Positions 1 through 64,000 of a stretch of 64,000 nt of DNA are shown here, piece after piece. The stretch spans positions 883,613-947,612 of the forward strand of contig CP070761.1 in the NCBI GenBank assembly GCA_020348985.1, given 5' to 3'. Position 1 is the first letter of the stretch. The number at the start of each line of letters is the position of its first letter. The translations under genes and the position numbers were made by a program. Source of the stretch: Candidatus Thorarchaeota archaeon. Lineage in GTDB: Archaea > Asgardarchaeota > Thorarchaeia > Thorarchaeales > Thorarchaeaceae. The notes beneath the pieces are model-generated. The model was not told the DNA's origin, did no database searches, and saw only the letters and a list, made by a program, of their open reading frames with translations.

Positions 1-1953
1 AGCCCCAGTGGAGTTCACGAAATAACCAAGTCGACCTATGATGTCATATGATCCTGTCACCAGTTCAAAATGATCTGTCTGCCATGTCATAGCAGAATTA
101 TTCATGTAGAGTGTGTCACCGCTCGTAAGAAGAGTATTGTCATATTCAAGTTCAGCTGTCACACTAATTGTAGCAGATGACCAGATATCTATTCGATTAT
201 CATTCGCCGAAGTAGACAGGATCCTAATTCGGTCCCAAATACAGAATGTATACCAATCTCCTGTGTAACTAGCTATTGCTGTGATTCCATGCGAGTCCCC
301 AGACGGGCTACCTGGATCGTAGGCACGTCTGCCAACAGTATCGTACTGGAATGTTGTATCGTTCCACGCGAAAACGCCGTCAAAGCTGGTATTATCGAAA
401 TTATATCTGGCAGTCACAACGATACCGGATGCGTTCTCATTGACACTGATTCGTTGGTTAGTCGGTCCAGTGATGGTCACATTCAGAGAATCCCAAATAA
501 CATAGTTCGCACCATCAAAACCAATTACAGAAATGTAGTAGACGGGATCGGTGACGGATATGACACGATAACCTCTTTTTCCAACGGTCGTATATAGGAA
601 CGTTGTATGATTCAATGTTAGTGTGCCCGAAAACTGTGTCCAATCTGATTCATAGTAGGCAAATACTGTAATACCTGATGCATTTTGATTGACGTTAATT
701 CGATGGTCAGGTATTGTTATATTGCATGACAAAGAGTCCCAGGTTTGCGTAATTGATTGACCATTCTGGTCAACCGCTCCAGCCAGACTATGAGAACCTC
801 CAGAAAATGTGACTGAATTGTATGTAAAAGCTTGAGCGGTCGCTTTCGTGTCCACAATTATCCAACCAGAGTAACTAGCCCAGTAGGTTGCGCTAACTCC
901 ATTTACGGTAACTGTGCCAGTCGTCACCAAGGAATCATCATAATCATAGTAAATGATCAGCAATTGCTTGGCGGGAACATTGATGTCTATTCTTGATGAG
1001 TTTAGTTGACTGTATGATTGAACTTGAACACGGTCTGCAATATAGGAATCAGATGGTGAAAGAGTATAGTATAGATCTGAACCTCCAAAACCAGCTCCTT
1101 CTTCAACTATTTTGACAGTGTACCAGTCTAGGCCTACTTGATCATCAGCATAGCAAGTAATATCGAAAGCTCCTGATGGAATGATTGTATCACTCCATGG
1201 TCCTAGAACACTTCCATATTGTGGTGCTGAAACCCATGCATCAATTTGATTTGAAGGAGGATTCAAAGTGGATCCACGATAAGTAGTTGTCCCAGTAATG
1301 TGGAAAACCTCATCAAGATCTCCCCGGTCAACTGTTCCGCCATCGTCACTAGTCACACTTGGAATAACAGAATAATCGAGGCGTGTTTCAATGTCCCAAT
1401 TCACTTCATACCAATCAGCATCAGAAGTTGCGTTATAATCATAGACGTACTGGTAAACATCAACATCTGCTGAAGCGAGATGGTACCAATCTATTCGTAA
1501 TACGAAAGTTGCATCGATATCATTTCCAGATCTAGTTGCGCTGCAAGAACCAGTTTGTAGTGCAATGTTCCCTGAACTTCCGACCTCTGAGAAAGTGTTA
1601 AGGTTTTCATCATATTTGACCTTCCAATACTCAGTAATTCGATTATTATCATATAGAGATAGTTCGATATACTCTATTGCTTGGTAGCCATCTGGGACTG
1701 ATACATAAGCTGTAATCTGATAGTCTCTCAATTGAGCATACATATTATCAGTGTCATCTGGGTTTTGCAATACTGGAGCCTGGTCATTAACTGGATTAAA
1801 TGAAAGCTCATGATGTTTTTCTGGACAAATTCCTGTTATTGGTACCTCCATTGCCCTCTCGATTACATTTGACACGTTTATTAACGACATTATGATGGTG
1901 AAGCAAACTATAGAAGTTATCAGAATAAGAACTCGGTTCTTTGGTCCAAACAT
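1..1953 (-). CDS. Large secreted/cell-surface beta-repeat (Ig-like) protein, 3' end outside the window
   Basis: Manual translation gives an open frame from ATG at 1953 (MFGPKNRVLILITSIVCFTIIMSLIN, signal-like) to position 1 without a stop (651 codons). It has ~80-100 aa repeats starting (W/A)D-x-(L/I/V) with RI(N/S/D)(V/I) and Y-x-x-D motifs, and many N-x-S/T sequons. It is absent from the ORF track, presumably because it lacks a stop. Confidence 0.85.
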   Translation of the reverse strand, partial: MFGPKNRVLILITSIVCFTIIMSLINVSNVIERAMEVPITGICPEKHHELSFNPVNDQAPVLQNPDDTDNMYAQLRDYQITAYVSVPDGYQAIEYIELSLYDNNRITEYWKVKYDENLNTFSEVGSSGNIALQTGSCSATRSGNDIDATFVLRIDWYHLASADVDVYQYVYDYNATSDADWYEVNWDIETRLDYSVIPSVTSDDGGTVDRGDLDEVFHITGTTTYRGSTLNPPSNQIDAWVSAPQYGSVLGPWSDTIIPSGAFDITCYADDQVGLDWYTVKIVEEGAGFGGSDLYYTLSPSDSYIADRVQVQSYSQLNSSRIDINVPAKQLLIIYYDYDDSLVTTGTVTVNGVSATYWASYSGWIIVDTKATAQAFTYNSVTFSGGSHSLAGAVDQNGQSITQTWDSLSCNITIPDHRINVNQNASGITVFAYYESDWTQFSGTLTLNHTTFLYTTVGKRGYRVISVTDPVYYISVIGFDGANYVIWDSLNVTITGPTNQRISVNENASGIVVTARYNFDNTSFDGVFAWNDTTFQYDTVGRRAYDPGSPSGDSHGITAIASYTGDWYTFCIWDRIRILSTSANDNRIDIWSSATISVTAELEYDNTLLTSGDTLYMNNSAMTWQTDHFELVTGSYDIIGRLGYFVNSTGA

Positions 1954-2354
1954 GTAACCCATATCCCCCTTTCCAAGATCTGAATAGGATTAACATCTTC
2001 GGGTTGCTATGTAGGAATTACCAAAATCCAGGTACAATTCTCTGACACTTTTGGCAAACCCGTTTCACATTTCATGATTGGTCTGCGATATAAGTCTGCG
2101 GACAATCGCCATTGTCGCAATCAATTCTATTGAAAAGATACGTTCTTGAGTGTAGCTGCTGTAATTCTGCAATCTTCGATTCTCATCACAGGGACAATTG
2201 TTGGTGCTGGCACCTCCCACCAAGAGATCTGCTTGGCATCCTTACCAAGAGCAGATGTGCTAGCAAACATCCTCATGTTGTTGTCATTGGTCCTCAAAGC
2301 GCTGATTGGATAAGCCTCCGAACCTGTCCAAGAGTCCAATCAAAGAATAAGAGA

Positions 2355-2371
2355 GGGGGCTAGGTGCCCCC
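2355..2371 (-). terminator. Hairpin plus pyrimidine tract downstream of the membrane protein gene
   Basis: On the minus strand GGGGGC-ACCTA-GCCCCC is followed by TCTCTTATTCTTT, just after the stop at 2376. Confidence 0.5.
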
Positions 2372-2375
2372 ACAG

Positions 2376-3779
2376 CTAATCCTCTTCTTCGTCCTCTTCT
2401 TCACCAAGGCGTCTAGCACGGCCAAGTCGGCGGCTATCATCGACACGTAGTCGACGAGAATCAGGAGGCGCAATTGCATCGGATGGTTCTCTTTCACCTT
2501 TTGGCTCGTACTCCTCAGGAGCTTCAGAGGCCCTCAGGATTTCTTCATCCACTTCTCCTTCTTCGAAGACCTCACCCTCATCTCTTGCCCTCTCGACGAT
2601 TCGTTCAACTCGTTCTACGCGAAGATAGTAGATCATTGTGAACATGGCCATGAGTGGGAATGCGAGGAGTTTTGCGATGTCCCTAAACAAGAAAGTGGCG
2701 AAGTTGACTTCTGCTGTCCAGAATCCAGGGAAGAACCAGCCGCCAATGGCTGAGCCGGATCCTGAGGCAGCGATTATGCTGTCGACAAAGAAGAATCCAC
2801 TGGCCAGGAAGAATGTTATCAGAGGTCCTAGGTCTCTTGTTCGAGCTTTAGATTCCTCAACTTCTTCGGTTACGGTTCTTCCAATACCACTCATTGCATA
2901 AACCAGGAAGAACAAAGACATGGCAATGTCAACAGCTTCCATCGAGGGAGCCGATGATCTCCTCATCACATTGAACAAGAAGTAGCCCGAGTAAATGGAA
3001 ATGAACAAGGTTAGAAGACTGATATTGATTGCAGCTCCTTTGGTCGCATACCTGAAGTAGGAGAGAAGTGAAATCAGGGCAAAGAGCCCCAACAGCCCAA
3101 ATGCTCCTAACAGGAAGGGGAAGTGCAAAGAGACATTGTCCTGGAATTCTGGGAACACAGGGCCCAATAGAGCACTGATTCCGAACATATCTCCTGGGAT
3201 TACAACTAGGGCAACTACTGCTTCAGCTGCTATGATGCCAATCCCGATAATCAGTATGATGAAGGCGAGAATGCCTGTGCCAATACCTCCCTTCTTCGGT
3301 TCAGCAATTGTCGCAATCCGCAGACTAGTCCTTGATGATAGGTAGCCTTGGAATCCAATCCACCCCACCCAACAGAATGCTGCGAATATGAAGAGAATAG
3401 CTTCTCCGAGGAATATCGACATCCACACAGAAATTGCAAACGAGACCGCTAGCCAGGCCACACCCTTCATCTCAGTCACACGACCTCGGCCTCGCCTTGT
3501 AATCCAAAGCCGATCTAGCCTCAGAGCGAGCAGCAATGTCCCGATCATGAAGTAGATTGTGCCCGTCGCACCGAGATATGCGAAAGTGGTTATCAGAATC
3601 GTCTCAATCGTTGTTCCAATCACCCATGTTTGAGACAGTAGGAACGAAACGAAGAATGACAAGAAAACTGTCATGACAAAAATGATCAGATAGGCCACGT
3701 AGCGCCTCGTTTTGAAGAACACTTTCAGGCCTTCAACAATGCCAGAAAGAATAGGAATACCCAAAACATCATCCTCCAA
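2376..3779 (-). CDS. Polytopic membrane protein of unknown function with acidic C-terminal tail
   Basis: 467 aa, about 10 hydrophobic segments, E/D/R-rich tail. No family recognised. Confidence 0.8.
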   Translation of the reverse strand: MEDDVLGIPILSGIVEGLKVFFKTRRYVAYLIIFVMTVFLSFFVSFLLSQTWVIGTTIETILITTFAYLGATGTIYFMIGTLLLALRLDRLWITRRGRGRVTEMKGVAWLAVSFAISVWMSIFLGEAILFIFAAFCWVGWIGFQGYLSSRTSLRIATIAEPKKGGIGTGILAFIILIIGIGIIAAEAVVALVVIPGDMFGISALLGPVFPEFQDNVSLHFPFLLGAFGLLGLFALISLLSYFRYATKGAAINISLLTLFISIYSGYFLFNVMRRSSAPSMEAVDIAMSLFFLVYAMSGIGRTVTEEVEESKARTRDLGPLITFFLASGFFFVDSIIAASGSGSAIGGWFFPGFWTAEVNFATFLFRDIAKLLAFPLMAMFTMIYYLRVERVERIVERARDEGEVFEEGEVDEEILRASEAPEEYEPKGEREPSDAIAPPDSRRLRVDDSRRLGRARRLGEEEDEEED

Positions 3780-3957
3780 TTCTGCATCTCCGAAGTACTT
3801 GGTTCGATTTAAGCTTTGCAGAGGTTCTGCTCACGACAAGAAGATGGTCTTCAGAAACCCTTCTGCTCATGTGAACACTTCGGTCAAACGCAAACTGAAT
3901 TGAAAGCAATGGATTTCCACATAAGTTAGCTTTAATAGCGCTCAAAACGAATCCTTA

Positions 3958-4062
3958 GTGTGGCCGGGTGGCTGACAGGGTCTTGTTTTCGTAACATGCC
4001 CTCATTACAAACAACTCCCCCCCTCCTACCACAGCCTTGTCGGCACTGGCCACACCTCTTTT
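3958..4062 (+). ncRNA. Candidate structured small RNA
   Basis: 5' GTGTGGCCGGGTGGCTGACAGGG pairs with 3' CCTTGTCGGCACTGGCCACAC (about 21 bp, three G-U pairs, two bulges). There is an inner stem TTGTTT..GTAA/TTAC.AAACAA, a TTTAATA box at 3931-3937 and a CTCTTTT end. Confidence 0.6.
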
Positions 4063-4174
4063 CCGTTCAAATCCAAATACAGCATGTCGGCACATGAGTC
4101 CACGTTGACCGCATTCCTTTTCTATGGTTTTGCTCGGAATTTAAGGTGTGTGGAAACTTGGAGCGTGAGAGCGA

Positions 4175-4948
4175 ATGTCATCAGCGCAAGTTCAGATTGT
4201 CACCCAAGGACTGTCCAAGAATTTCGGGCCTATTGAAGCTTTGAAGAATCTCGATCTAGAGGTGAAAAAGGGGAGCACCTTCGGATTCCTCGGACCAAAT
4301 GGAGCGGGCAAGACAACTACAGTAAGAATACTCTCAGGACTGCTGAGGCCCAGCTCAGGAAATGCAGCTGTCTGTGGATTCGATGTCCTGACGCAGCAAG
4401 ATGAGATAAAGGGCGCAACAGGACTGCTCCCTGAGACACCGGGGCTCTACTCCAAACTATCTGCAGTCGAGTTTCTAGAGTTCATTGGTGCTCTCAACGA
4501 TCTGACTGGAGAGATTGTCAACAAGAGAATCGACCAACTGCTCGCTCTTCTTGGTCTTGAAGGACGTCAGAATGATCTTCTGGAAAGCTATAGCTCAGGG
4601 ATGAAGCAGAAGGTTCTGGTAGCTTCAACGATTCTCCACGATCCGACTCTGGTGTTTCTCGATGAACCAACATCAAGGTTGGATCCATCTGCAAGTGCCC
4701 TTGTAAAGGAAATCATCCTCGCTCTCGCCAAGGAGACCGAAACTACGTTCTTTATTTGCACTCACATGACAGACTTTGCTGAAGATGTCTGCGACATCAT
4801 AGGCATTCTAAACGAGGGCGTTCTGTCAGCCTTGGGTTCTCCCAACGAGATAATCGATCAAGTAGGTGCCAATGACCTTGAGGACGCCTACCTCAAGATA
4901 GTCGGTGGTGAAGTTGACCGCGAGAAGCTTCTCACTTGGAGGCAGTGA
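4175..4948 (+). CDS. ABC transporter ATP-binding protein (ABC-2/CcmA-like)
   Basis: Walker A GPNGAGKTT, signature YSSGMKQK, Walker B VFLDEPT, H-loop CTH. Confidence 0.95.
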   Translation: MSSAQVQIVTQGLSKNFGPIEALKNLDLEVKKGSTFGFLGPNGAGKTTTVRILSGLLRPSSGNAAVCGFDVLTQQDEIKGATGLLPETPGLYSKLSAVEFLEFIGALNDLTGEIVNKRIDQLLALLGLEGRQNDLLESYSSGMKQKVLVASTILHDPTLVFLDEPTSRLDPSASALVKEIILALAKETETTFFICTHMTDFAEDVCDIIGILNEGVLSALGSPNEIIDQVGANDLEDAYLKIVGGEVDREKLLTWRQ

Positions 4949-5037
4949 TCGAGGACCGGGAGATGCAAACGCTCTAAGAATGTGATACAAACACGGATAT
5001 TCCGAATACCGTGCATATGCTTTGAGGTTCACCCCGG

Positions 5038-5370
5038 ATGACAGATTGTCTGCCACCAGCAAATACGTCGTGTGGGAGATGCGGATGTGTGATCTTCTAT
5101 ACCGGGGAGGATTGTGTTCTTTGTCCTCTAGCAAGTGACATTCTCAGAAACACCGCCTCCAGTCTGGGGGTCTCTAGTCAGTCGTTCTGCGAGGTGGACG
5201 TCGATGCCGATGCTGGATTGGCTATTGACTCCTCTTTGGTTGCGATTCCCTCGATGAGAATCTGCGACAGACAATTGAATGGACTTCCCGATGAAGCATC
5301 GATACGAGATGCATTGGTTCGCGCCATGATTCTGCAGCCATGTTTCATTGATGATTCTGTACGTTCTTGA
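5038..5370 (+). CDS. Possible small Cys-rich protein
   Basis: 110 aa filling the gap between two + genes, with CGRCGC and CVLC motifs and GAGGT 9 nt upstream of the ATG. No family recognised. Confidence 0.4.
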   Translation: MTDCLPPANTSCGRCGCVIFYTGEDCVLCPLASDILRNTASSLGVSSQSFCEVDVDADAGLAIDSSLVAIPSMRICDRQLNGLPDEASIRDALVRAMILQPCFIDDSVRS

Positions 5371-5439
5371 GATTAGTACTTGAACCGAAAGAAAGAAGGC
5401 CAGCAAGAAATTACCGCACAAACTGTTGCGGTGTTGTGT

Positions 5440-6351
5440 GTGGATTCCATTGATAGAGGAATAGCCCTCGATCTAAGCAGGGATTGTAGGACTTCCCTAC
5501 AGAAGCTTTCACTCAAGTATAACATAAGCTCGAACGCCATCAAAAAACGGATTGACAAACTTCTCGAGATTGGAGTAATTGAGAAATTCTTGGTCAGGTT
5601 GAGTCGGGCGATGGCAGACACAGAGATGCTATTTGCGATAGTGTACACGGACAAGTCAGTAGATGATGACACATTCGCTGAGAGAGTCTTTGAACATCCA
5701 CAAGTTGCTAGCGTACATTACGATTCTTTTGGTTCCTGCATAGTGCACGCAGAGTATTCCGGAGCAAAAGAACTTGGTGAATTGGGAGTGTTTCTCCGTG
5801 GACTAGAAAGCGTCACAGATGTAGAGTTACACACTTTGCCAATTGCCAGAGGTAGCAAGGTCGAACTCAAGAACCTACAGATGCGAGTGCTTGTCCCGCT
5901 ACTCGACAATCCACGAATGTCCGTCACTGACATTGCCCAGGCTACAGGTTTGACAGCTCGAAGAGTTCGTCGGACGATCCAAGAGCTGTCTGATGGTGGA
6001 GGTGTTGAGTTCACGGTGGCTCTGACTTTCCCTGCCGCAGACACGACTTATCTCGCCTTTCGAATGACCTGGGATTCGAAGATAATAAGTCCGGAGCAGA
6101 TAGATTCAATCATAAAGAAGCAGTTTCCAAACGACTACTATCGGTCAGTGTATTCGGCCATTGAGCCGATAATCTGGTGTGACTTTATCGTTGGACATGC
6201 CCGTGATGCTGAAACCATTACAGCAAAGCTAAGGAAGATTCCGTCTGCAACTGTAGAGAATACCATCATCGTCTACCCGCCAAAGAAGCGGCGGAACATC
6301 AGAGAATTGAAGCTCCGTAAGATGCTTTCAGATGCAGGATATCTCCATTAG
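5440..6351 (+). CDS. Lrp/AsnC-family transcriptional regulator with duplicated HTH-RAM units
   Basis: Two Lrp-like HTH segments (DSIDRGIALDLSRDCRTSLQKLS; LQMRVLVPLLDNPRMSVTDIAQATGL). Start set at GTG 5440 by analogy to the Lrp N-terminus; the ORF opens at 5380. Confidence 0.85.
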   Translation: MDSIDRGIALDLSRDCRTSLQKLSLKYNISSNAIKKRIDKLLEIGVIEKFLVRLSRAMADTEMLFAIVYTDKSVDDDTFAERVFEHPQVASVHYDSFGSCIVHAEYSGAKELGELGVFLRGLESVTDVELHTLPIARGSKVELKNLQMRVLVPLLDNPRMSVTDIAQATGLTARRVRRTIQELSDGGGVEFTVALTFPAADTTYLAFRMTWDSKIISPEQIDSIIKKQFPNDYYRSVYSAIEPIIWCDFIVGHARDAETITAKLRKIPSATVENTIIVYPPKKRRNIRELKLRKMLSDAGYLH

Positions 6352-7732
6352 AAGTTAGACCTGAGCTATTGATAGATTGTGACCTCGAAGGGCAGGTCAC
6401 CTTTATCTTCTCAGTTCTCGAGACTCGGTTTCCAGATGAATCGGTTGCAGACACTATGAAGTCATATATGCCATCGGGCAAGTCAAATGCTACTCTGCCA
6501 AACGTACTGTTCGCCCAGAATACAGGGTTCTCGACTCTGAAGAAAGAAATCTGGATGCCTTTGCCAACGATAGCGATGTCGACATCAGAAATCCAGCTGC
6601 CGTCATCTATGACTTCAGCTAGAAACGCAGTTCCCTCACGAGTCACAATCGTCCTCATGTTTTCAATTCTAGGGCAAACAGTATCTGAAAGACTGTGTGC
6701 AAACACTTCAATCTCCTGTCCGACAGGAATGCTATCAAGCAATATGAATACCCTTCCATTCTCTCGGGAAATGACATACTTATCAGAGAGCCGACCCCCA
6801 TCCGCAATCGCAAACTCAGTCCAGTGACGGGGTATCTCAATACGATATGTCAGCGCAACGCCAAACGAGAAGTCATCATCCAGTTCTGTCCGGAAGGATA
6901 TGCTGTGCTTACTCCTCCTACTTGATGTAATCCTCAACGAGTCTCTTTCGAGTTGGTACGCTAGGGCCTCACCCCAGCTCGTGTACCAGGTATCCTTTCT
7001 CACGGCAATCTGCTTTAGCATTTCAAAGAATTCAGATCGTTCTGCAGGAGTGAACCACTTGGAGTGTCCATAACACTTGTATGCGGCGTAATCATCGCCT
7101 GCACGCGCAACCATTTCTTCGAATGTGGTGATGAGCCGATTCATGTTCTTGCCCTTTACACCATCGACTGATGGGAAAGAATGCACTGCGTGCCCAGGAT
7201 TCTCAATAGGCCAAGTTCCTCGGTTTGAAGCCGATTCATATTGAATTCCACGCGCCAGTCTGAAGAACTCAAGTGCCTGCTCCTGAGCTGCATCATTCTG
7301 TGATCCGTAGGGATACGCAAATACAATCGGTGTGAATCCGAACACTCGCTCGATATCACTGATGCTTTGACGAAGCAAGTATTCTCTATAGGACTGGTTC
7401 AGTTGAGCATGATGGAGATGCTCTCTAGAGTGGGACTGAATGTCGTGGCCCCGGAACAACATGTCAAGTCCCCACAGCTGTGCGACATCTATTTGACTCG
7501 TCACTGCAAACGTTGTGTGTTTGAATCCGAGGTCATCTTCAAGAAACGAGAAAGCTAAGTCATCACCCCCATCATCCCAAGAGAACATGAAAGCGAACTG
7601 CCTTCCTCCGCGGAAAACCTCGACTTCTGGGCTTGATGCTTCGGTCATTGATTCATCAATGCTGAAAGCAAAGAAGGAATCGAGGAGCAGGAACATTACA
7701 CCAATGATCACGACGACCGTCTTTCTTCTCAA
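6299..7732 (-). CDS. Secreted polysaccharide deacetylase (CE4/NodB-like) with C-terminal beta domains
   Basis: Signal-like N-terminus and motifs FSWDDG, HSREH and FAYPYG. Confidence 0.85.
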   Translation of the reverse strand: MRRKTVVVIIGVMFLLLDSFFAFSIDESMTEASSPEVEVFRGGRQFAFMFSWDDGGDDLAFSFLEDDLGFKHTTFAVTSQIDVAQLWGLDMLFRGHDIQSHSREHLHHAQLNQSYREYLLRQSISDIERVFGFTPIVFAYPYGSQNDAAQEQALEFFRLARGIQYESASNRGTWPIENPGHAVHSFPSVDGVKGKNMNRLITTFEEMVARAGDDYAAYKCYGHSKWFTPAERSEFFEMLKQIAVRKDTWYTSWGEALAYQLERDSLRITSSRRSKHSISFRTELDDDFSFGVALTYRIEIPRHWTEFAIADGGRLSDKYVISRENGRVFILLDSIPVGQEIEVFAHSLSDTVCPRIENMRTIVTREGTAFLAEVIDDGSWISDVDIAIVGKGIQISFFRVENPVFWANSTFGRVAFDLPDGIYDFIVSATDSSGNRVSRTEKIKVTCPSRSQSINSSGLTSNGDILHLKASYGASIL

Positions 7733-8039
7733 TAGAGTCTCCTTCTACTATTCTGCAGACTTCCGTTGTAGCAGCATATGGCCGAGTGCCTATCCTGCAT
7801 TACGGTCTGCTCTGCAATTTTGACGACAAGCAAAGATGTATGATCTATTGCATCAGATCTTATCGTCAAGAGATAATCCGAATTCAAAAGATAATAGTCA
7901 AGGGTTTGAACACACTCGTTCAATCAATTGGACACTATTGTTCTGACAATTAGAACGATTCAAGCAATTGATTTTGCCCTATGCTCGCAAAGCTTTTCCG
8001 GTTGGAGCCTTAACTGGTTTCTAAGGTGGGATAGCAGAA

Positions 8040-9206
8040 TTGAGCAGCTCCTTGGTTGACCGCGAATCCACAGTTGATCTGCTGAAGGACCTAGTGAAGA
8101 TAGATTCTGTAAATCCGTCCCTTGTCAAAGGTGCGGCGGGGGAAGCAGAAATCGCTGAGTTCCTTTCGGACTACATGCAGGGACTGGGTCTGAGAACCGC
8201 TGTCGAGGAAGTGGACACAGGCAGACCTAATGTAGTGGGCGTCTTGGAGGGGGAGGAACAAGGACCTTCACTGCTTCTTAATGGGCACACAGACACTGTT
8301 GGCGTGGATTACATGGATGTTGACCCATTTAATCCAGTGATAAGAGACGGCAAGCTGTACGGTCGAGGCGCCTTTGATATGAAAGGGGGTCTTGCTTCTA
8401 TTGTGGCTGCCACAAAGGCTGTTGTGGAGTCCGATAGAAAGCTAAGGGGCAATCTCGTGATATCTGCAGTCTGCGATGAAGAATACGCGTCAATAGGTAC
8501 AGAGAGACTCATGAATGATATTCTACCTGACGCCGCAATTATAGGAGAACCGACGGAACTCGACATTCTGGTTGCTCACAAGGGATTCTCATGGGTTGAG
8601 ATTGTGACAAGAGGGTTTGCCGCCCATGGTAGCCAGCATGAAAAGGGAATCGATGCTATAGCAATGATGGGACGAGTTCTTGTAGAGTTGGAGAAACTAC
8701 AAGGAGGCCTTGCTAGGAAGACACATGAGAAAGTGGGTCATCCGACACTCCACGCTTCAATTATAGAAGGCGGAAGTGAGCTAAGTACATATCCCGATTG
8801 TTGCGTGCTCAAAATCGAATGGAGGACTGTGCCTGGCGAAGATGAGTCAACGATTAGAAATGAGATTGAGTCAGTGCTTTCGGGACTTGCAAGCAGGGAT
8901 GGCAACTTCAAAGCAGACTATGAGATTATTCTCTCCAGAGGACCAATGGAAGTCTCAGAGAATGAATCAATCTGTCAGAGCCTTGCAAACGTGATTCTTG
9001 AAGTAACTGGACGTGTACCAGAATACATTGGTAGACCTTTCTGGCTCGACACAGAAATCATCTGGAGGAAAGGAGTGCCTGCAGTAGCATTTGGTCCAAG
9101 TGGTGACGGGGCTCATGCAGCGGTAGAGTATGTCAATGTTGAATCTGTGATTACCGCGGCACGTGTGCTAGAGAGATTTGCACATAGCTACTTAGGATCC
9201 ATTTAG
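8040..9206 (+). CDS. M20 family ArgE/DapE-like deacylase
   Basis: LNGHTDTV, GRGAFDMKGG, DEE, GEPT and C-terminal AH metal ligands. Confidence 0.93.
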   Translation: MSSSLVDRESTVDLLKDLVKIDSVNPSLVKGAAGEAEIAEFLSDYMQGLGLRTAVEEVDTGRPNVVGVLEGEEQGPSLLLNGHTDTVGVDYMDVDPFNPVIRDGKLYGRGAFDMKGGLASIVAATKAVVESDRKLRGNLVISAVCDEEYASIGTERLMNDILPDAAIIGEPTELDILVAHKGFSWVEIVTRGFAAHGSQHEKGIDAIAMMGRVLVELEKLQGGLARKTHEKVGHPTLHASIIEGGSELSTYPDCCVLKIEWRTVPGEDESTIRNEIESVLSGLASRDGNFKADYEIILSRGPMEVSENESICQSLANVILEVTGRVPEYIGRPFWLDTEIIWRKGVPAVAFGPSGDGAHAAVEYVNVESVITAARVLERFAHSYLGSI

Positions 9207-10268
9207 TTGTGGAAGAGAGAGAAAAAGATGGATGTGATGGATTTGGCAGAAGACAACGTAAGAGTACTGTTCATCTGGGATGCACGCGCAGAACTACGCG
9301 ACTTCCTGCAAGCGGGACTGGCCGACTTGGAAAACGTGGAACTCGTGTTTCCAGACGAGACTGATGATGAGACTCTCGTAAAGCTCGCGCCGGATGCGGA
9401 CATCATGATTGGCTGGAGACCCTCCAGAGATCTCCTGAGCGCCGCCAAGAAGATGACTCTTTTTGTAAATCCAGGTGCCGGAGTTCAGCACCACATTGAG
9501 GTCTTTAGAGAGATCAACCAAGAGCAGAGCGTTGTCCTGGTCAACGGCCATGGCAACTCCTACTTCACTGCTCAGCATGCCGTGGCGTTGCTCCTCACAC
9601 TGACAAACAAGATTGTGTCTCACCATGAATGGATGAGAAACGGAAAGTGGCGTACAGGAGATTCTGACGCAAGCTCGATTCCTCTCAGGTATAGGAAAGT
9701 GGGCCTCCTGGGATACGGAGCAGTCAACAGACAAGTTCATCGGTTCCTCCAAGGTTTCGATTTGGATTTTCATGTCCTCAAAAGAAGTTGGGAGACTCAA
9801 CCACGGACACAGCCCACGAACTACAGGAAATACGAGCCTGCTCAGATTCACGAGTTCTTGAAGGACATAGATACATTGATTGTCGCTGTTCCTCAAACGC
9901 CAGAAACGATAGGACTGATAGGTCGAGAAGAGCTTGAGCTGCTGGGAGAGGATGGTCTCATCGTCAATATGGCCCGGGGAGTAGTGGTTGATGAGCAGGG
10001 TCTGTTCAACGTTCTGAAAGAAAAAGCCATTGCTGGTGCTGCTATTGACGTCTGGTACGAATACAGACCAGAGCCTGATGCCGAAGGCCGGAAGTTCCCT
10101 TACAACTATCCGTTTCACGAGCTTGACAATGTCATCCTTTCTCCACACAGAGGTGCCTCTCCTTTCAGAGACCTAGAAAGGTGGAATGAAGTCACAGAGA
10201 ACATAAGGCGCTTTGCAGTCGGAAGAACAGACTTTCTAAACGTGGTTGATCTTGACCGCGGGTACTGA
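9207..10268 (+). CDS. D-2-hydroxyacid dehydrogenase family protein
   Basis: GYGAVN Rossmann variant, NMARG, AAIDVW, SPHR. The true start may be ATG 9228. Confidence 0.9.
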   Translation: MWKREKKMDVMDLAEDNVRVLFIWDARAELRDFLQAGLADLENVELVFPDETDDETLVKLAPDADIMIGWRPSRDLLSAAKKMTLFVNPGAGVQHHIEVFREINQEQSVVLVNGHGNSYFTAQHAVALLLTLTNKIVSHHEWMRNGKWRTGDSDASSIPLRYRKVGLLGYGAVNRQVHRFLQGFDLDFHVLKRSWETQPRTQPTNYRKYEPAQIHEFLKDIDTLIVAVPQTPETIGLIGREELELLGEDGLIVNMARGVVVDEQGLFNVLKEKAIAGAAIDVWYEYRPEPDAEGRKFPYNYPFHELDNVILSPHRGASPFRDLERWNEVTENIRRFAVGRTDFLNVVDLDRGY

Positions 10269-10584
10269 CCAACCGAATTCCTATGTGCACAGGACCACAC
10301 AAGGAGACTCAATTACTTGTTGTCATGAGTTCTCTCATCCGAGTCTGGCTCTTGAGGAGCAAGAGCAAGGGAGAAATCCCAGCCGACCCAGTTGTCGAGG
10401 AAGCTCGGCCACCGTTCCAGGCCCAATCATTGCGTTGTCTCCGTTTGTCCTGATGACTGAGGTCGGCACTGTTTCTTCTTACTTCCAAAACCAATATCTT
10501 CATTCATATGTCGGGATTCTCTCAGGTGGAATTGGAAAGGATACCATTTCTGACTGCAGTCAGAGCAATCCGAAATGAGGTCAA

Positions 10585-12201
10585 GTGCTGATGGAAGGCG
10601 TAGACAACAATGAAACAGCAGTTGAATCTGGAGAGGAAAGAAGGAACTTCTCGTTGAGCTTCTTGAGCGATCGACATATTTTGGCTCCGTGGATTCTGCT
10701 TGCACTCACCGGAACAACTGTGACCATTCTTTCCATTTATCATGTCCAGTCAGTTATGGCCTCATGGGGAATATTCGGGTTCTCATTTGACGATTCTTGG
10801 ATACATGTTCAATATGCGAGAACCATCTTCGAGGGTCGTGCATGGGAATACGCATGGGGAATCCCTAGCACAGGAAGCTCTGGCCCTCTTTGGTCTATCA
10901 TACTAAGCCCAATCTTCCTCTTCGGAACTAGTCACGACAGTGTGGTCACGTCAGTGCTCTTCATTAGCAGCATTCTCTACATATTGAATACAATTGTAGT
11001 TGGAGAGATTGTAAGACAACATACAGGAAAGTGGGAGTTTGGGGTCCTGGCCCAGGTCGTCTTTGTCTTGATTCCTCGAAATGCGGGACTCATGCTCTCC
11101 GGAATGGAAACTCCTCTAGGAATGTTAACACTATTTCTTGCCTTGTTGCTCCTGAACAAGAAAGAGTGGAAGTATGACATTGCACTTGGGATTGTCGTCG
11201 GATTCGCATACCTATGCCGTCCGGAATTCGTACTAGTAGCTGCAATCGCGTTCCCGACCAGAATGGTACTGACTTTGAAGCGGGAGGGTCTTCAGAAGAG
11301 ACGAATACTGACTCTCTTCTCGATGTTTGTCGTTGCAGCTTTGGTGGTTTTACCCTGGGTTCTTCATTGTCTGAATACAACGGGTTTACCACTTCCGGAT
11401 TCATATTACTCAAAGATGCGATGGGGAGTCTCCGACGATGGAATTAACCTCTGGAACATCTACTGGTATGAGTTCTGGCTACGAACAGAGCCATACTTGA
11501 TTCTGGGTTTTACTGGGGGCTTTATCCTAGCGCTCAAAGGGAGGCCCTACGAGTTCCTTCTCTCAGTTGCGCTCTTCGCGCTCTACCGACTCACCATGCC
11601 AGGGATGTCTCTTCTATTCGCCGCTCGCTATCTCGTCCCACTGTTTGACATTCTGGGTGTCGCTTTCGTTTCTGGACTTGCAATTGCGCTTCAGAGATTC
11701 CTTCGAGACAAGGGCTCAAAAAAGCCGCTTCGTCCATCAGAAAAGACCCTGCTGTCCTTAGTCCTAATCAGCATCCTATTCGTTCCTTCACTGATGCAAT
11801 ACAATCACTTTGTCACTGTTCACGCAAATCAGGCAAGCAATATAGAGGAGATGCAGGTCACACTATCGCTTTGGATTCGAGAGAACGTACCAGTCAACTC
11901 AACTATTGCGACCTATGATGTCGGCGCGTTGGGATACTTCGCTGAAGGAGTAGTTCTTGATTTGTATGGACTTGTGACTCCTTTGATACTTCACAATCTA
12001 ACACATCCCTTTGATCAGGCCGGACATCTTAGAGAAATCAACTGCACTTACGTGATGTTCTATGTAGAGTGGTTCAACTACATACGATCAGGCATCGTGT
12101 ATCACGGCGGAGACACCTCTATTCTTTTCCAAGTACACTTGGATGACAATGTGGTTTGTGGCACAGACAACATGGCTGTTTACGAGATTGCCTGGAGCTG
12201 A
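10585..12201 (+). CDS. Multi-pass membrane protein, GT-C glycosyltransferase-like
   Basis: DDSWIH..YAR after TM1, SGMET, RPE, RYLVP, and a soluble C-terminal domain with DVGALGY..DLYGL. Confidence 0.7.
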   Translation: MLMEGVDNNETAVESGEERRNFSLSFLSDRHILAPWILLALTGTTVTILSIYHVQSVMASWGIFGFSFDDSWIHVQYARTIFEGRAWEYAWGIPSTGSSGPLWSIILSPIFLFGTSHDSVVTSVLFISSILYILNTIVVGEIVRQHTGKWEFGVLAQVVFVLIPRNAGLMLSGMETPLGMLTLFLALLLLNKKEWKYDIALGIVVGFAYLCRPEFVLVAAIAFPTRMVLTLKREGLQKRRILTLFSMFVVAALVVLPWVLHCLNTTGLPLPDSYYSKMRWGVSDDGINLWNIYWYEFWLRTEPYLILGFTGGFILALKGRPYEFLLSVALFALYRLTMPGMSLLFAARYLVPLFDILGVAFVSGLAIALQRFLRDKGSKKPLRPSEKTLLSLVLISILFVPSLMQYNHFVTVHANQASNIEEMQVTLSLWIRENVPVNSTIATYDVGALGYFAEGVVLDLYGLVTPLILHNLTHPFDQAGHLREINCTYVMFYVEWFNYIRSGIVYHGGDTSILFQVHLDDNVVCGTDNMAVYEIAWS

Positions 12202-12341
12202 ACTTCAACGAGACAGCATTGATTGGAAGAGCGAGGGAGGTCACCCAAACAGAAGTCAGCCACTCGAATTTGTAACTACACGTATATTGTGGAGTTCAAT
12301 TCAGTATCTGATTGGTGGATTGAATGGTTTGATTTAGGGAA

Positions 12342-13928
12342 CTAGATGCCTGCAGCTTGTCCATCCTTCCTTAGATCCGATCCAGCAATCCATGCATCTC
12401 CGAGTCGGAGTATCGCCTGACCTCCACCAAATCCGGATTTCTTCTCGTCAATTAGATGATGACCCCGCGAACCAAGACTATCAAACAGCGCGATAGGAGC
12501 CCTGCTCTCCACTGCAACTTGATTGGTCACTTGGTCGTGATTGAATCTCGGATGGTCTAGTGCTTGTTGGGGCCACATGTCACAGTCTACAATGTTGCTG
12601 ACAAACTGGGCATGTGCTTGTGCCTGATGTGCTCCACCCATTATCCCAAAGACACCATGGAACTCACCCTCACTGTATAGTGCACCAGGGATTATTGTGT
12701 GAAATGGCAACTTGTTGGGTCCGTAGCAATTTGGATGACTAGGATCCAGAGAGAAGAGATTCCCACGGTTCTGAAGCTTGATTCCGTATCCTTCGACAAC
12801 CAAACCGGAACCGATTCCCATATAGAGGCTGTTGATGAACGACACAGCATTCCCTTCACTGTCTGCAGTAGCTAGGTACACAGTTCCGTGCCCTGTTTGA
12901 ATGCCAGGTTCAGTATTATCCATGGATGAATACAACTCAATAGATGCTGAACGCCCTTTCGAGTAGTCCTTTGAAAGCAAGCTTTCCATCGTGACCCTCA
13001 TGTGATCTGGGTCTGCGTTGTGCGCATGTAGATCAGCATATGCCAACTTCTTCGCTTCAATCATGATATGATATCTGTCCGCGTCAAACGGACTATACTT
13101 GCCGAACTCAAACTCCTCCATGATGTTCAGCATAATAAGGGCTGCAAAACCCTGACCATTGGGAGGGTGCTCAAAAACCTCTAGTCCACGATAGTCGGTG
13201 CTGATTGGTTCAGTCTCCACGGTCTCGTGCCTAGCCAAATCCTCTGGTGTCACAAACCCACCATGCTCTTGAATCGTCTTTGAGACCGCATCTGCAGTCT
13301 CTCCCTCATAGAAGAAGGATACTCCCTCTTCTGTCACCATCTCGAAAACATTGGCGAGGTCCGGATTGCGCATGGTTTCACCAGCAACAGGTGGCCTGCC
13401 ATCGATAGTGTAGGTGTCCTTTGCCGCGTTGTTAATCAAGACTCTGAGAACATGTGGCCACGAGTCAGCAATAAGGGGAGAAACGGGGAAGCCTTCTCTA
13501 GCATAGTGAATGGACGGAGAGAGAACCTCCTTGAGTTCGAGATTGCCATACTTTCTCACAAGGAAATCCCACAAGTGCATGGCACCCGGCACAGTAACGG
13601 GAGCGCCACCTCGCACAGGCATATCAGTCCAGCCCTTCTCCAGCAAATCATCAATGGTGGCAAGCGATCCTGACCGACCAGATCCGTTGAATGACAGCGG
13701 CTTCTTCCTCCCCGAGAGATGAAGGAGGGCAAATGCATCACCACCACACCCAGTGCTAAATGGTTCCACTACGTCCAGGACAGCAGCAACTGCTACGGCA
13801 GCATCAATGGCATTGCCACCGTTTCGCAGAATCTCGATACCTGCTTGTGTTGCCAAAGGCTGAGACGATGCAACCATGCCATCCTTTGCGATGACATCAG
13901 AACGTCCAGTTGGTCGACGCCAGAACAT
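12342..13928 (-). CDS. ggt: Gamma-glutamyltransferase family protein
   Basis: GGNAIDAAVA, PPNGQG, autocleavage Thr in GHGTVY, PFHTIIP, GIMGG. Confidence 0.92.
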   Translation of the reverse strand: MFWRRPTGRSDVIAKDGMVASSQPLATQAGIEILRNGGNAIDAAVAVAAVLDVVEPFSTGCGGDAFALLHLSGRKKPLSFNGSGRSGSLATIDDLLEKGWTDMPVRGGAPVTVPGAMHLWDFLVRKYGNLELKEVLSPSIHYAREGFPVSPLIADSWPHVLRVLINNAAKDTYTIDGRPPVAGETMRNPDLANVFEMVTEEGVSFFYEGETADAVSKTIQEHGGFVTPEDLARHETVETEPISTDYRGLEVFEHPPNGQGFAALIMLNIMEEFEFGKYSPFDADRYHIMIEAKKLAYADLHAHNADPDHMRVTMESLLSKDYSKGRSASIELYSSMDNTEPGIQTGHGTVYLATADSEGNAVSFINSLYMGIGSGLVVEGYGIKLQNRGNLFSLDPSHPNCYGPNKLPFHTIIPGALYSEGEFHGVFGIMGGAHQAQAHAQFVSNIVDCDMWPQQALDHPRFNHDQVTNQVAVESRAPIALFDSLGSRGHHLIDEKKSGFGGGQAILRLGDAWIAGSDLRKDGQAAGI

Positions 13929-14059
13929 GACTGTTCACTCAGTGATGCAAGTCGAGGCAATTCCGCAATAAAGCGCTTTTGCTGAGAGTCAGCTGAAATA
14001 GTTGTCGCAGAGAGAGCAAAGGATAAAGGAGGTCTTGTGTATATTAGACTTGAGAGATA

Positions 14060-14539
14060 ATGGCGGCAATGGAAAGAGAAAACCAGAACCAAATACAAGA
14101 TGACACCATAGTTGAAGCGACTATAGAACAGCTTAGAAAGGGCGTGGAAAAGGTGCTGGTGCACTACACTGAGAGAATCGAAGGCCGTTCTCGAGAAGAG
14201 AAGGAACCTGGTAGCGAGATACTCATCGGTGACACAATCATCTTTGAAGAAGAGATCGACTTTTCGCCGGCTCAGATTGTGGCAATTAAGGTCTGGAATG
14301 ATGTTTGGTTTCTAATTAGCACATCAGAGCATCCACCAGGAGGCTATCCTACCACCAAGGATGCTGTCAAAGCGGGGCAAGCAGAAGAGAAGAAGCTGAG
14401 AGTGCTTGTGGATTACCTCACTGGCAACTTGGCAAAGGAGCTTCGCGAAGACGCAAGAGATTGGAAGCCGGATATGAGAGGCGAGGCAAAAGAAATACTG
14501 AAGATGGTCAAGAACGGCAGAGAGAGATGGGAACATTAG
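14060..14539 (+). CDS. Hypothetical acidic protein
   Basis: 159-aa ORF with natural-looking composition between a divergent and a convergent neighbour. Confidence 0.7.
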   Translation: MAAMERENQNQIQDDTIVEATIEQLRKGVEKVLVHYTERIEGRSREEKEPGSEILIGDTIIFEEEIDFSPAQIVAIKVWNDVWFLISTSEHPPGGYPTTKDAVKAGQAEEKKLRVLVDYLTGNLAKELREDARDWKPDMRGEAKEILKMVKNGRERWEH

Positions 14540-14545
14540 TCCAGA

Positions 14546-15691
14546 CTAAGTCCAATCCTTTAGGAATCCGAAGAGCCTAGAGATCTTCATAGCGTGTGCG
14601 AAGATTAGGAGCATATCTTCGTCTTCTTCATCGGGCATATCTTCCAATAGGTCACCCTTCAATCCTCGTGTGAGCCATCCGATGGCTTTCGAGCTTCTCT
14701 CCTCGGAGATCTTGTCAAGATGGTAAGAAATCTCAGATAGCCCTGCGAATGATATTTCAAACTCACGGAGCACGCCAATAAGACAGTGAAGGCGAATGCT
14801 TGCATTCTCCAGTGTTCCTGCGGCGAGAACATCGACTATCTTCTGGCGGGTCTCTAGAATCAGATTATCTACCTCGAACTCAACAGACTGCTTGTTCATA
14901 ACAGACTCAGAGCTCTCTCTGAGTCTTTCTATCAATGAATCAATGCTCACCAAGATTGGAGCCAAGAGTGTATCCGACAACTTCGAGAAGCCTGATCTGG
15001 TCAGCTTCATTCCAACAGCTGATTTGTCTATGTCCAGACTGCTGCCACCGTCAAAGATAACATGTGAGTCTTCATGAGGCGAAAGTCTGTCGCTCAAGAG
15101 AATGGAAAGCAGGTCACGACCACAGGAGTTGCAGACAGCAGCACCAATCAAGACACGCTCCATTCTTTCGAAGAGTCTCATGACTGCCTCTTTGTCGTCA
15201 ACCCGCCGCATGTTTATTCTGCCGTCTTGAAGGACGGTAATACTCATCTCTCCTACATCCGCACGCCCATAGCCCAGATCACGACTGCACTTGACAAGAT
15301 CAAAATGAGGTTTCAAGCAATCCATCAATTCACACAGGATCCTGGGATCAAAAACGCCAAAGAGTATTGGTTCTCCAGTCTTCACTCCATTGAAGACCCG
15401 CAGTTCAGCCATCACTTTCTCATCAGTGTCCTTGCATGGACGGGTGAACAACACTCCTCCTTCAGGCTGTTCGGGAGCAAGCTTTGCTCTTCGGCTAGGG
15501 GCCCTGCTGCAAATGGACTTTAGCTCTGCCTTTAGACTGGCGAATCCGTTCAATCTGAGAAGTGGACATGCTTCGATTTCACATTCGCCAAAGACAATCG
15601 CACGCCCGAAGCTCGCACAATTTGGAAGTCCGCAAAGTCCACAATCGACCTTCGGAGTTGCCTTCCAAGTTCGAGTCCAGATGCTACTCAT
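14546..15691 (-). CDS. Fe-S cluster domain protein (CFeSP-type N-terminal 4Fe-4S domain)
   Basis: PKVDCGLCGLPNC...ACP at the N-terminus and an additional CNSC. Confidence 0.8.
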   Translation of the reverse strand: MSSIWTRTWKATPKVDCGLCGLPNCASFGRAIVFGECEIEACPLLRLNGFASLKAELKSICSRAPSRRAKLAPEQPEGGVLFTRPCKDTDEKVMAELRVFNGVKTGEPILFGVFDPRILCELMDCLKPHFDLVKCSRDLGYGRADVGEMSITVLQDGRINMRRVDDKEAVMRLFERMERVLIGAAVCNSCGRDLLSILLSDRLSPHEDSHVIFDGGSSLDIDKSAVGMKLTRSGFSKLSDTLLAPILVSIDSLIERLRESSESVMNKQSVEFEVDNLILETRQKIVDVLAAGTLENASIRLHCLIGVLREFEISFAGLSEISYHLDKISEERSSKAIGWLTRGLKGDLLEDMPDEEDEDMLLIFAHAMKISRLFGFLKDWT

Positions 15692-15804
15692 TCAGAACGT
15701 CCTCTTCTGAATGGACTCCAGTTGCCTCGCAGTTTAAGATTCCGATGTATGCCATCCGTGTACGTCAATTTTATTAGTTAACTGAAGACCCGCCAACTAG
15801 AACG

Positions 15805-16410
15805 GTGCTACGCATGGAGAGAGCCCGCAAAGCGATGAAATGGGATAAAAGGTCCGAACATGTCAAGTTAGTCTTTATGCTTGGCATAGTAATCGGAGCC
15901 ACGCTTGGCGGATATGGTTTGTTCATGGTTGCGATGGGGACTACCAGTCCGCTCGTCGTTGTTACGAGTGAGTCGATGGTTCCCACACTGGAAAAGGGCG
16001 ACATGTTGGTGCTACAGGCAAAACCACCAGACCAGATCTTCGTTGGAGACATCATTGTTTTTCAGGATACTGAGTGGCACACTGACGGGCCCGTTGTACA
16101 TCGCGTGATTTCCGTTACGGTGGAGAATGGCACGTATTCTTACGAGACCAAAGGAGATGCCAACACACATCAGGATCCCGACAACAGGAGATACGATGAG
16201 GTAATTGGAGTTGTCATCTTCAGAGTACCATTTATCGGTCATGTAAGCTTGTTTTTGAGAACAACAGAGGGAATCATCTTCATGGTCATCCTCTTTGTTG
16301 TGATTCTTGTATTACCCGAATTTGTTTGTAAGGACGATGAGACCACCTCAGAAGAGGAGGGAGACCCACCCTCTCCCGAGGTAGTAGTTTCTGACTCAGG
16401 CCAGTCATGA
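15805..16410 (+). CDS. Signal peptidase I, archaeal/Sec11 type
   Basis: VVTSESMVP (Ser), VVHRV (His), TKGDAN, flanked by TM helices. The start may be slightly downstream. Confidence 0.93.
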   Translation: MLRMERARKAMKWDKRSEHVKLVFMLGIVIGATLGGYGLFMVAMGTTSPLVVVTSESMVPTLEKGDMLVLQAKPPDQIFVGDIIVFQDTEWHTDGPVVHRVISVTVENGTYSYETKGDANTHQDPDNRRYDEVIGVVIFRVPFIGHVSLFLRTTEGIIFMVILFVVILVLPEFVCKDDETTSEEEGDPPSPEVVVSDSGQS

Positions 16411-16950
16411 AGAACCATAGAATTGAAGCGGTGTGAGTCCGAAAATCCCAGCGACCAGATTGCCTGGGAATGTGGCGATACCTGTGTTATACGCGGCAAC
16501 GGCATCATTGTAGTCTAACTTTGCCTGAGTGATTCTATTCTCTGTGCCAGTGATCTCGTCAAAGAGCCCAATGTAAAGTGTACTTGCGTAAAGAGTCGGG
16601 TAATTCTCCTGAATTGCCACAAACAGCGTATTGAGTGCCAAGTTCAGTTGCGAAGAAACATTCGCCTGTTCGCTCGGACTCCCGTTAAGATTCAACCACT
16701 GCGTCCTAAGTGATGTTATCAGTGCAAGCGTTTCTTGCTCGAATTCTGTGTAATTCTCAACAGTCGTGACGAGCTGTGGAATCAAGTCGATCTTCCGTTC
16801 ATACTGGACAGCAATCGCATTCCACTTGTTTTCCACATCTACCTTGAGCGTGACTAAGTTGTTGTAGGTCAAGATGATCGAGACACCTATTCCTCCACCT
16901 ACGATAACAAGCCCCACAAGGACCAAGCATAGGACATTTCTTTGTGCCAT
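16405..16950 (-). CDS. lemA: LemA family protein
   Basis: TM helix, YNNLV, RKIDLIPQLV, ENYPTL, TENRI, YN..FPGNLVA. Confidence 0.93.
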   Translation of the reverse strand: MAQRNVLCLVLVGLVIVGGGIGVSIILTYNNLVTLKVDVENKWNAIAVQYERKIDLIPQLVTTVENYTEFEQETLALITSLRTQWLNLNGSPSEQANVSSQLNLALNTLFVAIQENYPTLYASTLYIGLFDEITGTENRITQAKLDYNDAVAAYNTGIATFPGNLVAGIFGLTPLQFYGSS

Positions 16951-16962
16951 GTTTCCTCCCTC

Positions 16963-17820
16963 TCAGCCGTAACTAGTGTAACCTCCACCTGATGTCTTTC
17001 CGCCGCCACTCCTTACTCTGCCAGCTCCTGAAATCACAACCGTTCCGCCAAACGCAATCACAATAGCATAGAACAGCGTGGCCAGAGAGTTGTCCAACCA
17101 CCACGCAAAGAGCGTCAATGTACCTATCATGACAAGCGGGATGATGCAATTGCCTCCTCTGACCACAGTGTAGTTTGCCCACGAGAAGACGAACGACAGG
17201 AACACACCGATGACCGCCCCGGCTATGAGCGGATTTGCGTATGCCCAAGCCTGAAGTGCAGCAAGACCTATGGGATCTCCTTGTCCACTTACGACACTTG
17301 GGTCATCCATAAACTCGTAATAGAGAGCCAGAATTCCTTCATAGAGGCCCTCGTAGATGTACCCCCAGTCAATCCATGCAGTTACGTTGTCTCTGGCAAT
17401 TCTACCAGCTTCAGCATCCGTGATAGCACCCTCCAACCCTCTTCCCACTTCGATTCTGAATTCGTATGCAAAATGCGTACTGTTGAGGTCTTCATAGTAC
17501 AGGGTCAAGAGTAGACCATTGTTTACATCAGCCTTTCCTATTCCCCAATCATTGAAAAGAAGGTAGGAATAGCGATTGATATCATAACCCTCTAAATCTG
17601 ATGTAGTAACAATGAAGATCTCTACGGTAGTTTCTTCCTCGATTGCCTGACACAAGTCTTCGAGATCCATGTCCTCTTCAATAGTCAAGATAAGGGCCCA
17701 ATCGTTAATCATGTATCCTGTATAGGATGGAAGGGCCGGAGTTGGTCCAGACAGTGCGAAAACAACCGTACAAGCCAGCACAAGTACAAGTAGCACTCTT
17801 GCAGGTTTGCTGGTGGACAT
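16963..17820 (-). CDS. TPM-domain membrane protein (LemA partner)
   Basis: WGIGKADVNNGLL, RIEVGRGLEGAITD and a Gly-rich tail GGGKTSGGG. Confidence 0.9.
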   Translation of the reverse strand: MSTSKPARVLLVLVLACTVVFALSGPTPALPSYTGYMINDWALILTIEEDMDLEDLCQAIEEETTVEIFIVTTSDLEGYDINRYSYLLFNDWGIGKADVNNGLLLTLYYEDLNSTHFAYEFRIEVGRGLEGAITDAEAGRIARDNVTAWIDWGYIYEGLYEGILALYYEFMDDPSVVSGQGDPIGLAALQAWAYANPLIAGAVIGVFLSFVFSWANYTVVRGGNCIIPLVMIGTLTLFAWWLDNSLATLFYAIVIAFGGTVVISGAGRVRSGGGKTSGGGYTSYG

Positions 17821-17864
17821 CGCGTTTCCTCCTGAGACTGGGTCACCTATATTGTTTCTGAAAT

Positions 17865-18677
17865 CTACGCTTGACCAAGGAGCTTTAGCATTGTAGCTTC
17901 ATCAAGAAGACCGAGCTTCTCTGCGAGGGATTCCACTGCCACATATGCAGGTGAGTCTGTGTCAAGGTCAAAGACCGGTTTTCCAAGATAATTGAGTCTG
18001 GACAAAGAATCATCATTGGGAATCATGCCGAGAAGAGTCAATCCCTGCTCTTCGAGCATTGAACGTACTTCTTCTTCCATGCCGTCTGGGAATCTGTTTC
18101 CTACTACAACAACCTGTTTGAAGTCGATGTGAACCTCTTTTGCCAGGTCCCTGATTCTGATAGCAGCTTCGTAGGCTGCTCTTGAGGGGTCGATAACGAC
18201 TACCAGCACATCGACATTCCTATCGGTCCTTCTACTAAGATGCTCCAAGCCTGCACTCATATCCATCAGCGTGACTTCATAGTTCCGAGTCAACGTGTCA
18301 AGAATTTGGGTGAGAAGTCTATTGACGTAGCAGTAGCAGCCTTCTCCTTCAGTTCTGCCCATAGCCAAGAAGTCGAATCGGTCGTCTTCGATTAACGATT
18401 CGAATACTTCAGCCTCAAGAATGTCTTGCTTGGTGGCCGCAGCCGGCACTGATCCTTCATCAATGTCCTTCCTCAGAGTGGTGGCTACTTTACCCACCGT
18501 TGAGTTGACTTCAACCCCAATTGCCCTTGGCAAGTTCATGACCGGGTCGGCGTCAACGACAAGCAACGAACGTTTCGTCTTCTCGACAACTGCACGTGTC
18601 AAGAGGGCCGATAGTGTGGTCTTTCCGACTCCGCCTTTTCCGGAGACGGATATCACGAGATGCTCTCTCATTGTCAC
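17865..18677 (-). CDS. cooC: CooC/AcsF nickel-insertion ATPase
   Basis: SGKGGVGKTT, DADP, GCYC, AGLEHLSR; lies directly downstream of cdhE. Confidence 0.92.
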   Translation of the reverse strand: MTMREHLVISVSGKGGVGKTTLSALLTRAVVEKTKRSLLVVDADPVMNLPRAIGVEVNSTVGKVATTLRKDIDEGSVPAAATKQDILEAEVFESLIEDDRFDFLAMGRTEGEGCYCYVNRLLTQILDTLTRNYEVTLMDMSAGLEHLSRRTDRNVDVLVVVIDPSRAAYEAAIRIRDLAKEVHIDFKQVVVVGNRFPDGMEEEVRSMLEEQGLTLLGMIPNDDSLSRLNYLGKPVFDLDTDSPAYVAVESLAEKLGLLDEATMLKLLGQA

Positions 18678-18726
18678 CTTCTCTTCGTGTCACTGTAAAG
18701 AAAGCCTTTTCCAAATAGGAACTAGA

Positions 18727-20142
18727 CTACTCTTCGCGCCACTTTGCCTCTTGCAAGTATTTCGGAATCCCGCTAGAGTCCTGAGGACCGACCTTAACGG
18801 TCCATCCAGTGGTCTCCTCAGTCTCGCCACTGATTCTTGCGGCCATACCTGGACTGATCAGAATCTTGTGATTGACCTTCTCCGCGACTCCGTACTCTTC
18901 CATAGACTCAGCGATTTTTTCGGCTGTGAGTTTACGGCCTGCAACCGCAGACTGAACGCTCATTCCCTCTGTATCGACAACAACGAGCCATGCGTCAACA
19001 TTGCCTTGCTTTATGTCGCTTTCAACTGTGAAGTATGTCAATGCGAAGTTTGTCGTGTACATCACGGGAGAGTCAGGACCTGCACTGCCGAATTTCATTA
19101 GGCCTGCTTCTACTGCTACAGGCTTGACTGGATCAGTGTAGAGGTTGCTTCTCAAGAAGGTCTGGGGAAGATTCGTCCACATGTCAATGCTGTGAGTGAC
19201 AATGATGTCTGAATATCTGATTATCATCGCAGACCCCGCAAGAACCTCATTCCATTTTGTGAGCTCAGGAGCTTCGCCTTCACGATGGCCCGCCCAAACT
19301 GTGATAGGAGCAGCAAGCAAAGGATAACCGAAGAGCTCGTTGTCATCGACAGTGGCAGCTCTTCGAAGCTGTGTGAAGTTGTCAACAGTCGTGCCCATTC
19401 CGGCCTGAAACACACTGCCCGGATCCATTACAATGTCTTCTATCCCCATCGCACGCAGAGTTGAAACGAGAGTAGCTAGGTTGTCCAAGCTCCCTGGCGC
19501 ATAGGCTACAACAGGAAGATTGTGCTTCAGAGCTAGTTCGCCAACAGTCTCCCAGCTATCAGGAGTTGCCGCGTAAAGCAGCGGTCGCTTGTCTGCAGTA
19601 GCATTTGCCGCGGCCGAAAGCATAGCTGGGTCAAGAGAACACAGAATGATGGGCCAGTCGGTGGTCTCTTCCAGAAGCTTAGCCGCCTTCGAGAAAGTTG
19701 CAGGGTCCTTTGAAACACCACGTAGAGCTATGCCGTCCAATCTGAGATCCTGGCCGATGTAGACATAGGTCCAGTCTTCTATTTCCTTAACTCTCTTCTT
19801 GAATTCATCTGGACTCAGATTGTCGGCAACGTCCAAGAATATCGAAGTGGGATTCGAGTACCTCAGGTCATGTCTGTAAAGGACAAGCTTGCCACCAATT
19901 GCCGCAGCCTTTTCTCCTCGACCTATCGTTATCTCTCTAACCGGAGGACGAATCAGTTCTTGGAGATCGGCTAGCTTCTTTGCGTACTTATCCTCTCGAA
20001 ACAGTGGATAGCAAAGATCCACTTTGATCGTGTATTCTGCAAGCTTGGTGGCAAAAGCCATGCAGTTGGCTTCACCACACTCCTGACAATTGGTACCGGG
20101 GAGGAGCGGATAGATGTCAAGCGGTCCTGCTAGTTTCGCCAT
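18727..20142 (-). CDS. cdhE: ACDS gamma subunit (corrinoid Fe-S protein large subunit)
   Basis: LPGTNCQECGEANCMAFATKLA, TTNFALTYFTVESD, GPQDSS. Confidence 0.97.
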   Translation of the reverse strand: MAKLAGPLDIYPLLPGTNCQECGEANCMAFATKLAEYTIKVDLCYPLFREDKYAKKLADLQELIRPPVREITIGRGEKAAAIGGKLVLYRHDLRYSNPTSIFLDVADNLSPDEFKKRVKEIEDWTYVYIGQDLRLDGIALRGVSKDPATFSKAAKLLEETTDWPIILCSLDPAMLSAAANATADKRPLLYAATPDSWETVGELALKHNLPVVAYAPGSLDNLATLVSTLRAMGIEDIVMDPGSVFQAGMGTTVDNFTQLRRAATVDDNELFGYPLLAAPITVWAGHREGEAPELTKWNEVLAGSAMIIRYSDIIVTHSIDMWTNLPQTFLRSNLYTDPVKPVAVEAGLMKFGSAGPDSPVMYTTNFALTYFTVESDIKQGNVDAWLVVVDTEGMSVQSAVAGRKLTAEKIAESMEEYGVAEKVNHKILISPGMAARISGETEETTGWTVKVGPQDSSGIPKYLQEAKWREE

Positions 20143-21339
20143 TCATGCTCCCTCCGGGATGGTTACTGTTGTCCAGTCAGCGTAATCCTCAGGTTTCACA
20201 TCGCGTCTTTCCATCAACCAGTCAATCAAGTCATGCAGTGTCTTAATTGCGGCAGGATGCATCATCATGAATAGGTCATTTCCAGCCAACAGAAGTGCAA
20301 GCGCAGTGACGCTTTCCCAGATCGGTCCTCTGAGCTCTCTCGGGCCGAGCTCCGGATTCTTTAGCCAAGCTTCTCTCGCAGCCCATGCGTTTGTTGTTCC
20401 GGAGCTTATTGGGTATTGCAGCTCCGAATCACCCAAGAGGCCCGCCAGCCTCATCCTCTGCATCATTGTGAAAGCGTACTCGAGACCATAGCCAAGCGCA
20501 GCAGTTGTTGGATCAATAACAATCTGCTCGGGTTTGAGCCATTCTATCAATCGTCGATTTAGCTCCTTCTGCTGATTAATGTCCAACGACGTCCATGAGA
20601 GAACAACCTGATCGTGTCTCTTGGCAGCCTCTGCAACTGGTTCATAAACGTCAACAGTGGCCGAACAAAGCAAGGTCCGCTCTCCTTCCGCTACCTCTGC
20701 AGCCTTGGCAAGAACAGGACCATCCTTCTCAGGATCTCCAGCCGACCCAACTAGAATCGGAACTCTGACGGCTTGAAGCACTTCCTCAACAGTCTTGGCA
20801 GCCTCATTAGGCGAAGTATCCTTTATCTGCCTGTCTGTACTTATCAGATGGACCGTGATTACATCGGCTCCGAACTTGTCGACGCAGAGCTTTGCCCATT
20901 CCGCTGGATCGTGCATAACCTCCTTGTAGTGTGCCTTGACCACGCTTGCCAGAGAGATCGGCATGTCAAAGACATCAGCCGCAATGATTGGACGATTCTT
21001 TGGAGGGGCCTGGAAGAGATCCCAAGCTGGAGCTGTGTGACCCCCTATCGTTATACTGTTGCTCCGAGATCCTCCCTCTCCCTTCGTTGCACCGATAGTG
21101 ATCTCATGGATTGTGCCCGTGTATTGTGGAAGCTTGGCTTGGAACTTGGTAGGAATCAAGGAGGTAGGTCTCGATGGCAACGCTGCTCTTGCTGCAGCTT
21201 GTGCCAACTGACGAACCATCGGACGCAGGGCTACCTTTAGCTCGTCAACCTCTATGGTGACGTTTTCCAGCTCCAACTCAACGAACTCGCCCAGGAGCTC
21301 ATCGAGTGGGTTGCTACGTCCTTCGTCCTGCTCAGTCAT
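20143..21339 (-). CDS. cdhD: ACDS delta subunit (CFeSP small subunit)
   Basis: DPAEWAK, DPTTAALGYGLEY, NAWAAREAW, MMMHP. Confidence 0.97.
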   Translation of the reverse strand: MTEQDEGRSNPLDELLGEFVELELENVTIEVDELKVALRPMVRQLAQAAARAALPSRPTSLIPTKFQAKLPQYTGTIHEITIGATKGEGGSRSNSITIGGHTAPAWDLFQAPPKNRPIIAADVFDMPISLASVVKAHYKEVMHDPAEWAKLCVDKFGADVITVHLISTDRQIKDTSPNEAAKTVEEVLQAVRVPILVGSAGDPEKDGPVLAKAAEVAEGERTLLCSATVDVYEPVAEAAKRHDQVVLSWTSLDINQQKELNRRLIEWLKPEQIVIDPTTAALGYGLEYAFTMMQRMRLAGLLGDSELQYPISSGTTNAWAAREAWLKNPELGPRELRGPIWESVTALALLLAGNDLFMMMHPAAIKTLHDLIDWLMERRDVKPEDYADWTTVTIPEGA

Positions 21340-22739
21340 TTCTTTTTGTCACCTTTTCCGATCCTCTTGATAATGACCCTTTCAGCGAATATCTTTGCAT
21401 TCTTGAAGATGATCTCAATTCCTCCGCCAACACCTGGCAGTGCAGCCGTGAATTCGCCAGGAACTGCGACATAATCTTCAGCCGCACCAACGACGGCAGG
21501 TAATGCTTCTTCTTCTTCAACCTCAACCCAACGCTCAGCGACAGGGTGATTATTCTCCCTTAGGAAAGCCTTGAGCTCGTCGATGGAAGATACATCCTTC
21601 TCTGTCGGAATCTTGTCTCTAACTGATTCGGGTATGAAGTCATAGACTCGTTCCTTGATTGTATCAGGAACCCAGACAATTCGATCCCAACCGCCGTCAA
21701 CCTGAAGGAAGCGTGGAGACCGCATGTATTCAACTGCAATCCCATGGAAGCCGGGTATCTGACGACCTCCGGCTGTGGAATCTGCCATGCTGGAGAACGG
21801 AAGACCGTTTACAGTTTCTCCTTTGTAGTCTCTATGGACAACTCCAAGTCCGTCAACTTCAGGAATCACGAATGCGATTGCTTCGAAGCATCCGCAACTT
21901 GTGTGTGGCTTATCAAAGGCACTGTAAAGCGCTACAGAGGTCACTTTGCCAAGTGACTTCTCCGCATAGGCCTGATTTACGCCCGTATACTCTCCAGTGA
22001 ACTCGTCGATTGTATCGCCTTTCGGAATCGAATATAGCGGTCCCTTGGGATCAACGCGAGCAGCCGCTCGGCCGTCAAACCAGCTAATTGCGCCACAGTT
22101 TGCGTAGCGCTGGGGGGTTATTGTGCAAACGTGTGTTGGTGCAAATGATTGGCAGAGTGAGCATCCGTAGAATGTATCGACATCAGCATCGCTGAGACCC
22201 CTGGCTCGTTCGTCTCGGGCATTGTATCTTGCGACCGCCTCATCGTAGCGACTCGCAATCTCATCAGGGTCTGTGATGAAGGTGATCTGAATCTTCTCTA
22301 TGATATTCATCTCACTTTTGAAGAGTCGGATGAGAACCTTGCCAAGATGCTCCAGAGTGTCGAAGCCTTTCTGAAACGATTTCTTGTTGAGCCGGATCCA
22401 AATGTCATAACGCTGGTTCAGGTGCATCATACCCTCAACGAAGTTGACATACTCGTGGATTCGCCTCTCGATCACACCTTCAAGGTCTGGTTCGATTTGA
22501 CTACCGGCTACTTCAATGAAGATTCCAAAGGGATGAAAACTCCCTTCCTCCATGTCCTTCAGGTCAGGTCCTATAATCATGACCTTTTCGTCTTCGACTT
22601 CTCCTTCTTCTCGTGCAAGGGCAAGCTCGAACTTCTTCTCCATCTTCGGACCTCCGAGCTCGACATACATGTCTTTGCCTCTTACCCTCTCTCCTTCGTA
22701 TACAACTCCAACGTCAACGGGGATATCTTCGAATGACAT
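21336..22739 (-). CDS. cdhC: ACDS beta subunit (acetyl-CoA synthase)
   Basis: A-cluster ligands CSLCQSFAPTH..CG and TSCGCFE; also HLNQR. Confidence 0.97.
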   Translation of the reverse strand: MSFEDIPVDVGVVYEGERVRGKDMYVELGGPKMEKKFELALAREEGEVEDEKVMIIGPDLKDMEEGSFHPFGIFIEVAGSQIEPDLEGVIERRIHEYVNFVEGMMHLNQRYDIWIRLNKKSFQKGFDTLEHLGKVLIRLFKSEMNIIEKIQITFITDPDEIASRYDEAVARYNARDERARGLSDADVDTFYGCSLCQSFAPTHVCTITPQRYANCGAISWFDGRAAARVDPKGPLYSIPKGDTIDEFTGEYTGVNQAYAEKSLGKVTSVALYSAFDKPHTSCGCFEAIAFVIPEVDGLGVVHRDYKGETVNGLPFSSMADSTAGGRQIPGFHGIAVEYMRSPRFLQVDGGWDRIVWVPDTIKERVYDFIPESVRDKIPTEKDVSSIDELKAFLRENNHPVAERWVEVEEEEALPAVVGAAEDYVAVPGEFTAALPGVGGGIEIIFKNAKIFAERVIIKRIGKGDKKK

Positions 22740-23285
22740 CTACTTTCCTCCTCCGACCATTTTTAGTATTTCATCTAGTTCATCATGCCAACGGTTCTCT
22801 TTCATGTTTGGGAACGACCATTTTGCATGTGGCTGATAATGCCTGCCAAGTGTTATCGCTGTCATGTGATCTCCGAAGTTCATCACAGCTGAGAGTAATG
22901 TCCACTGCATATAGTATGGTATGCCATAGACCAGAATGAGATCAAATGGGCCGTTTCCCTTGGGTCCAGTCCATTCAGGGTCTTGCAGGTAGAATGCAAG
23001 CTCCATTGCTCCCATTCTGGAGACTTCGTCAAAGCCCTTCTCGAGAAACGCCTTGATTGCATTTCCGGTGGCTATGATGGGTATCTTCGCTGCCTTCGAG
23101 AACTCTATTGCATAGTCAACCATTGTGCCCTTTCGATGCTTCTGCGTTAAAGCCTCGGATCCGATGACCAACACGGGCTTCTTTGCCTTCTTGATGTCTC
23201 TTTCAATCTGGGCAGCCTTCGTAATCGCCTTGGCACTGTCAGGTCCACAGATTTCTCCAGTCTGCCATGGTATTGCACGCATCAT
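22740..23285 (-). CDS. cdhB: ACDS epsilon subunit
   Basis: KAKKPVLVIG, DPEW.G..G.G.FDL, YQPHAKWSFPN; lies between cdhA and cdhC. Confidence 0.95.
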   Translation of the reverse strand: MMRAIPWQTGEICGPDSAKAITKAAQIERDIKKAKKPVLVIGSEALTQKHRKGTMVDYAIEFSKAAKIPIIATGNAIKAFLEKGFDEVSRMGAMELAFYLQDPEWTGPKGNGPFDLILVYGIPYYMQWTLLSAVMNFGDHMTAITLGRHYQPHAKWSFPNMKENRWHDELDEILKMVGGGK

Positions 23286-23287
23286 AT

Positions 23288-25633
23288 TCAGTCCGCACCT
23301 CCTGACATAATCATACGCTTGAGAAGCGTCGGGTCAGGTATTCTACGCTCTTCCCAATCGTTCTCTTTCATTTGACCCAGAATCTTGTCTTTTAGAGTGA
23401 TTGGAATATCAGAGTCACGTCTGATGTACGTCCAGACGTCATCAGGGAAATAGCCGTAATACTTCTCATGGACATCGATGTAGTGACTTAGCTTAATTGA
23501 GCGGCCTTTGCTTGTGTCATTGGGCCTCAAACAGAGCTTTGCCGTCAAGACATTGCATTCTTCCACAGTCTCAGCTGCGTAGAAGAGATGCTCAGGACCA
23601 GGCGCGACCGAAACACGGTCTCCTGTACGGGCATCCCACACAAGCCAGTCTTTCTCCTTGTCAGCTCTTCCCATAAGCATTCGACGGTACTTCGAGCCAT
23701 GGGGTCCCACGATAACTGGGACTCCGAGTCTCCAGAAGCCAGCTGCAATCGAAGCCGCTTTCTGTGACATTGCACCCCAAGAGATTCCTACTGCACCAAC
23801 TCTGTTGTAGATGTAGTCAGCAATCTCTTCGTAGTTGCCTCTAAGATTCCGCTTGGCAAAGATGGCTGCGATCTTGATGGCCGCTCCAGCAATGTGTGAG
23901 TTGGAGACACAAGACCCCACATTGACGACCATTCCGGCGTCGAACTCTCCATCACGCCTCTCGTAGATCGATTTACCTGCCTCATCCAGGACTTGTCCTG
24001 CACTCATAGCTGCACATCCTGAGGCGACTATGATGTACCTTCTACTGGCGAACTCCTCCATCATGTGGTGTACATCTTCACCACCGCCAGGGTAGTTTGC
24101 ACAGCCAACATGAGCAATGACTCCAGGTATCTCACCGAACACAATCGGTTGTCCAACTCGGCGGATTTCTGTGTCCTGAATAGCACCTCTTCCTGTTCTA
24201 ACCATGAACTTCTCCTTGTCACATGATGGTTCAGCGGCCTTGACCATCCAACTATGTAGCAGATAGTCGTTAGGACAGGCAGACTCACATCGTGCACACC
24301 CAATGCAGTTGTGATAGATTTCCTCCAGAGGAGCGAAGTTACCTTGTTGAGCCGCTAAGACTGCCTCTTGGACTGGTTGGTCATTAGGACAGGCACGAAC
24401 GCACTCCATGCATTTCTTGCAATCCGCTGCCATCTTCTTGATCTTCGCCTTGCTGGGCAGGATTCCTTTCTTCTTGCGCTTGGGTTTGAGAGCGATGGCA
24501 ACCTTGGCTGCAATCTCACCGACCTTCTTGTGGTCGCTCATGTAGACACCAGGTATCTTACCTGAAACAAGATCGTCAATTATCTCATCCACAGGATCAT
24601 CTGACCTGTCAGGTAAGCCCATCACAGCCTTGTCACTTGTCGAAATGACTGCGGCCTTGACTTTCTGTGCTTCCTCTACGACGTTTGTGCGGACGCACTG
24701 CTCGTCAACGATGATGACATCGGCTTTTCCGCTCCTGATGAATCTCAGTTGCCATGAAATCGGGCCAACGACCTTGGCATTGGGGTCTCTCCGAGTGATA
24801 TCCCAGGCAGTGCAACAGATTCCACCGACTTCGATCTCATTACCGAGTTTCTTCTCAGTGATGTAGTCAGTAACAGCAGCGGCAGGAACGATATTGTGTC
24901 CGATGCACAGAACAGTTGCCTTCTCAGGATCCAAATTACCGAAGCCGGCTTCAACAAGCGGCGCCTCTGGATCAGCCTGCGGGAAGTCTAACGTCGATAT
25001 CTGAGCGAGGTCACCTATCTCGAGAGCTAGATGATCTGTCATTCCTGCGTGGAATACTTTACTCTCAAAATCCATCCAGTGTCCTTCTTGACCGGTTGCA
25101 GTCGCAGACAGAAGATGGGCCAGCTGACTCTCTGCGTAATCAAGAACTGCACTTGCATCTTCCAGCGTTCTCGGCCTCATTCCTGTTATCAAACGCGTAA
25201 TCGGAGCATGGATCTCAGTGCCAGGGCCTTGAATCAGTGGGGCCCTTGGACCATATTCGTCGATAAGATGGTCAACCAAATGTCTCGCATGTGCAAGATG
25301 TGCCGAGGTTCCAATGTTGGCAGCAGCTAATACAATCCTAGACTGTTGAGCCTGCATATTGATCCCACACGCACCCTTCTTGTTGCCTGTTAGGTCGCAT
25401 TTTCCAAAGGTACACAAGCAACACACCTGACAGTATGGCATGTAGGAGGGCTGGTACCTTGACAACAACTTGTGATCCCATGATCTGAGTGTTGTAGGTC
25501 CAGGCATTGGAGTCGGACCCATAGGTTCGTCCCAATCGTCATCAACTAGTTCGCCAATACTAATCTCAAGGCCTCTGAATCTGCCAAGACCGGTGGTTGC
25601 TTCATCACTTTTGATTCGCACTCTCTTCTTCAT
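23288..25633 (-). CDS. cdhA: ACDS alpha subunit (CO dehydrogenase)
   Basis: CQVCCLCTFGKCDL, GICCT, DEQC, two ferredoxin motifs, GSCVSN, GA.SQKA. Start set at ATG 25633 (MKKRV); the ORF opens at 25726. Confidence 0.97.
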   Translation of the reverse strand: MKKRVRIKSDEATTGLGRFRGLEISIGELVDDDWDEPMGPTPMPGPTTLRSWDHKLLSRYQPSYMPYCQVCCLCTFGKCDLTGNKKGACGINMQAQQSRIVLAAANIGTSAHLAHARHLVDHLIDEYGPRAPLIQGPGTEIHAPITRLITGMRPRTLEDASAVLDYAESQLAHLLSATATGQEGHWMDFESKVFHAGMTDHLALEIGDLAQISTLDFPQADPEAPLVEAGFGNLDPEKATVLCIGHNIVPAAAVTDYITEKKLGNEIEVGGICCTAWDITRRDPNAKVVGPISWQLRFIRSGKADVIIVDEQCVRTNVVEEAQKVKAAVISTSDKAVMGLPDRSDDPVDEIIDDLVSGKIPGVYMSDHKKVGEIAAKVAIALKPKRKKKGILPSKAKIKKMAADCKKCMECVRACPNDQPVQEAVLAAQQGNFAPLEEIYHNCIGCARCESACPNDYLLHSWMVKAAEPSCDKEKFMVRTGRGAIQDTEIRRVGQPIVFGEIPGVIAHVGCANYPGGGEDVHHMMEEFASRRYIIVASGCAAMSAGQVLDEAGKSIYERRDGEFDAGMVVNVGSCVSNSHIAGAAIKIAAIFAKRNLRGNYEEIADYIYNRVGAVGISWGAMSQKAASIAAGFWRLGVPVIVGPHGSKYRRMLMGRADKEKDWLVWDARTGDRVSVAPGPEHLFYAAETVEECNVLTAKLCLRPNDTSKGRSIKLSHYIDVHEKYYGYFPDDVWTYIRRDSDIPITLKDKILGQMKENDWEERRIPDPTLLKRMIMSGGAD

Positions 25634-25836
25634 TTTCTTGTGCAATCCCCGTGGATGATGGTCGCGTCGGTTACAGCGCGCCATAAATGGTTTGTGAACC
25701 GTCAAGAACGACCATGAAGTCAGCATATTAAGTTACAGTTCGTAACCCAAAGTGAGAAAAATGAGCTCCATGTCATGTTTGTACGAATGATAAGCTATGG
25801 AATGTAAGGAATATGCAACCGCGCAAAGTCGTCGTT

Positions 25837-26631
25837 TCAGCGCAGGTTACTACGCAGGTGATCCTTAATCTTCCGCAACTCTGACATTCCCGGTGATTCG
25901 GGATTAAGATCAATCGGGGCCACGCCTTTACGGTCTGCTTCTTTTATGGTCTCGTCCTGAGGGATAATGCCAAGGAGAGGAACACCTTCTTCATCCACTC
26001 GACGACGAATCATCTCCTCATCTTCATACGTGGCCACCTTGTTGCCTATCGCCAAGATGCGTCCAACATCAATATCTTCTGCCAGTTTCCGAATCTTTGC
26101 GAGTATGTCAAGTGACCTTCGCCCAGGTTCTGCAACAACTAAGAGTGCATCCATGCCTCTAGTCGTACCACGTCCCAGATTCTCAACGCCTGCATCCATA
26201 TCCATGACGAAGGCTTCATCGGTTCCCAATATCAGATGTCGCATTAGTTGCTTGAGTAGAGTTGCGGATGGACACATGCAGCCAGAGTCACCTATGTCCA
26301 CGGTCCCAGCAACTAGAAGACTAACATTGTCTGGACCTGAAACGGCGAACTTCTCGGCCAAATCGTCCACAATCGGATTCATCTTGAAGTACATCTTGTA
26401 TGATTGCGCCGGATCAATCTCCAGACGTTCCTTAAGCAGCTCCTCATTTTCAGTAAGTGGAACAATCTGTGCGGCGACCTCTTCGGAGATTCCAAGTGCT
26501 GACCAAAGGGTATAGCTAGGATCAGCATCTACTGCGAGAATTCTAAGACCGTCTTGACCTAATAGCCTTGCAAGCGTCCCTGCAACAGTTGTCTTTCCGA
26601 CGCCACCTTTGCCCGCAACTGCAATCTTCAT
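25837..26631 (-). CDS. cooC: Second CooC-type nickel-insertion ATPase
   Basis: AGKGGVGKTT, DADP, GCMCP, AGVENLGRGT. Confidence 0.92.
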   Translation of the reverse strand: MKIAVAGKGGVGKTTVAGTLARLLGQDGLRILAVDADPSYTLWSALGISEEVAAQIVPLTENEELLKERLEIDPAQSYKMYFKMNPIVDDLAEKFAVSGPDNVSLLVAGTVDIGDSGCMCPSATLLKQLMRHLILGTDEAFVMDMDAGVENLGRGTTRGMDALLVVAEPGRRSLDILAKIRKLAEDIDVGRILAIGNKVATYEDEEMIRRRVDEEGVPLLGIIPQDETIKEADRKGVAPIDLNPESPGMSELRKIKDHLRSNLR

Positions 26632-26657
26632 GATTTCATCCTCTTCCTCGTTCTGTG

Positions 26658-27941
26658 TTAATCTCTTACCCTAACGGCATGCAGAAGTCTTCTGAGAACC
26701 TCGGTTTCCGACAACTGGCCGTTTCCATCTTTGTGGAATGGAATAAGCTGAATGGGTTCTTGATCAACACGCAACATTGTCTCTTCTGTTAGGACCATGT
26801 TGGAACCCGCAGGAATGAACACGGTCGCTCGAGAGGGTGTGAGACCGTCAGGAGGTCCGATGTAGATAAGAGGCAAGCTGGACATACAGGCTCCTAGCTC
26901 TCCAGGTAGCGTCGCAACTATGTCAGATCCGACCACAAGCGCGGCATCGAATCTCTCCCCCAGCAGCAGACTATGCATATTCTGTCCTTCACTATTCGAG
27001 GCGCTCCCAGTCGAGTAGTCGACGGCTGATGGGAATCCCGTTGATCCATTCAACGTTTGCATTGCACCAATCGTGTTCGTATCGGAAGCGACCGGCATAG
27101 CATGGGCAGCTCGACCGTTCTTACGAATGGATTCGATCAACTCCTTTAGTGCCATCAAGTTCTCTGAAGCATAACCAGAAGCGAATAGGCCGCTTCCGTA
27201 GAAGAAGACTGTACTATCTGAGTTCTTGAGCTTATTTGTGAGACTGATGAGTTCGACAGCTGGAATTCCTGCGACCTCTTCTACAATCGATGATGTTCCG
27301 GTCAGCTCACCACTTATTGCTCTCATTATGTCAGCATCGGAACCGAATGGAATCACCAGCCGATGATTTGCTATCTTCATAGTCTCGGTCTCACGAACAT
27401 CTACAACCACGACTGCTCTGCTTTCAACTCCCTCAGGTATTCTTTCACCTTTGGGAAGTACGGAGAACCTGCTTACGTGTCTGTGACTCGACTCTGTGGG
27501 GTTTGAGCCCCAGTATATCACGACTTCAGCATTGTTTCTAGCATCATCCAAAGTGTAGTCGATGTTCATATCATGCAGCTCGCTAGAGAAAGCTCGAAGA
27601 GCTCCGAGACTTGCTTGTGTATCGAAGAACGCCTTGCAACTTGCAGCAATGTCAAGACCCACCTTGATAGCATCATTAGTGGATCGTGTCCAGCCATAGA
27701 CCAAAGGCCGCTTTGCTTCCCTTAGGATTTTGGCCGCTGCCGCCACAGCCTCATCCAAAGAAGCTGAAACAGACTTGCCACTCTTCCTGATAGAGGATTT
27801 CGATTCATTTCTCTTGAGGGCCACTTCCAAGCACTCATGACCGAGACGACAGAGTCCAAGTGACTTCAATTCGCCCTCTTTATACTCGGCCTTGACATCA
27901 TCACAGAGAAGCGAACAACCGTCACATACAAGATCCTTCAC
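26658..27941 (-). CDS. FwdB/FmdB-like protein, catalytically degenerate
   Basis: CDGCSLLCDD..C cluster motif, AKRPLVYGW and VIYWGSNP..RH match FwdB. The VCHGP and PMRGH motifs are replaced by LGALR and PVASD. Confidence 0.85.
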   Translation of the reverse strand: MKDLVCDGCSLLCDDVKAEYKEGELKSLGLCRLGHECLEVALKRNESKSSIRKSGKSVSASLDEAVAAAAKILREAKRPLVYGWTRSTNDAIKVGLDIAASCKAFFDTQASLGALRAFSSELHDMNIDYTLDDARNNAEVVIYWGSNPTESSHRHVSRFSVLPKGERIPEGVESRAVVVVDVRETETMKIANHRLVIPFGSDADIMRAISGELTGTSSIVEEVAGIPAVELISLTNKLKNSDSTVFFYGSGLFASGYASENLMALKELIESIRKNGRAAHAMPVASDTNTIGAMQTLNGSTGFPSAVDYSTGSASNSEGQNMHSLLLGERFDAALVVGSDIVATLPGELGACMSSLPLIYIGPPDGLTPSRATVFIPAGSNMVLTEETMLRVDQEPIQLIPFHKDGNGQLSETEVLRRLLHAVRVRD

Positions 27942-27950
27942 TCGATCACC

Positions 27951-28424
27951 TCACCAAATCTCGATAGCGTCGGTGCAACAGTACTGCTCACATACTCTAC
28001 AATTGAGACGGTCCGGTGGGAATCTGCGGCATTTTTGGAGATTGATTATCTTCGATATGCCATTTTCCACACGAAAGACGGTCTCTTCGGTCATTGCAGC
28101 CTTTCCAAGACTTGTCGGCGGTTCGGCTGCAACATCAACTGGACACACTACAACACAGTTTCCGCAGCCTGTGCATTTCTCTTCATCAAGCTTGATACCA
28201 GTTTCTTCGGCCGTTAGCATGGGAGCGACAAGTTCTCTCAGTTTTGCAAGATTCTCCTCGAAACCCGATTCAAGCAAGGGAGGACAGTCATCTGGTTGGA
28301 CGTCTCCTAGGGCTAGCTTCGTCGCAAAGGCCATGCAGGTCTTGGGCTCACATAGTCTGCAGTTTGTCTTTGGAAGCAGATTGTAAAGCTCCATCGGGTT
28401 TAGTTTCACGTTCTTTTTCACCAT
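27951..28424 (-). CDS. FwdG-like ferredoxin with N-terminal CFeSP-type Fe-S domain
   Basis: LPKTNCRLC...CMAFATKLA..CP followed by CTGCGNCVVVCPV..VENG..C..C..C...C. Confidence 0.85.
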   Translation of the reverse strand: MVKKNVKLNPMELYNLLPKTNCRLCEPKTCMAFATKLALGDVQPDDCPPLLESGFEENLAKLRELVAPMLTAEETGIKLDEEKCTGCGNCVVVCPVDVAAEPPTSLGKAAMTEETVFRVENGISKIINLQKCRRFPPDRLNCRVCEQYCCTDAIEIW

Positions 28425-28579
28425 GGAAGCCTGTTCTTAGGCGTTTCGAGCGGTTTTGTGACCTTTACAGCTATTCCACAAGAATTATCCGGTATAGTCA
28501 AGACCGCTTCATGTCCACATTGGCAAAGTAATATCAACATCTAGATAGGGACACGTCGAGTGTCTAGCATCGAAAACCG

Positions 28580-31051
28580 GTGAAAAATGTGAGTCCTAGC
28601 AAGAAAGGCAAGAAGAAGGCGCTTACCGACAAGACAGCTCTCTTCATTTGCCGCTGCGGCTCGAACATTTCTGGTGTAATTGATGTTGATTCTCTTCGTG
28701 ACGAATATGAAGCCAAAGGAATCCCAATAGTCATCGTGGATGATCATCTTTGCTCTGAGCAGGGCGTTCAGACTTTCGTTGACGCTATCAAGAAGAGCAA
28801 GGCCGAGAAAGTTGTCATGGCAGGATGTTCTCCACTGTTACACTGGGACTTGTTTTCTGAAGCTATGGCAGAAGCGGGGCTTGATGCAGGCCATCTTCAA
28901 ATCGCGAACATCCGCGAGCAAGGAAGCTGGGTGCATTGGGATAAACCAAAGACGGCTACTTCGAAGGCCTCCGCAATCATCGACACAAGCATCTCACAGG
29001 TACAGGATTCTGAACCAATTGCCAAGCATTCTGTTCCTGTGACTCAACGAGTTTTGGTAGTCGGAGGGGGAGTTGCAGGACTCACATCAGCCCTCACAAT
29101 GGCGGATGCTGGAATCGAGACTGTGATTGTTGAGAGGGAAGGATTCCTAGGAGGCCACATGGCGAAATGGGACAAGCTCTTCCCTACTTCAGATTGCAGC
29201 ATTTGTATCCTGGGCCCCGTGATGACACGTGTCGCTCGCCATCCGTTGATTCGAGTGATTACCAGGGCTGAACTTGAGTATGTTCGAGGCTCAGTTGGGA
29301 GCTACATAGCATCGATAAAGCAGCATGCTCGCTATGTCGATCTGGAAACATGCACCGGGTGTAACAAGTGTATCGAGGTCTGCCCAGTTGATGTCCCAGA
29401 TGAATACAACTATGGTCTTGGAAAGAGAAAGGCCATGGTCCGTCCGTCGAGTGATACTGTCCCTCTTGCACCCTACATAGACATGGAGAATTGCATAGGT
29501 TGCCAAAGCTGCTCTGGCGTCTGCGAGCCGAAAGCCCTGAGATACGACGATGAAGATAACCATGAGACCATTGAGTTCGGCGCGATTGTTGTAGCTACGG
29601 GATTCAAGGCATTTGATGCGTCTCTGGTGGAGGAGTTTGGCTATGGTGAGAATCCGGATGTGGTCACCTCTCTCGAGTTTGAAAGAATGGCTAATCCAGA
29701 AGGACCGACAGGTGGCAGGATAGTAAGTCCATCGACAGGTAAACCCCCAAAGCAAGTCGTGTTTGTGGAATGCGTTGGCAGTCGATCGGAGAGATTCAAC
29801 AGACCGTATTGCAGCCGAGTTTGCTGTACAGCATCTGTCAAAGAAACACTGCAATTGAAAGAACAGATACCTGACAGTGAAGTCTACGTCTTCTACACGG
29901 ACATGAGAGTGTTCGGGAAGGGATACGAAGAACTGTATGAAAGAGCATCCAATGACCATGGCGTCCGATTCGTTCGAGGAGCAGTAGGTGACATCATCCT
30001 TGATCCAGTATCAGGGAAGACCACGATTAGAGGAGAGGACACACTTCTTGGGAGGATGATTGATGTTGAGGCGGACCTTGTAGTATTGATGGTGGGCATG
30101 GAACCAGATCACAGCAATGCGTACCTTTCGAAGCTGCTCCGGATTCCACTTGATGAAAATGGATTCTTCCTTGAGGACCATCCGAAGCTCAGGCCGAGTA
30201 GTACATCTTCTAAAGGCATTGTAATCGCTGGAACTGCGCAAGGTCCGAAGGACATCGCAGACGCTGTTGCTCATGCCGGGCTCGCATCATCAAGAGTTTT
30301 GACTCTGTTATCTCGCGGAGATGTTATCACTGACGCGTGCGTTCCATCATTCGATTCTGAGCTATGCATTGGATGCAAGCTCTGTGAACAGAACTGCTCT
30401 CCAAACGCAATCAGAGTCAGAGACAGCGTGGCTGAGATAAACACTGCTGCCTGTAAGGCCTGTGGTGCTTGTGTTGCTGCTTGTCCCTCGGGTGCATTGG
30501 ACCTGCCGTGTCTCACGAACGAGCAACTACTGAAGGCCACAAGGACTGCAGTTGAGCGAAATCCGTTAAGGCCCGCTATAGTGGGGTATCTTTGCAGATG
30601 GTGCGCCTATAGCGCTGCGGACAAAGCTGGCATATCTAGGACCACGTACCCTGCCAACATCATTCCAATCTTAGTACCGTGCACAGGCCGCCTGAATTCG
30701 CAGACAGTCCTTACGGCATTTGCTGAGGGTGCTGATGGTGTTGCAGTAATAGGATGTTACGAACAGGATTGTCATTACAGATCGGGGGCAAAGAATGCCC
30801 GAGAGAGAATGGAGAACCTCAGAAGTGTCATCATGGAAGCAGGTATTGACGGTCGAAGACTGTACTTCGGAAGTGTATCTGCATCAGAGGGAAGCCACTA
30901 CGCTGACCATGTTAGACGGTTCGTGAGTCTGGTTAAGAAACTTGGACCTCTTGGTTCTGAGTTGAGTGAGGAAACAGTAGCATTGTATGGAAAAGAGCCT
31001 GATGTTGCCATCACCTCCAATCCTCACGGCGAAGGAGGAGAGGGGGATTAG
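28580..31051 (+). CDS. hdrA: HdrA-MvhD fusion flavoprotein
   Basis: CRCGSNI, AGCSP, GGGVAG, DCSIC, inserted and C-terminal ferredoxin domains, CVGSR..YCSRVCC, QGPKDI, then MvhD motifs CRWCAY..PCTGR..GC...DCHY. Confidence 0.95.
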   Translation: MKNVSPSKKGKKKALTDKTALFICRCGSNISGVIDVDSLRDEYEAKGIPIVIVDDHLCSEQGVQTFVDAIKKSKAEKVVMAGCSPLLHWDLFSEAMAEAGLDAGHLQIANIREQGSWVHWDKPKTATSKASAIIDTSISQVQDSEPIAKHSVPVTQRVLVVGGGVAGLTSALTMADAGIETVIVEREGFLGGHMAKWDKLFPTSDCSICILGPVMTRVARHPLIRVITRAELEYVRGSVGSYIASIKQHARYVDLETCTGCNKCIEVCPVDVPDEYNYGLGKRKAMVRPSSDTVPLAPYIDMENCIGCQSCSGVCEPKALRYDDEDNHETIEFGAIVVATGFKAFDASLVEEFGYGENPDVVTSLEFERMANPEGPTGGRIVSPSTGKPPKQVVFVECVGSRSERFNRPYCSRVCCTASVKETLQLKEQIPDSEVYVFYTDMRVFGKGYEELYERASNDHGVRFVRGAVGDIILDPVSGKTTIRGEDTLLGRMIDVEADLVVLMVGMEPDHSNAYLSKLLRIPLDENGFFLEDHPKLRPSSTSSKGIVIAGTAQGPKDIADAVAHAGLASSRVLTLLSRGDVITDACVPSFDSELCIGCKLCEQNCSPNAIRVRDSVAEINTAACKACGACVAACPSGALDLPCLTNEQLLKATRTAVERNPLRPAIVGYLCRWCAYSAADKAGISRTTYPANIIPILVPCTGRLNSQTVLTAFAEGADGVAVIGCYEQDCHYRSGAKNARERMENLRSVIMEAGIDGRRLYFGSVSASEGSHYADHVRRFVSLVKKLGPLGSELSEETVALYGKEPDVAITSNPHGEGGEGD

Positions 31052-31055
31052 TCCA

Positions 31056-32411
31056 ATGGAGAGACAAGATGTCTCCGTAGGCGAGAGACCTGTGGTTTCC
31101 ATGGACGTAACTGAAGCAAAAGTACGCTTGGAATGGAATACGTCTCTTCTGCTGCGAAGACTTGATTATGATATCGACAAGTGTGTTGGTTGCAGTCTAT
31201 GTCTTCCCTGTCCGTGGGAGGCAATTACTCTGGGACCGGTTGCTGAGACCGCGGCCGGACGTATTGAGGGGGCTCCTCTTGTGATGGTGGATCCAGACAT
31301 CTGTACTTTCTGCGGTCTGTGTGATTCGGCCTGCGTGTTCAAGGCCTTTGATGCTTCATATGAGGGCGAGTCTGCGATCAATGAGTTCGTTAGGATTGAT
31401 GGGGTCCATGTTGTTGACAATGAGAAGTGTGCTCCGTGTCTCCTTTGTGCTAAAGTCTGTCCAACTGGAGCTCTTGAGGTTGACGTGAAGGTCGATCATA
31501 AGAAGGACCTTGTAGTCTACAGGGGCGACGTCTCGGCTGAAGGTACAATCAAGATCGATGAGGACAAATGCTCCTATTGTGGACTGTGTGAGATTCTGTG
31601 TCCCGAGGCCATCAAGATATTCTGGTCAGAGTCAGCCGAACCACCAGATTTCAGACCTGCCGTTGGGATTCGCGTCGTAGAGGAGGAATGTGACTACTGC
31701 GGTCTGTGCGAAGGTATCTGTCCCGATGACGCGATCAAAGTTGAATGCACAAAATCGAGTTCGAGGAAAATAACTGAGCCCAAGATAAGTGGGGAGCTTC
31801 GTCACGATGACGAGAAGTGTGTGAAATGTTCTCTCTGTGCAGGCGTTTGTCCCTATGATGCAATCAAGGTGGAGAAGCCCTTCTCAGGCGAAGTGAAAGT
31901 CCAGCATCTTGAACGATGTGATCCCACAGGATGTGTCAATTGCTTCAACATTTGTCCTGTCAAAGCAATCTACCCCACGGGCACCGAAAGTAAGTTGGAG
32001 GTACTCGACGGAAACTGCATCTACTGCGGCGCCTGTGAAAACGCATGCCCAGACGAAGTCCTCGTAGTGTCAAGAAGTGGATACAAACTAGACGAACTTG
32101 AAAGAGCAAGAGAGTGGGAGAAAGCCAGGAAGCACTTCTTTGATGCAGTTGTTGGCATCGAAAAGACACCTAGCGGCCTCTTCGAGCGAGACTTGAACGT
32201 AGTTGAAGCAAGGCAACGACCTCAGGACGTTGCTATTGACGATGAGTGGGACACAGAGGATGGTGTTAGAGCCGCAGCCAAGAACCTAGTTGGCTCAGTA
32301 AGCCGACTGCTGAGTCGGGACCCCAGCCTTCAGATGCATTTGGAAAGAGGCAGAACTGAAAAGGTCATTGAGAAGATCAAGGAGCAGAGTAAAGGCTCTC
32401 CAAAGAAGTGA
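31056..32411 (+). CDS. FwdF/FmdF-type polyferredoxin (8 predicted 4Fe-4S motifs)
   Basis: Eight CxxCxxC...C(P)-type motifs counted. Start set at ATG 31056, just after the hdrA stop; the ORF opens at 30987. Confidence 0.9.
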   Translation: MERQDVSVGERPVVSMDVTEAKVRLEWNTSLLLRRLDYDIDKCVGCSLCLPCPWEAITLGPVAETAAGRIEGAPLVMVDPDICTFCGLCDSACVFKAFDASYEGESAINEFVRIDGVHVVDNEKCAPCLLCAKVCPTGALEVDVKVDHKKDLVVYRGDVSAEGTIKIDEDKCSYCGLCEILCPEAIKIFWSESAEPPDFRPAVGIRVVEEECDYCGLCEGICPDDAIKVECTKSSSRKITEPKISGELRHDDEKCVKCSLCAGVCPYDAIKVEKPFSGEVKVQHLERCDPTGCVNCFNICPVKAIYPTGTESKLEVLDGNCIYCGACENACPDEVLVVSRSGYKLDELERAREWEKARKHFFDAVVGIEKTPSGLFERDLNVVEARQRPQDVAIDDEWDTEDGVRAAAKNLVGSVSRLLSRDPSLQMHLERGRTEKVIEKIKEQSKGSPKK

Positions 32412-32775
32412 CTTCTTCGCTGCTCCGGGAAACAGATACCGGCAGCCCGTGAAGCTGGGCAATGCCTTCATCTCCGTTTACGCGGGCCAAGTGCAAAGAC
32501 CAGGGCCCTCGTGGCATGGTCGCGAGGCCTTCTTTCGTTCTCTCACTTTGAAAAGCTTGAACATTGATTCTCTTTGAACTAGTCTTGATTGAGACAACAT
32601 CCCCATCTTTCAGACCAATTCTCTGAAAATCGCTCCTGTTAAGCCAGACAAGTGCGGCTGCCATTCGATAGCTCTCAGACGCTGTGTTAGCTACGGACTT
32701 GATATCTGCCTCAAATGAGTGCACGATTACCAGCTTGAGCTGGACTTCTGGAAAGAGGAAGTCGCCCAGGGACAT
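32377..32775 (-). CDS. FwdD-like molybdopterin dinucleotide-binding domain protein, degenerate
   Basis: LNRSDFQRIGLKDGDVV and EG...MPRGPW match FwdD. The N-terminal TGRT..QG motif is absent. Confidence 0.8.
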   Translation of the reverse strand: MSLGDFLFPEVQLKLVIVHSFEADIKSVANTASESYRMAAALVWLNRSDFQRIGLKDGDVVSIKTSSKRINVQAFQSERTKEGLATMPRGPWSLHLARVNGDEGIAQLHGLPVSVSRSSEEVTSLESLYSAP

Positions 32776-32904
32776 TCTCTAAGCCTCACGAAAAACTTGA
32801 CTTGGCATAGCCAGTGGGTCCCTTCATGAATCTTTTGTCATGAACCTTGTTTTGAAATGGTCCTATGAAAAGAAAAAAAGGCAGTCCGCCCTATCCCATT
32901 TCGA

Positions 32905-33552
32905 TTGATGATGGCAGACGACATTCTAGAATACTGGATGAGTCTCGCTCGAGAACTAGCATCAAGATTCAACGTAGAAGAATTCGATACAAGTTCAGCA
33001 TTCTGGAGTTGGGACAATTTCAAAGACGATATTCGCACACTGAAAGGAAGATTGGGAGTTGGCAATGATTTCATTGATTTCCTTGGATACCACGTAGATT
33101 TCGAATCAGGTGAAACAACTGATACGTTGGCGGGCATTCCGGGAAGGACCTCCAAGCTTGTCCCATTTCTTTACTACTATAGCAAGGCAAAGGATGTCGG
33201 CATTGCAGACGAATGGGAGAAGTTCTCAGCACTGAAAGGTTCGTGGGCCTGTAGACATTCATTTGATGAACAAGATCTTGAGACTCTGAGAAGGAAGTAC
33301 GTTGAGGACAAAGAAAAGCTATTCGAGACTCTTGAGAAGCTCGGCGGAGAAAGGGCTGGTCACGGTGATGATGCCTATGTTGTATCATTTCTGCCAATGG
33401 TGAAAGTGCTTCTTGTATTTGAGGAGGAGGATGAGGAGTTCCCTGCGACCGCAAGACTGCTGTTCGACAAGAATTCGATTTTCTATGAACCACACGAAAT
33501 GCTGGGTTCAATCGGGTGGATGATGGCTAGCAGAGTTGCGATTACAGGTTGA
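32905..33552 (+). CDS. DUF3786-domain protein
   Basis: C-terminal FLPMVKVLLVFEEEDEEFPATARLLFDKN is typical of DUF3786. Confidence 0.8.
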   Translation: MMMADDILEYWMSLARELASRFNVEEFDTSSAFWSWDNFKDDIRTLKGRLGVGNDFIDFLGYHVDFESGETTDTLAGIPGRTSKLVPFLYYYSKAKDVGIADEWEKFSALKGSWACRHSFDEQDLETLRRKYVEDKEKLFETLEKLGGERAGHGDDAYVVSFLPMVKVLLVFEEEDEEFPATARLLFDKNSIFYEPHEMLGSIGWMMASRVAITG

Positions 33553-33623
33553 ATGAGATGGGACAGTAGGGAATACTTTTATCGTACATAGGTCAATACA
33601 ACCATCTACGGGAGATTCCCACA

Positions 33624-33848
33624 ATGGTCGTTGTCAATGTTCTAATCCAGGTGGAGGCAGGGAAAGTCTGGGAAGCTTGTAAAGCTATTGAATCGATCGA
33701 TGGTGTAATGCGAGCTAACGTCGTGACTGGCCCCTATGATGTGATAGCTTATGCGGAGCTACCGTCCACAGAGGATGTGCGACGCTTGATGCAAAGCGTC
33801 CATGATGTAGATGGTGTGTCCCGCACAGAAACCTGCATCGCAATCTAG
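33624..33848 (+). CDS. Stand-alone Lrp/AsnC ligand-binding (RAM) domain protein
   Basis: VLIQVEAGK..VVTGPYDVIA..GVSRTET. Confidence 0.92.
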   Translation: MVVVNVLIQVEAGKVWEACKAIESIDGVMRANVVTGPYDVIAYAELPSTEDVRRLMQSVHDVDGVSRTETCIAI

Positions 33849-33862
33849 TGTGCGCATGAGTT

Positions 33863-33887
33863 CAGGCATTCTGTCGCAGAGTGCCTG
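33863..33887 (+). terminator. Hairpin after the RAM-domain gene
   Basis: CAGGCATTCTG-TCG-CAGAGTGCCTG (11 bp, one G-U), followed by TTCGTTT. Confidence 0.5.
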
Positions 33888-34043
33888 TTCGTTTCATTGG
33901 TGGACAGGCTTTCAGTATCTTCCGTGGTCTTTTCACGATTGACTCAACCACGAGCTCTTCCTGAGAATAGGCCGTCTACGATGCACTTATCAGAAGCACA
34001 CAAGGGCGGAATTCCAACATCGCAACCGGACTGTGAAGCCTAG

Positions 34044-35408
34044 ATGGAACATGGACCTGACATCATTGACGCCGCCCCCACGCTTGACGTATCCAAAATC
34101 GGGGTCCTATCTGTGCTGACTGCTCTTGGCAGGCTGGGAAGGTCTCTGACAATCATTGTGCTCCCGTTGTTTGCACTTGAGATTGGATATGATGAAGCAT
34201 TTTATGGTCTCATGGTAGCAGCTGCTGGCTATGTTCAGGCTGCAGCCCTGTTCCCTGCAGGCACGTTCAGTGACAGAAGAGGCAGAGGTCTGGCAATCCT
34301 CTTGGGAAGCATCATCAGTGGCATTGGTCTTGTTTTGATTCCCTTCACATCTGACCCGATTCTCATCATTGGTCTATATGCTCTCACGGGATTGGGAGGA
34401 GGCTTCACAAGTACTTCGATAGATTCGTTGATTGCTGACCATACCAGAAGCGGCGGTGAGAGAACGAAATCATATGGATATACAATCACTGTTGCCACGC
34501 TTGCCGCGATAGTTGGACCATTCATGGGCGGCTACATCCTAGACCCTGTCGCATTTCCAGGAATAGATAATGCGATGGTACGATATGCCATCATATTCAC
34601 CTTCATGGGAGTCATAATGTTTGCAGCTGGCATCATTGGTTTCACCACTGATCGATGGCTGAAGAACAACACTGACGACTCAAAGCAAATCGAAGCCAAA
34701 GAAGAAGGCACAGAAACGTTCACCGCAGAGAACGACGCAAAGACTGCGCTTCTCTTTGGAGCCAGTCAGGGAATGATGGGCTTTGCGTCAGGTATGGTGA
34801 TACCCTACTTGATCCCTTGGATATACGCCGCATTCAACCCCGACCCCGTTGTGCTGGGCAGCATACCAGCCATCGCCAATCTAACGCTTGCCTCCGGAAC
34901 GCTCTTTGTAGGATTAGGTAGTGAACGAATTGGAAAGCTTAGGATAATCTTCCTTCTTTACCTCCTATCGCCGGTGTTCATGTTGGGAATCGTCTACTCA
35001 TGGTCTCTGGAGACTATTCTGAATGGACTAGGTATAGCTGCACCTGCGTTCTTTGTGATGATAGTCTTCTACATTGCGAGAAACGCTGTCGCTAACATGG
35101 CAAGACCAGCATATTCGTCGTTGTTTATGGGAGAAATTAGTGTGGCCAGGAGAGCACGTTCACTTGCTTTGACCAGAATCAGCTGGACATTTCTAAGACA
35201 ATCTGGCACACTAGTAACAGCGGTCATTCTCGCACTGTCTGTTGACATCGTGACTTTCGGTCTTGTGTTGTTCCCAATAGCGATGGTTGTCTACCCTCTT
35301 TGTGTAATCCCGATGTACTTTGCAGTCAAGAGAAATGAAAGAGTCAGGCAAACACAACAAGAATCGTTGCGCCAAGTGAATCGTGATAGAAGCGAAGCTC
35401 ATATATAG
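34044..35408 (+). CDS. MFS transporter
   Basis: About 12 TM segments; motif A GTFSDRRGR and SERIGK. Confidence 0.92.
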   Translation: MEHGPDIIDAAPTLDVSKIGVLSVLTALGRLGRSLTIIVLPLFALEIGYDEAFYGLMVAAAGYVQAAALFPAGTFSDRRGRGLAILLGSIISGIGLVLIPFTSDPILIIGLYALTGLGGGFTSTSIDSLIADHTRSGGERTKSYGYTITVATLAAIVGPFMGGYILDPVAFPGIDNAMVRYAIIFTFMGVIMFAAGIIGFTTDRWLKNNTDDSKQIEAKEEGTETFTAENDAKTALLFGASQGMMGFASGMVIPYLIPWIYAAFNPDPVVLGSIPAIANLTLASGTLFVGLGSERIGKLRIIFLLYLLSPVFMLGIVYSWSLETILNGLGIAAPAFFVMIVFYIARNAVANMARPAYSSLFMGEISVARRARSLALTRISWTFLRQSGTLVTAVILALSVDIVTFGLVLFPIAMVVYPLCVIPMYFAVKRNERVRQTQQESLRQVNRDRSEAHI

Positions 35409-35471
35409 GACCTCAAGTGGCGCTGCTCAGAACTGAACCGAGCACCAAGTCGGCTTCATGATTTAAAGTAG

Positions 35472-36668
35472 GTGAGGACTGTGAGAGACCCAGTATCGTG
35501 GATGCGAGAGGACTACGAGAAACTTGTTGAGCAGAACTTCGATTGGAAGATCCGAGAACTGCAGGGCCCAAGCACACCAAGGGCTAAGGTCGACGGGAAA
35601 GACGTGATAATGCTCTGCAGCAACAACTACCTGAATCTGTCCAATCATGAAAGGCTCAAGGAGGCTGCGCTTAAAGCCATCAAATCTCACGGTGTAGGCT
35701 CAGGTTCCGTCCGTGCGATTGCAGGGACAATGGACCTGCATCTTGAGCTTGAAAGAAGACTTGCTAAGTTCAAAGGAGCAGAAGCTGCGCTAACTTACAG
35801 TGCGGGATTCACATGTAACGAAGGATTGATTCCACAACTTGTGGATAAAGGCGATGCAATTGTATCTGATGAATTGAACCATGGATCAATTATCGACGGT
35901 GTAAGACTAACAAAAGCGACCCGATTCGTATACAGACACAACGACATGGATGATTTGGAGCGAGTGTTGGAGGAGGCAGAGAAAGAGAATCCTGGAAAGA
36001 TACTCATCATCACCGACGGAGTTTTCTCGATGGACGGAGATATCGCTCCCCTCGACCAAATTGTGAAGAAAGGGAAGAAACACGGTGCAATGATCTATGT
36101 TGACGATGCTCACGGAGAAGCAGTTCTCGGCAAAGGTGGTAGGGGTATCGTCTCACACTTTGAGCTCACTCACAACGACGTCCACTTTGAGATGGGTACT
36201 TTCTCAAAAGCATTCGGCGTGATGGGTGGTCACGTATCTGGCAGCGAAGACATGGTCAAGTATGCATTGAACAAGAGCAGATCATGGTTGCTAAGCGCAT
36301 CACATCCTCCAGCAACTGCTGCTGCGTGCATTGCTGCGATTGATGTCCTTGAAACTGAACCAGAGCACGTTAAGAGACTCTGGGATAATCGTGAGTACTT
36401 CGTGAAGGGTCTCAAACAGATGGGATATGATACCGGCAATAGTCAGACGCCAATCGTGCCTGCCATGACTGGAGAAAGCTCGAAGGCAGTAGAGCTAAGC
36501 AACGGCCTAATGGACGAAGGTATCCTCGCCTTGCCAATTGTGTTCCCAATGGTCGCTCGCGACAAAGCTCGTATAAGAAACATGCTGAACTCCGGATTGA
36601 CCAAGGAACACCTAGACACCTCTCTTGAAGCTTATGAGAGGATTGGGAAGAAACTCGGAATCATCTAG
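35472..36668 (+). CDS. Glycine C-acetyltransferase / AONS-family PLP enzyme
   Basis: CSNNYL, SDELNHGSIIDG, DGVFSMDGD, DDAHG, GTFSKAFG. Confidence 0.92.
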   Translation: MRTVRDPVSWMREDYEKLVEQNFDWKIRELQGPSTPRAKVDGKDVIMLCSNNYLNLSNHERLKEAALKAIKSHGVGSGSVRAIAGTMDLHLELERRLAKFKGAEAALTYSAGFTCNEGLIPQLVDKGDAIVSDELNHGSIIDGVRLTKATRFVYRHNDMDDLERVLEEAEKENPGKILIITDGVFSMDGDIAPLDQIVKKGKKHGAMIYVDDAHGEAVLGKGGRGIVSHFELTHNDVHFEMGTFSKAFGVMGGHVSGSEDMVKYALNKSRSWLLSASHPPATAAACIAAIDVLETEPEHVKRLWDNREYFVKGLKQMGYDTGNSQTPIVPAMTGESSKAVELSNGLMDEGILALPIVFPMVARDKARIRNMLNSGLTKEHLDTSLEAYERIGKKLGII

Positions 36669-36779
36669 TTCTAGAGAAAGTGAGCCCTGCTCTATCGGTA
36701 GGGCACTCTTTTGGTTTACATCCTCATGCTGGACTTCCCTTGGCAAACGGTTAAGTCATCTCGAAGAGTAGTTCTGTGT

Positions 36780-37016
36780 ATGTCTGGAGCTCACAGCGAT
36801 GCGACTTTGCGAAGCATATTGAAGGAAGCGGCTGAGGAAGGTACTCGAGTCAGATTCTATGGTGCAAACATGATCATATTGGCCGAAGGTTTTGTAGCCT
36901 TTGTTGGAAACGGTATCGTTGGAATCAAACACCACTCTAAAGAGAAAGCAGATGAGTTCGTTTCGCTAGCGGCTATAGTCAAGGTACAGTATCTGGCGGA
37001 GTACAGTCACTACTAG
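36780..37016 (+). CDS. Small hypothetical protein (helix plus beta strands)
   Basis: 78 aa from ATG 36780; the ORF opens at 36711. Confidence 0.6.
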   Translation: MSGAHSDATLRSILKEAAEEGTRVRFYGANMIILAEGFVAFVGNGIVGIKHHSKEKADEFVSLAAIVKVQYLAEYSHY

Positions 37017-37038
37017 TCCGGGTCTTCGTCAAGGGTAC

Positions 37039-38208
37039 TCATGGAGCTGCAATCCCAAGCGTGCCGAATACGAGAAGCATATAGAGCATCATCACGAAGA
37101 CCGCAATCATAGCGATAGATTCTAGAGCATTCACCTTTGCATCATCGGTTATCATTACACGCAGGATGAAGAGCGATGGAAATGCAAAGAACAACAGTAC
37201 AATGGAGAAAAGTCCTATTGTAATACTTCCGCCGAGCAACCCTGCAATAATCAGCGTATAGCCAAAAACCACGAAGAATACCTGTACGATCCCTCCAAAC
37301 GCATTGGAAAGAGCAACCTCAATCTTACGCTTGATATGACTACTAGCGACTATGATGTACTCAGGCGTACCGGCGAATATCACGAGCAACAGCGCCGCAT
37401 GAATGAAGTTCAACCCAATTGTCTCTGTGGCATATTCTGCAAAGCTCGCCAATGCTTCACCGCCTAGCAAAGCTCCAGCTGAAGCTGCTATCAGGAATAT
37501 TCCAAGACTGCGCCTAGTGATGTGTTCATGATGAATATCCTTTGAATGCAACAAAGACTCAGACTCAGGGTCATACCTTCCAAAGTACTTGGTTATGCGA
37601 TAGAGGTAGGCAATGAAAACTCCAAGGAGACAGAATCCAAACACTAGTAACTCATCTCCTGTGAAAGCGGGCGGCGGTATCACACCTAGAGTAAACACAT
37701 AGAGCATGAGCATCGAGAGACCTACTGCGAGGCTAATGACTGACCCCATAGATAGCAGATCCGAACCGACCTCGTTGATTGCATCCGGTAGTCTGAAATT
37801 CCCTCGAGTATCCTTCGGAAGTAGGAGTGTGTAGATGGCGAATACCAATGAGTTGACAAAGATTGTGGCCAGGGCCAAGGTCCATGCCAAGTCATAGTTG
37901 CCCGCGAGCATAAGGAATGTCAAAACTGAAAGCTCTGGGATTGTGCTTGCAAGTGAAGCGTAGATACCGCTTACGTAGTCAGTCAGGTGAAGGTTCTGCG
38001 ATATGCCCTCCACTGCCAGTACGAATGCTTCACACGAACCTGCGATTAGGATGATTCCTCCGAGAGCATCCACTATGGCAACAGTGTCATGTCCGAGGTG
38101 AATCCCGATGATTTCAAGCACAAATACTGACAGAATCACGAGAAGACCAGCTATGTAGGCGATCATCCAGGGCCTTAGTTTCATTGAGATGCCACCAATC
38201 ATGCTCAC
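37039..38208 (-). CDS. Ca2+:cation antiporter (CaCA family)
   Basis: Two alpha repeats: ASTIPE..VNS and AGTPE..SNAFGG. Confidence 0.9.
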   Translation of the reverse strand: MSMIGGISMKLRPWMIAYIAGLLVILSVFVLEIIGIHLGHDTVAIVDALGGIILIAGSCEAFVLAVEGISQNLHLTDYVSGIYASLASTIPELSVLTFLMLAGNYDLAWTLALATIFVNSLVFAIYTLLLPKDTRGNFRLPDAINEVGSDLLSMGSVISLAVGLSMLMLYVFTLGVIPPPAFTGDELLVFGFCLLGVFIAYLYRITKYFGRYDPESESLLHSKDIHHEHITRRSLGIFLIAASAGALLGGEALASFAEYATETIGLNFIHAALLLVIFAGTPEYIIVASSHIKRKIEVALSNAFGGIVQVFFVVFGYTLIIAGLLGGSITIGLFSIVLLFFAFPSLFILRVMITDDAKVNALESIAMIAVFVMMLYMLLVFGTLGIAAP

Positions 38209-38339
38209 TTACTTAACCGGCACATAAATCCCACTGGTTTGGACGGCTGTGACGCACCATTATCAAGTCTTGACGAATGTAACGGAAAGCCATAATACTG
38301 AAGGGAATCGAAAGAAACCACTAAGGAGCCAAACAGCAG

Positions 38340-38867
38340 ATGACAAACTATCTACATGACCTACCTGCCGGCCCTAGTCCGCCGAGCGAGATATTTGTAG
38401 TTGTGGAGATGACAAAAGCAAGCAAGAACAAATACGAATACGACTGGAAGCTCAACGTCTTCACTCTGAATAGGGTGTTGTATACCTTCGCGCCATTTGA
38501 TTACGGTTTCGTACCTCAGACTCTCGATGATGACGGAGATCCTCTCGACGTTGTGCTACTAATCAATGAACCAACATTCACTTCATGCATCGTCCACGCG
38601 AGGCCTATAGGGATAATGGAAATGGACGATGCAGGTAAGATTGATGACAAGATTATTGCAGTCTCTGTGAACGAACCCTTCTACCGAGATGTAAAGACCA
38701 TCATTGATCTTCCAAGAAGCCAGATGGACGAATTGAAACATTTCTACGCTACTTACAAGATTCAAGAAGGCGGCCATGTAGAGATTAAGCGATTCCAAGA
38801 ACTGGGGGAGGCTCTGAAGACCATCAATAAGTGCATTGAAGACTACAAGAAGTCAGTGAAGAAGTAG
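38340..38867 (+). CDS. ppa: Soluble inorganic pyrophosphatase, family I
   Basis: KYEYD, YGFVPQT, DGDPLD, DDKIIAV. Confidence 0.96.
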   Translation: MTNYLHDLPAGPSPPSEIFVVVEMTKASKNKYEYDWKLNVFTLNRVLYTFAPFDYGFVPQTLDDDGDPLDVVLLINEPTFTSCIVHARPIGIMEMDDAGKIDDKIIAVSVNEPFYRDVKTIIDLPRSQMDELKHFYATYKIQEGGHVEIKRFQELGEALKTINKCIEDYKKSVKK

Positions 38868-38914
38868 TGATAACCAAAACCATCAAAACCAGGCCCGATG
38901 TGTTTTGACATTAC

Positions 38915-39586
38915 TTGGATGGACACGGAATGGTGACAAGAATACCTTGTGCTGCGATTATCTTCGACTTTGATGGCACACTTGCCGACAGCATGCCGTT
39001 CCTTGAGAAGATAGGCGTCAAGGTGATGATGAAGTACTATGGCGTATCAAAGAATGAAGCAACCTCAAGATATCGGGCGACAACTGGTTTGCCATATGAG
39101 CATCAGGTTAGAGACAACTTCCAAGGCAACCCTGTAAACGATGAGGCGGTCGAAGAGTTTGAGAAGCTTAAGATTGACAAGATATACGAACAAGTGCTGT
39201 TTCCTGATGCAATTGACACGGTCAACCGGATTGTTGCGAAGAGTATTCCTGTCTTCGTGTCCTCATCGACCTTTCAGGCAACAATAACCGAGTACTTTCG
39301 AAGACGGGGCATTCTTGAGCTCTTCGCGGGAATTTTCGGCTACAGACCAGGTTTCGAGAAAGGAGCAGACCACTTCAGATACGCTCAGAGCAACCATGGG
39401 GTTGACCTTAGCCGCACAGTGTTTGTTGGTGATTCGCTAAAAGACTATCAAAGGACTCTTGGATACTGCCAGTTCATAGCATTGGAGGGAATGTTCTCTG
39501 AAAAAGAGTTTCGTGAAGCAGGCCACGATGGGATCGTTGTATCTGCCTTGGGAGAAATCCCCGACCTTGTCGTTGCAGTGGAGTGA
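38915..39586 (+). CDS. HAD-family hydrolase
   Basis: DFDGTLADS, VSSS, K, VGDSLKD. Confidence 0.92.
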   Translation: MDGHGMVTRIPCAAIIFDFDGTLADSMPFLEKIGVKVMMKYYGVSKNEATSRYRATTGLPYEHQVRDNFQGNPVNDEAVEEFEKLKIDKIYEQVLFPDAIDTVNRIVAKSIPVFVSSSTFQATITEYFRRRGILELFAGIFGYRPGFEKGADHFRYAQSNHGVDLSRTVFVGDSLKDYQRTLGYCQFIALEGMFSEKEFREAGHDGIVVSALGEIPDLVVAVE

Positions 39587-39600
39587 GCCCCATTCCTCAG

Positions 39601-40572
39601 TTATGAATGAGCTCTAACTTCCTTGGCCGATCCTTGACCTTTTACCTTGCTCATCCTCTGCAAGACCTCTCTAATGTGTTCATGGTATTCTTCCGGGACA
39701 ACAACCAGCTTTTCAGGTGGCAGGTTCTCAAGTATGTCCAGAATGCCTTCTAGAGTGTTCTTCTTCATTTGAATGCACACGGCACGTTCATAGGCGGGGA
39801 TGATTGTCTTCTCCGGGTGAGCGGCCTGAAGTTGTTCAACGAGACCGAGCTCGGTTGCAATGATGAAAGTATCATGGGGAGAGTTAGCGACAGTCTGAGC
39901 CATCATTCCTGTTGAACCTACCATGTCCGCTGCATCCAGGACATCAGGATCACACTCTGGATGAGCAATGGTGATCGCATTTGGATACTCCTCTTTCAGG
40001 AGTACAAGCTGCGCTACATCAAACTGGCGATGAACGTAGCAATGGCCTCTTGTATCGATGTCTATCACTTCTACATCGGTCTTATTGCGAACATAGTCTG
40101 CAAGATTGGCATCGGGGCCAAAGAGAACCGTGCTTGCACCAGTTGCTTCAACCACTTCCACAGCGCTTCCCGATGTGCAGATGTAATCGGCCTCAGTCTT
40201 TGCTTCAGCAGTTGTGTTGACGTAAAGAACCACTGGGGCGCCCGGGTACTTCTCTTTCATAGATCTGATCTTTTCTGCTGAAACGTATGCAGCCAACGGG
40301 CAAAGGGCTTTTGGTGCAGGGATATACACAGGTATGTCTTCAGCGAGGATAGATGCCATTTCAGCCATGAATTTGACTCCAGCAAAGATGATCATATCAT
40401 AGCCAGTTCCTTCCCCGCTCTTCCTAGCCAGCTGAAGTGAGTCGCCCACAAAATCCGCGATTTCTTGAATGTCAATAGTCTGATAATTGTGTGCAAGAAT
40501 CAATGCATTGCGCTCTCTCTTCAACTCGAGAACACGCTTCTGAACGTCACTCAGCTCTCGGCTCACTTCCAA
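39601..40572 (-). CDS. nadA: Quinolinate synthase
   Basis: LAHNYQ, GDSL, FMAE, CPLA, YVNT, HCYVH, AHPEC, C.QMK. Confidence 0.96.
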   Translation of the reverse strand: MEVSRELSDVQKRVLELKRERNALILAHNYQTIDIQEIADFVGDSLQLARKSGEGTGYDMIIFAGVKFMAEMASILAEDIPVYIPAPKALCPLAAYVSAEKIRSMKEKYPGAPVVLYVNTTAEAKTEADYICTSGSAVEVVEATGASTVLFGPDANLADYVRNKTDVEVIDIDTRGHCYVHRQFDVAQLVLLKEEYPNAITIAHPECDPDVLDAADMVGSTGMMAQTVANSPHDTFIIATELGLVEQLQAAHPEKTIIPAYERAVCIQMKKNTLEGILDILENLPPEKLVVVPEEYHEHIREVLQRMSKVKGQGSAKEVRAHS

Positions 40573-40876
40573 ACACCACTCTTTGGAGAGTCAGTATAGG
40601 TTTTAACCAAATCTCAATCGGCAAAGCCTGACCAATAGGATGACATTCTTCAACATTTGTCTTTTCATCGAACGCACCGCACAGTATTCTTGACGCAAGT
40701 CAGTTTGATTTATGAGGGGAGACTGTTTCATCGTAGAGCCTGCCAGAAACGAGACTGTTACCCTTGACATCATCGAGACCTGATCAAAAAAGATTGACCG
40801 CGGACGGATTCATCAAGAAGAGAACATCTTTGAGTAATGGTAAACACAGCCCTTACAAGGTCACTAGCAAAAAGAA

Positions 40877-43027
40877 GTGATAGGAATGCCCATTGACAAG
40901 AAGAAGATACCTCAGTCAAAGATCAAAATAATAGGCGACTTCATTTCTTGGGCAGCAGAATGTGCAGAGTCTGTGGCAAATGGGAATAGACCTGAAATAG
41001 GCAAGGGGCTTTTCGGCGAGAGTGGAGAGCTCATTGTCTACGAGATTCTAAGACATTTCGAAGTTGATGCTTCCTCACTTTCATATGCGCTGGAAGTAGA
41101 TGAGAGACTCGCTGAGGTCTTCAGAGACATCCTTGCCAGGATTTCGACCGAGGACTATCTCGACTGTGCTACACTTTGCATGTATGGATTCATAATTGGA
41201 AACTACACTGATGAGGATTTTCGCTACGTCTACAGGTATTCGCTAGGACGTCTGAAAGACAGGAAGCTCGTGGAAGACTGGCTAAGAAAAGCCCTCGTAT
41301 TCCTTGCCGCATGCAAATATGAGTCTGAGAGAGAGATTCTTGCAGAAGTTCGCGAATTGATCAGGTATCTCGGTGCCCCATTGCCAAACCCCCGAACGTA
41401 TTTGGAAACCTGCAATGAACTTGGAATTGACATCGAGCAAATGCTAGTCCAAGAAGACTATCGTCTTGTTGACACAATCAGACGTCATACGAAATACCTA
41501 GAAGAAGCTACTGGCAGCAAAACCTACCTTGAAATCTGGACCCAGTCTTCTGAGTGGCTGCCTGACGCTCTCTCATCAAGAATCCTTAGAATGTACAGAG
41601 AGCGGGCATACCGCGAGGTCCAGTCAGAGATTCCAGAAACGACACCTGCGAAGCAAGCATTCGACCTCGTGAAGAAACACTTCAAGGAGATAGGTTTCCA
41701 GAGCGATAAGGACGCAGTTCTACCTATCAGATTGCAGGAGCTTCCAACCTCCCCGCCCCCGGAAGCTATTGATCCATCCGTCTTCGAAATGATACCGCAG
41801 AAGCTGAGGATTAATCTCCTACCTTCTATGGCGTACTATACGGCCACAAAGAGAATTGAAATCATCTTCCTGGGAGGCCCTCGTATTGGTAGGAGCAGTG
41901 TACTAATCAAAACCGACACGGGAGGAATCTTACTTGATTATGGACTGTCGGTTGCAAACCAAAAGATTCCAGAGTGGGCCCCAGAACTGGAGATGATTGA
42001 TACCGTCATTGTATCACACGCCCATCTGGATCATGTTGGTGGTCTGCCGGTACTTTACGACACATACTCGGGGAAATGGTGCTCAACTGGGATGACTGGT
42101 GCCATTACCAAGGTCCTCCTAGATGACGCAATCAGTATAGGTACTCCGGCGCCACCAAGAAGTAGAGACCGGACGGACCTCATCTCACGACTCAATCAAT
42201 CTAATGTGGACAAAGTGACGAAAAACCACGTGAAGCTTGAAATAGGGAAGAGCAGTGAGGTGGGACCGGGGATTGTTGTAACGCCGATTGACGCATGCCA
42301 CATACCTGGAAGTACCTCATTGCTCATTGACATAGAGGGCAAGAAGATTCTCTACACTGGGGATTTCAACATAGACAGTTCTGTGCTGTTCCAAGGGGCA
42401 AGTCTGCCAACTGATATTGATGTCGTCATGTTTGATGGAACCTACTGGGCACGTGAAGACTTCGACCGTGCCCAAGTGACAAGAACGATTCAAGACGTCA
42501 TAGAAAACCACGGGCCAGTGGTCATTCCAAGCTTTGCTGTTGGCCGGTCACAGGAAATCTTGATGATTCTTGAGGGCCTTGGTATAACAAGGACGCGCAA
42601 CGTGATGGTTGCAGGTATGGCCGAACGTGTAACGAAGCTTGCCGGCATCAACGGCAGATGGTCAGGAATGAAGAAGAACAAGGTTGTCCTTGAGAAGGAT
42701 GATGTTCTGGTTGCTGGAGGTGGAATGATGGGAGGTGGCCTTGCGAGGCATCACTTCAAAGAGCATCAGAATGACCCAAGGGCCGCGGTTATTCTGTGTG
42801 GCTACCTAGCACCAAGAACTCCTGGATGGAACCTACACAACGGATATGAACCTCATAGTTGTCGAGTGCAATATGCAAGGCTAAGCGCTCACTCATCTGC
42901 CAGCAATCTCGAGCGGTATATCAAGTCGTGCAAAGGAAAGCGTGTGATGCTACACACTCCTCATGAAGGAAGACCAAGGGGAGTCACAATCCCAGAACGT
43001 GCCTCGAAATTGGTCCTCAATGTCTAG
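40877..43027 (+). CDS. Metallo-beta-lactamase/beta-CASP-like nuclease with large unknown N-terminal domain
   Basis: SHAHLDH, HIPGS, YTGD, PSFAVGRSQE and SAH, all after about residue 325. Confidence 0.88.
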   Translation: MIGMPIDKKKIPQSKIKIIGDFISWAAECAESVANGNRPEIGKGLFGESGELIVYEILRHFEVDASSLSYALEVDERLAEVFRDILARISTEDYLDCATLCMYGFIIGNYTDEDFRYVYRYSLGRLKDRKLVEDWLRKALVFLAACKYESEREILAEVRELIRYLGAPLPNPRTYLETCNELGIDIEQMLVQEDYRLVDTIRRHTKYLEEATGSKTYLEIWTQSSEWLPDALSSRILRMYRERAYREVQSEIPETTPAKQAFDLVKKHFKEIGFQSDKDAVLPIRLQELPTSPPPEAIDPSVFEMIPQKLRINLLPSMAYYTATKRIEIIFLGGPRIGRSSVLIKTDTGGILLDYGLSVANQKIPEWAPELEMIDTVIVSHAHLDHVGGLPVLYDTYSGKWCSTGMTGAITKVLLDDAISIGTPAPPRSRDRTDLISRLNQSNVDKVTKNHVKLEIGKSSEVGPGIVVTPIDACHIPGSTSLLIDIEGKKILYTGDFNIDSSVLFQGASLPTDIDVVMFDGTYWAREDFDRAQVTRTIQDVIENHGPVVIPSFAVGRSQEILMILEGLGITRTRNVMVAGMAERVTKLAGINGRWSGMKKNKVVLEKDDVLVAGGGMMGGGLARHHFKEHQNDPRAAVILCGYLAPRTPGWNLHNGYEPHSCRVQYARLSAHSSASNLERYIKSCKGKRVMLHTPHEGRPRGVTIPERASKLVLNV

Positions 43028-43041
43028 ATGTTGCACAGAAA

Positions 43042-44979
43042 TCATGCTACTACTTCAAGGATGCCGCCAAGAACAAGCTTCTGCGTTACAAACTTCATCG
43101 GCGTCATGCTTACATTAAGTCTTCTCACGATGTCTTCCAGAGGAATAGTGCCATCACACATCTGAATGAACTGCACAATCACCTGTCCATAGGCTTTCAC
43201 AATCTCTTCTGGCGGAGGCCCAATCTTGCGGAGAATGCTTGATTCCGCAACTTCGACTTGGAAATCGATCCAGCCATAATGATTCATTATCTGGAGACAC
43301 CCAAGTACCTGGTCTCTTGGAAGGTCGATGCTTCTGACTATTCCACCAACGGACTCTGATCCATCTATTGCATTCTTAATCGCAACAAGGGCACGGCCAA
43401 CTTCCATATTATTGAACGGGAGCGGTCTTCCTGCTTCTCTCGATCGAGCAATATAGTCAAGGCTTACTGGGGCTAGTGGTAGCTTTTTGAGAACATCGAA
43501 CACGGATGGCTCAAATACACTCGGATCCCCATCCCATGAATCCCAAACATCCATGTAGTCCTGCTCAAAGTCCACAAGAAGTGAGGTCATTAGCCCTCTT
43601 TGCTCTTCTTCTTGACTGTCATTTGTCACTATCAGAGCAACGACGAAGTGTGTTGACTTCTCTATCATTACAAGATTGCCTTCATGCTCGATAGTCTCCA
43701 GGGCATCTGTACTGGATGCCCGGCCGTCTGGACCTGCATCGATTCCTCCAAACGTATCTAGAGCGGAAATCAATGATGCAACCGAATTGACATCAATCTC
43801 CTCTCCTTCATAGCTCAGATGAAAGGCAATGCTTCCTTGGCCCGGGCCTTGTACAATGAGCATAAGGTGAAGAATACGCGGAGGAACGTCGAGGCCAGTG
43901 GCAACAAGGGGAGGGGCCGGTTCTGTTCCAGTTGCAGTTACCTCTACAGTGGCTGGTACAGTGGACTCCGTTGCGTCAGAAACAGCAGTCGTGCCAGTCT
44001 CGCCTTCGGTCTCTATATAGGGCACATCCTCGAAGCCTGCCTCTGTAGGATCAACCCTAGCGAGCGATGCATCTACCTCTTCAGTACGCCTGCGCACAAC
44101 GATCATGTCACTGACAGGCATATCAGGCAAGGTGACTCCAACAGTCTTAGTAGCGACCTCAAGCATGAATTTGATAAACTCCTCTCTTCGGGTCTTGTCT
44201 GTGGCAACCATAGCGAAGGTATGTGCTCCCAGAAGTCGCTGGATTTTCTCCCCACGCATCGACTCAGGTAAGTCCTGTTTGTTGGCTACAATGAAGAGAG
44301 GGACAGCAGGAGCTTCCTTCCTGATGTTACGAAGAAGCCCCTTGGTCTGCATCACGTTTCTAAAGCTCGAGTCAGTAATTAGGAATATCACGTCGGTTCC
44401 GCCGAAGTAGAATGACCAGAGGTCCTGAAAGACAGCCTGTCCAGCAAAATCCCAAATAGTCATTAAATAAGTTCCAAATTGGATTGTTTCGCTGCTGTCT
44501 ACAGCTACGTTGATAGTGGGCACATAGCCACCTGGCGCAGGTTCCCTGCCAAACAGCAGTCGCATCAATGTGCTCTTGCCAACACCACCTGAACCAACGA
44601 AGGAAATCTTGAAGCGCGTGAAAATCAGTTCTCCAAGAATATCCTCGAGGTTATCCCGAATGTAGCCAATGCTGTTTCCACGAAGCGCAGTTGTAATTCT
44701 TGAAGCTCCTTCTCTTACCTTATGCTGGATTGTACGATCTTCATCCCGGCCGTCTGTAACGAAGATAAGTAGAAGCTCGTCTCCGACAAGAGAATGGAAG
44801 ATCTTGTGAGTGTTGACGAAGATAGGTGTGTCCTGGGCAAGACCGTCAGTCGTGAGCAAGTCTTTCCAGCCGACCAAGAACTCTTGGATGTCGGCATCAC
44901 CGAACTCGATTTTCCAGAACCACTGTCTGGTGACAACGCCACCATCAATTTTGTCAATGAGTAGGACGTTGTGTATCAA
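43042..44979 (-). CDS. Longin - small GTPase - longin - 2x winged-helix protein (intact GTPase)
   Basis: G1 GSGGVGKS, G2 YVPT, G3 WDFAGQ, G4 NKQD. Flanking longin-like beta-beta-alpha-beta-beta-beta-alpha segments and two DG-x-x-(S/P)-h winged-helix-like repeats are inferred from sequence pattern. Confidence 0.88.
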   Translation of the reverse strand: MIHNVLLIDKIDGGVVTRQWFWKIEFGDADIQEFLVGWKDLLTTDGLAQDTPIFVNTHKIFHSLVGDELLLIFVTDGRDEDRTIQHKVREGASRITTALRGNSIGYIRDNLEDILGELIFTRFKISFVGSGGVGKSTLMRLLFGREPAPGGYVPTINVAVDSSETIQFGTYLMTIWDFAGQAVFQDLWSFYFGGTDVIFLITDSSFRNVMQTKGLLRNIRKEAPAVPLFIVANKQDLPESMRGEKIQRLLGAHTFAMVATDKTRREEFIKFMLEVATKTVGVTLPDMPVSDMIVVRRRTEEVDASLARVDPTEAGFEDVPYIETEGETGTTAVSDATESTVPATVEVTATGTEPAPPLVATGLDVPPRILHLMLIVQGPGQGSIAFHLSYEGEEIDVNSVASLISALDTFGGIDAGPDGRASSTDALETIEHEGNLVMIEKSTHFVVALIVTNDSQEEEQRGLMTSLLVDFEQDYMDVWDSWDGDPSVFEPSVFDVLKKLPLAPVSLDYIARSREAGRPLPFNNMEVGRALVAIKNAIDGSESVGGIVRSIDLPRDQVLGCLQIMNHYGWIDFQVEVAESSILRKIGPPPEEIVKAYGQVIVQFIQMCDGTIPLEDIVRRLNVSMTPMKFVTQKLVLGGILEVVA

Positions 44980-45126
44980 TCTTGTTCACACCTTCGGTCG
45001 ATTTTCGAACACAGTTCTGTTTGTGGCACCAGTTCACTGCTTTTGTAGCACATTCTCTGCTGATAGGATAGTGTCTTTCTGGCGCATATAAGGGATTTCT
45101 TAACGAATATATCGCCCATCAGCAAC

Positions 45127-46821
45127 TCAGTCCTTAAGGGTTATGAAGCCCCTGTTGTACAGCTCTATGAAGACTGTTATGAGCACTGATGTATCAATAC
45201 TAGTTTCTTTTGACAGTTCAGATATCGATTTCGCTCCATCAATCAAGGGAAGAATCTCGGCTAGGTGAGAGTACATCTCCTTGACTTCATCATCTACGGG
45301 CTTTGCCAAAACGGGCACATCGGATTCCTTCATTTGAAGCCTAACTTGCACGACGCCCAGTCTGTGGAGGAAATGTAGCGCCCCGAGTACAATTCCACCG
45401 TCCTTTCCTTGCAGTAGATCTGAGACCGTCTTTTCACCATCAAGGCTTTCCCACACCGTTCTGAGAAAGGTCTTCATCAGCGCCACCTCGAAGCTTTCCC
45501 ATTCGGGAGTGGCGACGTGGTAGGGTACGAATCTCCCGGGCCATGCTTCTGGTGGAAGAGCTGCAAGTAGCTTCAGTGTAAATGGTGGGAACGAGTATAA
45601 ATTGCTGGGATCTTCAATTATGCTGGGGGGGTCTTCAGAATACAACTCTGGTAGGAAAGAGAATCTCTCACGAATCTTCTCAGTGTCGGTTCGGTTTCCG
45701 GTTATCAAAGTAAATATCAAGTCACCATGGGGAATCATCGCGTAGTCCAAGTTTCCAGCCTTGAACACTGATGTAACTTCTCTTTGTCCTCGCTCTATGT
45801 TGAACTCGGATATTGCCGCCACAATGTTTGGCGCCCTTTCTAGAACCCTAGCTATCTCATCATAGTAATATGAAAAGACTGCTCTGCCATCTGTCTTGTC
45901 AATAATGAAGAATGCTTGATGGCCAAGGTCACCTTCATCTTCACTAACTGGATGCGTTGAATCCAATGGTTCCAGTTCAATCTGCCACCGTTCTCTGGCA
46001 AGTTCGGCATGTAGTTCCGTGAAACCTGCAATTGGCAACAGATTCAGGATGAGCTCAGTAGGATCCGAAGACACCGAATCACATAGGTCTAGATCGAGGT
46101 CCGTCTCGAACTTGCGAGCAAACTCTAGCTGGCCATCTCCGCTTGGAACGACAATGATGGGTGCCCGCGTGTTGGCTCGGATTCTGCTAATATGCGGCCG
46201 GAGTTCGTTGGGACTTCCAAGCTCCTGGTTGGCCACGTATACAAACGCGTCAACTCGCTTCAGATCACCAGACCAATTAGTCTCCGGGATCTCACTGAAA
46301 GATAGTCTAGCAGCCTCAATTGAAAAGGGACCCATTGCAAAAGGATTTGTGAAGAATCGAGATTCGGCTCTATTCGTAGATATCAAACCAGCAACTGCGG
46401 TTCCCGAAGAATCGTCCTTTGCAGGTTGAGCCGAGGAGATGAAGCAGAAAGCTAGCGGTTTCCTTAGATTGGAATCTGCCATCTCTGAAAATTGGCTCTT
46501 GGCATCCCTAACTGATGTCAGTTCTGATTGCAGGCGAAAAGCTTGAGCAAGTGCCTCAAGCCGCTCACTCTCTCCTTCGGGAGGTTCTAGGGAATCAGAC
46601 ACTGCAATCACGATAGTCTCTAGAGTGGCACGACAAATGAAGTATGCTTGCTCACCTAGTTTTCCTGAGACAGACTGACTAGCAGTTCTAGATTGATCCA
46701 CAGCAAAGAACGTGTCAACTGCAGCTGTCAGCAATTCATCACCAACCTCATCTTTTGAGAACGAGTGTGTGCCTAGGACCTTTGCACTTCTCAGGTCATA
46801 GAGCGCCGCAGCCAGGATCAA
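45127..46821 (-). CDS. Paralogue of the preceding gene with degenerate (pseudo-)GTPase domain
   Basis: Colinear domain pattern with 43042-44979. Start set at TTG 46821, with GGAGG about 11 nt upstream; the ORF opens at 46971. Confidence 0.8.
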   Translation of the reverse strand: MILAAALYDLRSAKVLGTHSFSKDEVGDELLTAAVDTFFAVDQSRTASQSVSGKLGEQAYFICRATLETIVIAVSDSLEPPEGESERLEALAQAFRLQSELTSVRDAKSQFSEMADSNLRKPLAFCFISSAQPAKDDSSGTAVAGLISTNRAESRFFTNPFAMGPFSIEAARLSFSEIPETNWSGDLKRVDAFVYVANQELGSPNELRPHISRIRANTRAPIIVVPSGDGQLEFARKFETDLDLDLCDSVSSDPTELILNLLPIAGFTELHAELARERWQIELEPLDSTHPVSEDEGDLGHQAFFIIDKTDGRAVFSYYYDEIARVLERAPNIVAAISEFNIERGQREVTSVFKAGNLDYAMIPHGDLIFTLITGNRTDTEKIRERFSFLPELYSEDPPSIIEDPSNLYSFPPFTLKLLAALPPEAWPGRFVPYHVATPEWESFEVALMKTFLRTVWESLDGEKTVSDLLQGKDGGIVLGALHFLHRLGVVQVRLQMKESDVPVLAKPVDDEVKEMYSHLAEILPLIDGAKSISELSKETSIDTSVLITVFIELYNRGFITLKD

Positions 46822-46927
46822 TACTAGGTGTTCCTCCGTTACATCGCTGTTGGTTAGTCGGTTTCTGCTTATTAACAAATAAGGGATAGCTCTCCGTGAA
46901 TCGGAGGGCCGAGTCCATATCCCTGAA

Positions 46928-49174
46928 CTACGATATTCGTCGGAATGCTTCGAGGATTTCGTCCGCTTCACCCTTCGGTGTCAGTCTTCGCTCAAGAACT
47001 GAAGCCACATCCTTTGATTCTAGTCCGTAGAGGCTAAAGACAACGGCATCTATAGCAGTACTAGAGCCATCACCATGTTCAACATATTTCTTAGCACCAG
47101 AAATCAGTCTATCTACGAGAGTCGGTTTTTTTCCTCGGAGATTAGAAAACGGATCCACAATAGGCAATGCAGAAAGTTCCCTATTCGACACATGGTTGTT
47201 GAAGCTGGTCAAAGAGAACCGCCAGTTGAGGAGTTCGGAATTGAGAATGCCTAGCAGGAAGTACAAGTAGTCTTCGACAATCCCTTCATTCAGTGTGATG
47301 TAATTGCAGGAGTTCGCAAGAATAGTTTTGGGCTCAATGATTGAGAATTTGAGGCGCCATCGCTGGGACCTGTTAGAGACCTGTTGGCAAGCGATGCGTC
47401 TGAGTCTTACATGTCTCTTCCGTCTCGATTCCCCCCGGCTCTTGAGAAACGCAGTAGTATCAACGTACTCAGCCTTCCCACTCTTCCGGCCACGGGGCAC
47501 AAACCTTCCTATATCTGAACCACGAAGAAGGTGTGAGTCTTTTGGACTGTCGGAGATGTACTTCCTGTCTAGTGTTAGGTCGAGTTCACCTCTCCGGTTC
47601 TGTAGCCAAGGGAGAGAATCCATCCTATTGTGAACATGAAGTTTCTTCAGTACCCTCCAATCCAATTTATCCACCGGAGGGATTATCATCTCGGGACCCA
47701 GCACCTGTCGAATATCACTTAAGTCAAGTCTAGTCCTTGATTTGCTTCCAGCCTCCAAGATGCTGGAAAGACCAAACTCAGCATCAACTGATTTCGACGT
47801 TCCACCTTTTTCAAGCACAACTATACACACTGATTGCGTCACCCCAGAGAAGAGTCGAGCACCTTCTGGGAATTCCTCGACAGATTCTACGCTGTTGTTA
47901 GTGAGTAGCTCTTGCCGAAGTTTGACGGCTGAAAAGTCACCCAATAGCGTGGATGGAACAATGCAGCCAATCCTGCTTCCAGTCCTCACAAGCTGGAGAG
48001 CTCGTTCCAAGAAAAGCTGATAGGTGTTAATCGTTCCTCGGTTTGCGTACGAGTATTCGCCAGAATCACGGAAGTATTTGGCACATTCAAGAATTCTAGT
48101 GCGATGTTCCTCGAACTCCTTCAGCACCAATTCCCTCGGTCCAACTTGGAGTCGGTCACGTAGAAATTCAGCCTTGTTAGGCCTGATTCGCCCATAAGGC
48201 GGATTCATCACAACAAAATCAAACCCGGGGTTGCTCTCAGAAAAGACCTCGGGAAACTCACTTTTCCACTCGAATCCTATGTGGGGACCTGATTGTCTGA
48301 AGAACACACTGAGTTCCTTATTGCCGTCCCAGCCTTTCAACGAAATCAGTGAATCGCCAGGTCTAAGCTTCGCAGAAGATCCTATCTGGCCTCCCTCGTT
48401 CAAATCACCACATGTCAGAGCCAGGCAAACCGATGCAACTTCTAAGCTCGCCTGGTCAATGTCGATCCCATATAGGTTAGAGAGAAACTGGCTTGTAGTC
48501 TCATTGAAACCAACGGAAGCCAAGTCCTGTTTTGAGAGGCCAGCCTCATTGGCAGCTTCAGTTATCTTGTGCAGTCGTTTCCGAAAGACGTCAAGTGAAG
48601 AAAGGAGAAAGACACCTGGACCACATGCAGGGTCAAGTACCCTAAGCTCCATGATTGCAAGAATCGAGGCAAGACCATTCTCGCCGATTCTTCTTACAAG
48701 AAGGTCAAGGTGTGGTCCGATTGTTCTCTCGCAGATATAGTCAGAAACCTCACGGGGAGTGTAGAAAACACCAAGGTCTTTGGGTGAATCTCTGCTTTTG
48801 AAAGCCTGAGGAGAAAGCCTCGAGCACAAAGAGTGTATTTGGGAGAGGATCTCGGACAGATTTCGAGTGTTGATGGTGGGGAGCAATTGCTGCATTTCCG
48901 ATCCTATCGAACTCTGTACGATATCTGGCACCGAGGATTCAGGTCCTTTTGGAGATACACCAGATTTGGCGGCTGCTGATGATATGGCCGAGAAATAAAA
49001 CGAATCTTCGATTGATTCATCGGTTCCTAGATGAGTCCTAATAGCCCAATTCAAGCTGGCTAGTCTTACAATCTCTGTGAAATGCAATCCTGCGTCGTCA
49101 GCGAGTTGCTCTCTGGCGGCCCTGCTAACCATGGCCACAATCTGTGAAGCTAGTCCGCCACTCATTTCTGTCAA
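46928..49174 (-). CDS. N6-adenine DNA methyltransferase (Eco57I/TaqI-like gamma class) with C-terminal TRD
   Basis: GVFYTP, LDPACGPG, YGIDID, NPPY, and C-terminal LLGILNS. Confidence 0.92.
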   Translation of the reverse strand: MTEMSGGLASQIVAMVSRAAREQLADDAGLHFTEIVRLASLNWAIRTHLGTDESIEDSFYFSAISSAAAKSGVSPKGPESSVPDIVQSSIGSEMQQLLPTINTRNLSEILSQIHSLCSRLSPQAFKSRDSPKDLGVFYTPREVSDYICERTIGPHLDLLVRRIGENGLASILAIMELRVLDPACGPGVFLLSSLDVFRKRLHKITEAANEAGLSKQDLASVGFNETTSQFLSNLYGIDIDQASLEVASVCLALTCGDLNEGGQIGSSAKLRPGDSLISLKGWDGNKELSVFFRQSGPHIGFEWKSEFPEVFSESNPGFDFVVMNPPYGRIRPNKAEFLRDRLQVGPRELVLKEFEEHRTRILECAKYFRDSGEYSYANRGTINTYQLFLERALQLVRTGSRIGCIVPSTLLGDFSAVKLRQELLTNNSVESVEEFPEGARLFSGVTQSVCIVVLEKGGTSKSVDAEFGLSSILEAGSKSRTRLDLSDIRQVLGPEMIIPPVDKLDWRVLKKLHVHNRMDSLPWLQNRRGELDLTLDRKYISDSPKDSHLLRGSDIGRFVPRGRKSGKAEYVDTTAFLKSRGESRRKRHVRLRRIACQQVSNRSQRWRLKFSIIEPKTILANSCNYITLNEGIVEDYLYFLLGILNSELLNWRFSLTSFNNHVSNRELSALPIVDPFSNLRGKKPTLVDRLISGAKKYVEHGDGSSTAIDAVVFSLYGLESKDVASVLERRLTPKGEADEILEAFRRIS

Positions 49175-49432
49175 TTGCTCTCCTAGGCTTAGACTTCCTA
49201 CTCAAGTAAAATCTCTTGTTAATTGTGGATTGTACAATCTGTGATACGAATACGGAGGTTTATTAGCACCTACGAGGGTTCAGAATTGCAGAAAGTGAAA
49301 AAGGAACAACAGGTTAACGAGAGACCACGCTAACACCAGAATGTTTTCTCTGGTATCCCAAGTATCTGTTTTTCAAAGATCACAGATGGAGTCGGCATTA
49401 TAGACGACTCTCTCAATAGCAGGAGAATAAGA

Positions 49433-49591
49433 ATGGAAGAAATGAGAATCGATTCTAAGATACGATACAAGAGAAACCGGGTCATTAGTGGATTTGGACC
49501 CCACAGAATTTTGGAAATGACACAGAACAAGATGTTTGCAAAATTGGCCGAAGAAGTCGAGACCCAAGTGAACGATAAAGAACTCGACTGA
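49433..49591 (+). CDS. Small hypothetical protein (52 aa)
   Basis: MEEMRIDSKIRYKRNRVISGFGPHRILEMTQNKMFAKLAEEVETQVNDKELD with AGGAG 7 nt upstream. Shorter than any ORF listed in the track. Confidence 0.55.
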   Translation: MEEMRIDSKIRYKRNRVISGFGPHRILEMTQNKMFAKLAEEVETQVNDKELD

Positions 49592-49641
49592 AGTCTACAG
49601 TAGATTATTCATTCCTGTCACAGACTTAGAGAGGTGAAAAA

Positions 49642-49776
49642 ATGAGTACAAGTTCATACGACCTATGCTCGTGTGGTCATAACCGCGAAAACCATGATGC
49701 ATTCGAAAGAGAATGCAACAAGTGCAGTTGTGGTCTGTTCTATAGAAGCATGCGTAAGCATCTTCCTCTGTTGTAG
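49642..49776 (+). CDS. Small Cys/His metal-binding protein (44 aa)
   Basis: MSTSSYDLCSCGHNRENHDAFERECNKCSCGLFYRSMRKHLPLL with a GAGGTG SD 5 nt upstream. Confidence 0.75.
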   Translation: MSTSSYDLCSCGHNRENHDAFERECNKCSCGLFYRSMRKHLPLL

Positions 49777-49815
49777 TCGAGATATGTCGAAATCTTCCAC
49801 GCACGAGGATCAATG

Positions 49816-50706
49816 CTAGACGGCGTTATACCAGAATTCTAGTATATGTTCATAGTCTCGCGGAGTGGCATTTTCGAAGAATTCAGGGAGAGCCGGATCC
49901 GAAACAGCTTTTTCGCTCGGAACGCCTTTCGATTTGAGGTCACTCAAGAAACTGAACATCTTTGAAAACCATTCGGTGCTCTTAACAACATACTCTGGGC
50001 CTACTACCGGTCCGTGTCCTGGAATGAAAGTATCAACATCCATCTGTTCAAAGCTCTCAAGAATCTCAATCGCCTCTGGCTTGAAGCCCGCAAGCATGCA
50101 GGGCGAATTTGCTGCGTGTTCAGCAACAAGATTGTCTCCGGTAATCAAAACCTTCTCCTTTTCACAGAATACGACCGACGAACAATCGGAATGTCCACCA
50201 ATTGACCAGTACTTGTATCTACGACCTTCACTTCCGAATTCAATCTCTCCTTTAACGCCAATCGAAGGAACAGTGATTGTAACATTCGTAAGGTCATCAA
50301 AGAACTGCTTATGTGCTTCAGAAGGAGTTCGACCCTCCTCCTTTAGCGACTCCCTGATTTGCTTGATGACCTTCTGTCTTCCCTCCTTGGAAAGCTCACC
50401 GTCAAGTTCCTTCCTGATTGCCTCAACTCCAGCATCAGAGGATATGATTGGCACATCACTGAAGACTTCCATTCCGAAAATGTGATCCCAGTGAGTATGA
50501 GTAAGGAGAACGAAAATCGGTTTCTTCTTGAATCGAGCTTCCATCTTTGACCGAAACTTCGAAGTTGCCCGGGCATCCTTACCCGTGTCAATGAAGACAA
50601 GTCCATCGTCCAGGGAAATGCATGTCACGTTCCCGTGATTGGCTTTCGTTCCGACAACTCTCATCAAGACGATGTCATTCGTCACATCAGTAATCTCAGT
50701 ATCCAC
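49816..50706 (-). CDS. MBL-fold metallo-hydrolase (cyclase/glyoxalase II-like)
   Basis: THTHWDH, GGHS, TGD, PGHG. Confidence 0.92.
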   Translation of the reverse strand: MDTEITDVTNDIVLMRVVGTKANHGNVTCISLDDGLVFIDTGKDARATSKFRSKMEARFKKKPIFVLLTHTHWDHIFGMEVFSDVPIISSDAGVEAIRKELDGELSKEGRQKVIKQIRESLKEEGRTPSEAHKQFFDDLTNVTITVPSIGVKGEIEFGSEGRRYKYWSIGGHSDCSSVVFCEKEKVLITGDNLVAEHAANSPCMLAGFKPEAIEILESFEQMDVDTFIPGHGPVVGPEYVVKSTEWFSKMFSFLSDLKSKGVPSEKAVSDPALPEFFENATPRDYEHILEFWYNAV

Positions 50707-50735
50707 TATAAGAACAACCTATAGAACACAAACTG

Positions 50736-50792
50736 TTGACTCATACCGTCAATCATTGTCAGATGATGTCAACCGTTGTCATAGTATGACAA
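50736..50792. promoter_or_regulatory. Three phased palindromic operators TTGWC-N7-GWCAA
   Basis: 17-mers at 50736, 50756 and 50776 (exact 20-bp period); the third is a perfect inverted repeat TTGTCATA-G-TATGACAA. TATATTAA follows at 50801. Confidence 0.75.
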
Positions 50793-50911
50793 TAGAGTTC
50801 TATATTAACGTTCTTGTCTGCGCTGCAGGTAGATGTATCGTAGACGGCCAACTTCAAATACTGCTCAGTTCATGTCGAAGATATCTGTCAGTGCTCAGAG
50901 TGTGGAATAAC

Positions 50912-51589
50912 ATGAGCGGAAAGAAGAAGAACGTAGCGTCTCCAGGACATGAGGATTTCATCACGTCAAAACCTGAAACCATTATGTTTGTGGGAGAGAG
51001 ACAGATGGAACTCCTTGACGAGCATGTCGACATCATCGGAGCACTGATTGGAAAGAACCTCACCGTCAAGGAGATCCATCGCCTATACCTTGTAGATACG
51101 GAAGGTCCGACATATAGCAAGACCTTGAAGACTGTTTATAGGCACCTGAACGCTTTGGAGAAAGCGGATCTAGTTCGAGTCGCTGGCCATAGGAAGTATG
51201 AAGGGAGTCGACAGACCGAGAAGCTATATTGCCGCTCCGCACGGATATATTTCCAGCAAGACCCGAAGGGTCCAAAGTGGTGGGAAACGATAGATGGACA
51301 AAGACAACTTGACCAGCTGGGCAAGCTAGCTGTCAAGTTTTTTGATATTCCTTCAGAAAGATCCAAGCAAATCAAGAAGCTTGTACAACAGTACTACGAC
51401 AATTGGGGTCAAGTTGTAAGAGAGCTCTTCGAGAAAATAGCAGAGGAAGAAACGCTTGCCGACATATTTGGTGATGCTGACATTGGAGAGATAAAAGAGC
51501 AATCGAGAATCGTGGGGATGTTGGGTGCAATCTCACAATCCCCAGAGCTTTTTAAGAATATGAGAAAGGTGATTTCGGAACAAGAATAG
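50912..51589 (+). CDS. Winged-helix transcriptional regulator (ArsR-like)
   Basis: LTVKEIH..KTVYRHLNALEKADLV..EKLYCRSA. Start set at ATG 50912; the ORF opens at 50639. Confidence 0.85.
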   Translation: MSGKKKNVASPGHEDFITSKPETIMFVGERQMELLDEHVDIIGALIGKNLTVKEIHRLYLVDTEGPTYSKTLKTVYRHLNALEKADLVRVAGHRKYEGSRQTEKLYCRSARIYFQQDPKGPKWWETIDGQRQLDQLGKLAVKFFDIPSERSKQIKKLVQQYYDNWGQVVRELFEKIAEEETLADIFGDADIGEIKEQSRIVGMLGAISQSPELFKNMRKVISEQE

Positions 51590-51598
51590 CACCATCAG

Positions 51599-53410
51599 TC
51601 AAACAGACCTTCTTCTACGTATCACGAAGAACATGGTGATCAAGGCGATTGCTCCAGCAGCCGTAGCGCCTGCTATTGTCAAGACAAGCCTATTGATGTC
51701 CCGGACGGTGAAGCTTGCATCGGATTCGTCTTCAGCCGCAAGACCACAGGATCCGTCAGCAACTACCTTGAGAATGTACGAACCATCGGGCAGCCAAGCA
51801 ATGTCCAGGATGGCTGTGTCTCCAGATATTTCATCTGTAACTGAAACCCAGCTGGCACCCTCGTCAGCTGACAGATACACCCTGAATAATATCTCATGAT
51901 TCCATGAATCAGAAGAAGACGTCCACCGCGCTTCGATTTCATACGAAAAGACCTCTCCACCATTAGGGAAGATGACTGTTGGCGTACTGATTGTATGTTC
52001 GCGGACGGTGAATGCGACATCTGGTATGCGCTCAGACACGAGCTCATCTGAACACTCGCAGATTACTTTGAGCTGATACTCCAGATCCTGAGGGACTACG
52101 GTTGTGTTCCACAGATAGAAGGTGTTTGTGAGTCCAGTCACAATCTGAGTCCAAGATTCACAATCATCAATGGAATAGTAGACTGAGTATGAAACTGAAT
52201 GACCGAACGTGTCACTCGATTGACCCCACGTCAAATTCATGATTCCATAGTAGAACTCTGCATCGAGATGCTCGTCTGGAAAGAAGACGTTGGGCCTTGT
52301 CAATATGTGAAGATCGAAGTTGAGGTAGGCACTTGTCCGAGGAGTTAGATCTTGTTGATCATGTTCTTCGACAATTGGGGGAACTGTGTAGGGCAAGTCC
52401 ACAATTCCATCGCTGTTATTATCGGGCCCGGTCCAATCACTCCAAAAGTTGTACGCGAACAGACTACCATCTGAACCATCTACTATTTGCTGAAATAGAG
52501 AATGGGAGACTCCATTGTCTATGAAGTTGTTCTCTTGAACAGTGAAATGCCCTGAAAGGATCCTAAGACCAGTGAAGTCGTTTCTATAGAAGGTGTTCCC
52601 CGATATGTGACCTGAAACGGAGCCTCCTTCAATCTTGACCCCTGAACCCACGTGGTCATATATCGTATTCCCAGTGACTGCAGTGAATCCTGATTCTTCC
52701 AGTGAGATGCCTCGCAGTGAGTTGTTGAAGACCACATTGCCATCAATCGTGCAATCAAGAGAATGACCAAGGATTAGTCCAATGTCCGTGTTGTTGCAGA
52801 TCACGTTTTCAGAAAGGGTGTTGTTGGGAGAATCTCTAAGATGAAACCCCGAGGCAGCATTGTCAGTGATTATGTTGCCAGAGAAAAGACAGAACTCCGA
52901 ATAGTCAGCAAGGATACCCAATCCTCCATTGTCACGCATAACGTTTTCCGAAACCGAGCAATCGTTGCAAAGCCCCATGAAAAGCCCATTTGACATCGCG
53001 CTGTGTACGATGTTTCTTGAGATTTCGCCATTGGTGACGTTCAGGAGTCTGATGCCTATGAGTCCACCAACGATCAGATTCGCTTCTACTGAAAAGTGTA
53101 CTCTCGTGTCTGAGATTGACATCAGGACATCATCATGAGACGCAGAGGTGATATTTAGGTCTGTGATGACATACGGGTCCTCGAGAGAGCCGTTGCCACT
53201 CCATCCATTGGCAGTCGCCTGTGCAACAAAATCAGCGTTACTAGTGATTTCGATCGGCCCACTTGAATTGTATGAGGTAATGAATGAGAATCCAGTGCCG
53301 TTTCCCGTTGGCGGACAGTGGATGAAAGTTTCTGATTCCTGCAGACTGAAGCCGATTTGGCCAGTGAGGAGATAAACCAGCAAGAGTGTCGACCAGACAT
53401 GCTTTTTCAT
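51599..53410 (-). CDS. Membrane-anchored surface protein with NosD/parallel beta-helix and two FN3-like domains
   Basis: Signal peptide, G.G...DPYVI, N-x-I-x-x-N repeats, PNGGE, C-terminal TM plus RRRR. Start ATG 53410. Confidence 0.88.
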   Translation of the reverse strand: MKKHVWSTLLLVYLLTGQIGFSLQESETFIHCPPTGNGTGFSFITSYNSSGPIEITSNADFVAQATANGWSGNGSLEDPYVITDLNITSASHDDVLMSISDTRVHFSVEANLIVGGLIGIRLLNVTNGEISRNIVHSAMSNGLFMGLCNDCSVSENVMRDNGGLGILADYSEFCLFSGNIITDNAASGFHLRDSPNNTLSENVICNNTDIGLILGHSLDCTIDGNVVFNNSLRGISLEESGFTAVTGNTIYDHVGSGVKIEGGSVSGHISGNTFYRNDFTGLRILSGHFTVQENNFIDNGVSHSLFQQIVDGSDGSLFAYNFWSDWTGPDNNSDGIVDLPYTVPPIVEEHDQQDLTPRTSAYLNFDLHILTRPNVFFPDEHLDAEFYYGIMNLTWGQSSDTFGHSVSYSVYYSIDDCESWTQIVTGLTNTFYLWNTTVVPQDLEYQLKVICECSDELVSERIPDVAFTVREHTISTPTVIFPNGGEVFSYEIEARWTSSSDSWNHEILFRVYLSADEGASWVSVTDEISGDTAILDIAWLPDGSYILKVVADGSCGLAAEDESDASFTVRDINRLVLTIAGATAAGAIALITMFFVIRRRRSV

Positions 53411-53436
53411 TTCAAGCCCTCCACAGAAACCCCAAC

Positions 53437-54228
53437 TCACTTGCTTCGTCTGAGGTATACCTGATACGCTTCTGGATTCGTGTAGCCAAGCTTCAGTGCC
53501 AGTCCAACCGATTGCTCATTAGCAGCATCCCATTGTGGGACAAGTTCATTCTCCAAAGCATACTCAATTAGAGCAGCAGATACAGCCGTGGCGAGACCTT
53601 TCCGCCGGTACTCAAGTGAATCCAGTGTCGCAACTTGTATTTCGAATTCATCATTGTAGGGGAAAGCGGGGTAAGCCATGCTTACGGCGGTCTCGCCGTG
53701 TTTTATGCAGAATCCAATGTTCTTATCCTCGAATTCCTCCAGACTTCCCCAAATCATTTCGATTTGCATGATGTGCCGATTGTCAATATCCTCAATGTCT
53801 GTGAGAGAAAGCTGAGCTACCTTGAAGTCATCAGATAGATTAGTTTTCAATTCCCGAATGTGTCCCAGATCAAGCGTGTCAGCATTAAGAAGTGTCCGAT
53901 CCATCGGGATAAGGTCGTCACCCCACTCGCTCTTCACCACCTTAGTCCACTCTTCGTTAGGGGTCAACACAATATTCATTGCCGGGATTGATTTCACCAA
54001 CACAGGAGCAGAGGGGGAACTGGAATCACCGACAACGTAATTGAAAGGCCGAAAGCTATACAGGGCTACTGTCGGTGCCTCCTTTGAATCAGTTTTAATT
54101 GAACCAAGACCCATGTCAAAGCATTGGAATAGGACAGATCTCCCCATCCTATGCCTCTCAAACATTGGTCGGAAGATCTCACGATTCTCACTGACTTCGA
54201 TTATCAAATGGCATTCACCGAGATCCAT
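53437..54228 (-). CDS. GNAT-family acetyltransferase
   Basis: EIQVAT..YRRKGLAT..WDAANEQSVGLALKLGY. Confidence 0.92.
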   Translation of the reverse strand: MDLGECHLIIEVSENREIFRPMFERHRMGRSVLFQCFDMGLGSIKTDSKEAPTVALYSFRPFNYVVGDSSSPSAPVLVKSIPAMNIVLTPNEEWTKVVKSEWGDDLIPMDRTLLNADTLDLGHIRELKTNLSDDFKVAQLSLTDIEDIDNRHIMQIEMIWGSLEEFEDKNIGFCIKHGETAVSMAYPAFPYNDEFEIQVATLDSLEYRRKGLATAVSAALIEYALENELVPQWDAANEQSVGLALKLGYTNPEAYQVYLRRSK

Positions 54229-54369
54229 TCTTGTCGCTTGATTGAACTATCACCATAGTCTGCAGAAACCAGTAATCAATCATTCGAATCAAGATGGCGC
54301 TTCCACTCACCATGCGGGCAAAGTATTCCCGCCTCACGTCCCTTTGGCCTAGAATCCATTCCTCTTTCC

Positions 54370-54606
54370 TTAGGTGCCCTTGGCTTGAAGATAGATGTAG
54401 AGACATAGAACCAAGAACAATGCAAGCAATCCTGTGTTGAGCTAGCCAGCAACAGGAAGTGTCATAGTGGCATTGTTCAAGAGCATTCCAATTACTCCTA
54501 GAAGGGTCCAGACTATGACCATCGGATCATACAGCTCTACCTCTTTCCATGATTCTGCTCTGCAAGTCAGAAGCGCAGCCACTGAAAGCATCAGAAGCAA
54601 GGGACA
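54370..54606 (-). pseudogene. Disrupted paralogue of membrane protein 56853-57239
   Basis: Translates as LLLMLSVAALLTCRAESWKEVELYDPMVIVWTLLGVIGMLLNNATMTLPVAG*LNTGLLALFLVLCLYIYLQAKGT*, which aligns without gaps to the intact copy. TAG at 54442-54444 falls at a Trp, and no in-frame N-terminal half is present. Confidence 0.85.
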
Positions 54607-54738
54607 GGTTCCTTGGGTTCCTTATCTATCCTTTGAGACACTGCTTGGGGATAGCTAGAAAGAAAAAGTCCTAGACGTCCAGACAGAGATATATCGAGGC
54701 ACATTCCAATCCGTAGATCAACGGAGATCCAATACAAA

Positions 54739-55911
54739 ATGACACCGAAGGCTAACGTCCGACAGTACATAGATGGGATTCGAACTAGGCTCATTAAGGT
54801 CAGCTCGGAGATATTCAACAATCCGGAGCTTGCATTTGAGGAGGTCAAGGCAAGCCGTCTCCTGGCTGATGAGCTCAAGCAAGCCGGTTTTGACGTTGAG
54901 CTGGGTGTAGCAGGATTAACCACTGCAATTCGGGCAGAGCATTCATCAAAATCGGAAGGTCCTACAATCGCAATCCTAGCAGAGTACGATGCCCTACCTG
55001 GCCTTGGCCATGCCTGCGGGCACAATCTCATAGCTGCCGCGGCACTTGGAGCAGCGCTTGCGCTTGGTGAAATGAAGAAAGACTTGCCGGGCAGACTTGT
55101 CTTCCTGGGCACGCCTGCCGAGGAGGACAAGGGCGGCAAGATAGACATGATCGCGGCGGGTCTCTTTGAGGAGATCGACGCAGCGATGATGTTCCATCCG
55201 TCCGCAGGCTACACGATGGTCGGAAGACAGGGTCTCGCCCTTACAGAAGTGAAGATAGAATTCTTTGGAAAACCAGCACATGCAGCCGCTAGTCCAGAGA
55301 AAGGCATCAATGCACTCGATGCAGTAATCCAGACTTTCAACGGAATCAACGCATTGCGGCAGCATATCAAGAGCGATGCGCGCATCCATGGCGTGATTAC
55401 TCATGGAGGAGTGAAGCCGAATATTGTGCCAGAGTATGCCTCGGCCGAGTTCTACGTGCGTGCACTTAAAGACGACTACTGTGCGGAGTTGGTGAGGAAA
55501 CTAGAGGGGTGTGCGCGGGGGGCGGCGAGCGCCACAGGTGCTGAACTCAAGTTTGAGATAGTCGAGCCTTCCTACATGTCGCGAAAGATGAACAAGGCAA
55601 TGGGAAATGCTTTTGCTTCGAATTTGGAACTCCTGGGATTGTCAATCAGCCCATTGCCAGAGGGCAGCGGTCTCGGATCAAGTGACATTGGGAATGTCAG
55701 TCAGGTTGTGCCAGCGATTCATCCGTATCTTCACATTTGCCATGCTAATGTGTCGGGTCACTCCCAAGAGTTTGCTGAAGCGGCGAATTCAGAATACGGA
55801 CACGAGGCGATGCTGAATGCTGCAAAGGCACTAGCCATGACCGCAGTTGATTTGTTCATGGATTCAGAACTGATGAAGCAGGTTAGAGAGGAATTCCAGA
55901 AGACGAACTGA
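54739..55911 (+). CDS. M20 amidohydrolase (AbgB/PM20D2-like)
   Basis: PELAFEE, EYDALPG.GHACGHN, GTPAEE, GSSDIGNVS. Confidence 0.93.
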   Translation: MTPKANVRQYIDGIRTRLIKVSSEIFNNPELAFEEVKASRLLADELKQAGFDVELGVAGLTTAIRAEHSSKSEGPTIAILAEYDALPGLGHACGHNLIAAAALGAALALGEMKKDLPGRLVFLGTPAEEDKGGKIDMIAAGLFEEIDAAMMFHPSAGYTMVGRQGLALTEVKIEFFGKPAHAAASPEKGINALDAVIQTFNGINALRQHIKSDARIHGVITHGGVKPNIVPEYASAEFYVRALKDDYCAELVRKLEGCARGAASATGAELKFEIVEPSYMSRKMNKAMGNAFASNLELLGLSISPLPEGSGLGSSDIGNVSQVVPAIHPYLHICHANVSGHSQEFAEAANSEYGHEAMLNAAKALAMTAVDLFMDSELMKQVREEFQKTN

Positions 55912-56031
55912 GGAACTCAAACCAAACTCAACAATCAATTGCTTGTATATGCTCACTTTTTAATTCAGGCAATAATGATTCAGTGTGGTTGGATTGCACG
56001 TCTGTGCAGGACGATTGCGGAGATACATTGA

Positions 56032-56706
56032 ATGTCAAAATCAGAGAGATTCAGCTGGTTCAATGCCAATGCTGCAAGAGCAGTAGCTTCGGTTTACGGG
56101 ATTCTTGTCGGTCTAGCATCAATTGAACATGGCATCTTCGAGATGCTTCAGGGCAATGTTGCACCCGACGGTTACTTCTTCGATGCCATTGGAGATGCGT
56201 ATAGGTTCTGGCCCGGGGCAAGGGAGTATGCCGTGACTATTATTCCGAATCTTCTTTTGACTGGAATTCTCGCTATAGTCTTTGGCTCACTGGTGGCGAT
56301 ATGGTCGGCTAGGTTCGTGCAACGCAAGTACGGATCCACAATCTTCCTGCTACTCGCATTGACTGTGTTCTTGGTTGGCGGAGGTTTCGCGCCGATATTC
56401 CTAACTCTGCTTGGCGTTGGAGCCGCAACGAGGATCGGGAAACCACTGAATTGGTGGCGATCAAGATTGCCTGCTGGTGCAAGACACGCACTCGCAGAGG
56501 CTTGGCCCTGGATCCTTATCATATTCGTGTTTGTGTTCTGGGGTGCTGTTGGAATCCAGGTCTTCGGACTGCCAGCGGATGCTGGTACGATAGGGGTCCT
56601 CATGGCAGTTCTTTCGATTGCCATGGTCACTCTCATGCCACTAGCTGTGATGTCTGGGCTCGCGTACGACGCGCAGAAGCCGCTGGCTACGGATCAAGCG
56701 AGCTGA
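56032..56706 (+). CDS. Membrane protein of unknown function
   Basis: About 6 TM segments; EHGIFE..QG and LVGGGF.P motifs. Confidence 0.85.
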   Translation: MSKSERFSWFNANAARAVASVYGILVGLASIEHGIFEMLQGNVAPDGYFFDAIGDAYRFWPGAREYAVTIIPNLLLTGILAIVFGSLVAIWSARFVQRKYGSTIFLLLALTVFLVGGGFAPIFLTLLGVGAATRIGKPLNWWRSRLPAGARHALAEAWPWILIIFVFVFWGAVGIQVFGLPADAGTIGVLMAVLSIAMVTLMPLAVMSGLAYDAQKPLATDQAS

Positions 56707-56852
56707 AAAGAGCGGAGCCGTTGTTCTCGCAGCTGAGTAACAAGAGTCATTGGGTGCTGACTTCACGCACATAAGGAATCTACTGTAATGCCAACCTGTT
56801 CCTGGTTGGCAGGAAGTTCTACCGTTGAAGTCTAGTCCAATTTCATTCTATA

Positions 56853-57239
56853 CTATTGACGTTTGGCTTGATAGTAGACGTAGAAGTATAGTACAAAGAA
56901 CAATACAAGGAGGCCGGTGGTAAACCAACTGGCCGGTGGTAGGGTCATCACGGCAATATTCCAAACCATACCGACTGTTCCCAAGATTGTCCACACGATG
57001 CTCATAAGCACGTATACTTCCACACGGTCCCAAGAGGTCTCACGATAGGCTAGAATTGCACCTGCTGCAAATGCGATAAGCAATGCACCAACTATTCGAG
57101 ACGAAGCTGTCTCAGTGGGCCAACCTGTGATTGCACTCCATGATTCTGGAGATGCGAAAAACCAAGCTCCAAAGATCAATGATACTATGAAGCCGAACAA
57201 GAAAATGTACTTTGCTATATTAGAAAGTTCCCCGCTCAT
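56853..57239 (-). CDS. Small 4-TM membrane protein
   Basis: 128 aa with four hydrophobic segments. Supported by a decayed paralogue 2.3 kb away. Confidence 0.85.
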   Translation of the reverse strand: MSGELSNIAKYIFLFGFIVSLIFGAWFFASPESWSAITGWPTETASSRIVGALLIAFAAGAILAYRETSWDRVEVYVLMSIVWTILGTVGMVWNIAVMTLPPASWFTTGLLVLFFVLYFYVYYQAKRQ

Positions 57240-57380
57240 TTACCATCACACTCACTGTGATACTCTTCTAACCAATTAAGTTACATAAGACTCTTCTGCA
57301 ATTCGAGCCTCAAGCCATTTACAAATAGCAAGTACGGGATTTATCTGAAAGAGTGGTTCATCTCGCCAACGGGTAATCGC

Positions 57381-58517
57381 ATGAAGAAGGAGCGTTCATT
57401 ACTGATCATAGTAGCACTTCTTATGATTCCATTTGGTGGCCTCTTTCCCACATCCAATGGCATCTCATCTGATCAAGACGAAATAAAGCTCATATTGGAC
57501 ATGGATGCGGCCCCCGATGACTTGGCAGCAATGTTGTATCTTCTCAAGCATCCTGCCATCAGTGTACTTGGTGTTGGTGTCTCATGCGGCGTCGCCTACG
57601 TTGATGCGGGGGTTGACATGGCTCTAGGTATTCTTGAGCACTTGGGAAAGAGCTACATCCCTGTTGCAGCTGGGAAAGAGACTCCTCTCATAGTTGAACA
57701 TGCTTTTCCGACTCCATGGAGAGAAGGGAGCTACAATTCCTATGGATTCAATCTGCCCACAACCACACTTCAACCATCCTCGATGAACGCGTCTGAGTTG
57801 ATTATCTCTTTGGTGGAAAACTCAGAATCAAACGTCACTTTGATTGCTACAGGCCCGCTCACCAACATTGCCATTGCTTTGGAAACGGAACCATCCATAA
57901 AGTCGAAGATAGACAGGATTCACCTAATGGGAGGGGCTATCTATGCTCCCGGGAATGTTGGCCTGGAATCTGATATCCCAAACTACGTTGCAGAGTGGAA
58001 CATTTGGGTCGATCCTCACGCTGCAGACATCGTCTTCAAGTCCGGACTTCTGATATCGATGGTCTCCTTGGATGCCACAAATCAAGTGCCAAGGACACAA
58101 TCATTCCTTGATAGGCTTGAGAGTGTCATGGAAACACCAGAAGCACTTTTACTCTACGAAATAACAACTCCAACGCTATACTTCTGGGACCAGCTAGCGG
58201 TTGTTTCGCTGACAAACCCGGAGGTGGCAACATGGGAAGAGCACTGTATTGAGATAGTGTTGGACTTGGAGAACCAAGAAGGTAAGACAAACTCGACGAA
58301 TACCGGGCTCAGCAATGCAGATGTTGCAGTTTCAGCAGATGCGTCCATATTTGAGGACCTATTCATTGGATACATCAATGGTGATCTACCACCTTCTGAC
58401 ACAACAACCACGAGCACTTTAACAGGTCTTCCACCAGAGTTATTGCCCTTGCTCGCTGTAGGAGTTGGAGCGGTGGTTGTAGCCGCTGTCGCTGTTTCGG
58501 CAATGAAGCGAAGATAA
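57381..58517 (+). CDS. Exported, C-terminally anchored nucleoside hydrolase
   Basis: DMDAAPDD, GPLTNIA, MGG, AEWNIWVDP, LDAT, YFWD; signal peptide, Thr/Pro linker, TM and KRR tail. Confidence 0.92.
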   Translation: MKKERSLLIIVALLMIPFGGLFPTSNGISSDQDEIKLILDMDAAPDDLAAMLYLLKHPAISVLGVGVSCGVAYVDAGVDMALGILEHLGKSYIPVAAGKETPLIVEHAFPTPWREGSYNSYGFNLPTTTLQPSSMNASELIISLVENSESNVTLIATGPLTNIAIALETEPSIKSKIDRIHLMGGAIYAPGNVGLESDIPNYVAEWNIWVDPHAADIVFKSGLLISMVSLDATNQVPRTQSFLDRLESVMETPEALLLYEITTPTLYFWDQLAVVSLTNPEVATWEEHCIEIVLDLENQEGKTNSTNTGLSNADVAVSADASIFEDLFIGYINGDLPPSDTTTTSTLTGLPPELLPLLAVGVGAVVVAAVAVSAMKRR

Positions 58518-58542
58518 AGAATGGAGCCGGCCTTGAGACTTG
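58506..58542. repeat. att-like imperfect copy of the tRNA-Cys 3' end and trailer
   Basis: 31/37 identical to 59592-59628, including the exact core TGGAGCCGGCCTTG. Confidence 0.75.
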
Positions 58543-58555
58543 TCCAGGGAACCAA

Positions 58556-59524
58556 TCAGATTCGCTTCATAACCAATTCCGAGAATGCCTTGGAAGAATC
58601 TATGTAGTCTTGACTAAGACCCATAAATACTACTTGAAAGAAATCAAAGCCTAGTCCGATGAGATACTCAAAACGTTCTGTAAGCTCCTCTGGGTACCCC
58701 ACCCATGACCCTGGGGCATGAGCATTGGCGTTCTCAATTGCCTTTTCCCTCGGCGTTCCAAGGATCTCAGAACGTCTTGTCCAATGAAGTTCGAGCTCTT
58801 CTTCGTCAGTGGAGACGAATACACCAGGCCATCCTTGTGCGAACAGACTCTTTCCAACTGAATCGTAATCTCTACCAATATCAGCACAGTGTTCTTTGAG
58901 GACATCCAGCTTGCGCTCAAGCTTGGGAGTTACGAAAAGATTGCAGTAGTCAGCATATTTCGCGACTGCCTTGAGAGTGCGCTTTTCCCCATCGCCACCA
59001 ATCAAAATGGGAGGATGAGGTTTTTGAATGGGTTTGGGAGCAGAGAAGGCATTCTCAATAGAGTAGTGTTTGCCCTTGTAAGTCGGAGACGGTTCAGTCC
59101 AGAGAAGCTTGATTATCTCAAGAGCTTCCTCCATCATATCCATACGTACCTGAACCTTTGGGAAGTCATATCCATAGGCCTTGTATTCGATCTTCTTCCA
59201 ACCAGCCCCGTATCCAAACCAGAGGCGGCCATTTGAAATCATATCGACAGACGCAGCTATCTTTGCTAGTAACGAAGGATGTCTGTAGGAATTACAGGTC
59301 ACGGTAGTCCCAAGTCTAATCGTTTCTGTTTCAGCAGCCAGTGCTGCAAGTAGGGTCCAAGCCTCAAGACAGTTCTGCTCCGCGGAGTTCTGATTGAGAA
59401 AGAGATGATCACTGCACCAAAACGATTCGTATCCAAGTCTCTCTGCTTCTTTCGCTATAGCTAATGCTTGAGAATATGTGTACCCCAACTGTGGTTCAAT
59501 ATGAACTCCAAACTTCACCTTCAT
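58556..59524 (-). CDS. LLM-class (probably F420-dependent) oxidoreductase
   Basis: WCSDH, EAWTLLAALA, RHPSLLAK, GAGW...EY.AYG, GGDGEKRTL. Start set at ATG 59524 because the longer ORF runs through the tRNA. Confidence 0.92.
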   Translation of the reverse strand: MKVKFGVHIEPQLGYTYSQALAIAKEAERLGYESFWCSDHLFLNQNSAEQNCLEAWTLLAALAAETETIRLGTTVTCNSYRHPSLLAKIAASVDMISNGRLWFGYGAGWKKIEYKAYGYDFPKVQVRMDMMEEALEIIKLLWTEPSPTYKGKHYSIENAFSAPKPIQKPHPPILIGGDGEKRTLKAVAKYADYCNLFVTPKLERKLDVLKEHCADIGRDYDSVGKSLFAQGWPGVFVSTDEEELELHWTRRSEILGTPREKAIENANAHAPGSWVGYPEELTERFEYLIGLGFDFFQVVFMGLSQDYIDSSKAFSELVMKRI

Positions 59525-59607
59525 TCTGCTCAGTCCTTTGACGATTGCCCTCAACATGTTCAACAGAAAACTGTAATGAACAACGCCAGGTAAGCGAAGA
59601 ATGAGAG

Positions 59608-59682
59608 TGGAGCCGGCCTTGGGATTTGCACCCAAGTAAAATGGATTTGCAGTCCATCGCGTAGCTGCTCCGCCAGACCGGC
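59608..59682 (-). tRNA. tRNA-Cys(GCA), intronless, CCA encoded
   Basis: GCCGGTC/GGCCGGC acceptor, ATGGA-CTGCAAA-TCCAT anticodon arm, TTGGG-TGCAAAT-CCCAA T arm, U73 discriminator, and TTTAAA about 28 nt upstream. Confidence 0.93.
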
Positions 59683-59979
59683 TTGCTGTCGACATCGAAG
59701 TCGTTTTGATTTAAAACGATATCGGCAAGAACTGCGTGCATTTCTCTGAATGTGTTGATTCCAACTATGAATCAACTAGATGTTTCATCATAGACTATCG
59801 TGTGCCATAAATCCTTCGTGATCATGCTTTGGAAGGGAATCAGATGGTCATGCTGGCCTCGTGTTTCATAGATCGAGCTGAGCGTAGATTGGTGTGCAGA
59901 TGCAATTCCTGGATATCATGCACGTCATTGAATGCAAAGAAAAGGTAGAATGGGAAGTCAGCCGACTTCCCATGGAATA

Positions 59980-62274
59980 TCATTTCTTCTTTCTCTTCCT
60001 GGGCTTAGCAGCAGCACTTGAGCCACGTTTTCTGCAAACGATGGCACCAATCGCGACCACGGCAAGAGCTCCAGCAACGATAATGAGGAGTGTCGTAGTA
60101 TCAATTGGGAATCCATCACCAGGAGGAGGTGTGGGGTCAGTCATCATGTAGACAATTTCATTCTGCCAGAGTTCAACGCTATCGGCATAAGTTGAGTCGT
60201 CCTCGTCAGTTCCAAAATTATCAATTATGATCGTATTGAAGAGAGTCTTTCTATCGTCACTAACTACAATGGTTGCAGAACCATTTTGTGCGGTTGCAGT
60301 TGTACCTGCAAGTGCAGAATGACCCTCAAAATAGACCACCGTATCACCATCATCTGCAAAGAAAGCATTAGATGTATAGTCATACATTGAATGATTATTC
60401 GGCTCTGTGAAGACAGGATGAGATGCCTCCCAGATGTACATTGATGGTTGACCTGACAGACTGGAACTCCACTCCACACCCATTTTTGACCACAAAGGAT
60501 GTGTTGGATGACTATCCACATCAAATGAAGTCAGTATTAATGAACCCCCAGTATTGACAAATGCATATAGCTCATCATAGATAGTGGATTCAGGGAAGTA
60601 ATTCACATTGTTATAGATTAGTAGACCCCAAGATTGTGAATCAACAAAGTCATCTAGATACTGACGTGTATTGAAAAGAGAGTACGAGAGCCCAAGATCT
60701 CTAAGTGCCTTACAGACAGCATCATTCCATCCTAGATAATCAGTATGCACAAGAATCTCAGCATCAGTTGATGATAACCAATTCAAGACATTCAATGCAA
60801 ACCGGACATTGGATTCTTCGCCCAAGAAGTCATTGTCAAAGATGTTCATATCTGCTGAGAGGATAGCTCTTCCTCGACCAAACTCTTCACCAGCTACTAC
60901 AATGTCTGTACCATCCATCCAAATCTCTGTTGCATTTCCGATTACGACGAGATAGTTTCTATATCCGATAGATAGTGAAGTACAACTCTCAAGTGTCAGA
61001 TGACCTCCTGAAGCAGGAGTCATTGATGCAAAGTCTAGGACGTCAGTTGTGCCCAGACTCATATCGAAATTCTGAAGTAGCTGATTCAGAAAGACATCTC
61101 CTGTGTCGCCACCAGACATGCCAGTCCTGTCACCCAGAACAAGCAGACTTCCGCCACCGGCCACCCAGTCTTCCACCGCAACACGTTCTGCTGCAGTGTA
61201 ATCCAAATCGGGCCAATTCACTACCAGAACGTCGTAATTTGCTAATCGCTCAGCAGTCAGATTACCAGTTGCTGATGGATAGAGTTTGTCAAACGTGTAT
61301 GAGTGATTGGCAGCCAAATTTCTGAATTGACCAAAGTTGTTGGTTGAACTCCATACGGTGATATATGGTACATCCCAAGGATCAATGCCTATTCGAGCAC
61401 TGTGACTAAGGTCAAAGACAATTCGACCCCTAGGTTTTGGAACTAGCCACTCAACAGAATCGAGGATTATACTCTCAAAATCCGCAGGAATTGATGATCC
61501 ATCCCCAGGCAGTTGAACAATGCGACCTCCATCCTTATGATTGTCAATCGCAAAGGCTGTTATGAAATCTGTTTTTGATGCATTATTCATAAGGAAAATC
61601 ATGTCATTCCCTCTGCCTTCGACGAGCTTGGGTTCCCACGATGTTGCCCATGAATTGGCTCTCTCATAGACAGTGTCGTTGACATGATAGGCTTTCATCG
61701 TCGGATGACGACTAGTAATGTTTTGACTGTCACTTGAGAAATAGCCCCACCATACACCATGTCCAAGGTCCTGGTCCAAACTATCAAAGATGTAACCACC
61801 ATACCAGAGGTAACTCACTGCACCATGGAACGTCAATAGACCCCCGCCACCAAGTGAGAATTCTTTCACAAGATGTTCGATGCTAGGTCTTGGAACGTTA
61901 TTCACCATTATGAAAACATCATAGTCTGCAGTTATCAAATCATGATTGAGAATGTCCTCTTCAGTCAGTGCTTCAACCGTATGTCCAGCTCCTTCCAGCA
62001 ACGTAGTGATTTCTGCAATATTATTTGTGAAATTAAGACCATCCGAGATCACTGGAACTGTGAGGTTATCCTCATCATAAATCGCAATTCTAGCATTGTG
62101 TGGTAATTGTGACAACAATGCTTGAGATTTGAACGGTCCATCGATATTTGCTAGAGCATCGTATCCTCCAAAGACAAACACCGGTGGAACGATTAGTAAA
62201 CTTGCTAGAAACATTCCTACAATAAGCATTGGCGCGACTCTTGTCAGTGCCTCCACCTCCCATTCTTCGCACAC
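59980..62274 (-). CDS. Membrane-anchored surface protein with three GATase-like (DUF4350/GIFT-type) domains
   Basis: Signal-like N-terminus, three (F/W)-x-x-x-GG-x-L-h modules, PTPPP linker, TM and basic tail. Start uncertain (62230-62274). Confidence 0.85.
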   Translation of the reverse strand: MCEEWEVEALTRVAPMLIVGMFLASLLIVPPVFVFGGYDALANIDGPFKSQALLSQLPHNARIAIYDEDNLTVPVISDGLNFTNNIAEITTLLEGAGHTVEALTEEDILNHDLITADYDVFIMVNNVPRPSIEHLVKEFSLGGGGLLTFHGAVSYLWYGGYIFDSLDQDLGHGVWWGYFSSDSQNITSRHPTMKAYHVNDTVYERANSWATSWEPKLVEGRGNDMIFLMNNASKTDFITAFAIDNHKDGGRIVQLPGDGSSIPADFESIILDSVEWLVPKPRGRIVFDLSHSARIGIDPWDVPYITVWSSTNNFGQFRNLAANHSYTFDKLYPSATGNLTAERLANYDVLVVNWPDLDYTAAERVAVEDWVAGGGSLLVLGDRTGMSGGDTGDVFLNQLLQNFDMSLGTTDVLDFASMTPASGGHLTLESCTSLSIGYRNYLVVIGNATEIWMDGTDIVVAGEEFGRGRAILSADMNIFDNDFLGEESNVRFALNVLNWLSSTDAEILVHTDYLGWNDAVCKALRDLGLSYSLFNTRQYLDDFVDSQSWGLLIYNNVNYFPESTIYDELYAFVNTGGSLILTSFDVDSHPTHPLWSKMGVEWSSSLSGQPSMYIWEASHPVFTEPNNHSMYDYTSNAFFADDGDTVVYFEGHSALAGTTATAQNGSATIVVSDDRKTLFNTIIIDNFGTDEDDSTYADSVELWQNEIVYMMTDPTPPPGDGFPIDTTTLLIIVAGALAVVAIGAIVCRKRGSSAAAKPRKRKKK

Positions 62275-62598
62275 TCCACAAATATAAATAATCTAGAAAA
62301 TCAGCAGTTTCACTCGCTCTGCTCAGACTTGAAGAGAAGACTGGGGAACTCATTTCTGATCTCTATTGGCAGGATTCTGTCTAGGTATTCGTCATCTCAT
62401 CTTTCGTCCTGATCTACTTTGTCTATCTCATGCAAGGATTGAAGATGTCGGCAACCAGTGGCATCCTAACCGATCTCTTCCTAACACGAGGTCTCTTGAC
62501 ACTTCACAGCATCTATCATCTCTCGGGGCAAGCGAGTAGGACTGTCAAATAGGAGGAGAATTCTGTCGATTTCCTATGATTGATCGAGTAGATGAAGT

Positions 62599-63441
62599 AT
62601 GAAGTATGGTATATACCCATATTGTTTCCTTTATGGAAATGGAAGTAAGGGAATAGACTTTCATGTAGACCTTGCGATGGCAGCAGAAGATGCGGGGTGG
62701 GATGGATTCTTCTTATGGGACCATGTCTGGGCATGCTGGGAAGGTACTATGGGAGTTGTAGATCCATGGATTGTAATGGCTGCTGTTGCTGCTAAGACAG
62801 AGGACATTAAGATAGGACCAATGGTTACTCCAATTCCACGAAGACGACCTTCCAAGCTGGCACGGGAAACTGTCTCGTTAGATCATCTCTCAAACGGTCG
62901 ATTAATCATGGGGGTAGGTCTTGGAGCTACACAGGAATTAGATCACTTTGGCGAAACCTCTGATCCAAAAGTACGAGCAAAGATGTTAGACGAAGGCCTC
63001 GAAGTCCTTACAGGTCTCTGGAGTGGTGAACCATTCTCTTTTGAGGGAGAATACTACCAGCAGAAGGAAGTGACATTTCTCCCAAAACCGATCCAGAAGA
63101 AGATACCAATCTGGGTTGCAGGCACCTGGCCAAAGAAAGCGCCTTTCAAGAGAGCAGCACGATATGATGGCGTATTTCCTCTTGCGGAAGGGGAAGACGG
63201 GCTGAGCATTGAGGGATACAAAGAGACAGTCTCAATCATAGAGAAGGAACGAGGTAATCTGATGAACTATGACATTGTGGTCTCAGGTTATACTACGGGC
63301 GATGACAAGAAAGCAGACTCTGAGAAGATTCAACTATGCGCTGATGTAGGAATGACTTGGTGGCTAGAGTATCTCATAGATTGGGGAGAGACTCCTAGAG
63401 GTATAATGAAACGAGTCAAGCAGGGACCACCTGAACTCTAG
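62599..63441 (+). CDS. LLM-class flavin-dependent oxidoreductase
   Basis: AEDAGWDGFFLWDH, DPW, RRRPSKLARE, LDHLSNGR. Confidence 0.92.
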   Translation: MKYGIYPYCFLYGNGSKGIDFHVDLAMAAEDAGWDGFFLWDHVWACWEGTMGVVDPWIVMAAVAAKTEDIKIGPMVTPIPRRRPSKLARETVSLDHLSNGRLIMGVGLGATQELDHFGETSDPKVRAKMLDEGLEVLTGLWSGEPFSFEGEYYQQKEVTFLPKPIQKKIPIWVAGTWPKKAPFKRAARYDGVFPLAEGEDGLSIEGYKETVSIIEKERGNLMNYDIVVSGYTTGDDKKADSEKIQLCADVGMTWWLEYLIDWGETPRGIMKRVKQGPPEL

Positions 63442-63476
63442 CGATTGTGCAGGAACTGAGGAAGGCTCTTACATAC

Positions 63477-64000
63477 TCAAGACGTGACTTTTCTGTTCAT
63501 GAACATATTCCGGAGTTTCGGATATCGTTTCGGTTTTGATAGTACGTCAGTAGAGTTGACAAACTGATCCACACCCCCAAGAAACTTCGGAAGTGACAGG
63601 ACCTCCTCATCTTGGATAGTTTCATAGATTGCATCTGCGAAATTATCAGCCCAAATGATTAGGAACGGTCGATTGTGAAAGTTCGACACCTTAGCTTTCA
63701 TGGGTTCTGTTATGCCGAGGTCATTATGCATACCAGCCACTATCTCATATGCTTTCACAAGGTGTTCCTGTCGGTCTTCCCATGAAGTTGCTTCAAATAC
63801 ACGCTCAAGGATTGGTGTCAAAACAGCTGCACTATTGAGCTGTGAAAAGGCCGTTCCAAACCATTTGATATACGGGGCATACTGCTTCTCCATCAAGAAA
63901 CAGAGCTTCATGATGTCGTATACCAGTCTAGAACCAACAACACGAGAGCCTAACTCATCTCCTACCTGCCCGCACCGTCCCATGAAGGGTTCTTCTTGAG
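63477..64000 (-). CDS. DUF4037-domain protein, C-terminal part (5' end outside the window)
   Basis: QEEPFMGR.G.VGDELGS..LCFLMEKQYAPY.KW.G.AF; the frame is open to the window edge. Confidence 0.8.
   Translation of the reverse strand, partial: QEEPFMGRCGQVGDELGSRVVGSRLVYDIMKLCFLMEKQYAPYIKWFGTAFSQLNSAAVLTPILERVFEATSWEDRQEHLVKAYEIVAGMHNDLGITEPMKAKVSNFHNRPFLIIWADNFADAIYETIQDEEVLSLPKFLGGVDQFVNSTDVLSKPKRYPKLRNMFMNRKVTS

Follow-up and report, generated by a model that had tools for sequence, protein, structure and literature searches.

A family of structured small RNAs with a near-invariant, C-rich loop in the archaeal order Thorarchaeales

The sRNAs LhrC and RsaE of Firmicutes, and others of their type, carry exposed UCCC/CCCC motifs, which have been proposed or shown to pair with G-rich Shine-Dalgarno (SD) regions. 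In Alphaproteobacteria the cuckoo RNAs, or CcsR (RSs0680a-d, SmelC397), are multi-copy sRNAs that share an anti-SD-like loop motif, CCUCCUCCC, over variable stems (PMC4615179). Among archaea, the sRNA154 and sRNA41 of Methanosarcina mazei mask ribosome-binding sites (PMC5867862). The stretch of DNA analysed here (the window, 64,000 nt of a Candidatus Thorarchaeota genome) contains at positions 3958-4055 of its plus strand a stem-loop RNA gene, in which a 21-bp closing stem surrounds a small hairpin together with C-rich sequence that is left unpaired. Where cuckoo/CcsR RNAs have 2-4 adjacent hairpins, this copy has one closing stem with a multi-part loop; the motif there is CCCCCCCUCCUACC, and CCUCCUCCC is absent.

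As judged from its sequence and from that of its relatives, the region 3958-4062 (+) is a gene in its own right and specifies a non-coding RNA of about 100-105 nt. A TATA box, TTTAATAG, is found at 3932-3939 (TTTAATA at 3932-3938), 20-22 nt before the stem, and with this spacing transcription would start at about G3958-G3960. The closing stem (P1), whose 5' strand occupies 3958-3981 and whose 3' strand occupies 4034-4055, was delimited by the minimum free energy (MFE) fold and by covariation in 24 sequences. In the MFE fold 3958-3967 and 3971-3981 are paired with 4034-4044 and 4046-4055 to give 21 bp, with a 3-nt bulge facing one unpaired base. The consensus stem of the family starts with GUGG, at 3960, and the window copy carries two additional pairs before it. 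The 5' strand is followed by J1 (3982-3990), a CU(A/U)G and a U-rich tract, CUUGUUUUC, both conserved in the alignments; the U-rich tract is a candidate site for an Sm-like protein. The inner hairpin of the window copy spans 3983-4014 in the MFE fold and includes P2 (3991-4008), a GUAA/UUAC helix with the invariant loop C-AUGCCCUCA, in which AUGCCCUC was the same in 24/24 sequences. The adjoining J2 (4013-4033) is a near-invariant unpaired C-rich segment, AACUCCCCCCCUCCUACCACA, which contains CCUCCU and within which CCCCCUCCUA did not vary in the alignment; the unpaired C-rich run of the window copy, CUCCCCCCCUCCUACCACA, extends over 4015-4033. The 3' tail, CUCUUUU (4056-4062), is likely an archaeal terminator. 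In most copies of the family the consensus stem is followed by ACC and then by U-rich sequence, while the copy of the sister family (L067) has no ACC. All these elements lie on the plus strand, and the TTTAATA, the stem of about 21 bp, the inner hairpin, the C-rich loop and the CTCTTTT end were each present where an earlier note on this DNA had placed them.

BLASTN searches detected three further copies in the same genome (four in all), and matches in 24/24 genomes of the same family and in 0/16 genomes outside it. A covariance model (R1), to which the window copy aligned with 105.7 bits, matched 85/86 genomes of the family, representing 16/16 genera, with about 296 matches, or ~3.4 copies per genome; the sole genome in which it was missing is a 52%-complete bin. 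In a phylum-wide sample R1 matched 26/26 family genomes and the one genome of the sister family (1/1), where the match is intergenic and the core is retained. Searching ~122 genomes from 25 other Asgard families yielded nothing but one marginal match (in G188), which is located inside a 298-aa ORF and was taken as false. A pattern scan of the genomes of ~185,000 species returned mostly records of Thorarchaeota. Sampled pattern matches labelled Promethearchaeota, Hermodarchaeota or 'uncultured archaeon' passed the model, and those in bacteria and in one Methanobacteriota- and one Thaumarchaeota-labelled record failed it. Pattern matches from metagenomes (SMTZ, WOR and other sediments) fitted the model in 56 of 80 cases, and the two on viral contigs both failed. 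The RNA family, as delimited by these searches, is confined to Thorarchaeales and present in almost every Thorarchaeota genome searched.

Three subtypes were distinguished by the outer stem. Subtype A1, with the outer stem GUGGUCAG / CUGGCCAC (GUGG.../...CCAC), includes the window copy and lies divergent from a homologue of the membrane protein gene P0001 (see below) at no fewer than 30 loci; in four more genomes the two are 1.4-4 kb apart. The window copy has the outer stem of A1, a TATA 28-32 nt upstream, and is divergent from the P0001 gene. Two other copies of the same genome are of subtype A2 (GGUGG.../...CCACC), and one of these two has an OsmC gene beside it, an arrangement found at 12 or more loci. 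The remaining copy is of subtype B, with a short stem (GGCGG.../...CCGCC), and is located on the same strand as, and upstream of, a PhzF-like gene and a polyprenyl synthetase gene, which was seen at 22 loci or more. Each subtype is thus found at a syntenic locus of its own across genera, which indicates that the three are old paralogous genes under selection and not mobile repeats.

A comparison of the single-sequence fold of the window copy with shuffled sequences gave z = -2.75 on the plus strand and z = -3.1 on the minus strand. Since the minus strand folds about equally well and the z value is modest, a lone fold decides little, and it is the comparative data that carry the case beyond chance. 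Covariation of the stem was tested on an alignment of 24 copies, with 500 shuffles and slid partners as controls. On these copies RNAalifold predicted a 17-pair stem, 13 pairs of which showed compensatory (double) changes. Together with the family-wide conservation described above, this result disposes of the objection, anticipated in the earlier note, that the structure might not be conserved or covary in relatives. Of the P1 cells, 90.8% were paired, compared with 29-50% when the partners were slid, and 0/500 shuffles reached any of the observed measures. At the top of the stem AGGGC stays constant, and its 3' partner drifts through wobble changes. Compensatory support for P2 (GUAA/UUAC) was absent in the A-type copies of the 24-sequence alignment. 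The counterpart of P2 in B-type copies is a conserved helix, UUUCGU/ACGAAA, and rare variants, such as GUCAA/UUGAC, retain pairing. Covarying tertiary or pseudoknot pairs were not seen, because the core is invariant.

The orientation of the gene was read from the stem. Across the alignment about 57 cells of P1 are G-U, and as these would become A-C mismatches on the opposite strand, the transcript is most readily assigned to the plus strand. The earlier note had drawn the same strand preference from the G-U pairs of the stem, and in this it was right, but it counted three such pairs where the window copy has four (3966-4047, 3973-4042, 3978-4037 and 3981-4034). A minus-strand transcript was also rejected on the position of the promoter. 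We considered whether the locus might encode a small ORF (AUG CCC UCA ...) and excluded it: the core has frame-breaking indels, of lengths not divisible by three, and in many copies a UAA follows after three codons. The antisense of the core (window 3990-4033, minus strand) contains a very strong SD sequence, GGAGGGGGGGAG, and later AUGUAA, a start followed by a stop; this was judged incidental.

The spacing of the promoter was counted in 71 distinct elements that share the outer stem type of the window copy. A TT[AT]4 (CTTAATAGG-type) box begins 28-32 nt upstream of the first stem G in 56 of them, and 52 of the boxes begin at -29 or -30. With the TATA at such a fixed distance, transcription of the A-type copies would be expected to start at the stem itself. 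In B-type copies the TATA is 75-85 nt upstream of the stem, which would result in a leader of ~50 nt, often with GGAGG or GUAGGAG, antisense to the C-rich loop. The B copy of the same genome, at G000:C1:2538437-2538620 (-), equivalent to L087:6438-6620 (-), has its TATA, GTATATAAG, ~80 nt before the stem, a ~50-nt leader with two small hairpins, and is located ~215 nt upstream of the PhzF-like gene. The TATA box at fixed spacing, the covarying stem and the U-rich 3' flank argue for an independent structured transcript of the plus strand, as had been proposed. The ABC ATPase gene that follows the window copy (4175-4948, PF00005) has a TTTAAG only ~30 nt before its ATG (window 4140-4177, plus strand). 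If this TTTAAG is a TATA box, the mRNA of the ABC ATPase would have almost no leader and would start at or after the GGAGCG at 4160-4165. The ABC ATPase gene is not a conserved neighbour of A1, whereas the divergent upstream P0001 gene is.

Several dispersed copies per genome, a few of them truncated or interrupted (L010, L026, L029, L030), could suggest a mobile or selfish repeat of the MITE/REP type, whose terminal inverted repeats would mimic a stem. This origin is hardly credible, and we consider it largely refuted: each subtype occupies a single orthologous site in the different genera, the stems change by covariation, G-U pairs included, instead of keeping a fixed inverted-repeat sequence, the promoter stands at constant spacing, no transposase is near and the pattern matches on viral contigs fail the model. 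The earlier note had itself named dispersed repeats as a finding that would speak against an RNA gene; the genome has only four copies, at syntenic loci and with covarying stems. No transposase, reverse transcriptase or recombinase was found beside any of these four.

Some copies depart from the common form. Truncated, interrupted or part-duplicated ones were found at L009, L010, L026, L029, L030 and L032 (in the relatives G009, G010, G016 and G024); L009 has a second AUGCCCUC fragment ~30 nt upstream, and in L026 the core is broken after CUCCC. From their sequence, these look like decaying or rearranged paralogues. Two A2-type copies, L083:2001-2125 (-) and L084:2001-2125 (+) (genomes G095 and G096), have an additional hairpin, CCCGC-AUAU-CGCGGG, between AUGCCCUCA and the C-run, which indicates that this joint tolerates insertions. 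In G004 a 44-nt fragment of the RNA is found beside the P0001 orthologue (C21:53262-53305) and a full A1-type copy on another contig (C9:53761-53872), an arrangement that suggests relocation or replacement of the RNA gene in that lineage.

The RNA was also compared with catalogued classes. Rfam searches with the whole window at gathering thresholds, with the 401 nt from 3780 to 4180 at E values up to 10, and with the type-B locus returned nothing relevant, so that the RNA matches no catalogued family. The best row of the 401-nt search was a snoRNA, SNORD46, with 14.5 bits compared with a gathering score of 40 (E = 2.7), in line with the earlier view that this is not a C/D box RNA. ARAGORN found no tRNA or tmRNA at the site (the only tRNA of the window is tRNA-Cys, at 59608-59682), nor did the Rfam tRNA model, and the exclusion of a tRNA therefore stands. 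In a literature search no published description of a regulatory or structural small RNA family in Thorarchaeota was found. A miRNA-like or Argonaute guide derived from the ~22-bp stem was considered as well and dismissed, as a search of the genome detected no Piwi domain and the invariant part of the RNA is the loop, not the stem.

P1 encloses a loop of ~55 nt. Across the order the stems vary, and the near-invariant part of the RNA is a core of ~50 nt, which consists of CUAG, a U-tract, AUGCCCUCA and CUCCCCCC(C)UCCUACCAC. The window copy has AUGCCCUC at 3996-4003 and then CCCCCUCCUA(C)C at 4018-4030. The predicted probability of being unpaired was 0.96 for the C-run of the window copy (mean 0.92 over 118 distinct members) and 0.83 for GCCCUC (mean likewise 0.83 over the 118). 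The 3' end of the 16S rRNA of the same genome is GGAUCACCUCCU, which shares CCUCCU with J2, and the CCUCCU of the loop can thus be regarded as a copy of the anti-SD. Both parts of the original description of the loop, exposed and anti-SD-like, agree with these values. As to the genome itself, the assembly comprises 3.16 Mb in 132 contigs joined by runs of 100 N; of the 16S rRNA only the last ~105 nt are present, at a contig edge (G000:C1:1651227-1651332), 23S rRNA does not occur within ~10 kb after it, and the Rfam SSU model did not find 16S rRNA in the genome. Two other resemblances were attributed to chance. UCGUAACA is similar to the h44/h45 region of 16S rRNA, a similarity that B-type and sister-family copies lack. 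The 5' stem of the window copy resembles the 5' end of Alu/7SL RNA; this likeness falls within the variable stem, and other copies do not show it.

The reading that we tentatively prefer, while giving it somewhat less than an even chance, is that of a trans-acting sibling sRNA, whose CCUCC-containing loops would pair with G-rich ribosome-binding sites. The RNA would be transcribed from the first G of the stem, 20-22 nt past its own TATA, and would end in the U-tract. The 21-bp stem, variable yet always paired, would clamp the ends and present the constant loop, the single-stranded C-rich motifs of which could pair with the G-rich SD regions of mRNAs. Such pairing might occlude ribosome binding or alter the stability of the mRNA, possibly with the help of an Sm-like protein attached to the U-tract; the genome has three genes with an LSM domain. 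GGAGG is 6.4-fold enriched at -16 to -7 before the long ORFs of the genome. This enrichment shows that SD-led initiation is used there, and it bears out the earlier statement that ribosome-binding sites of this kind are in use.

The search for partners of the loop gave less. Start-codon windows paired slightly better with J2, with 25 sites at or below -20 kcal/mol compared with 10 and 16 in the controls. Apart from the sRNA genes, the genome has no complementary site of at least 12 nt, and sites complementary over at least 10 nt were not enriched (46 seen compared with ~100 expected under a uniform model). The best predicted mRNA target (-29.5 kcal/mol) is the gene of an Rce1-like protease, of which 24 related genomes contain no orthologue. 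Pairing with the 16S and 23S rRNAs of relatives and with 21 tRNAs of the same genome was no better than with shuffled controls. Thus, for the mRNA-pairing function put forward in the earlier note, a conserved complementary target was looked for among genome sites, start regions, rRNAs and tRNAs and was not found. Two further observations weigh against an anti-SD sRNA: pairing of the loop with ordinary GGAGG(U) sites would be no stronger than that of the ribosome's own sequence, and ~50 nt that are invariant throughout the order exceed what a seed needs and are in keeping with protein or tertiary constraints.

Because of this excess of invariant sequence, we rank a protein-binding RNA second, after the anti-SD sRNA. 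The RNA would then be a scaffold or decoy of a ribonucleoprotein (RNP), its invariant loop would be the docking surface and the stem would merely close the loop; partners might be an Sm-like ring, a protein of the KH or poly(C)-binding kind, or a factor whose normal ligand is the C-rich 3' end of 16S rRNA. A core that hardly changes over 16 genera and in the sister family, combined with a drifting stem, is the pattern expected from protein or tertiary contacts, and the absence of an RNA target among mRNAs, rRNAs and tRNAs, the constancy of AGGGC while its 3' partner wobbles, and the LSM genes of the genome are all compatible with it. We nevertheless hold this explanation to be rather unlikely, as none of the copies has a candidate protein linked to it, the membrane protein, OsmC and PhzF encoded next to them are not RNA-binding proteins, and neither a Ro/TROVE nor a Piwi gene was found in the genome. 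A more specific version, which we regard as a clear outsider, is that the invariant 50-nt loop is the docking surface of an Asgard-specific RNP and not an mRNA seed. The RNA might then act as a decoy of the C-rich 3' end of 16S rRNA that titrates a ribosome-biogenesis or initiation factor, or be the RNA subunit of a particle, with the A1 gene co-inherited with the SERINC-like protein described below.

Variable stems about invariant joining segments, in several copies, are also reminiscent of small ribozyme classes, and the ~50-nt leader of B-type copies would need to be removed exactly at the stem. The core could therefore be a catalytic or ligand-binding fold, such as a self-cleaving ribozyme or a trans-acting aptamer. 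We consider this very improbable, since no Rfam ribozyme or riboswitch matched even at E = 10, covarying tertiary or pseudoknot pairs were not found, and A-type copies begin at the stem, where cleavage is unneeded.

The conserved divergent neighbour of A1, P0001 (2376-3764, minus strand), is a polytopic membrane protein with about ten predicted transmembrane helices and an acidic tail. Its listed ORF extends to 3779; alignments of homologues place the start near 3764 (probably TTG). There were 198 homologues with at least 54% identity, nearly all in records of Candidatus Thorarchaeota, and tblastn located homologues beside A1 copies at 30 loci or more; the protein is part of the genomic context of A1, and a functional link between the two is only putative. 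No sequence matches to P0001 were found in Pfam, NCBIfam or the PDB. Its AlphaFold (AF2) model (pLDDT 75.5) aligned with human SERINC3 (7rug_A) with a VIA Z of 17.5 over 296/315 residues at an rmsd of 6.3 Å, the next best chain scoring 10.3; in a Foldseek search with the model two SERINC structures were top by probability, with weak E-values. To our knowledge, SERINC is regarded as eukaryotic. The model suggests that P0001 may be an Asgard SERINC-like protein, which is a lead and not demonstrated homology.

The constancy of this neighbourhood raises the question whether A1 is functionally tied to the divergent SERINC-like gene, through co-regulated back-to-back promoters or by acting on its strong (A/U)AGGGAGG ribosome-binding site. 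At 26 distinct loci the two genes remain divergent and are separated by 120-320 nt, and in four other genomes they are within 4 kb of each other; the RNA and P0001 are both restricted to Thorarchaeota, and P0001 orthologues retain an AGGGAGG SD that can pair with CCUCCU. However, this complementarity amounts to ~6 bp only and is no better than that of 16S rRNA, one or two genes intervene in several lineages, the full copy of G004 is on a separate contig, and the A2 and B paralogues have the same core and unrelated neighbours. Plain inherited synteny can explain the linkage, and we consider a functional tie improbable.

Essentially universal presence in the genomes of the order that were searched, at least three syntenic paralogues and an unchanged core of ~50 nt above stems that have fully turned over mark this family as part of the core RNA biology of Thorarchaeota. 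The family also supplies a clean covariance model for the annotation of Thorarchaeota genomes. If the RNA is an anti-SD riboregulator, it would show that the prokaryotes most closely related to eukaryotes control SD-led translation by sibling sRNAs; as part of an RNP, it would point to a conserved protein partner.

The earlier note had likened the RNA to Y RNA. Y RNA/YrlA is indeed similar in size, in the long stem that pairs the ends, in the pyrimidine-rich internal loop, in the U-rich 3' end and in having few paralogues per genome. The pattern of conservation is reversed, however: Y RNA conserves its stem and varies in its loop. The 401-nt Rfam search gave no Y_RNA (RF00019) or YrlA row even at E = 10, and a TROVE/Ro60 (PF05731) gene was not found in the genome by a search that detected the controls in Deinococcus and Bacteroides, although with a genome that is 86% complete its absence is not proven. 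On these three counts the analogy was abandoned.

The remaining systems resemble the Thorarchaeal RNA in what it is proposed to do. LhrC occurs, as this RNA does, in sibling copies; LhrC and RsaE are bacterial, have another architecture and no homology to the Thorarchaeal RNA, and their targets are known from experiments. Like the Thorarchaeal RNA, sRNA154 and sRNA41 are archaeal intergenic sRNAs with anti-RBS loops proposed to mask the RBSs of their targets. They are not homologous to it, their targets and regulation have experimental support whereas for the Thorarchaeal RNA both are hypothetical, and they are single-copy RNAs of one genus whereas the latter forms an order-wide paralogous family. 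With cuckoo/CcsR it shares sibling copies, compensatory change in the stems, a conserved anti-SD-like C-rich loop and, for some members, a conserved genomic context. The cuckoo/CcsR RNAs are bacterial, with neither sequence nor structural homology to it, and consist of 2-4 tandem hairpins with CCUCCUCCC in each loop, in contrast to one long stem and a 55-nt loop with two different C-rich motifs. The invariant part of cuckoo RNAs is 9 nt, compared with ~50 nt here; cuckoo RNAs bind Hfq, for which the Thorarchaeal counterpart, encoded by the LSM genes, is at most a candidate. In the preferred reading the Thorarchaeal RNA would work in the manner of cuckoo/CcsR and of the RBS-masking archaeal sRNAs; it belongs to neither.

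Follow-up and report, generated by a model that had tools for sequence, protein, structure and literature searches.

In the window, the 64,000-nucleotide stretch of a Candidatus Thorarchaeota genome analysed here, two adjacent minus-strand genes, A and B, raise the question of how an intact small GTPase and a neighbouring copy lacking the nucleotide-binding motifs are related, and whether the two proteins act together. The sequence-only reading of this DNA had proposed an asymmetric heterodimer and a possible prokaryotic counterpart of GATOR1/Rag-type modules; the sequence strings that it quoted all occur in the ORFs of A and B, and it noted that longin-GTPase fusions are known in Asgard archaea. 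Tran et al. 2024 (PMC10933270) had already listed GTPases of these archaea that are fused to a longin on one side and a roadblock domain on the other. No published description of the A/B pair was found in the literature searched.

Organization of the locus

Both genes start with TTG, which is preceded in A by the Shine-Dalgarno-like GAAGGTG and in B by GGAGGA 9 nt 5' of the start (Table 1). A longer GTG ORF for B, reaching up to 46971, found no support, as the profile of the family starts only at 46821. In the aligned intergenic regions of 19 genomes, a AAnnTTCATAGA box that is semi-conserved lies about 20-30 nt past the B stop codon, and a GGAG-like motif stands 5' of the A start. The BRE/TATA-like box directly after the B stop suggests a separate promoter for gene A. 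The earlier doubt about co-transcription, raised by the 147-nt gap and the TTATAT element, was justified, the box being semi-conserved in other genomes.

Table 1. Positions of the two genes, the region between them and the domains of proteins A and B (residue ranges are given before the domain names)
Feature	Coordinates	Strand	Description
Gene A	43042..44979	minus	645 aa; longin, Arf-like GTPase, roadblock/longin, two winged helices
A 479-645, connector and two winged helices	43045..43545	minus	two helix-helix-helix-strand-strand units in AF2 model
A 366-478, roadblock/longin-superfamily, Rag CRD position	43546..43884	minus	model secondary structure
A 294-365, acidic disordered linker	43885..44100	minus	pLDDT <50; GFExVPY motif at 315-320
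A 121-293, small-GTPase domain	44101..44619	minus	G1-G5 motifs; Pfam Arf
A 1-120, N-terminal longin	44620..44979	minus	AF2 strand-strand-helix-strand-strand-strand-helix; colinear with B longin
B-A intergenic region	44980..45126	minus	147 nt
BRE/TATA-like box	~45084-45100	minus	TTATAT at 45086-45091
Gene B	45127..46821	minus	564 aa; longin, predicted pseudo-GTPase, roadblock/longin, two winged helices
B 399-564, connector and two winged helices	45130..45627	minus	model; BLASTP/hhalign colinearity with A tail
B 298-398, roadblock/longin-superfamily	45628..45930	minus	MglC, MP1-p14 structure matches
B 119-285, predicted pseudo-GTPase	45967..46467	minus	G-like fold; without P-loop, DxxG, NKxD
B 1-118, longin	46468..46821	minus	VIA-align Z 10-12.5

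A GTPase and a predicted pseudo-GTPase of common layout

Pairwise BLASTP aligned the C-terminal part of A and B alone (18% identity, E 0.003). When the profiles of the two families were compared with hhalign, they aligned colinearly over 545 columns with a probability of 97.6% (E 3.7e-12), much better than chance would give. Further matches of the B profile were to the adjoining A gene in many genomes (E 1e-9 to 1e-13) and, over residues 13-230, to a 626-aa longin-Arf protein with a library-wide E of 5.7e-5. The end-to-end paralogy claimed from the two sequences was thus confirmed at the level of the profiles, where A and B are colinear, full-length paralogues.

By its motifs, A is an Arf-like small GTPase with G1 (GSGGVGKS), G2 (T155 in PTINV), G3 (WDFAGQ), G4 (NKQD) and G5 (ATDK), all near-invariant among 35 aligned family sequences. 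The mean column identity of the G domain was 0.95, and the protein was about 67% identical throughout its family. Pfam Arf scored 62.1 bits (cut-off 22.3), Roc and Ras were likewise above their cut-offs, and Arf1 chains matched with E 8e-14. A is Arf-related and not a canonical Arf because a 120-residue longin precedes the G domain; the N-terminal amphipathic (myristoylated) helix that stands directly before it in Arf proper is missing. In the linker, G315 was invariant and E317, V319 and P320 were at least 90% conserved, and this motif aligned to residues 265-279 of B. The roadblock region of A was homologous to a stand-alone roadblock-WH-WH protein. The C-terminal tail of A gave a weak match to Pfam HTH_47, and relatives attained the TrmB and HTH_47 cut-offs.

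Protein B had no match in Pfam, NCBIfam or PADLOC, and its domains were assigned from an AF2 model (pLDDT 83.4 overall and about 85-90 over residues 120-285) compared with solved structures by VIA-align. The longin (residues 1-121) superposed on the longins of delta/zeta-COP, VAMP7, sedlin/Bet5 and AP sigma with an rmsd of 2.7-3.0 over 107-117 residues. It also matched SRX (Z 9.0) and MglB (Z 9.8), and was the least conserved folded domain of B (0.53). Residues 114-274 were modelled as a G-like domain with the beta2-beta3 hairpin topology retained, as had been expected for the middle of the protein. The best matches were Rab28 (Z 10.0, 148 residues aligned), Rab2A (Z 9.8; 136-148 aligned for these two) and Rab23 (Z 9.3). 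CheY-like receivers matched this region with a similar Z of about 9, and the assignment therefore rests on the topology and the homology to A. The motifs GxxxxGK[ST] and [NT]KxD were absent from all 37 aligned members of the B family, and the P-loop position was occupied by the acidic stretch CFITGEDPSxEDKSG. B is thus predicted to be a pseudo-GTPase that lost the nucleotide motifs and kept a G-like fold, and A alone of the pair retains the G motifs, as noticed in the sequence-only reading.

The domain that followed, initially named a second longin, was present in B, but it resembled roadblock/MglC (MglC Z 9.9, 98 residues aligned) and LAMTOR proteins (MP1-p14 Z 8.6) as well as longins, and is therefore described here as a roadblock/longin-superfamily domain. 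It was the best-conserved domain of B (0.76). The B tail matched 8jj9_B over residues 424-564 (Z 8.8) and 8hkr_B over residues 496-564 (Z 8.9), and both AF2 models showed the two winged-helix repeats suspected in each protein. The winged helices of the pair had a neutral to acidic pI and are therefore more likely to bind protein than DNA.

A predicted contact between the GTPase and the pseudo-GTPase domain

A and B are predicted to pair. The complex model, built from shortened chains without the winged helices, gave an ipSAE of 0.66 (0.68, 0.66 and 0.65 in the runs), while none of the 3 controls scored above 0.00. Of 80 solved complexes 58 attained this mark, as did 2 of 110 mismatched pairs, and close paralogues can pass such a test. 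The runs shared at least 41% of their contacts, and the partner pLDDT was at least 73. The confident predicted contact was formed by the alpha3/alpha4 face of the A G domain (residues 205-207, 217 and 238-251), beside the NKQD loop, and by a conserved patch of the pseudo-G domain of B (residues 232-277). Nine of the 12 confident interface residues of B were at least 90% conserved, compared with 31 of 167 domain-wide (p 1.3e-5). The two domains differed in charge, with a pI of 9.3 for the A G domain and 4.65 for the pseudo-G domain of B. R248 and K245 of A were predicted to pair with D248 and E273 of B, all of these residues being 97-100% conserved. The A interface residues were equally conserved in the genomes without B, and to some extent in the paralogue A' and in Arf proteins at large, so the conservation on the A side is not specific to B. 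No confident roadblock-roadblock or longin-longin contact was found in this model of the shortened chains. The proposed heterodimer therefore held up in the model and its controls, but with a G to pseudo-G contact in place of the longin to longin contact.

The same model bears on the possibility that B is a dedicated regulator of A (a GAP, GEF or GDI-like protein) and not a passive dimer partner, which we consider rather unlikely. Its longin and roadblock platform would then engage the switch regions of A, as in MglB, Mon1-Ccz1, TRAPP or NPRL2/3, but no confident contact of either B domain with switch I/II was predicted, and no arginine finger or GP motif was identified. Both folds were borne out in the models, and they are used as platforms for GTPases by eukaryotes and bacteria alike (PMC3747258, PMC10933270); however, the longin is the most variable folded domain of B, and A carries a longin and a roadblock domain of its own in cis. 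Foldseek matches to NPRL2/3 and Mon1-Ccz1 chains (E 1e-7 to 1e-5) agree with a regulatory role, and since the predicted contact lies beside the NKQD loop, an effect on the nucleotide affinity of A is conceivable.

Conservation of the pair within one Thorarchaeia family

Among the 85 genomes of one Thorarchaeia family, 77 had B and 83 had A, and in about 60 genomes B lay upstream of A at a distance of 90-182 bp. B was found in no other Asgard family. It is therefore a duplication specific to this lineage rather than an ancestral "proto-GATOR1/Rag" module, and the idea of a prokaryotic GATOR1/Rag-type module is not supported in this ancestral sense. Two genomes carried A without B: G311, a sister-family genome that is 96% complete, and G368, a single-contig genome of the same family as the pair. 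The expected co-occurrence was thus tight, but B is dispensable and not obligatory, and A may act as a homodimer or alone. In one genus, insertions of 1.9-3.6 kb were seen that left both genes intact. The order methyltransferase, B, A, beta-CASP, NAD kinase and NadA was conserved family-wide, and because the whole neighbourhood is syntenic, adjacency alone is weak evidence for a functional link. The genome analysed here also encoded at least two further longin-Arf paralogues and a stand-alone roadblock-WH-WH protein of 297 aa. The paralogue A' had a weak match to Pfam SRPRB.

These observations allow the view that A and B work separately, B having diverged after the duplication, taken on a role of its own and remained a neighbour by inherited gene order. 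Its partner could then be another longin-Arf GTPase or the stand-alone roadblock-WH-WH protein, both encoded in the same genome. The broadly conserved gene order, the promoter-like box of A and the two genomes with A alone agree with this view. We nevertheless consider it improbable, because the close spacing was kept in about 60 genomes, the insertions spared both genes, the complex model passed where the controls scored 0.00, the predicted interface was the most conserved part of the dead domain of B, and the charges of the two domains were complementary. It is very improbable that A and B belong to a DNA-modification or defence island, although only 106 nt separate B from an upstream N6-adenine methyltransferase of the Alw26I/Eco31I/Esp3I type, a C5 methyltransferase stands between the two in other genomes, and a beta-CASP nuclease-like gene converges on A, as it also does in G311: PADLOC gave nothing for B and a non-significant LeoBC match for A (E 0.004, no passing stretch), G311 has A and the beta-CASP gene without a methyltransferase or B, the winged helices are acidic, no restriction endonuclease was seen, and the beta-CASP gene, being convergent, is not co-transcribed with A.

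Relation to known GTPase assemblies

The A and B models were matched by Rag, Gtr and LokiRag chains over about 330-380 columns (Foldseek, E 1e-7 to 1e-5, with values of about 1e-7 for both proteins), the G-plus-roadblock unit of A over about 360-380 columns, and residues 122-398 of B aligned with LokiRagO (8yl2_A) over 229 residues (VIA-align, Z 9.1). As in the Rag/Gtr proteins (RagA/B-RagC/D, Gtr1-Gtr2), LokiRagO (8yl2) and LokiRagM (8zla), the G domain in the models is followed by a roadblock domain, and two paralogous subunits are expected to pair. Both Rag subunits bind GTP, whereas B lacks the pocket. The G domain of A is Arf-like by sequence, and A was below the cut-off for Pfam Gtr1_RagA (18.5 bits against 22, E 0.0015). 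A and B also add an N-terminal longin and two C-terminal winged helices. In Rag GTPases the roadblock domains pair, whereas the confident A:B contact in the model was G to pseudo-G.

NPRL2 and NPRL3 consist of a longin and winged-helix repeats (Levine et al. 2013, PMC3747258), as the sequence-only reading had stated, and heterodimerise through both their longin and C-terminal domains (PMC8534245). The NPRL2-NPRL3 (Npr2-Npr3) pair of GATOR1/SEACIT is likewise paralogous and, as in the A and B models, combines a longin with C-terminal winged helices; the tail of A and B and the 297-aa protein share its longin/roadblock-plus-WH-WH layout. The NPRL2/3 proteins have no G or pseudo-G domain, and GATOR1 is further marked by a catalytic arginine finger/GP motif on the longin and by a DEPDC5-type third subunit. 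The matches of B to NPRL2/3 chains (8adl_S, 7t3a_C and 9o5a) were real, with E 1e-7 to 1e-5 and low TM-scores of 0.13-0.22 by query (Foldseek). Pfam NPR2 and NPR3 gave no match to A or B, even at E 5 and with single domains, no NPRL chain was found in a profile search of PDB sequences, and an NPR2 cluster of the ESM Atlas aligned to residues 1-407 of B and not to the tail. The suggested resemblance to Mon1 was also seen, tri-longin Mon1-Ccz1 chains matching B over about 470 columns (Foldseek, E ~4e-6 to 2e-5). The tri-longin RabGEFs (Mon1-Ccz1, Fuzzy-Inturned) have three consecutive longins, however, and B does not fit this type, since its middle domain resembles a G domain and is a homologue of the A GTPase domain.

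SRX(SRalpha)-SRbeta and MglB-MglA similarly combine a longin or roadblock domain with an Arf- or Ras-like GTPase. What sets A and B apart is the fusion of the longin in cis to the GTPase, the lack of a signal-recognition or motility context, and the absence of a confidently predicted longin-switch contact in the model. Eukaryotic pseudoGTPases, such as the AAGAB N-terminal domain, CENP-M and dynein LIC (PMC12490416), likewise keep a G-like fold as a protein-protein module after loss of the nucleotide motifs. B differs from them in being archaeal, in lying beside its active parent gene and in keeping the complete five-domain layout of the parent.

A possible asymmetric switch

With moderate confidence, we favour a tandem duplication followed by loss of the pocket in B, giving a Rag-like, asymmetric A:B heterodimer with NPRL2-like output tails. 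The ancestor would be a five-domain Asgard GTPase gene that was tandemly duplicated within Thorarchaeia. A would have stayed a canonical switch that binds and hydrolyses GTP, and B would have lost the nucleotide pocket and kept the fold. The most likely assembly is a pseudo-symmetric heterodimer of A and B. Through its alpha4-beta6-alpha5 region and the subsequent AGFxDMHPELARExW helix, the acidic pseudo-G domain of B would dock on the basic alpha3/alpha4 face of the A G domain, adjoining the NKQD base-binding loop, and the roadblock domains may pair as well, in the fashion of Rag GTPases. Of this picture, the paralogy, motif loss, synteny and conservation were shown and the folds and the A:B contact predicted, whereas we infer the direction of regulation and the output: A would be the one cycling subunit of the Rag-like dimer, B would serve as an unchanging scaffold or an allosteric partner, and a protein-binding output platform would be formed by the two NPRL2-like tails, each with a roadblock/longin and two acidic winged helices.

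We give little credence to a stronger form, in which A and B are a self-contained archaeal circuit of the Rag and GATOR1 type: an Arf/Rag-like GTPase, covalently fused to an NPRL2-like longin-winged-helix module, would work as an obligate asymmetric dimer with a dead twin that sets its nucleotide state, and the NPRL2-like tail would be homologous to eukaryotic NPRL2/3. If it were true, the pair would be a living model for the origin of paired GTPase regulators through duplication and loss of catalysis.

Sequence relationship of the tandem proteins

Genes A and B lie in tandem on the single contig that makes up the 3.16-Mb source genome (Table). At the protein level, the nearest relatives are annotated as Candidatus Thorarchaeota, an Asgard lineage. 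Every sequence string quoted in the sequence-only reading was found in the two open reading frames, and the 147-nt gap with a TTATAT element that it described between B and A was confirmed. A longer GTG-initiated frame of B, reaching position 46971, was rejected as the gene; the B family profile begins at 46821. In pairwise BLASTP, similarity between A and B was confined to the C-terminal 120 residues (18% identity, E 0.003), so that profile comparison was needed to make the full-length paralogy visible. When the family alignments of B (A1, 37 sequences) and A (A2, 35 sequences) were compared using hhalign, one colinear alignment of 545 columns was obtained (A 6-654 / B 17-581, probability 97.6%, E 3.7e-12). 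The B profile also matched the C-terminal part of the adjoining A gene in many genomes (E 1e-9 to 1e-13) and, among 1.84 billion representative proteins, a longin-Arf protein of 626 aa (B 13-230, E 5.7e-5). The colinearity and the two profile searches together indicate that A and B are full-length homologues, in agreement with the earlier proposal of end-to-end colinear paralogues. Identity was ~67% in the A family and ~41% in the B family of the same genomes, and mean column identity was 75% and 59%, respectively; judged from these alignments, constraint is much stronger on A than on B.

An alignment of 19 intergenic regions revealed a semi-conserved, BRE/TATA-like AAnnTTCATAGA box located ~20-30 nt past the B stop codon and a GGAG-like motif preceding the A start. 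A probably has its own promoter, with a leader of ~60-80 nt. A 266-nt contig from one seawater metatranscriptome run (X20) was identical to a segment inside A, which is a weak hint of A transcription that could also reflect DNA carry-over; the contig is silent on co-transcription of B and A.

Table. Locations of the features discussed. Positions are those of the window unless a residue range or another locus is given.
Feature	Location	Strand	Description
Gene A	43042-44979	-	645 aa; TTG start, Shine-Dalgarno-like motif in front
Gene B	45127-46821	-	564 aa; TTG start, Shine-Dalgarno-like motif in front
TTATAT element	45086-45091		B-A gap
X20 contig	43575-43840		Inside A
GFExVPY motif	44020-44037 (A 315-320)	-	Linker of A
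Beta-CASP/metallo-beta-lactamase protein	40877-43027	+	716 aa; convergent with A, 14 nt between stop codons
N6-adenine DNA methyltransferase	46928-49174	-	Alw26I/Eco31I/Esp3I type; 106 nt upstream of B
Longin domain	B 1-121		COPI delta/zeta, VAMP7, sedlin/Bet5, AP sigma: Z 10-12.5, rmsd 2.7-3.0, 107-117 residues aligned
G-like alpha/beta domain	B 114-274		Rab28 Z 10.0 (148 aligned); Rab2A Z 9.8; Rab23 Z 9.3
Roadblock match	B 299-398		MglC Z 9.9; MP1-p14 Z 8.6
Two winged-helix units (helix-helix-helix-strand-strand)	last 120-140 residues		8jj9_B Z 8.8 (B 424-564); 8hkr_B Z 8.9 (B 496-564)
A'	L009:4376-6193	-	605 aa; longin and Arf-like G domain, 39% identity with A 1-294; unrelated C-terminus of ~300 aa
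Longin-GTPase paralogue	L011:4124-5131	-	335 aa; longin-Arf-like
Stand-alone roadblock/longin protein with two winged helices	G000:C1:2254023-2254916 (L010:4024-4917)	+	297 aa; homologous to A 375-645, probability 98.9%
Orthologue of the 297-aa protein in G311	L008:2163-2990
Insert between B and A	L006:2232-3812	-
Insert between B and A	L007:2966-6133
B orthologue with in-frame stop	G383:C1:146966-148654
B orthologue with in-frame stop	G384:C3:126587-128275
B orthologue with in-frame stop	G318:C26:45617-47302

Predicted folds and domain order

The AlphaFold2 models of B (mean pLDDT 83.4) and A (68.6) contained an identical order of elements, and residues 294-365 were disordered in the model of A. 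The top Foldseek matches of both whole models were Rag/Gtr, NPRL2/NPRL3 of GATOR1/SEAC, Mon1-Ccz1, and Fuzzy-Inturned (E 1e-7 to 1e-5). Among the single domains of B, the longin domain also matched SRX (Z 9.0), and for residues 122-398, treated as one unit, an alignment of 229 residues was obtained with 8yl2_A, a Lokiarchaeal Rag-like GTPase (Z 9.1). CheY-like receiver domains matched the middle domain of B with a comparable Z of ~9; despite these matches, the domain is read as a derivative of the G domain, since the predicted β2-β3 hairpin is kept and the sequence is homologous to A. Relatives of the tail attained the Pfam cut-offs for TrmB and HTH_47. No match to B was found in Pfam, NCBIfam, or PADLOC, nor to its single domains at E 5, and a PDB sequence profile search with the B family returned one chance match only. 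In the ESM Atlas, the feature search with the B tail scored below 0.9 and gave a lead only, and the fold search retrieved chiefly the Thorarchaeota families themselves, with an NPR2 cluster at low TM (0.22/0.34) over B 1-407.

The acidic linker of A, which is disordered and elsewhere variable, contains a conserved GFExVPY motif. This motif aligned with AGFxDMHPELARExW, a structured segment of B (265-279) that belongs to the predicted A:B interface. The motif could be a reciprocal docking motif; no confident contact was found for it in the complex model.

An active-type GTPase and its pseudo-GTPase twin

Protein A scored 62 bits against Pfam Arf and also matched Roc and Ras, and its closest solved relatives by sequence were Arf1 chains (E 8e-14). 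The motifs GSGGVGKS, PTINV, WDFAGQ, ANKQDLP, and ATDK were near-invariant in the A family, with a mean column identity of 0.95 across the G domain. Neither GxxxxGK[ST] nor [NT]KxD was present in any of the 37 B family sequences, so that the earlier remark that only the first protein keeps the G motifs holds for both families. The P-loop position of B was occupied by the acidic CFITGEDPSxEDKSG and the G4 position by VVPGSD. By its motifs B is a pseudo-GTPase, and canonical nucleotide binding by it is very unlikely.

Predicted contact between A and B

Residues 1-480 of A and 1-400 of B were modelled together, each with its own family alignment. The A:B runs gave ipSAE values of 0.68, 0.66, and 0.65 (median 0.66; best of three controls, 0.00), shared at least 41% of their contacts, and had a partner pLDDT of at least 73; 58 of 80 solved complexes attained the 0.66 mark, as did 2 of 110 mismatched pairs. 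As a prediction, the model supports binding of A to B. The confident part of the predicted interface consisted of residues 205-207, 217, and 238-251 of A, which form the start of α3 and the α4 directly behind NKQD, and residues 232-277 of B, which form α4-β6-α5 and the next helix. This model contained no confident contact between the two roadblock domains or between the two longin domains. Nine of the 12 B interface residues were at least 90% conserved, compared with 31 of 167 positions in the whole domain (hypergeometric p 1.3e-5); the part of the dead domain of B that is kept by selection is the predicted interface patch, not the former pocket. In the predicted pairs of A R248/K245 with B D248/E273, all four residues were 97-100% conserved. 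With a median pI of 9.3 the G domain of A is basic, and with a pI of 4.65 the pseudo-G domain of B is acidic; these opposite charges would favour A:B over B:B. The A interface residues were conserved also in two B-less genomes and partly in A', a longin and Arf-like paralogue in the same genome, which counts against an interface specific for B; they would fit an ancestral homodimer face later taken by B.

The explanation we favour, and consider fairly probable, is that A and B pair as a Rag-like asymmetric dimer. Nucleotide cycling would be carried out by A only, and B, at the lobe of A beside the base-binding loop, would serve as a scaffold or as an allosteric partner. Because the winged helices are neutral to acidic, the two tails would act as an output that binds protein, not DNA. 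That B is instead a true GAP or GEF-type regulator of A seems rather unlikely.

Distribution and gene neighbourhood

In a scan of 400 genomes of the phylum, B was restricted to the family to which the window belongs, where 77 of 85 genomes carried it; other families gave short winged-helix matches only. Full-length A was present in 83 of these 85 genomes and in G311, the sole sister-family genome; in another family (f14) the A profile gave matches only at E 1e-46 to 1e-70, far below full-length orthologues, and these are taken to be longin-plus-GTPase relatives. The B profile gave 48 matches library-wide, ~25 of them full-length. Two genomes carried A without B: G311 (96% complete), in which the gene upstream of A encodes a caspase/PPC/CUB protein, and G368 (a single contig), in which it encodes an MFS transporter. 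The upstream reading frame of G311 was ruled out as a diverged B (hhalign probability 0.2%). The one-family distribution and the two A-only genomes indicate that B is a lineage-specific duplicate and dispensable. Single in-frame stops (TAG in two, TAA in one) were seen in three otherwise full-length B orthologues, and could represent sequencing error, recent inactivation, or read-through.

The end of B was separated from the start of A by 90-182 bp in ~60 genomes with both genes on one contig. In four genomes of one genus, an insert of 1.9-3.6 kb lay between intact B and A; it contained a 526-aa reading frame on the opposite strand without a significant Pfam match and, in one genome, an Acyl_transf_3 acyltransferase gene and a 152-aa reading frame as well. 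No third GTPase component was found in the inserts. The wider order within the family was TldD/PmbA, acetyltransferase, N6 methyltransferase, sometimes a C5 methyltransferase, B, A, convergent beta-CASP, NAD kinase, and NadA. Since the whole neighbourhood is syntenic, the adjacency of B and A is by itself weak evidence for a functional link. That the two proteins lack such a link is, in our estimate, quite improbable. A role for A and B in a methyltransferase or nuclease island is most implausible, because PADLOC did not match them and because A and the beta-CASP gene are retained in G311, where B and methyltransferases are absent.

The beta-CASP protein gave partial aCPSF1 and Cas14-like matches, and its N-terminal ~320 residues had no Pfam match. 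Its adjacency to A was found also in the B-less G311 (40% identity) and is therefore older than the pairing of A with B. In other Thorarchaeota genomes, an extra C5 methyltransferase lay between the N6-adenine methyltransferase and B. Near the N6-adenine enzyme no restriction endonuclease was found, and the enzyme may be a conserved orphan methyltransferase.

Related modules and known systems

Two further longin-GTPase paralogues, of 605 and 335 aa, are encoded in the same genome, and no dead-twin neighbour was found among their neighbours scanned against Pfam. A 297-aa protein with a stand-alone roadblock/longin domain and two winged helices has an orthologue in G311, and its relatives attained the Pfam cut-offs for TrmB and HTH_47. 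It has the layout described for NPRL2/NPRL3, a longin domain followed by winged-helix repeats (PMC3747258). The "NPRL2-like family in most Thor MAGs" described by Liu et al. (bioRxiv 10.1101/2020.10.19.343400) may be this protein, or A and B themselves. On this view, A would combine an N-terminal longin domain and an Arf-like GTPase with an NPRL2-like tail, and B would be its dead twin. The pair is not a tri-longin GEF, and by sequence it belonged neither to Gtr1_RagA nor to NPR2/NPR3.

Lokiarchaeal Rag-like structures (8yl2, 8zla) are available in the PDB, and GTPase-binding longin/roadblock platforms and the paralogous NPRL2-NPRL3 and RagA-RagC dimers are already known. Fusions of Asgard "Rag-like" GTPases with longin domains, roadblock domains, or both have been published by Liu et al. 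(bioRxiv 10.1101/2020.10.19.343400) and in PMC10933270; Asgard small GTPases and longin/roadblock proteins are numerous, and their partners are largely unassigned because they are seldom in operons (PMC10933270). Pseudo-GTPases are known in eukaryotes (PMC12490416). No account of a tandem pair of GTPase and pseudo-GTPase with the five-domain layout was found in the paper library searched; by that search, it is this pair that appears new, not Rag-like fusions, paired regulators, or pseudo-GTPases as such. Since B is lineage-specific, the pair has no direct bearing on the eukaryote ancestor. In nearly every genome of one Thorarchaeia family, a GTPase and its full-length dead copy adjoin, with a specific, conserved, and charge-complementary predicted contact. 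The pair offers a prokaryotic case in which a GTPase/pseudo-GTPase heterodimer can be tested directly, and a simple system for studying how asymmetric paired switches of the RagA-RagC type and paired regulators of the NPRL2-NPRL3 type evolve by duplication.
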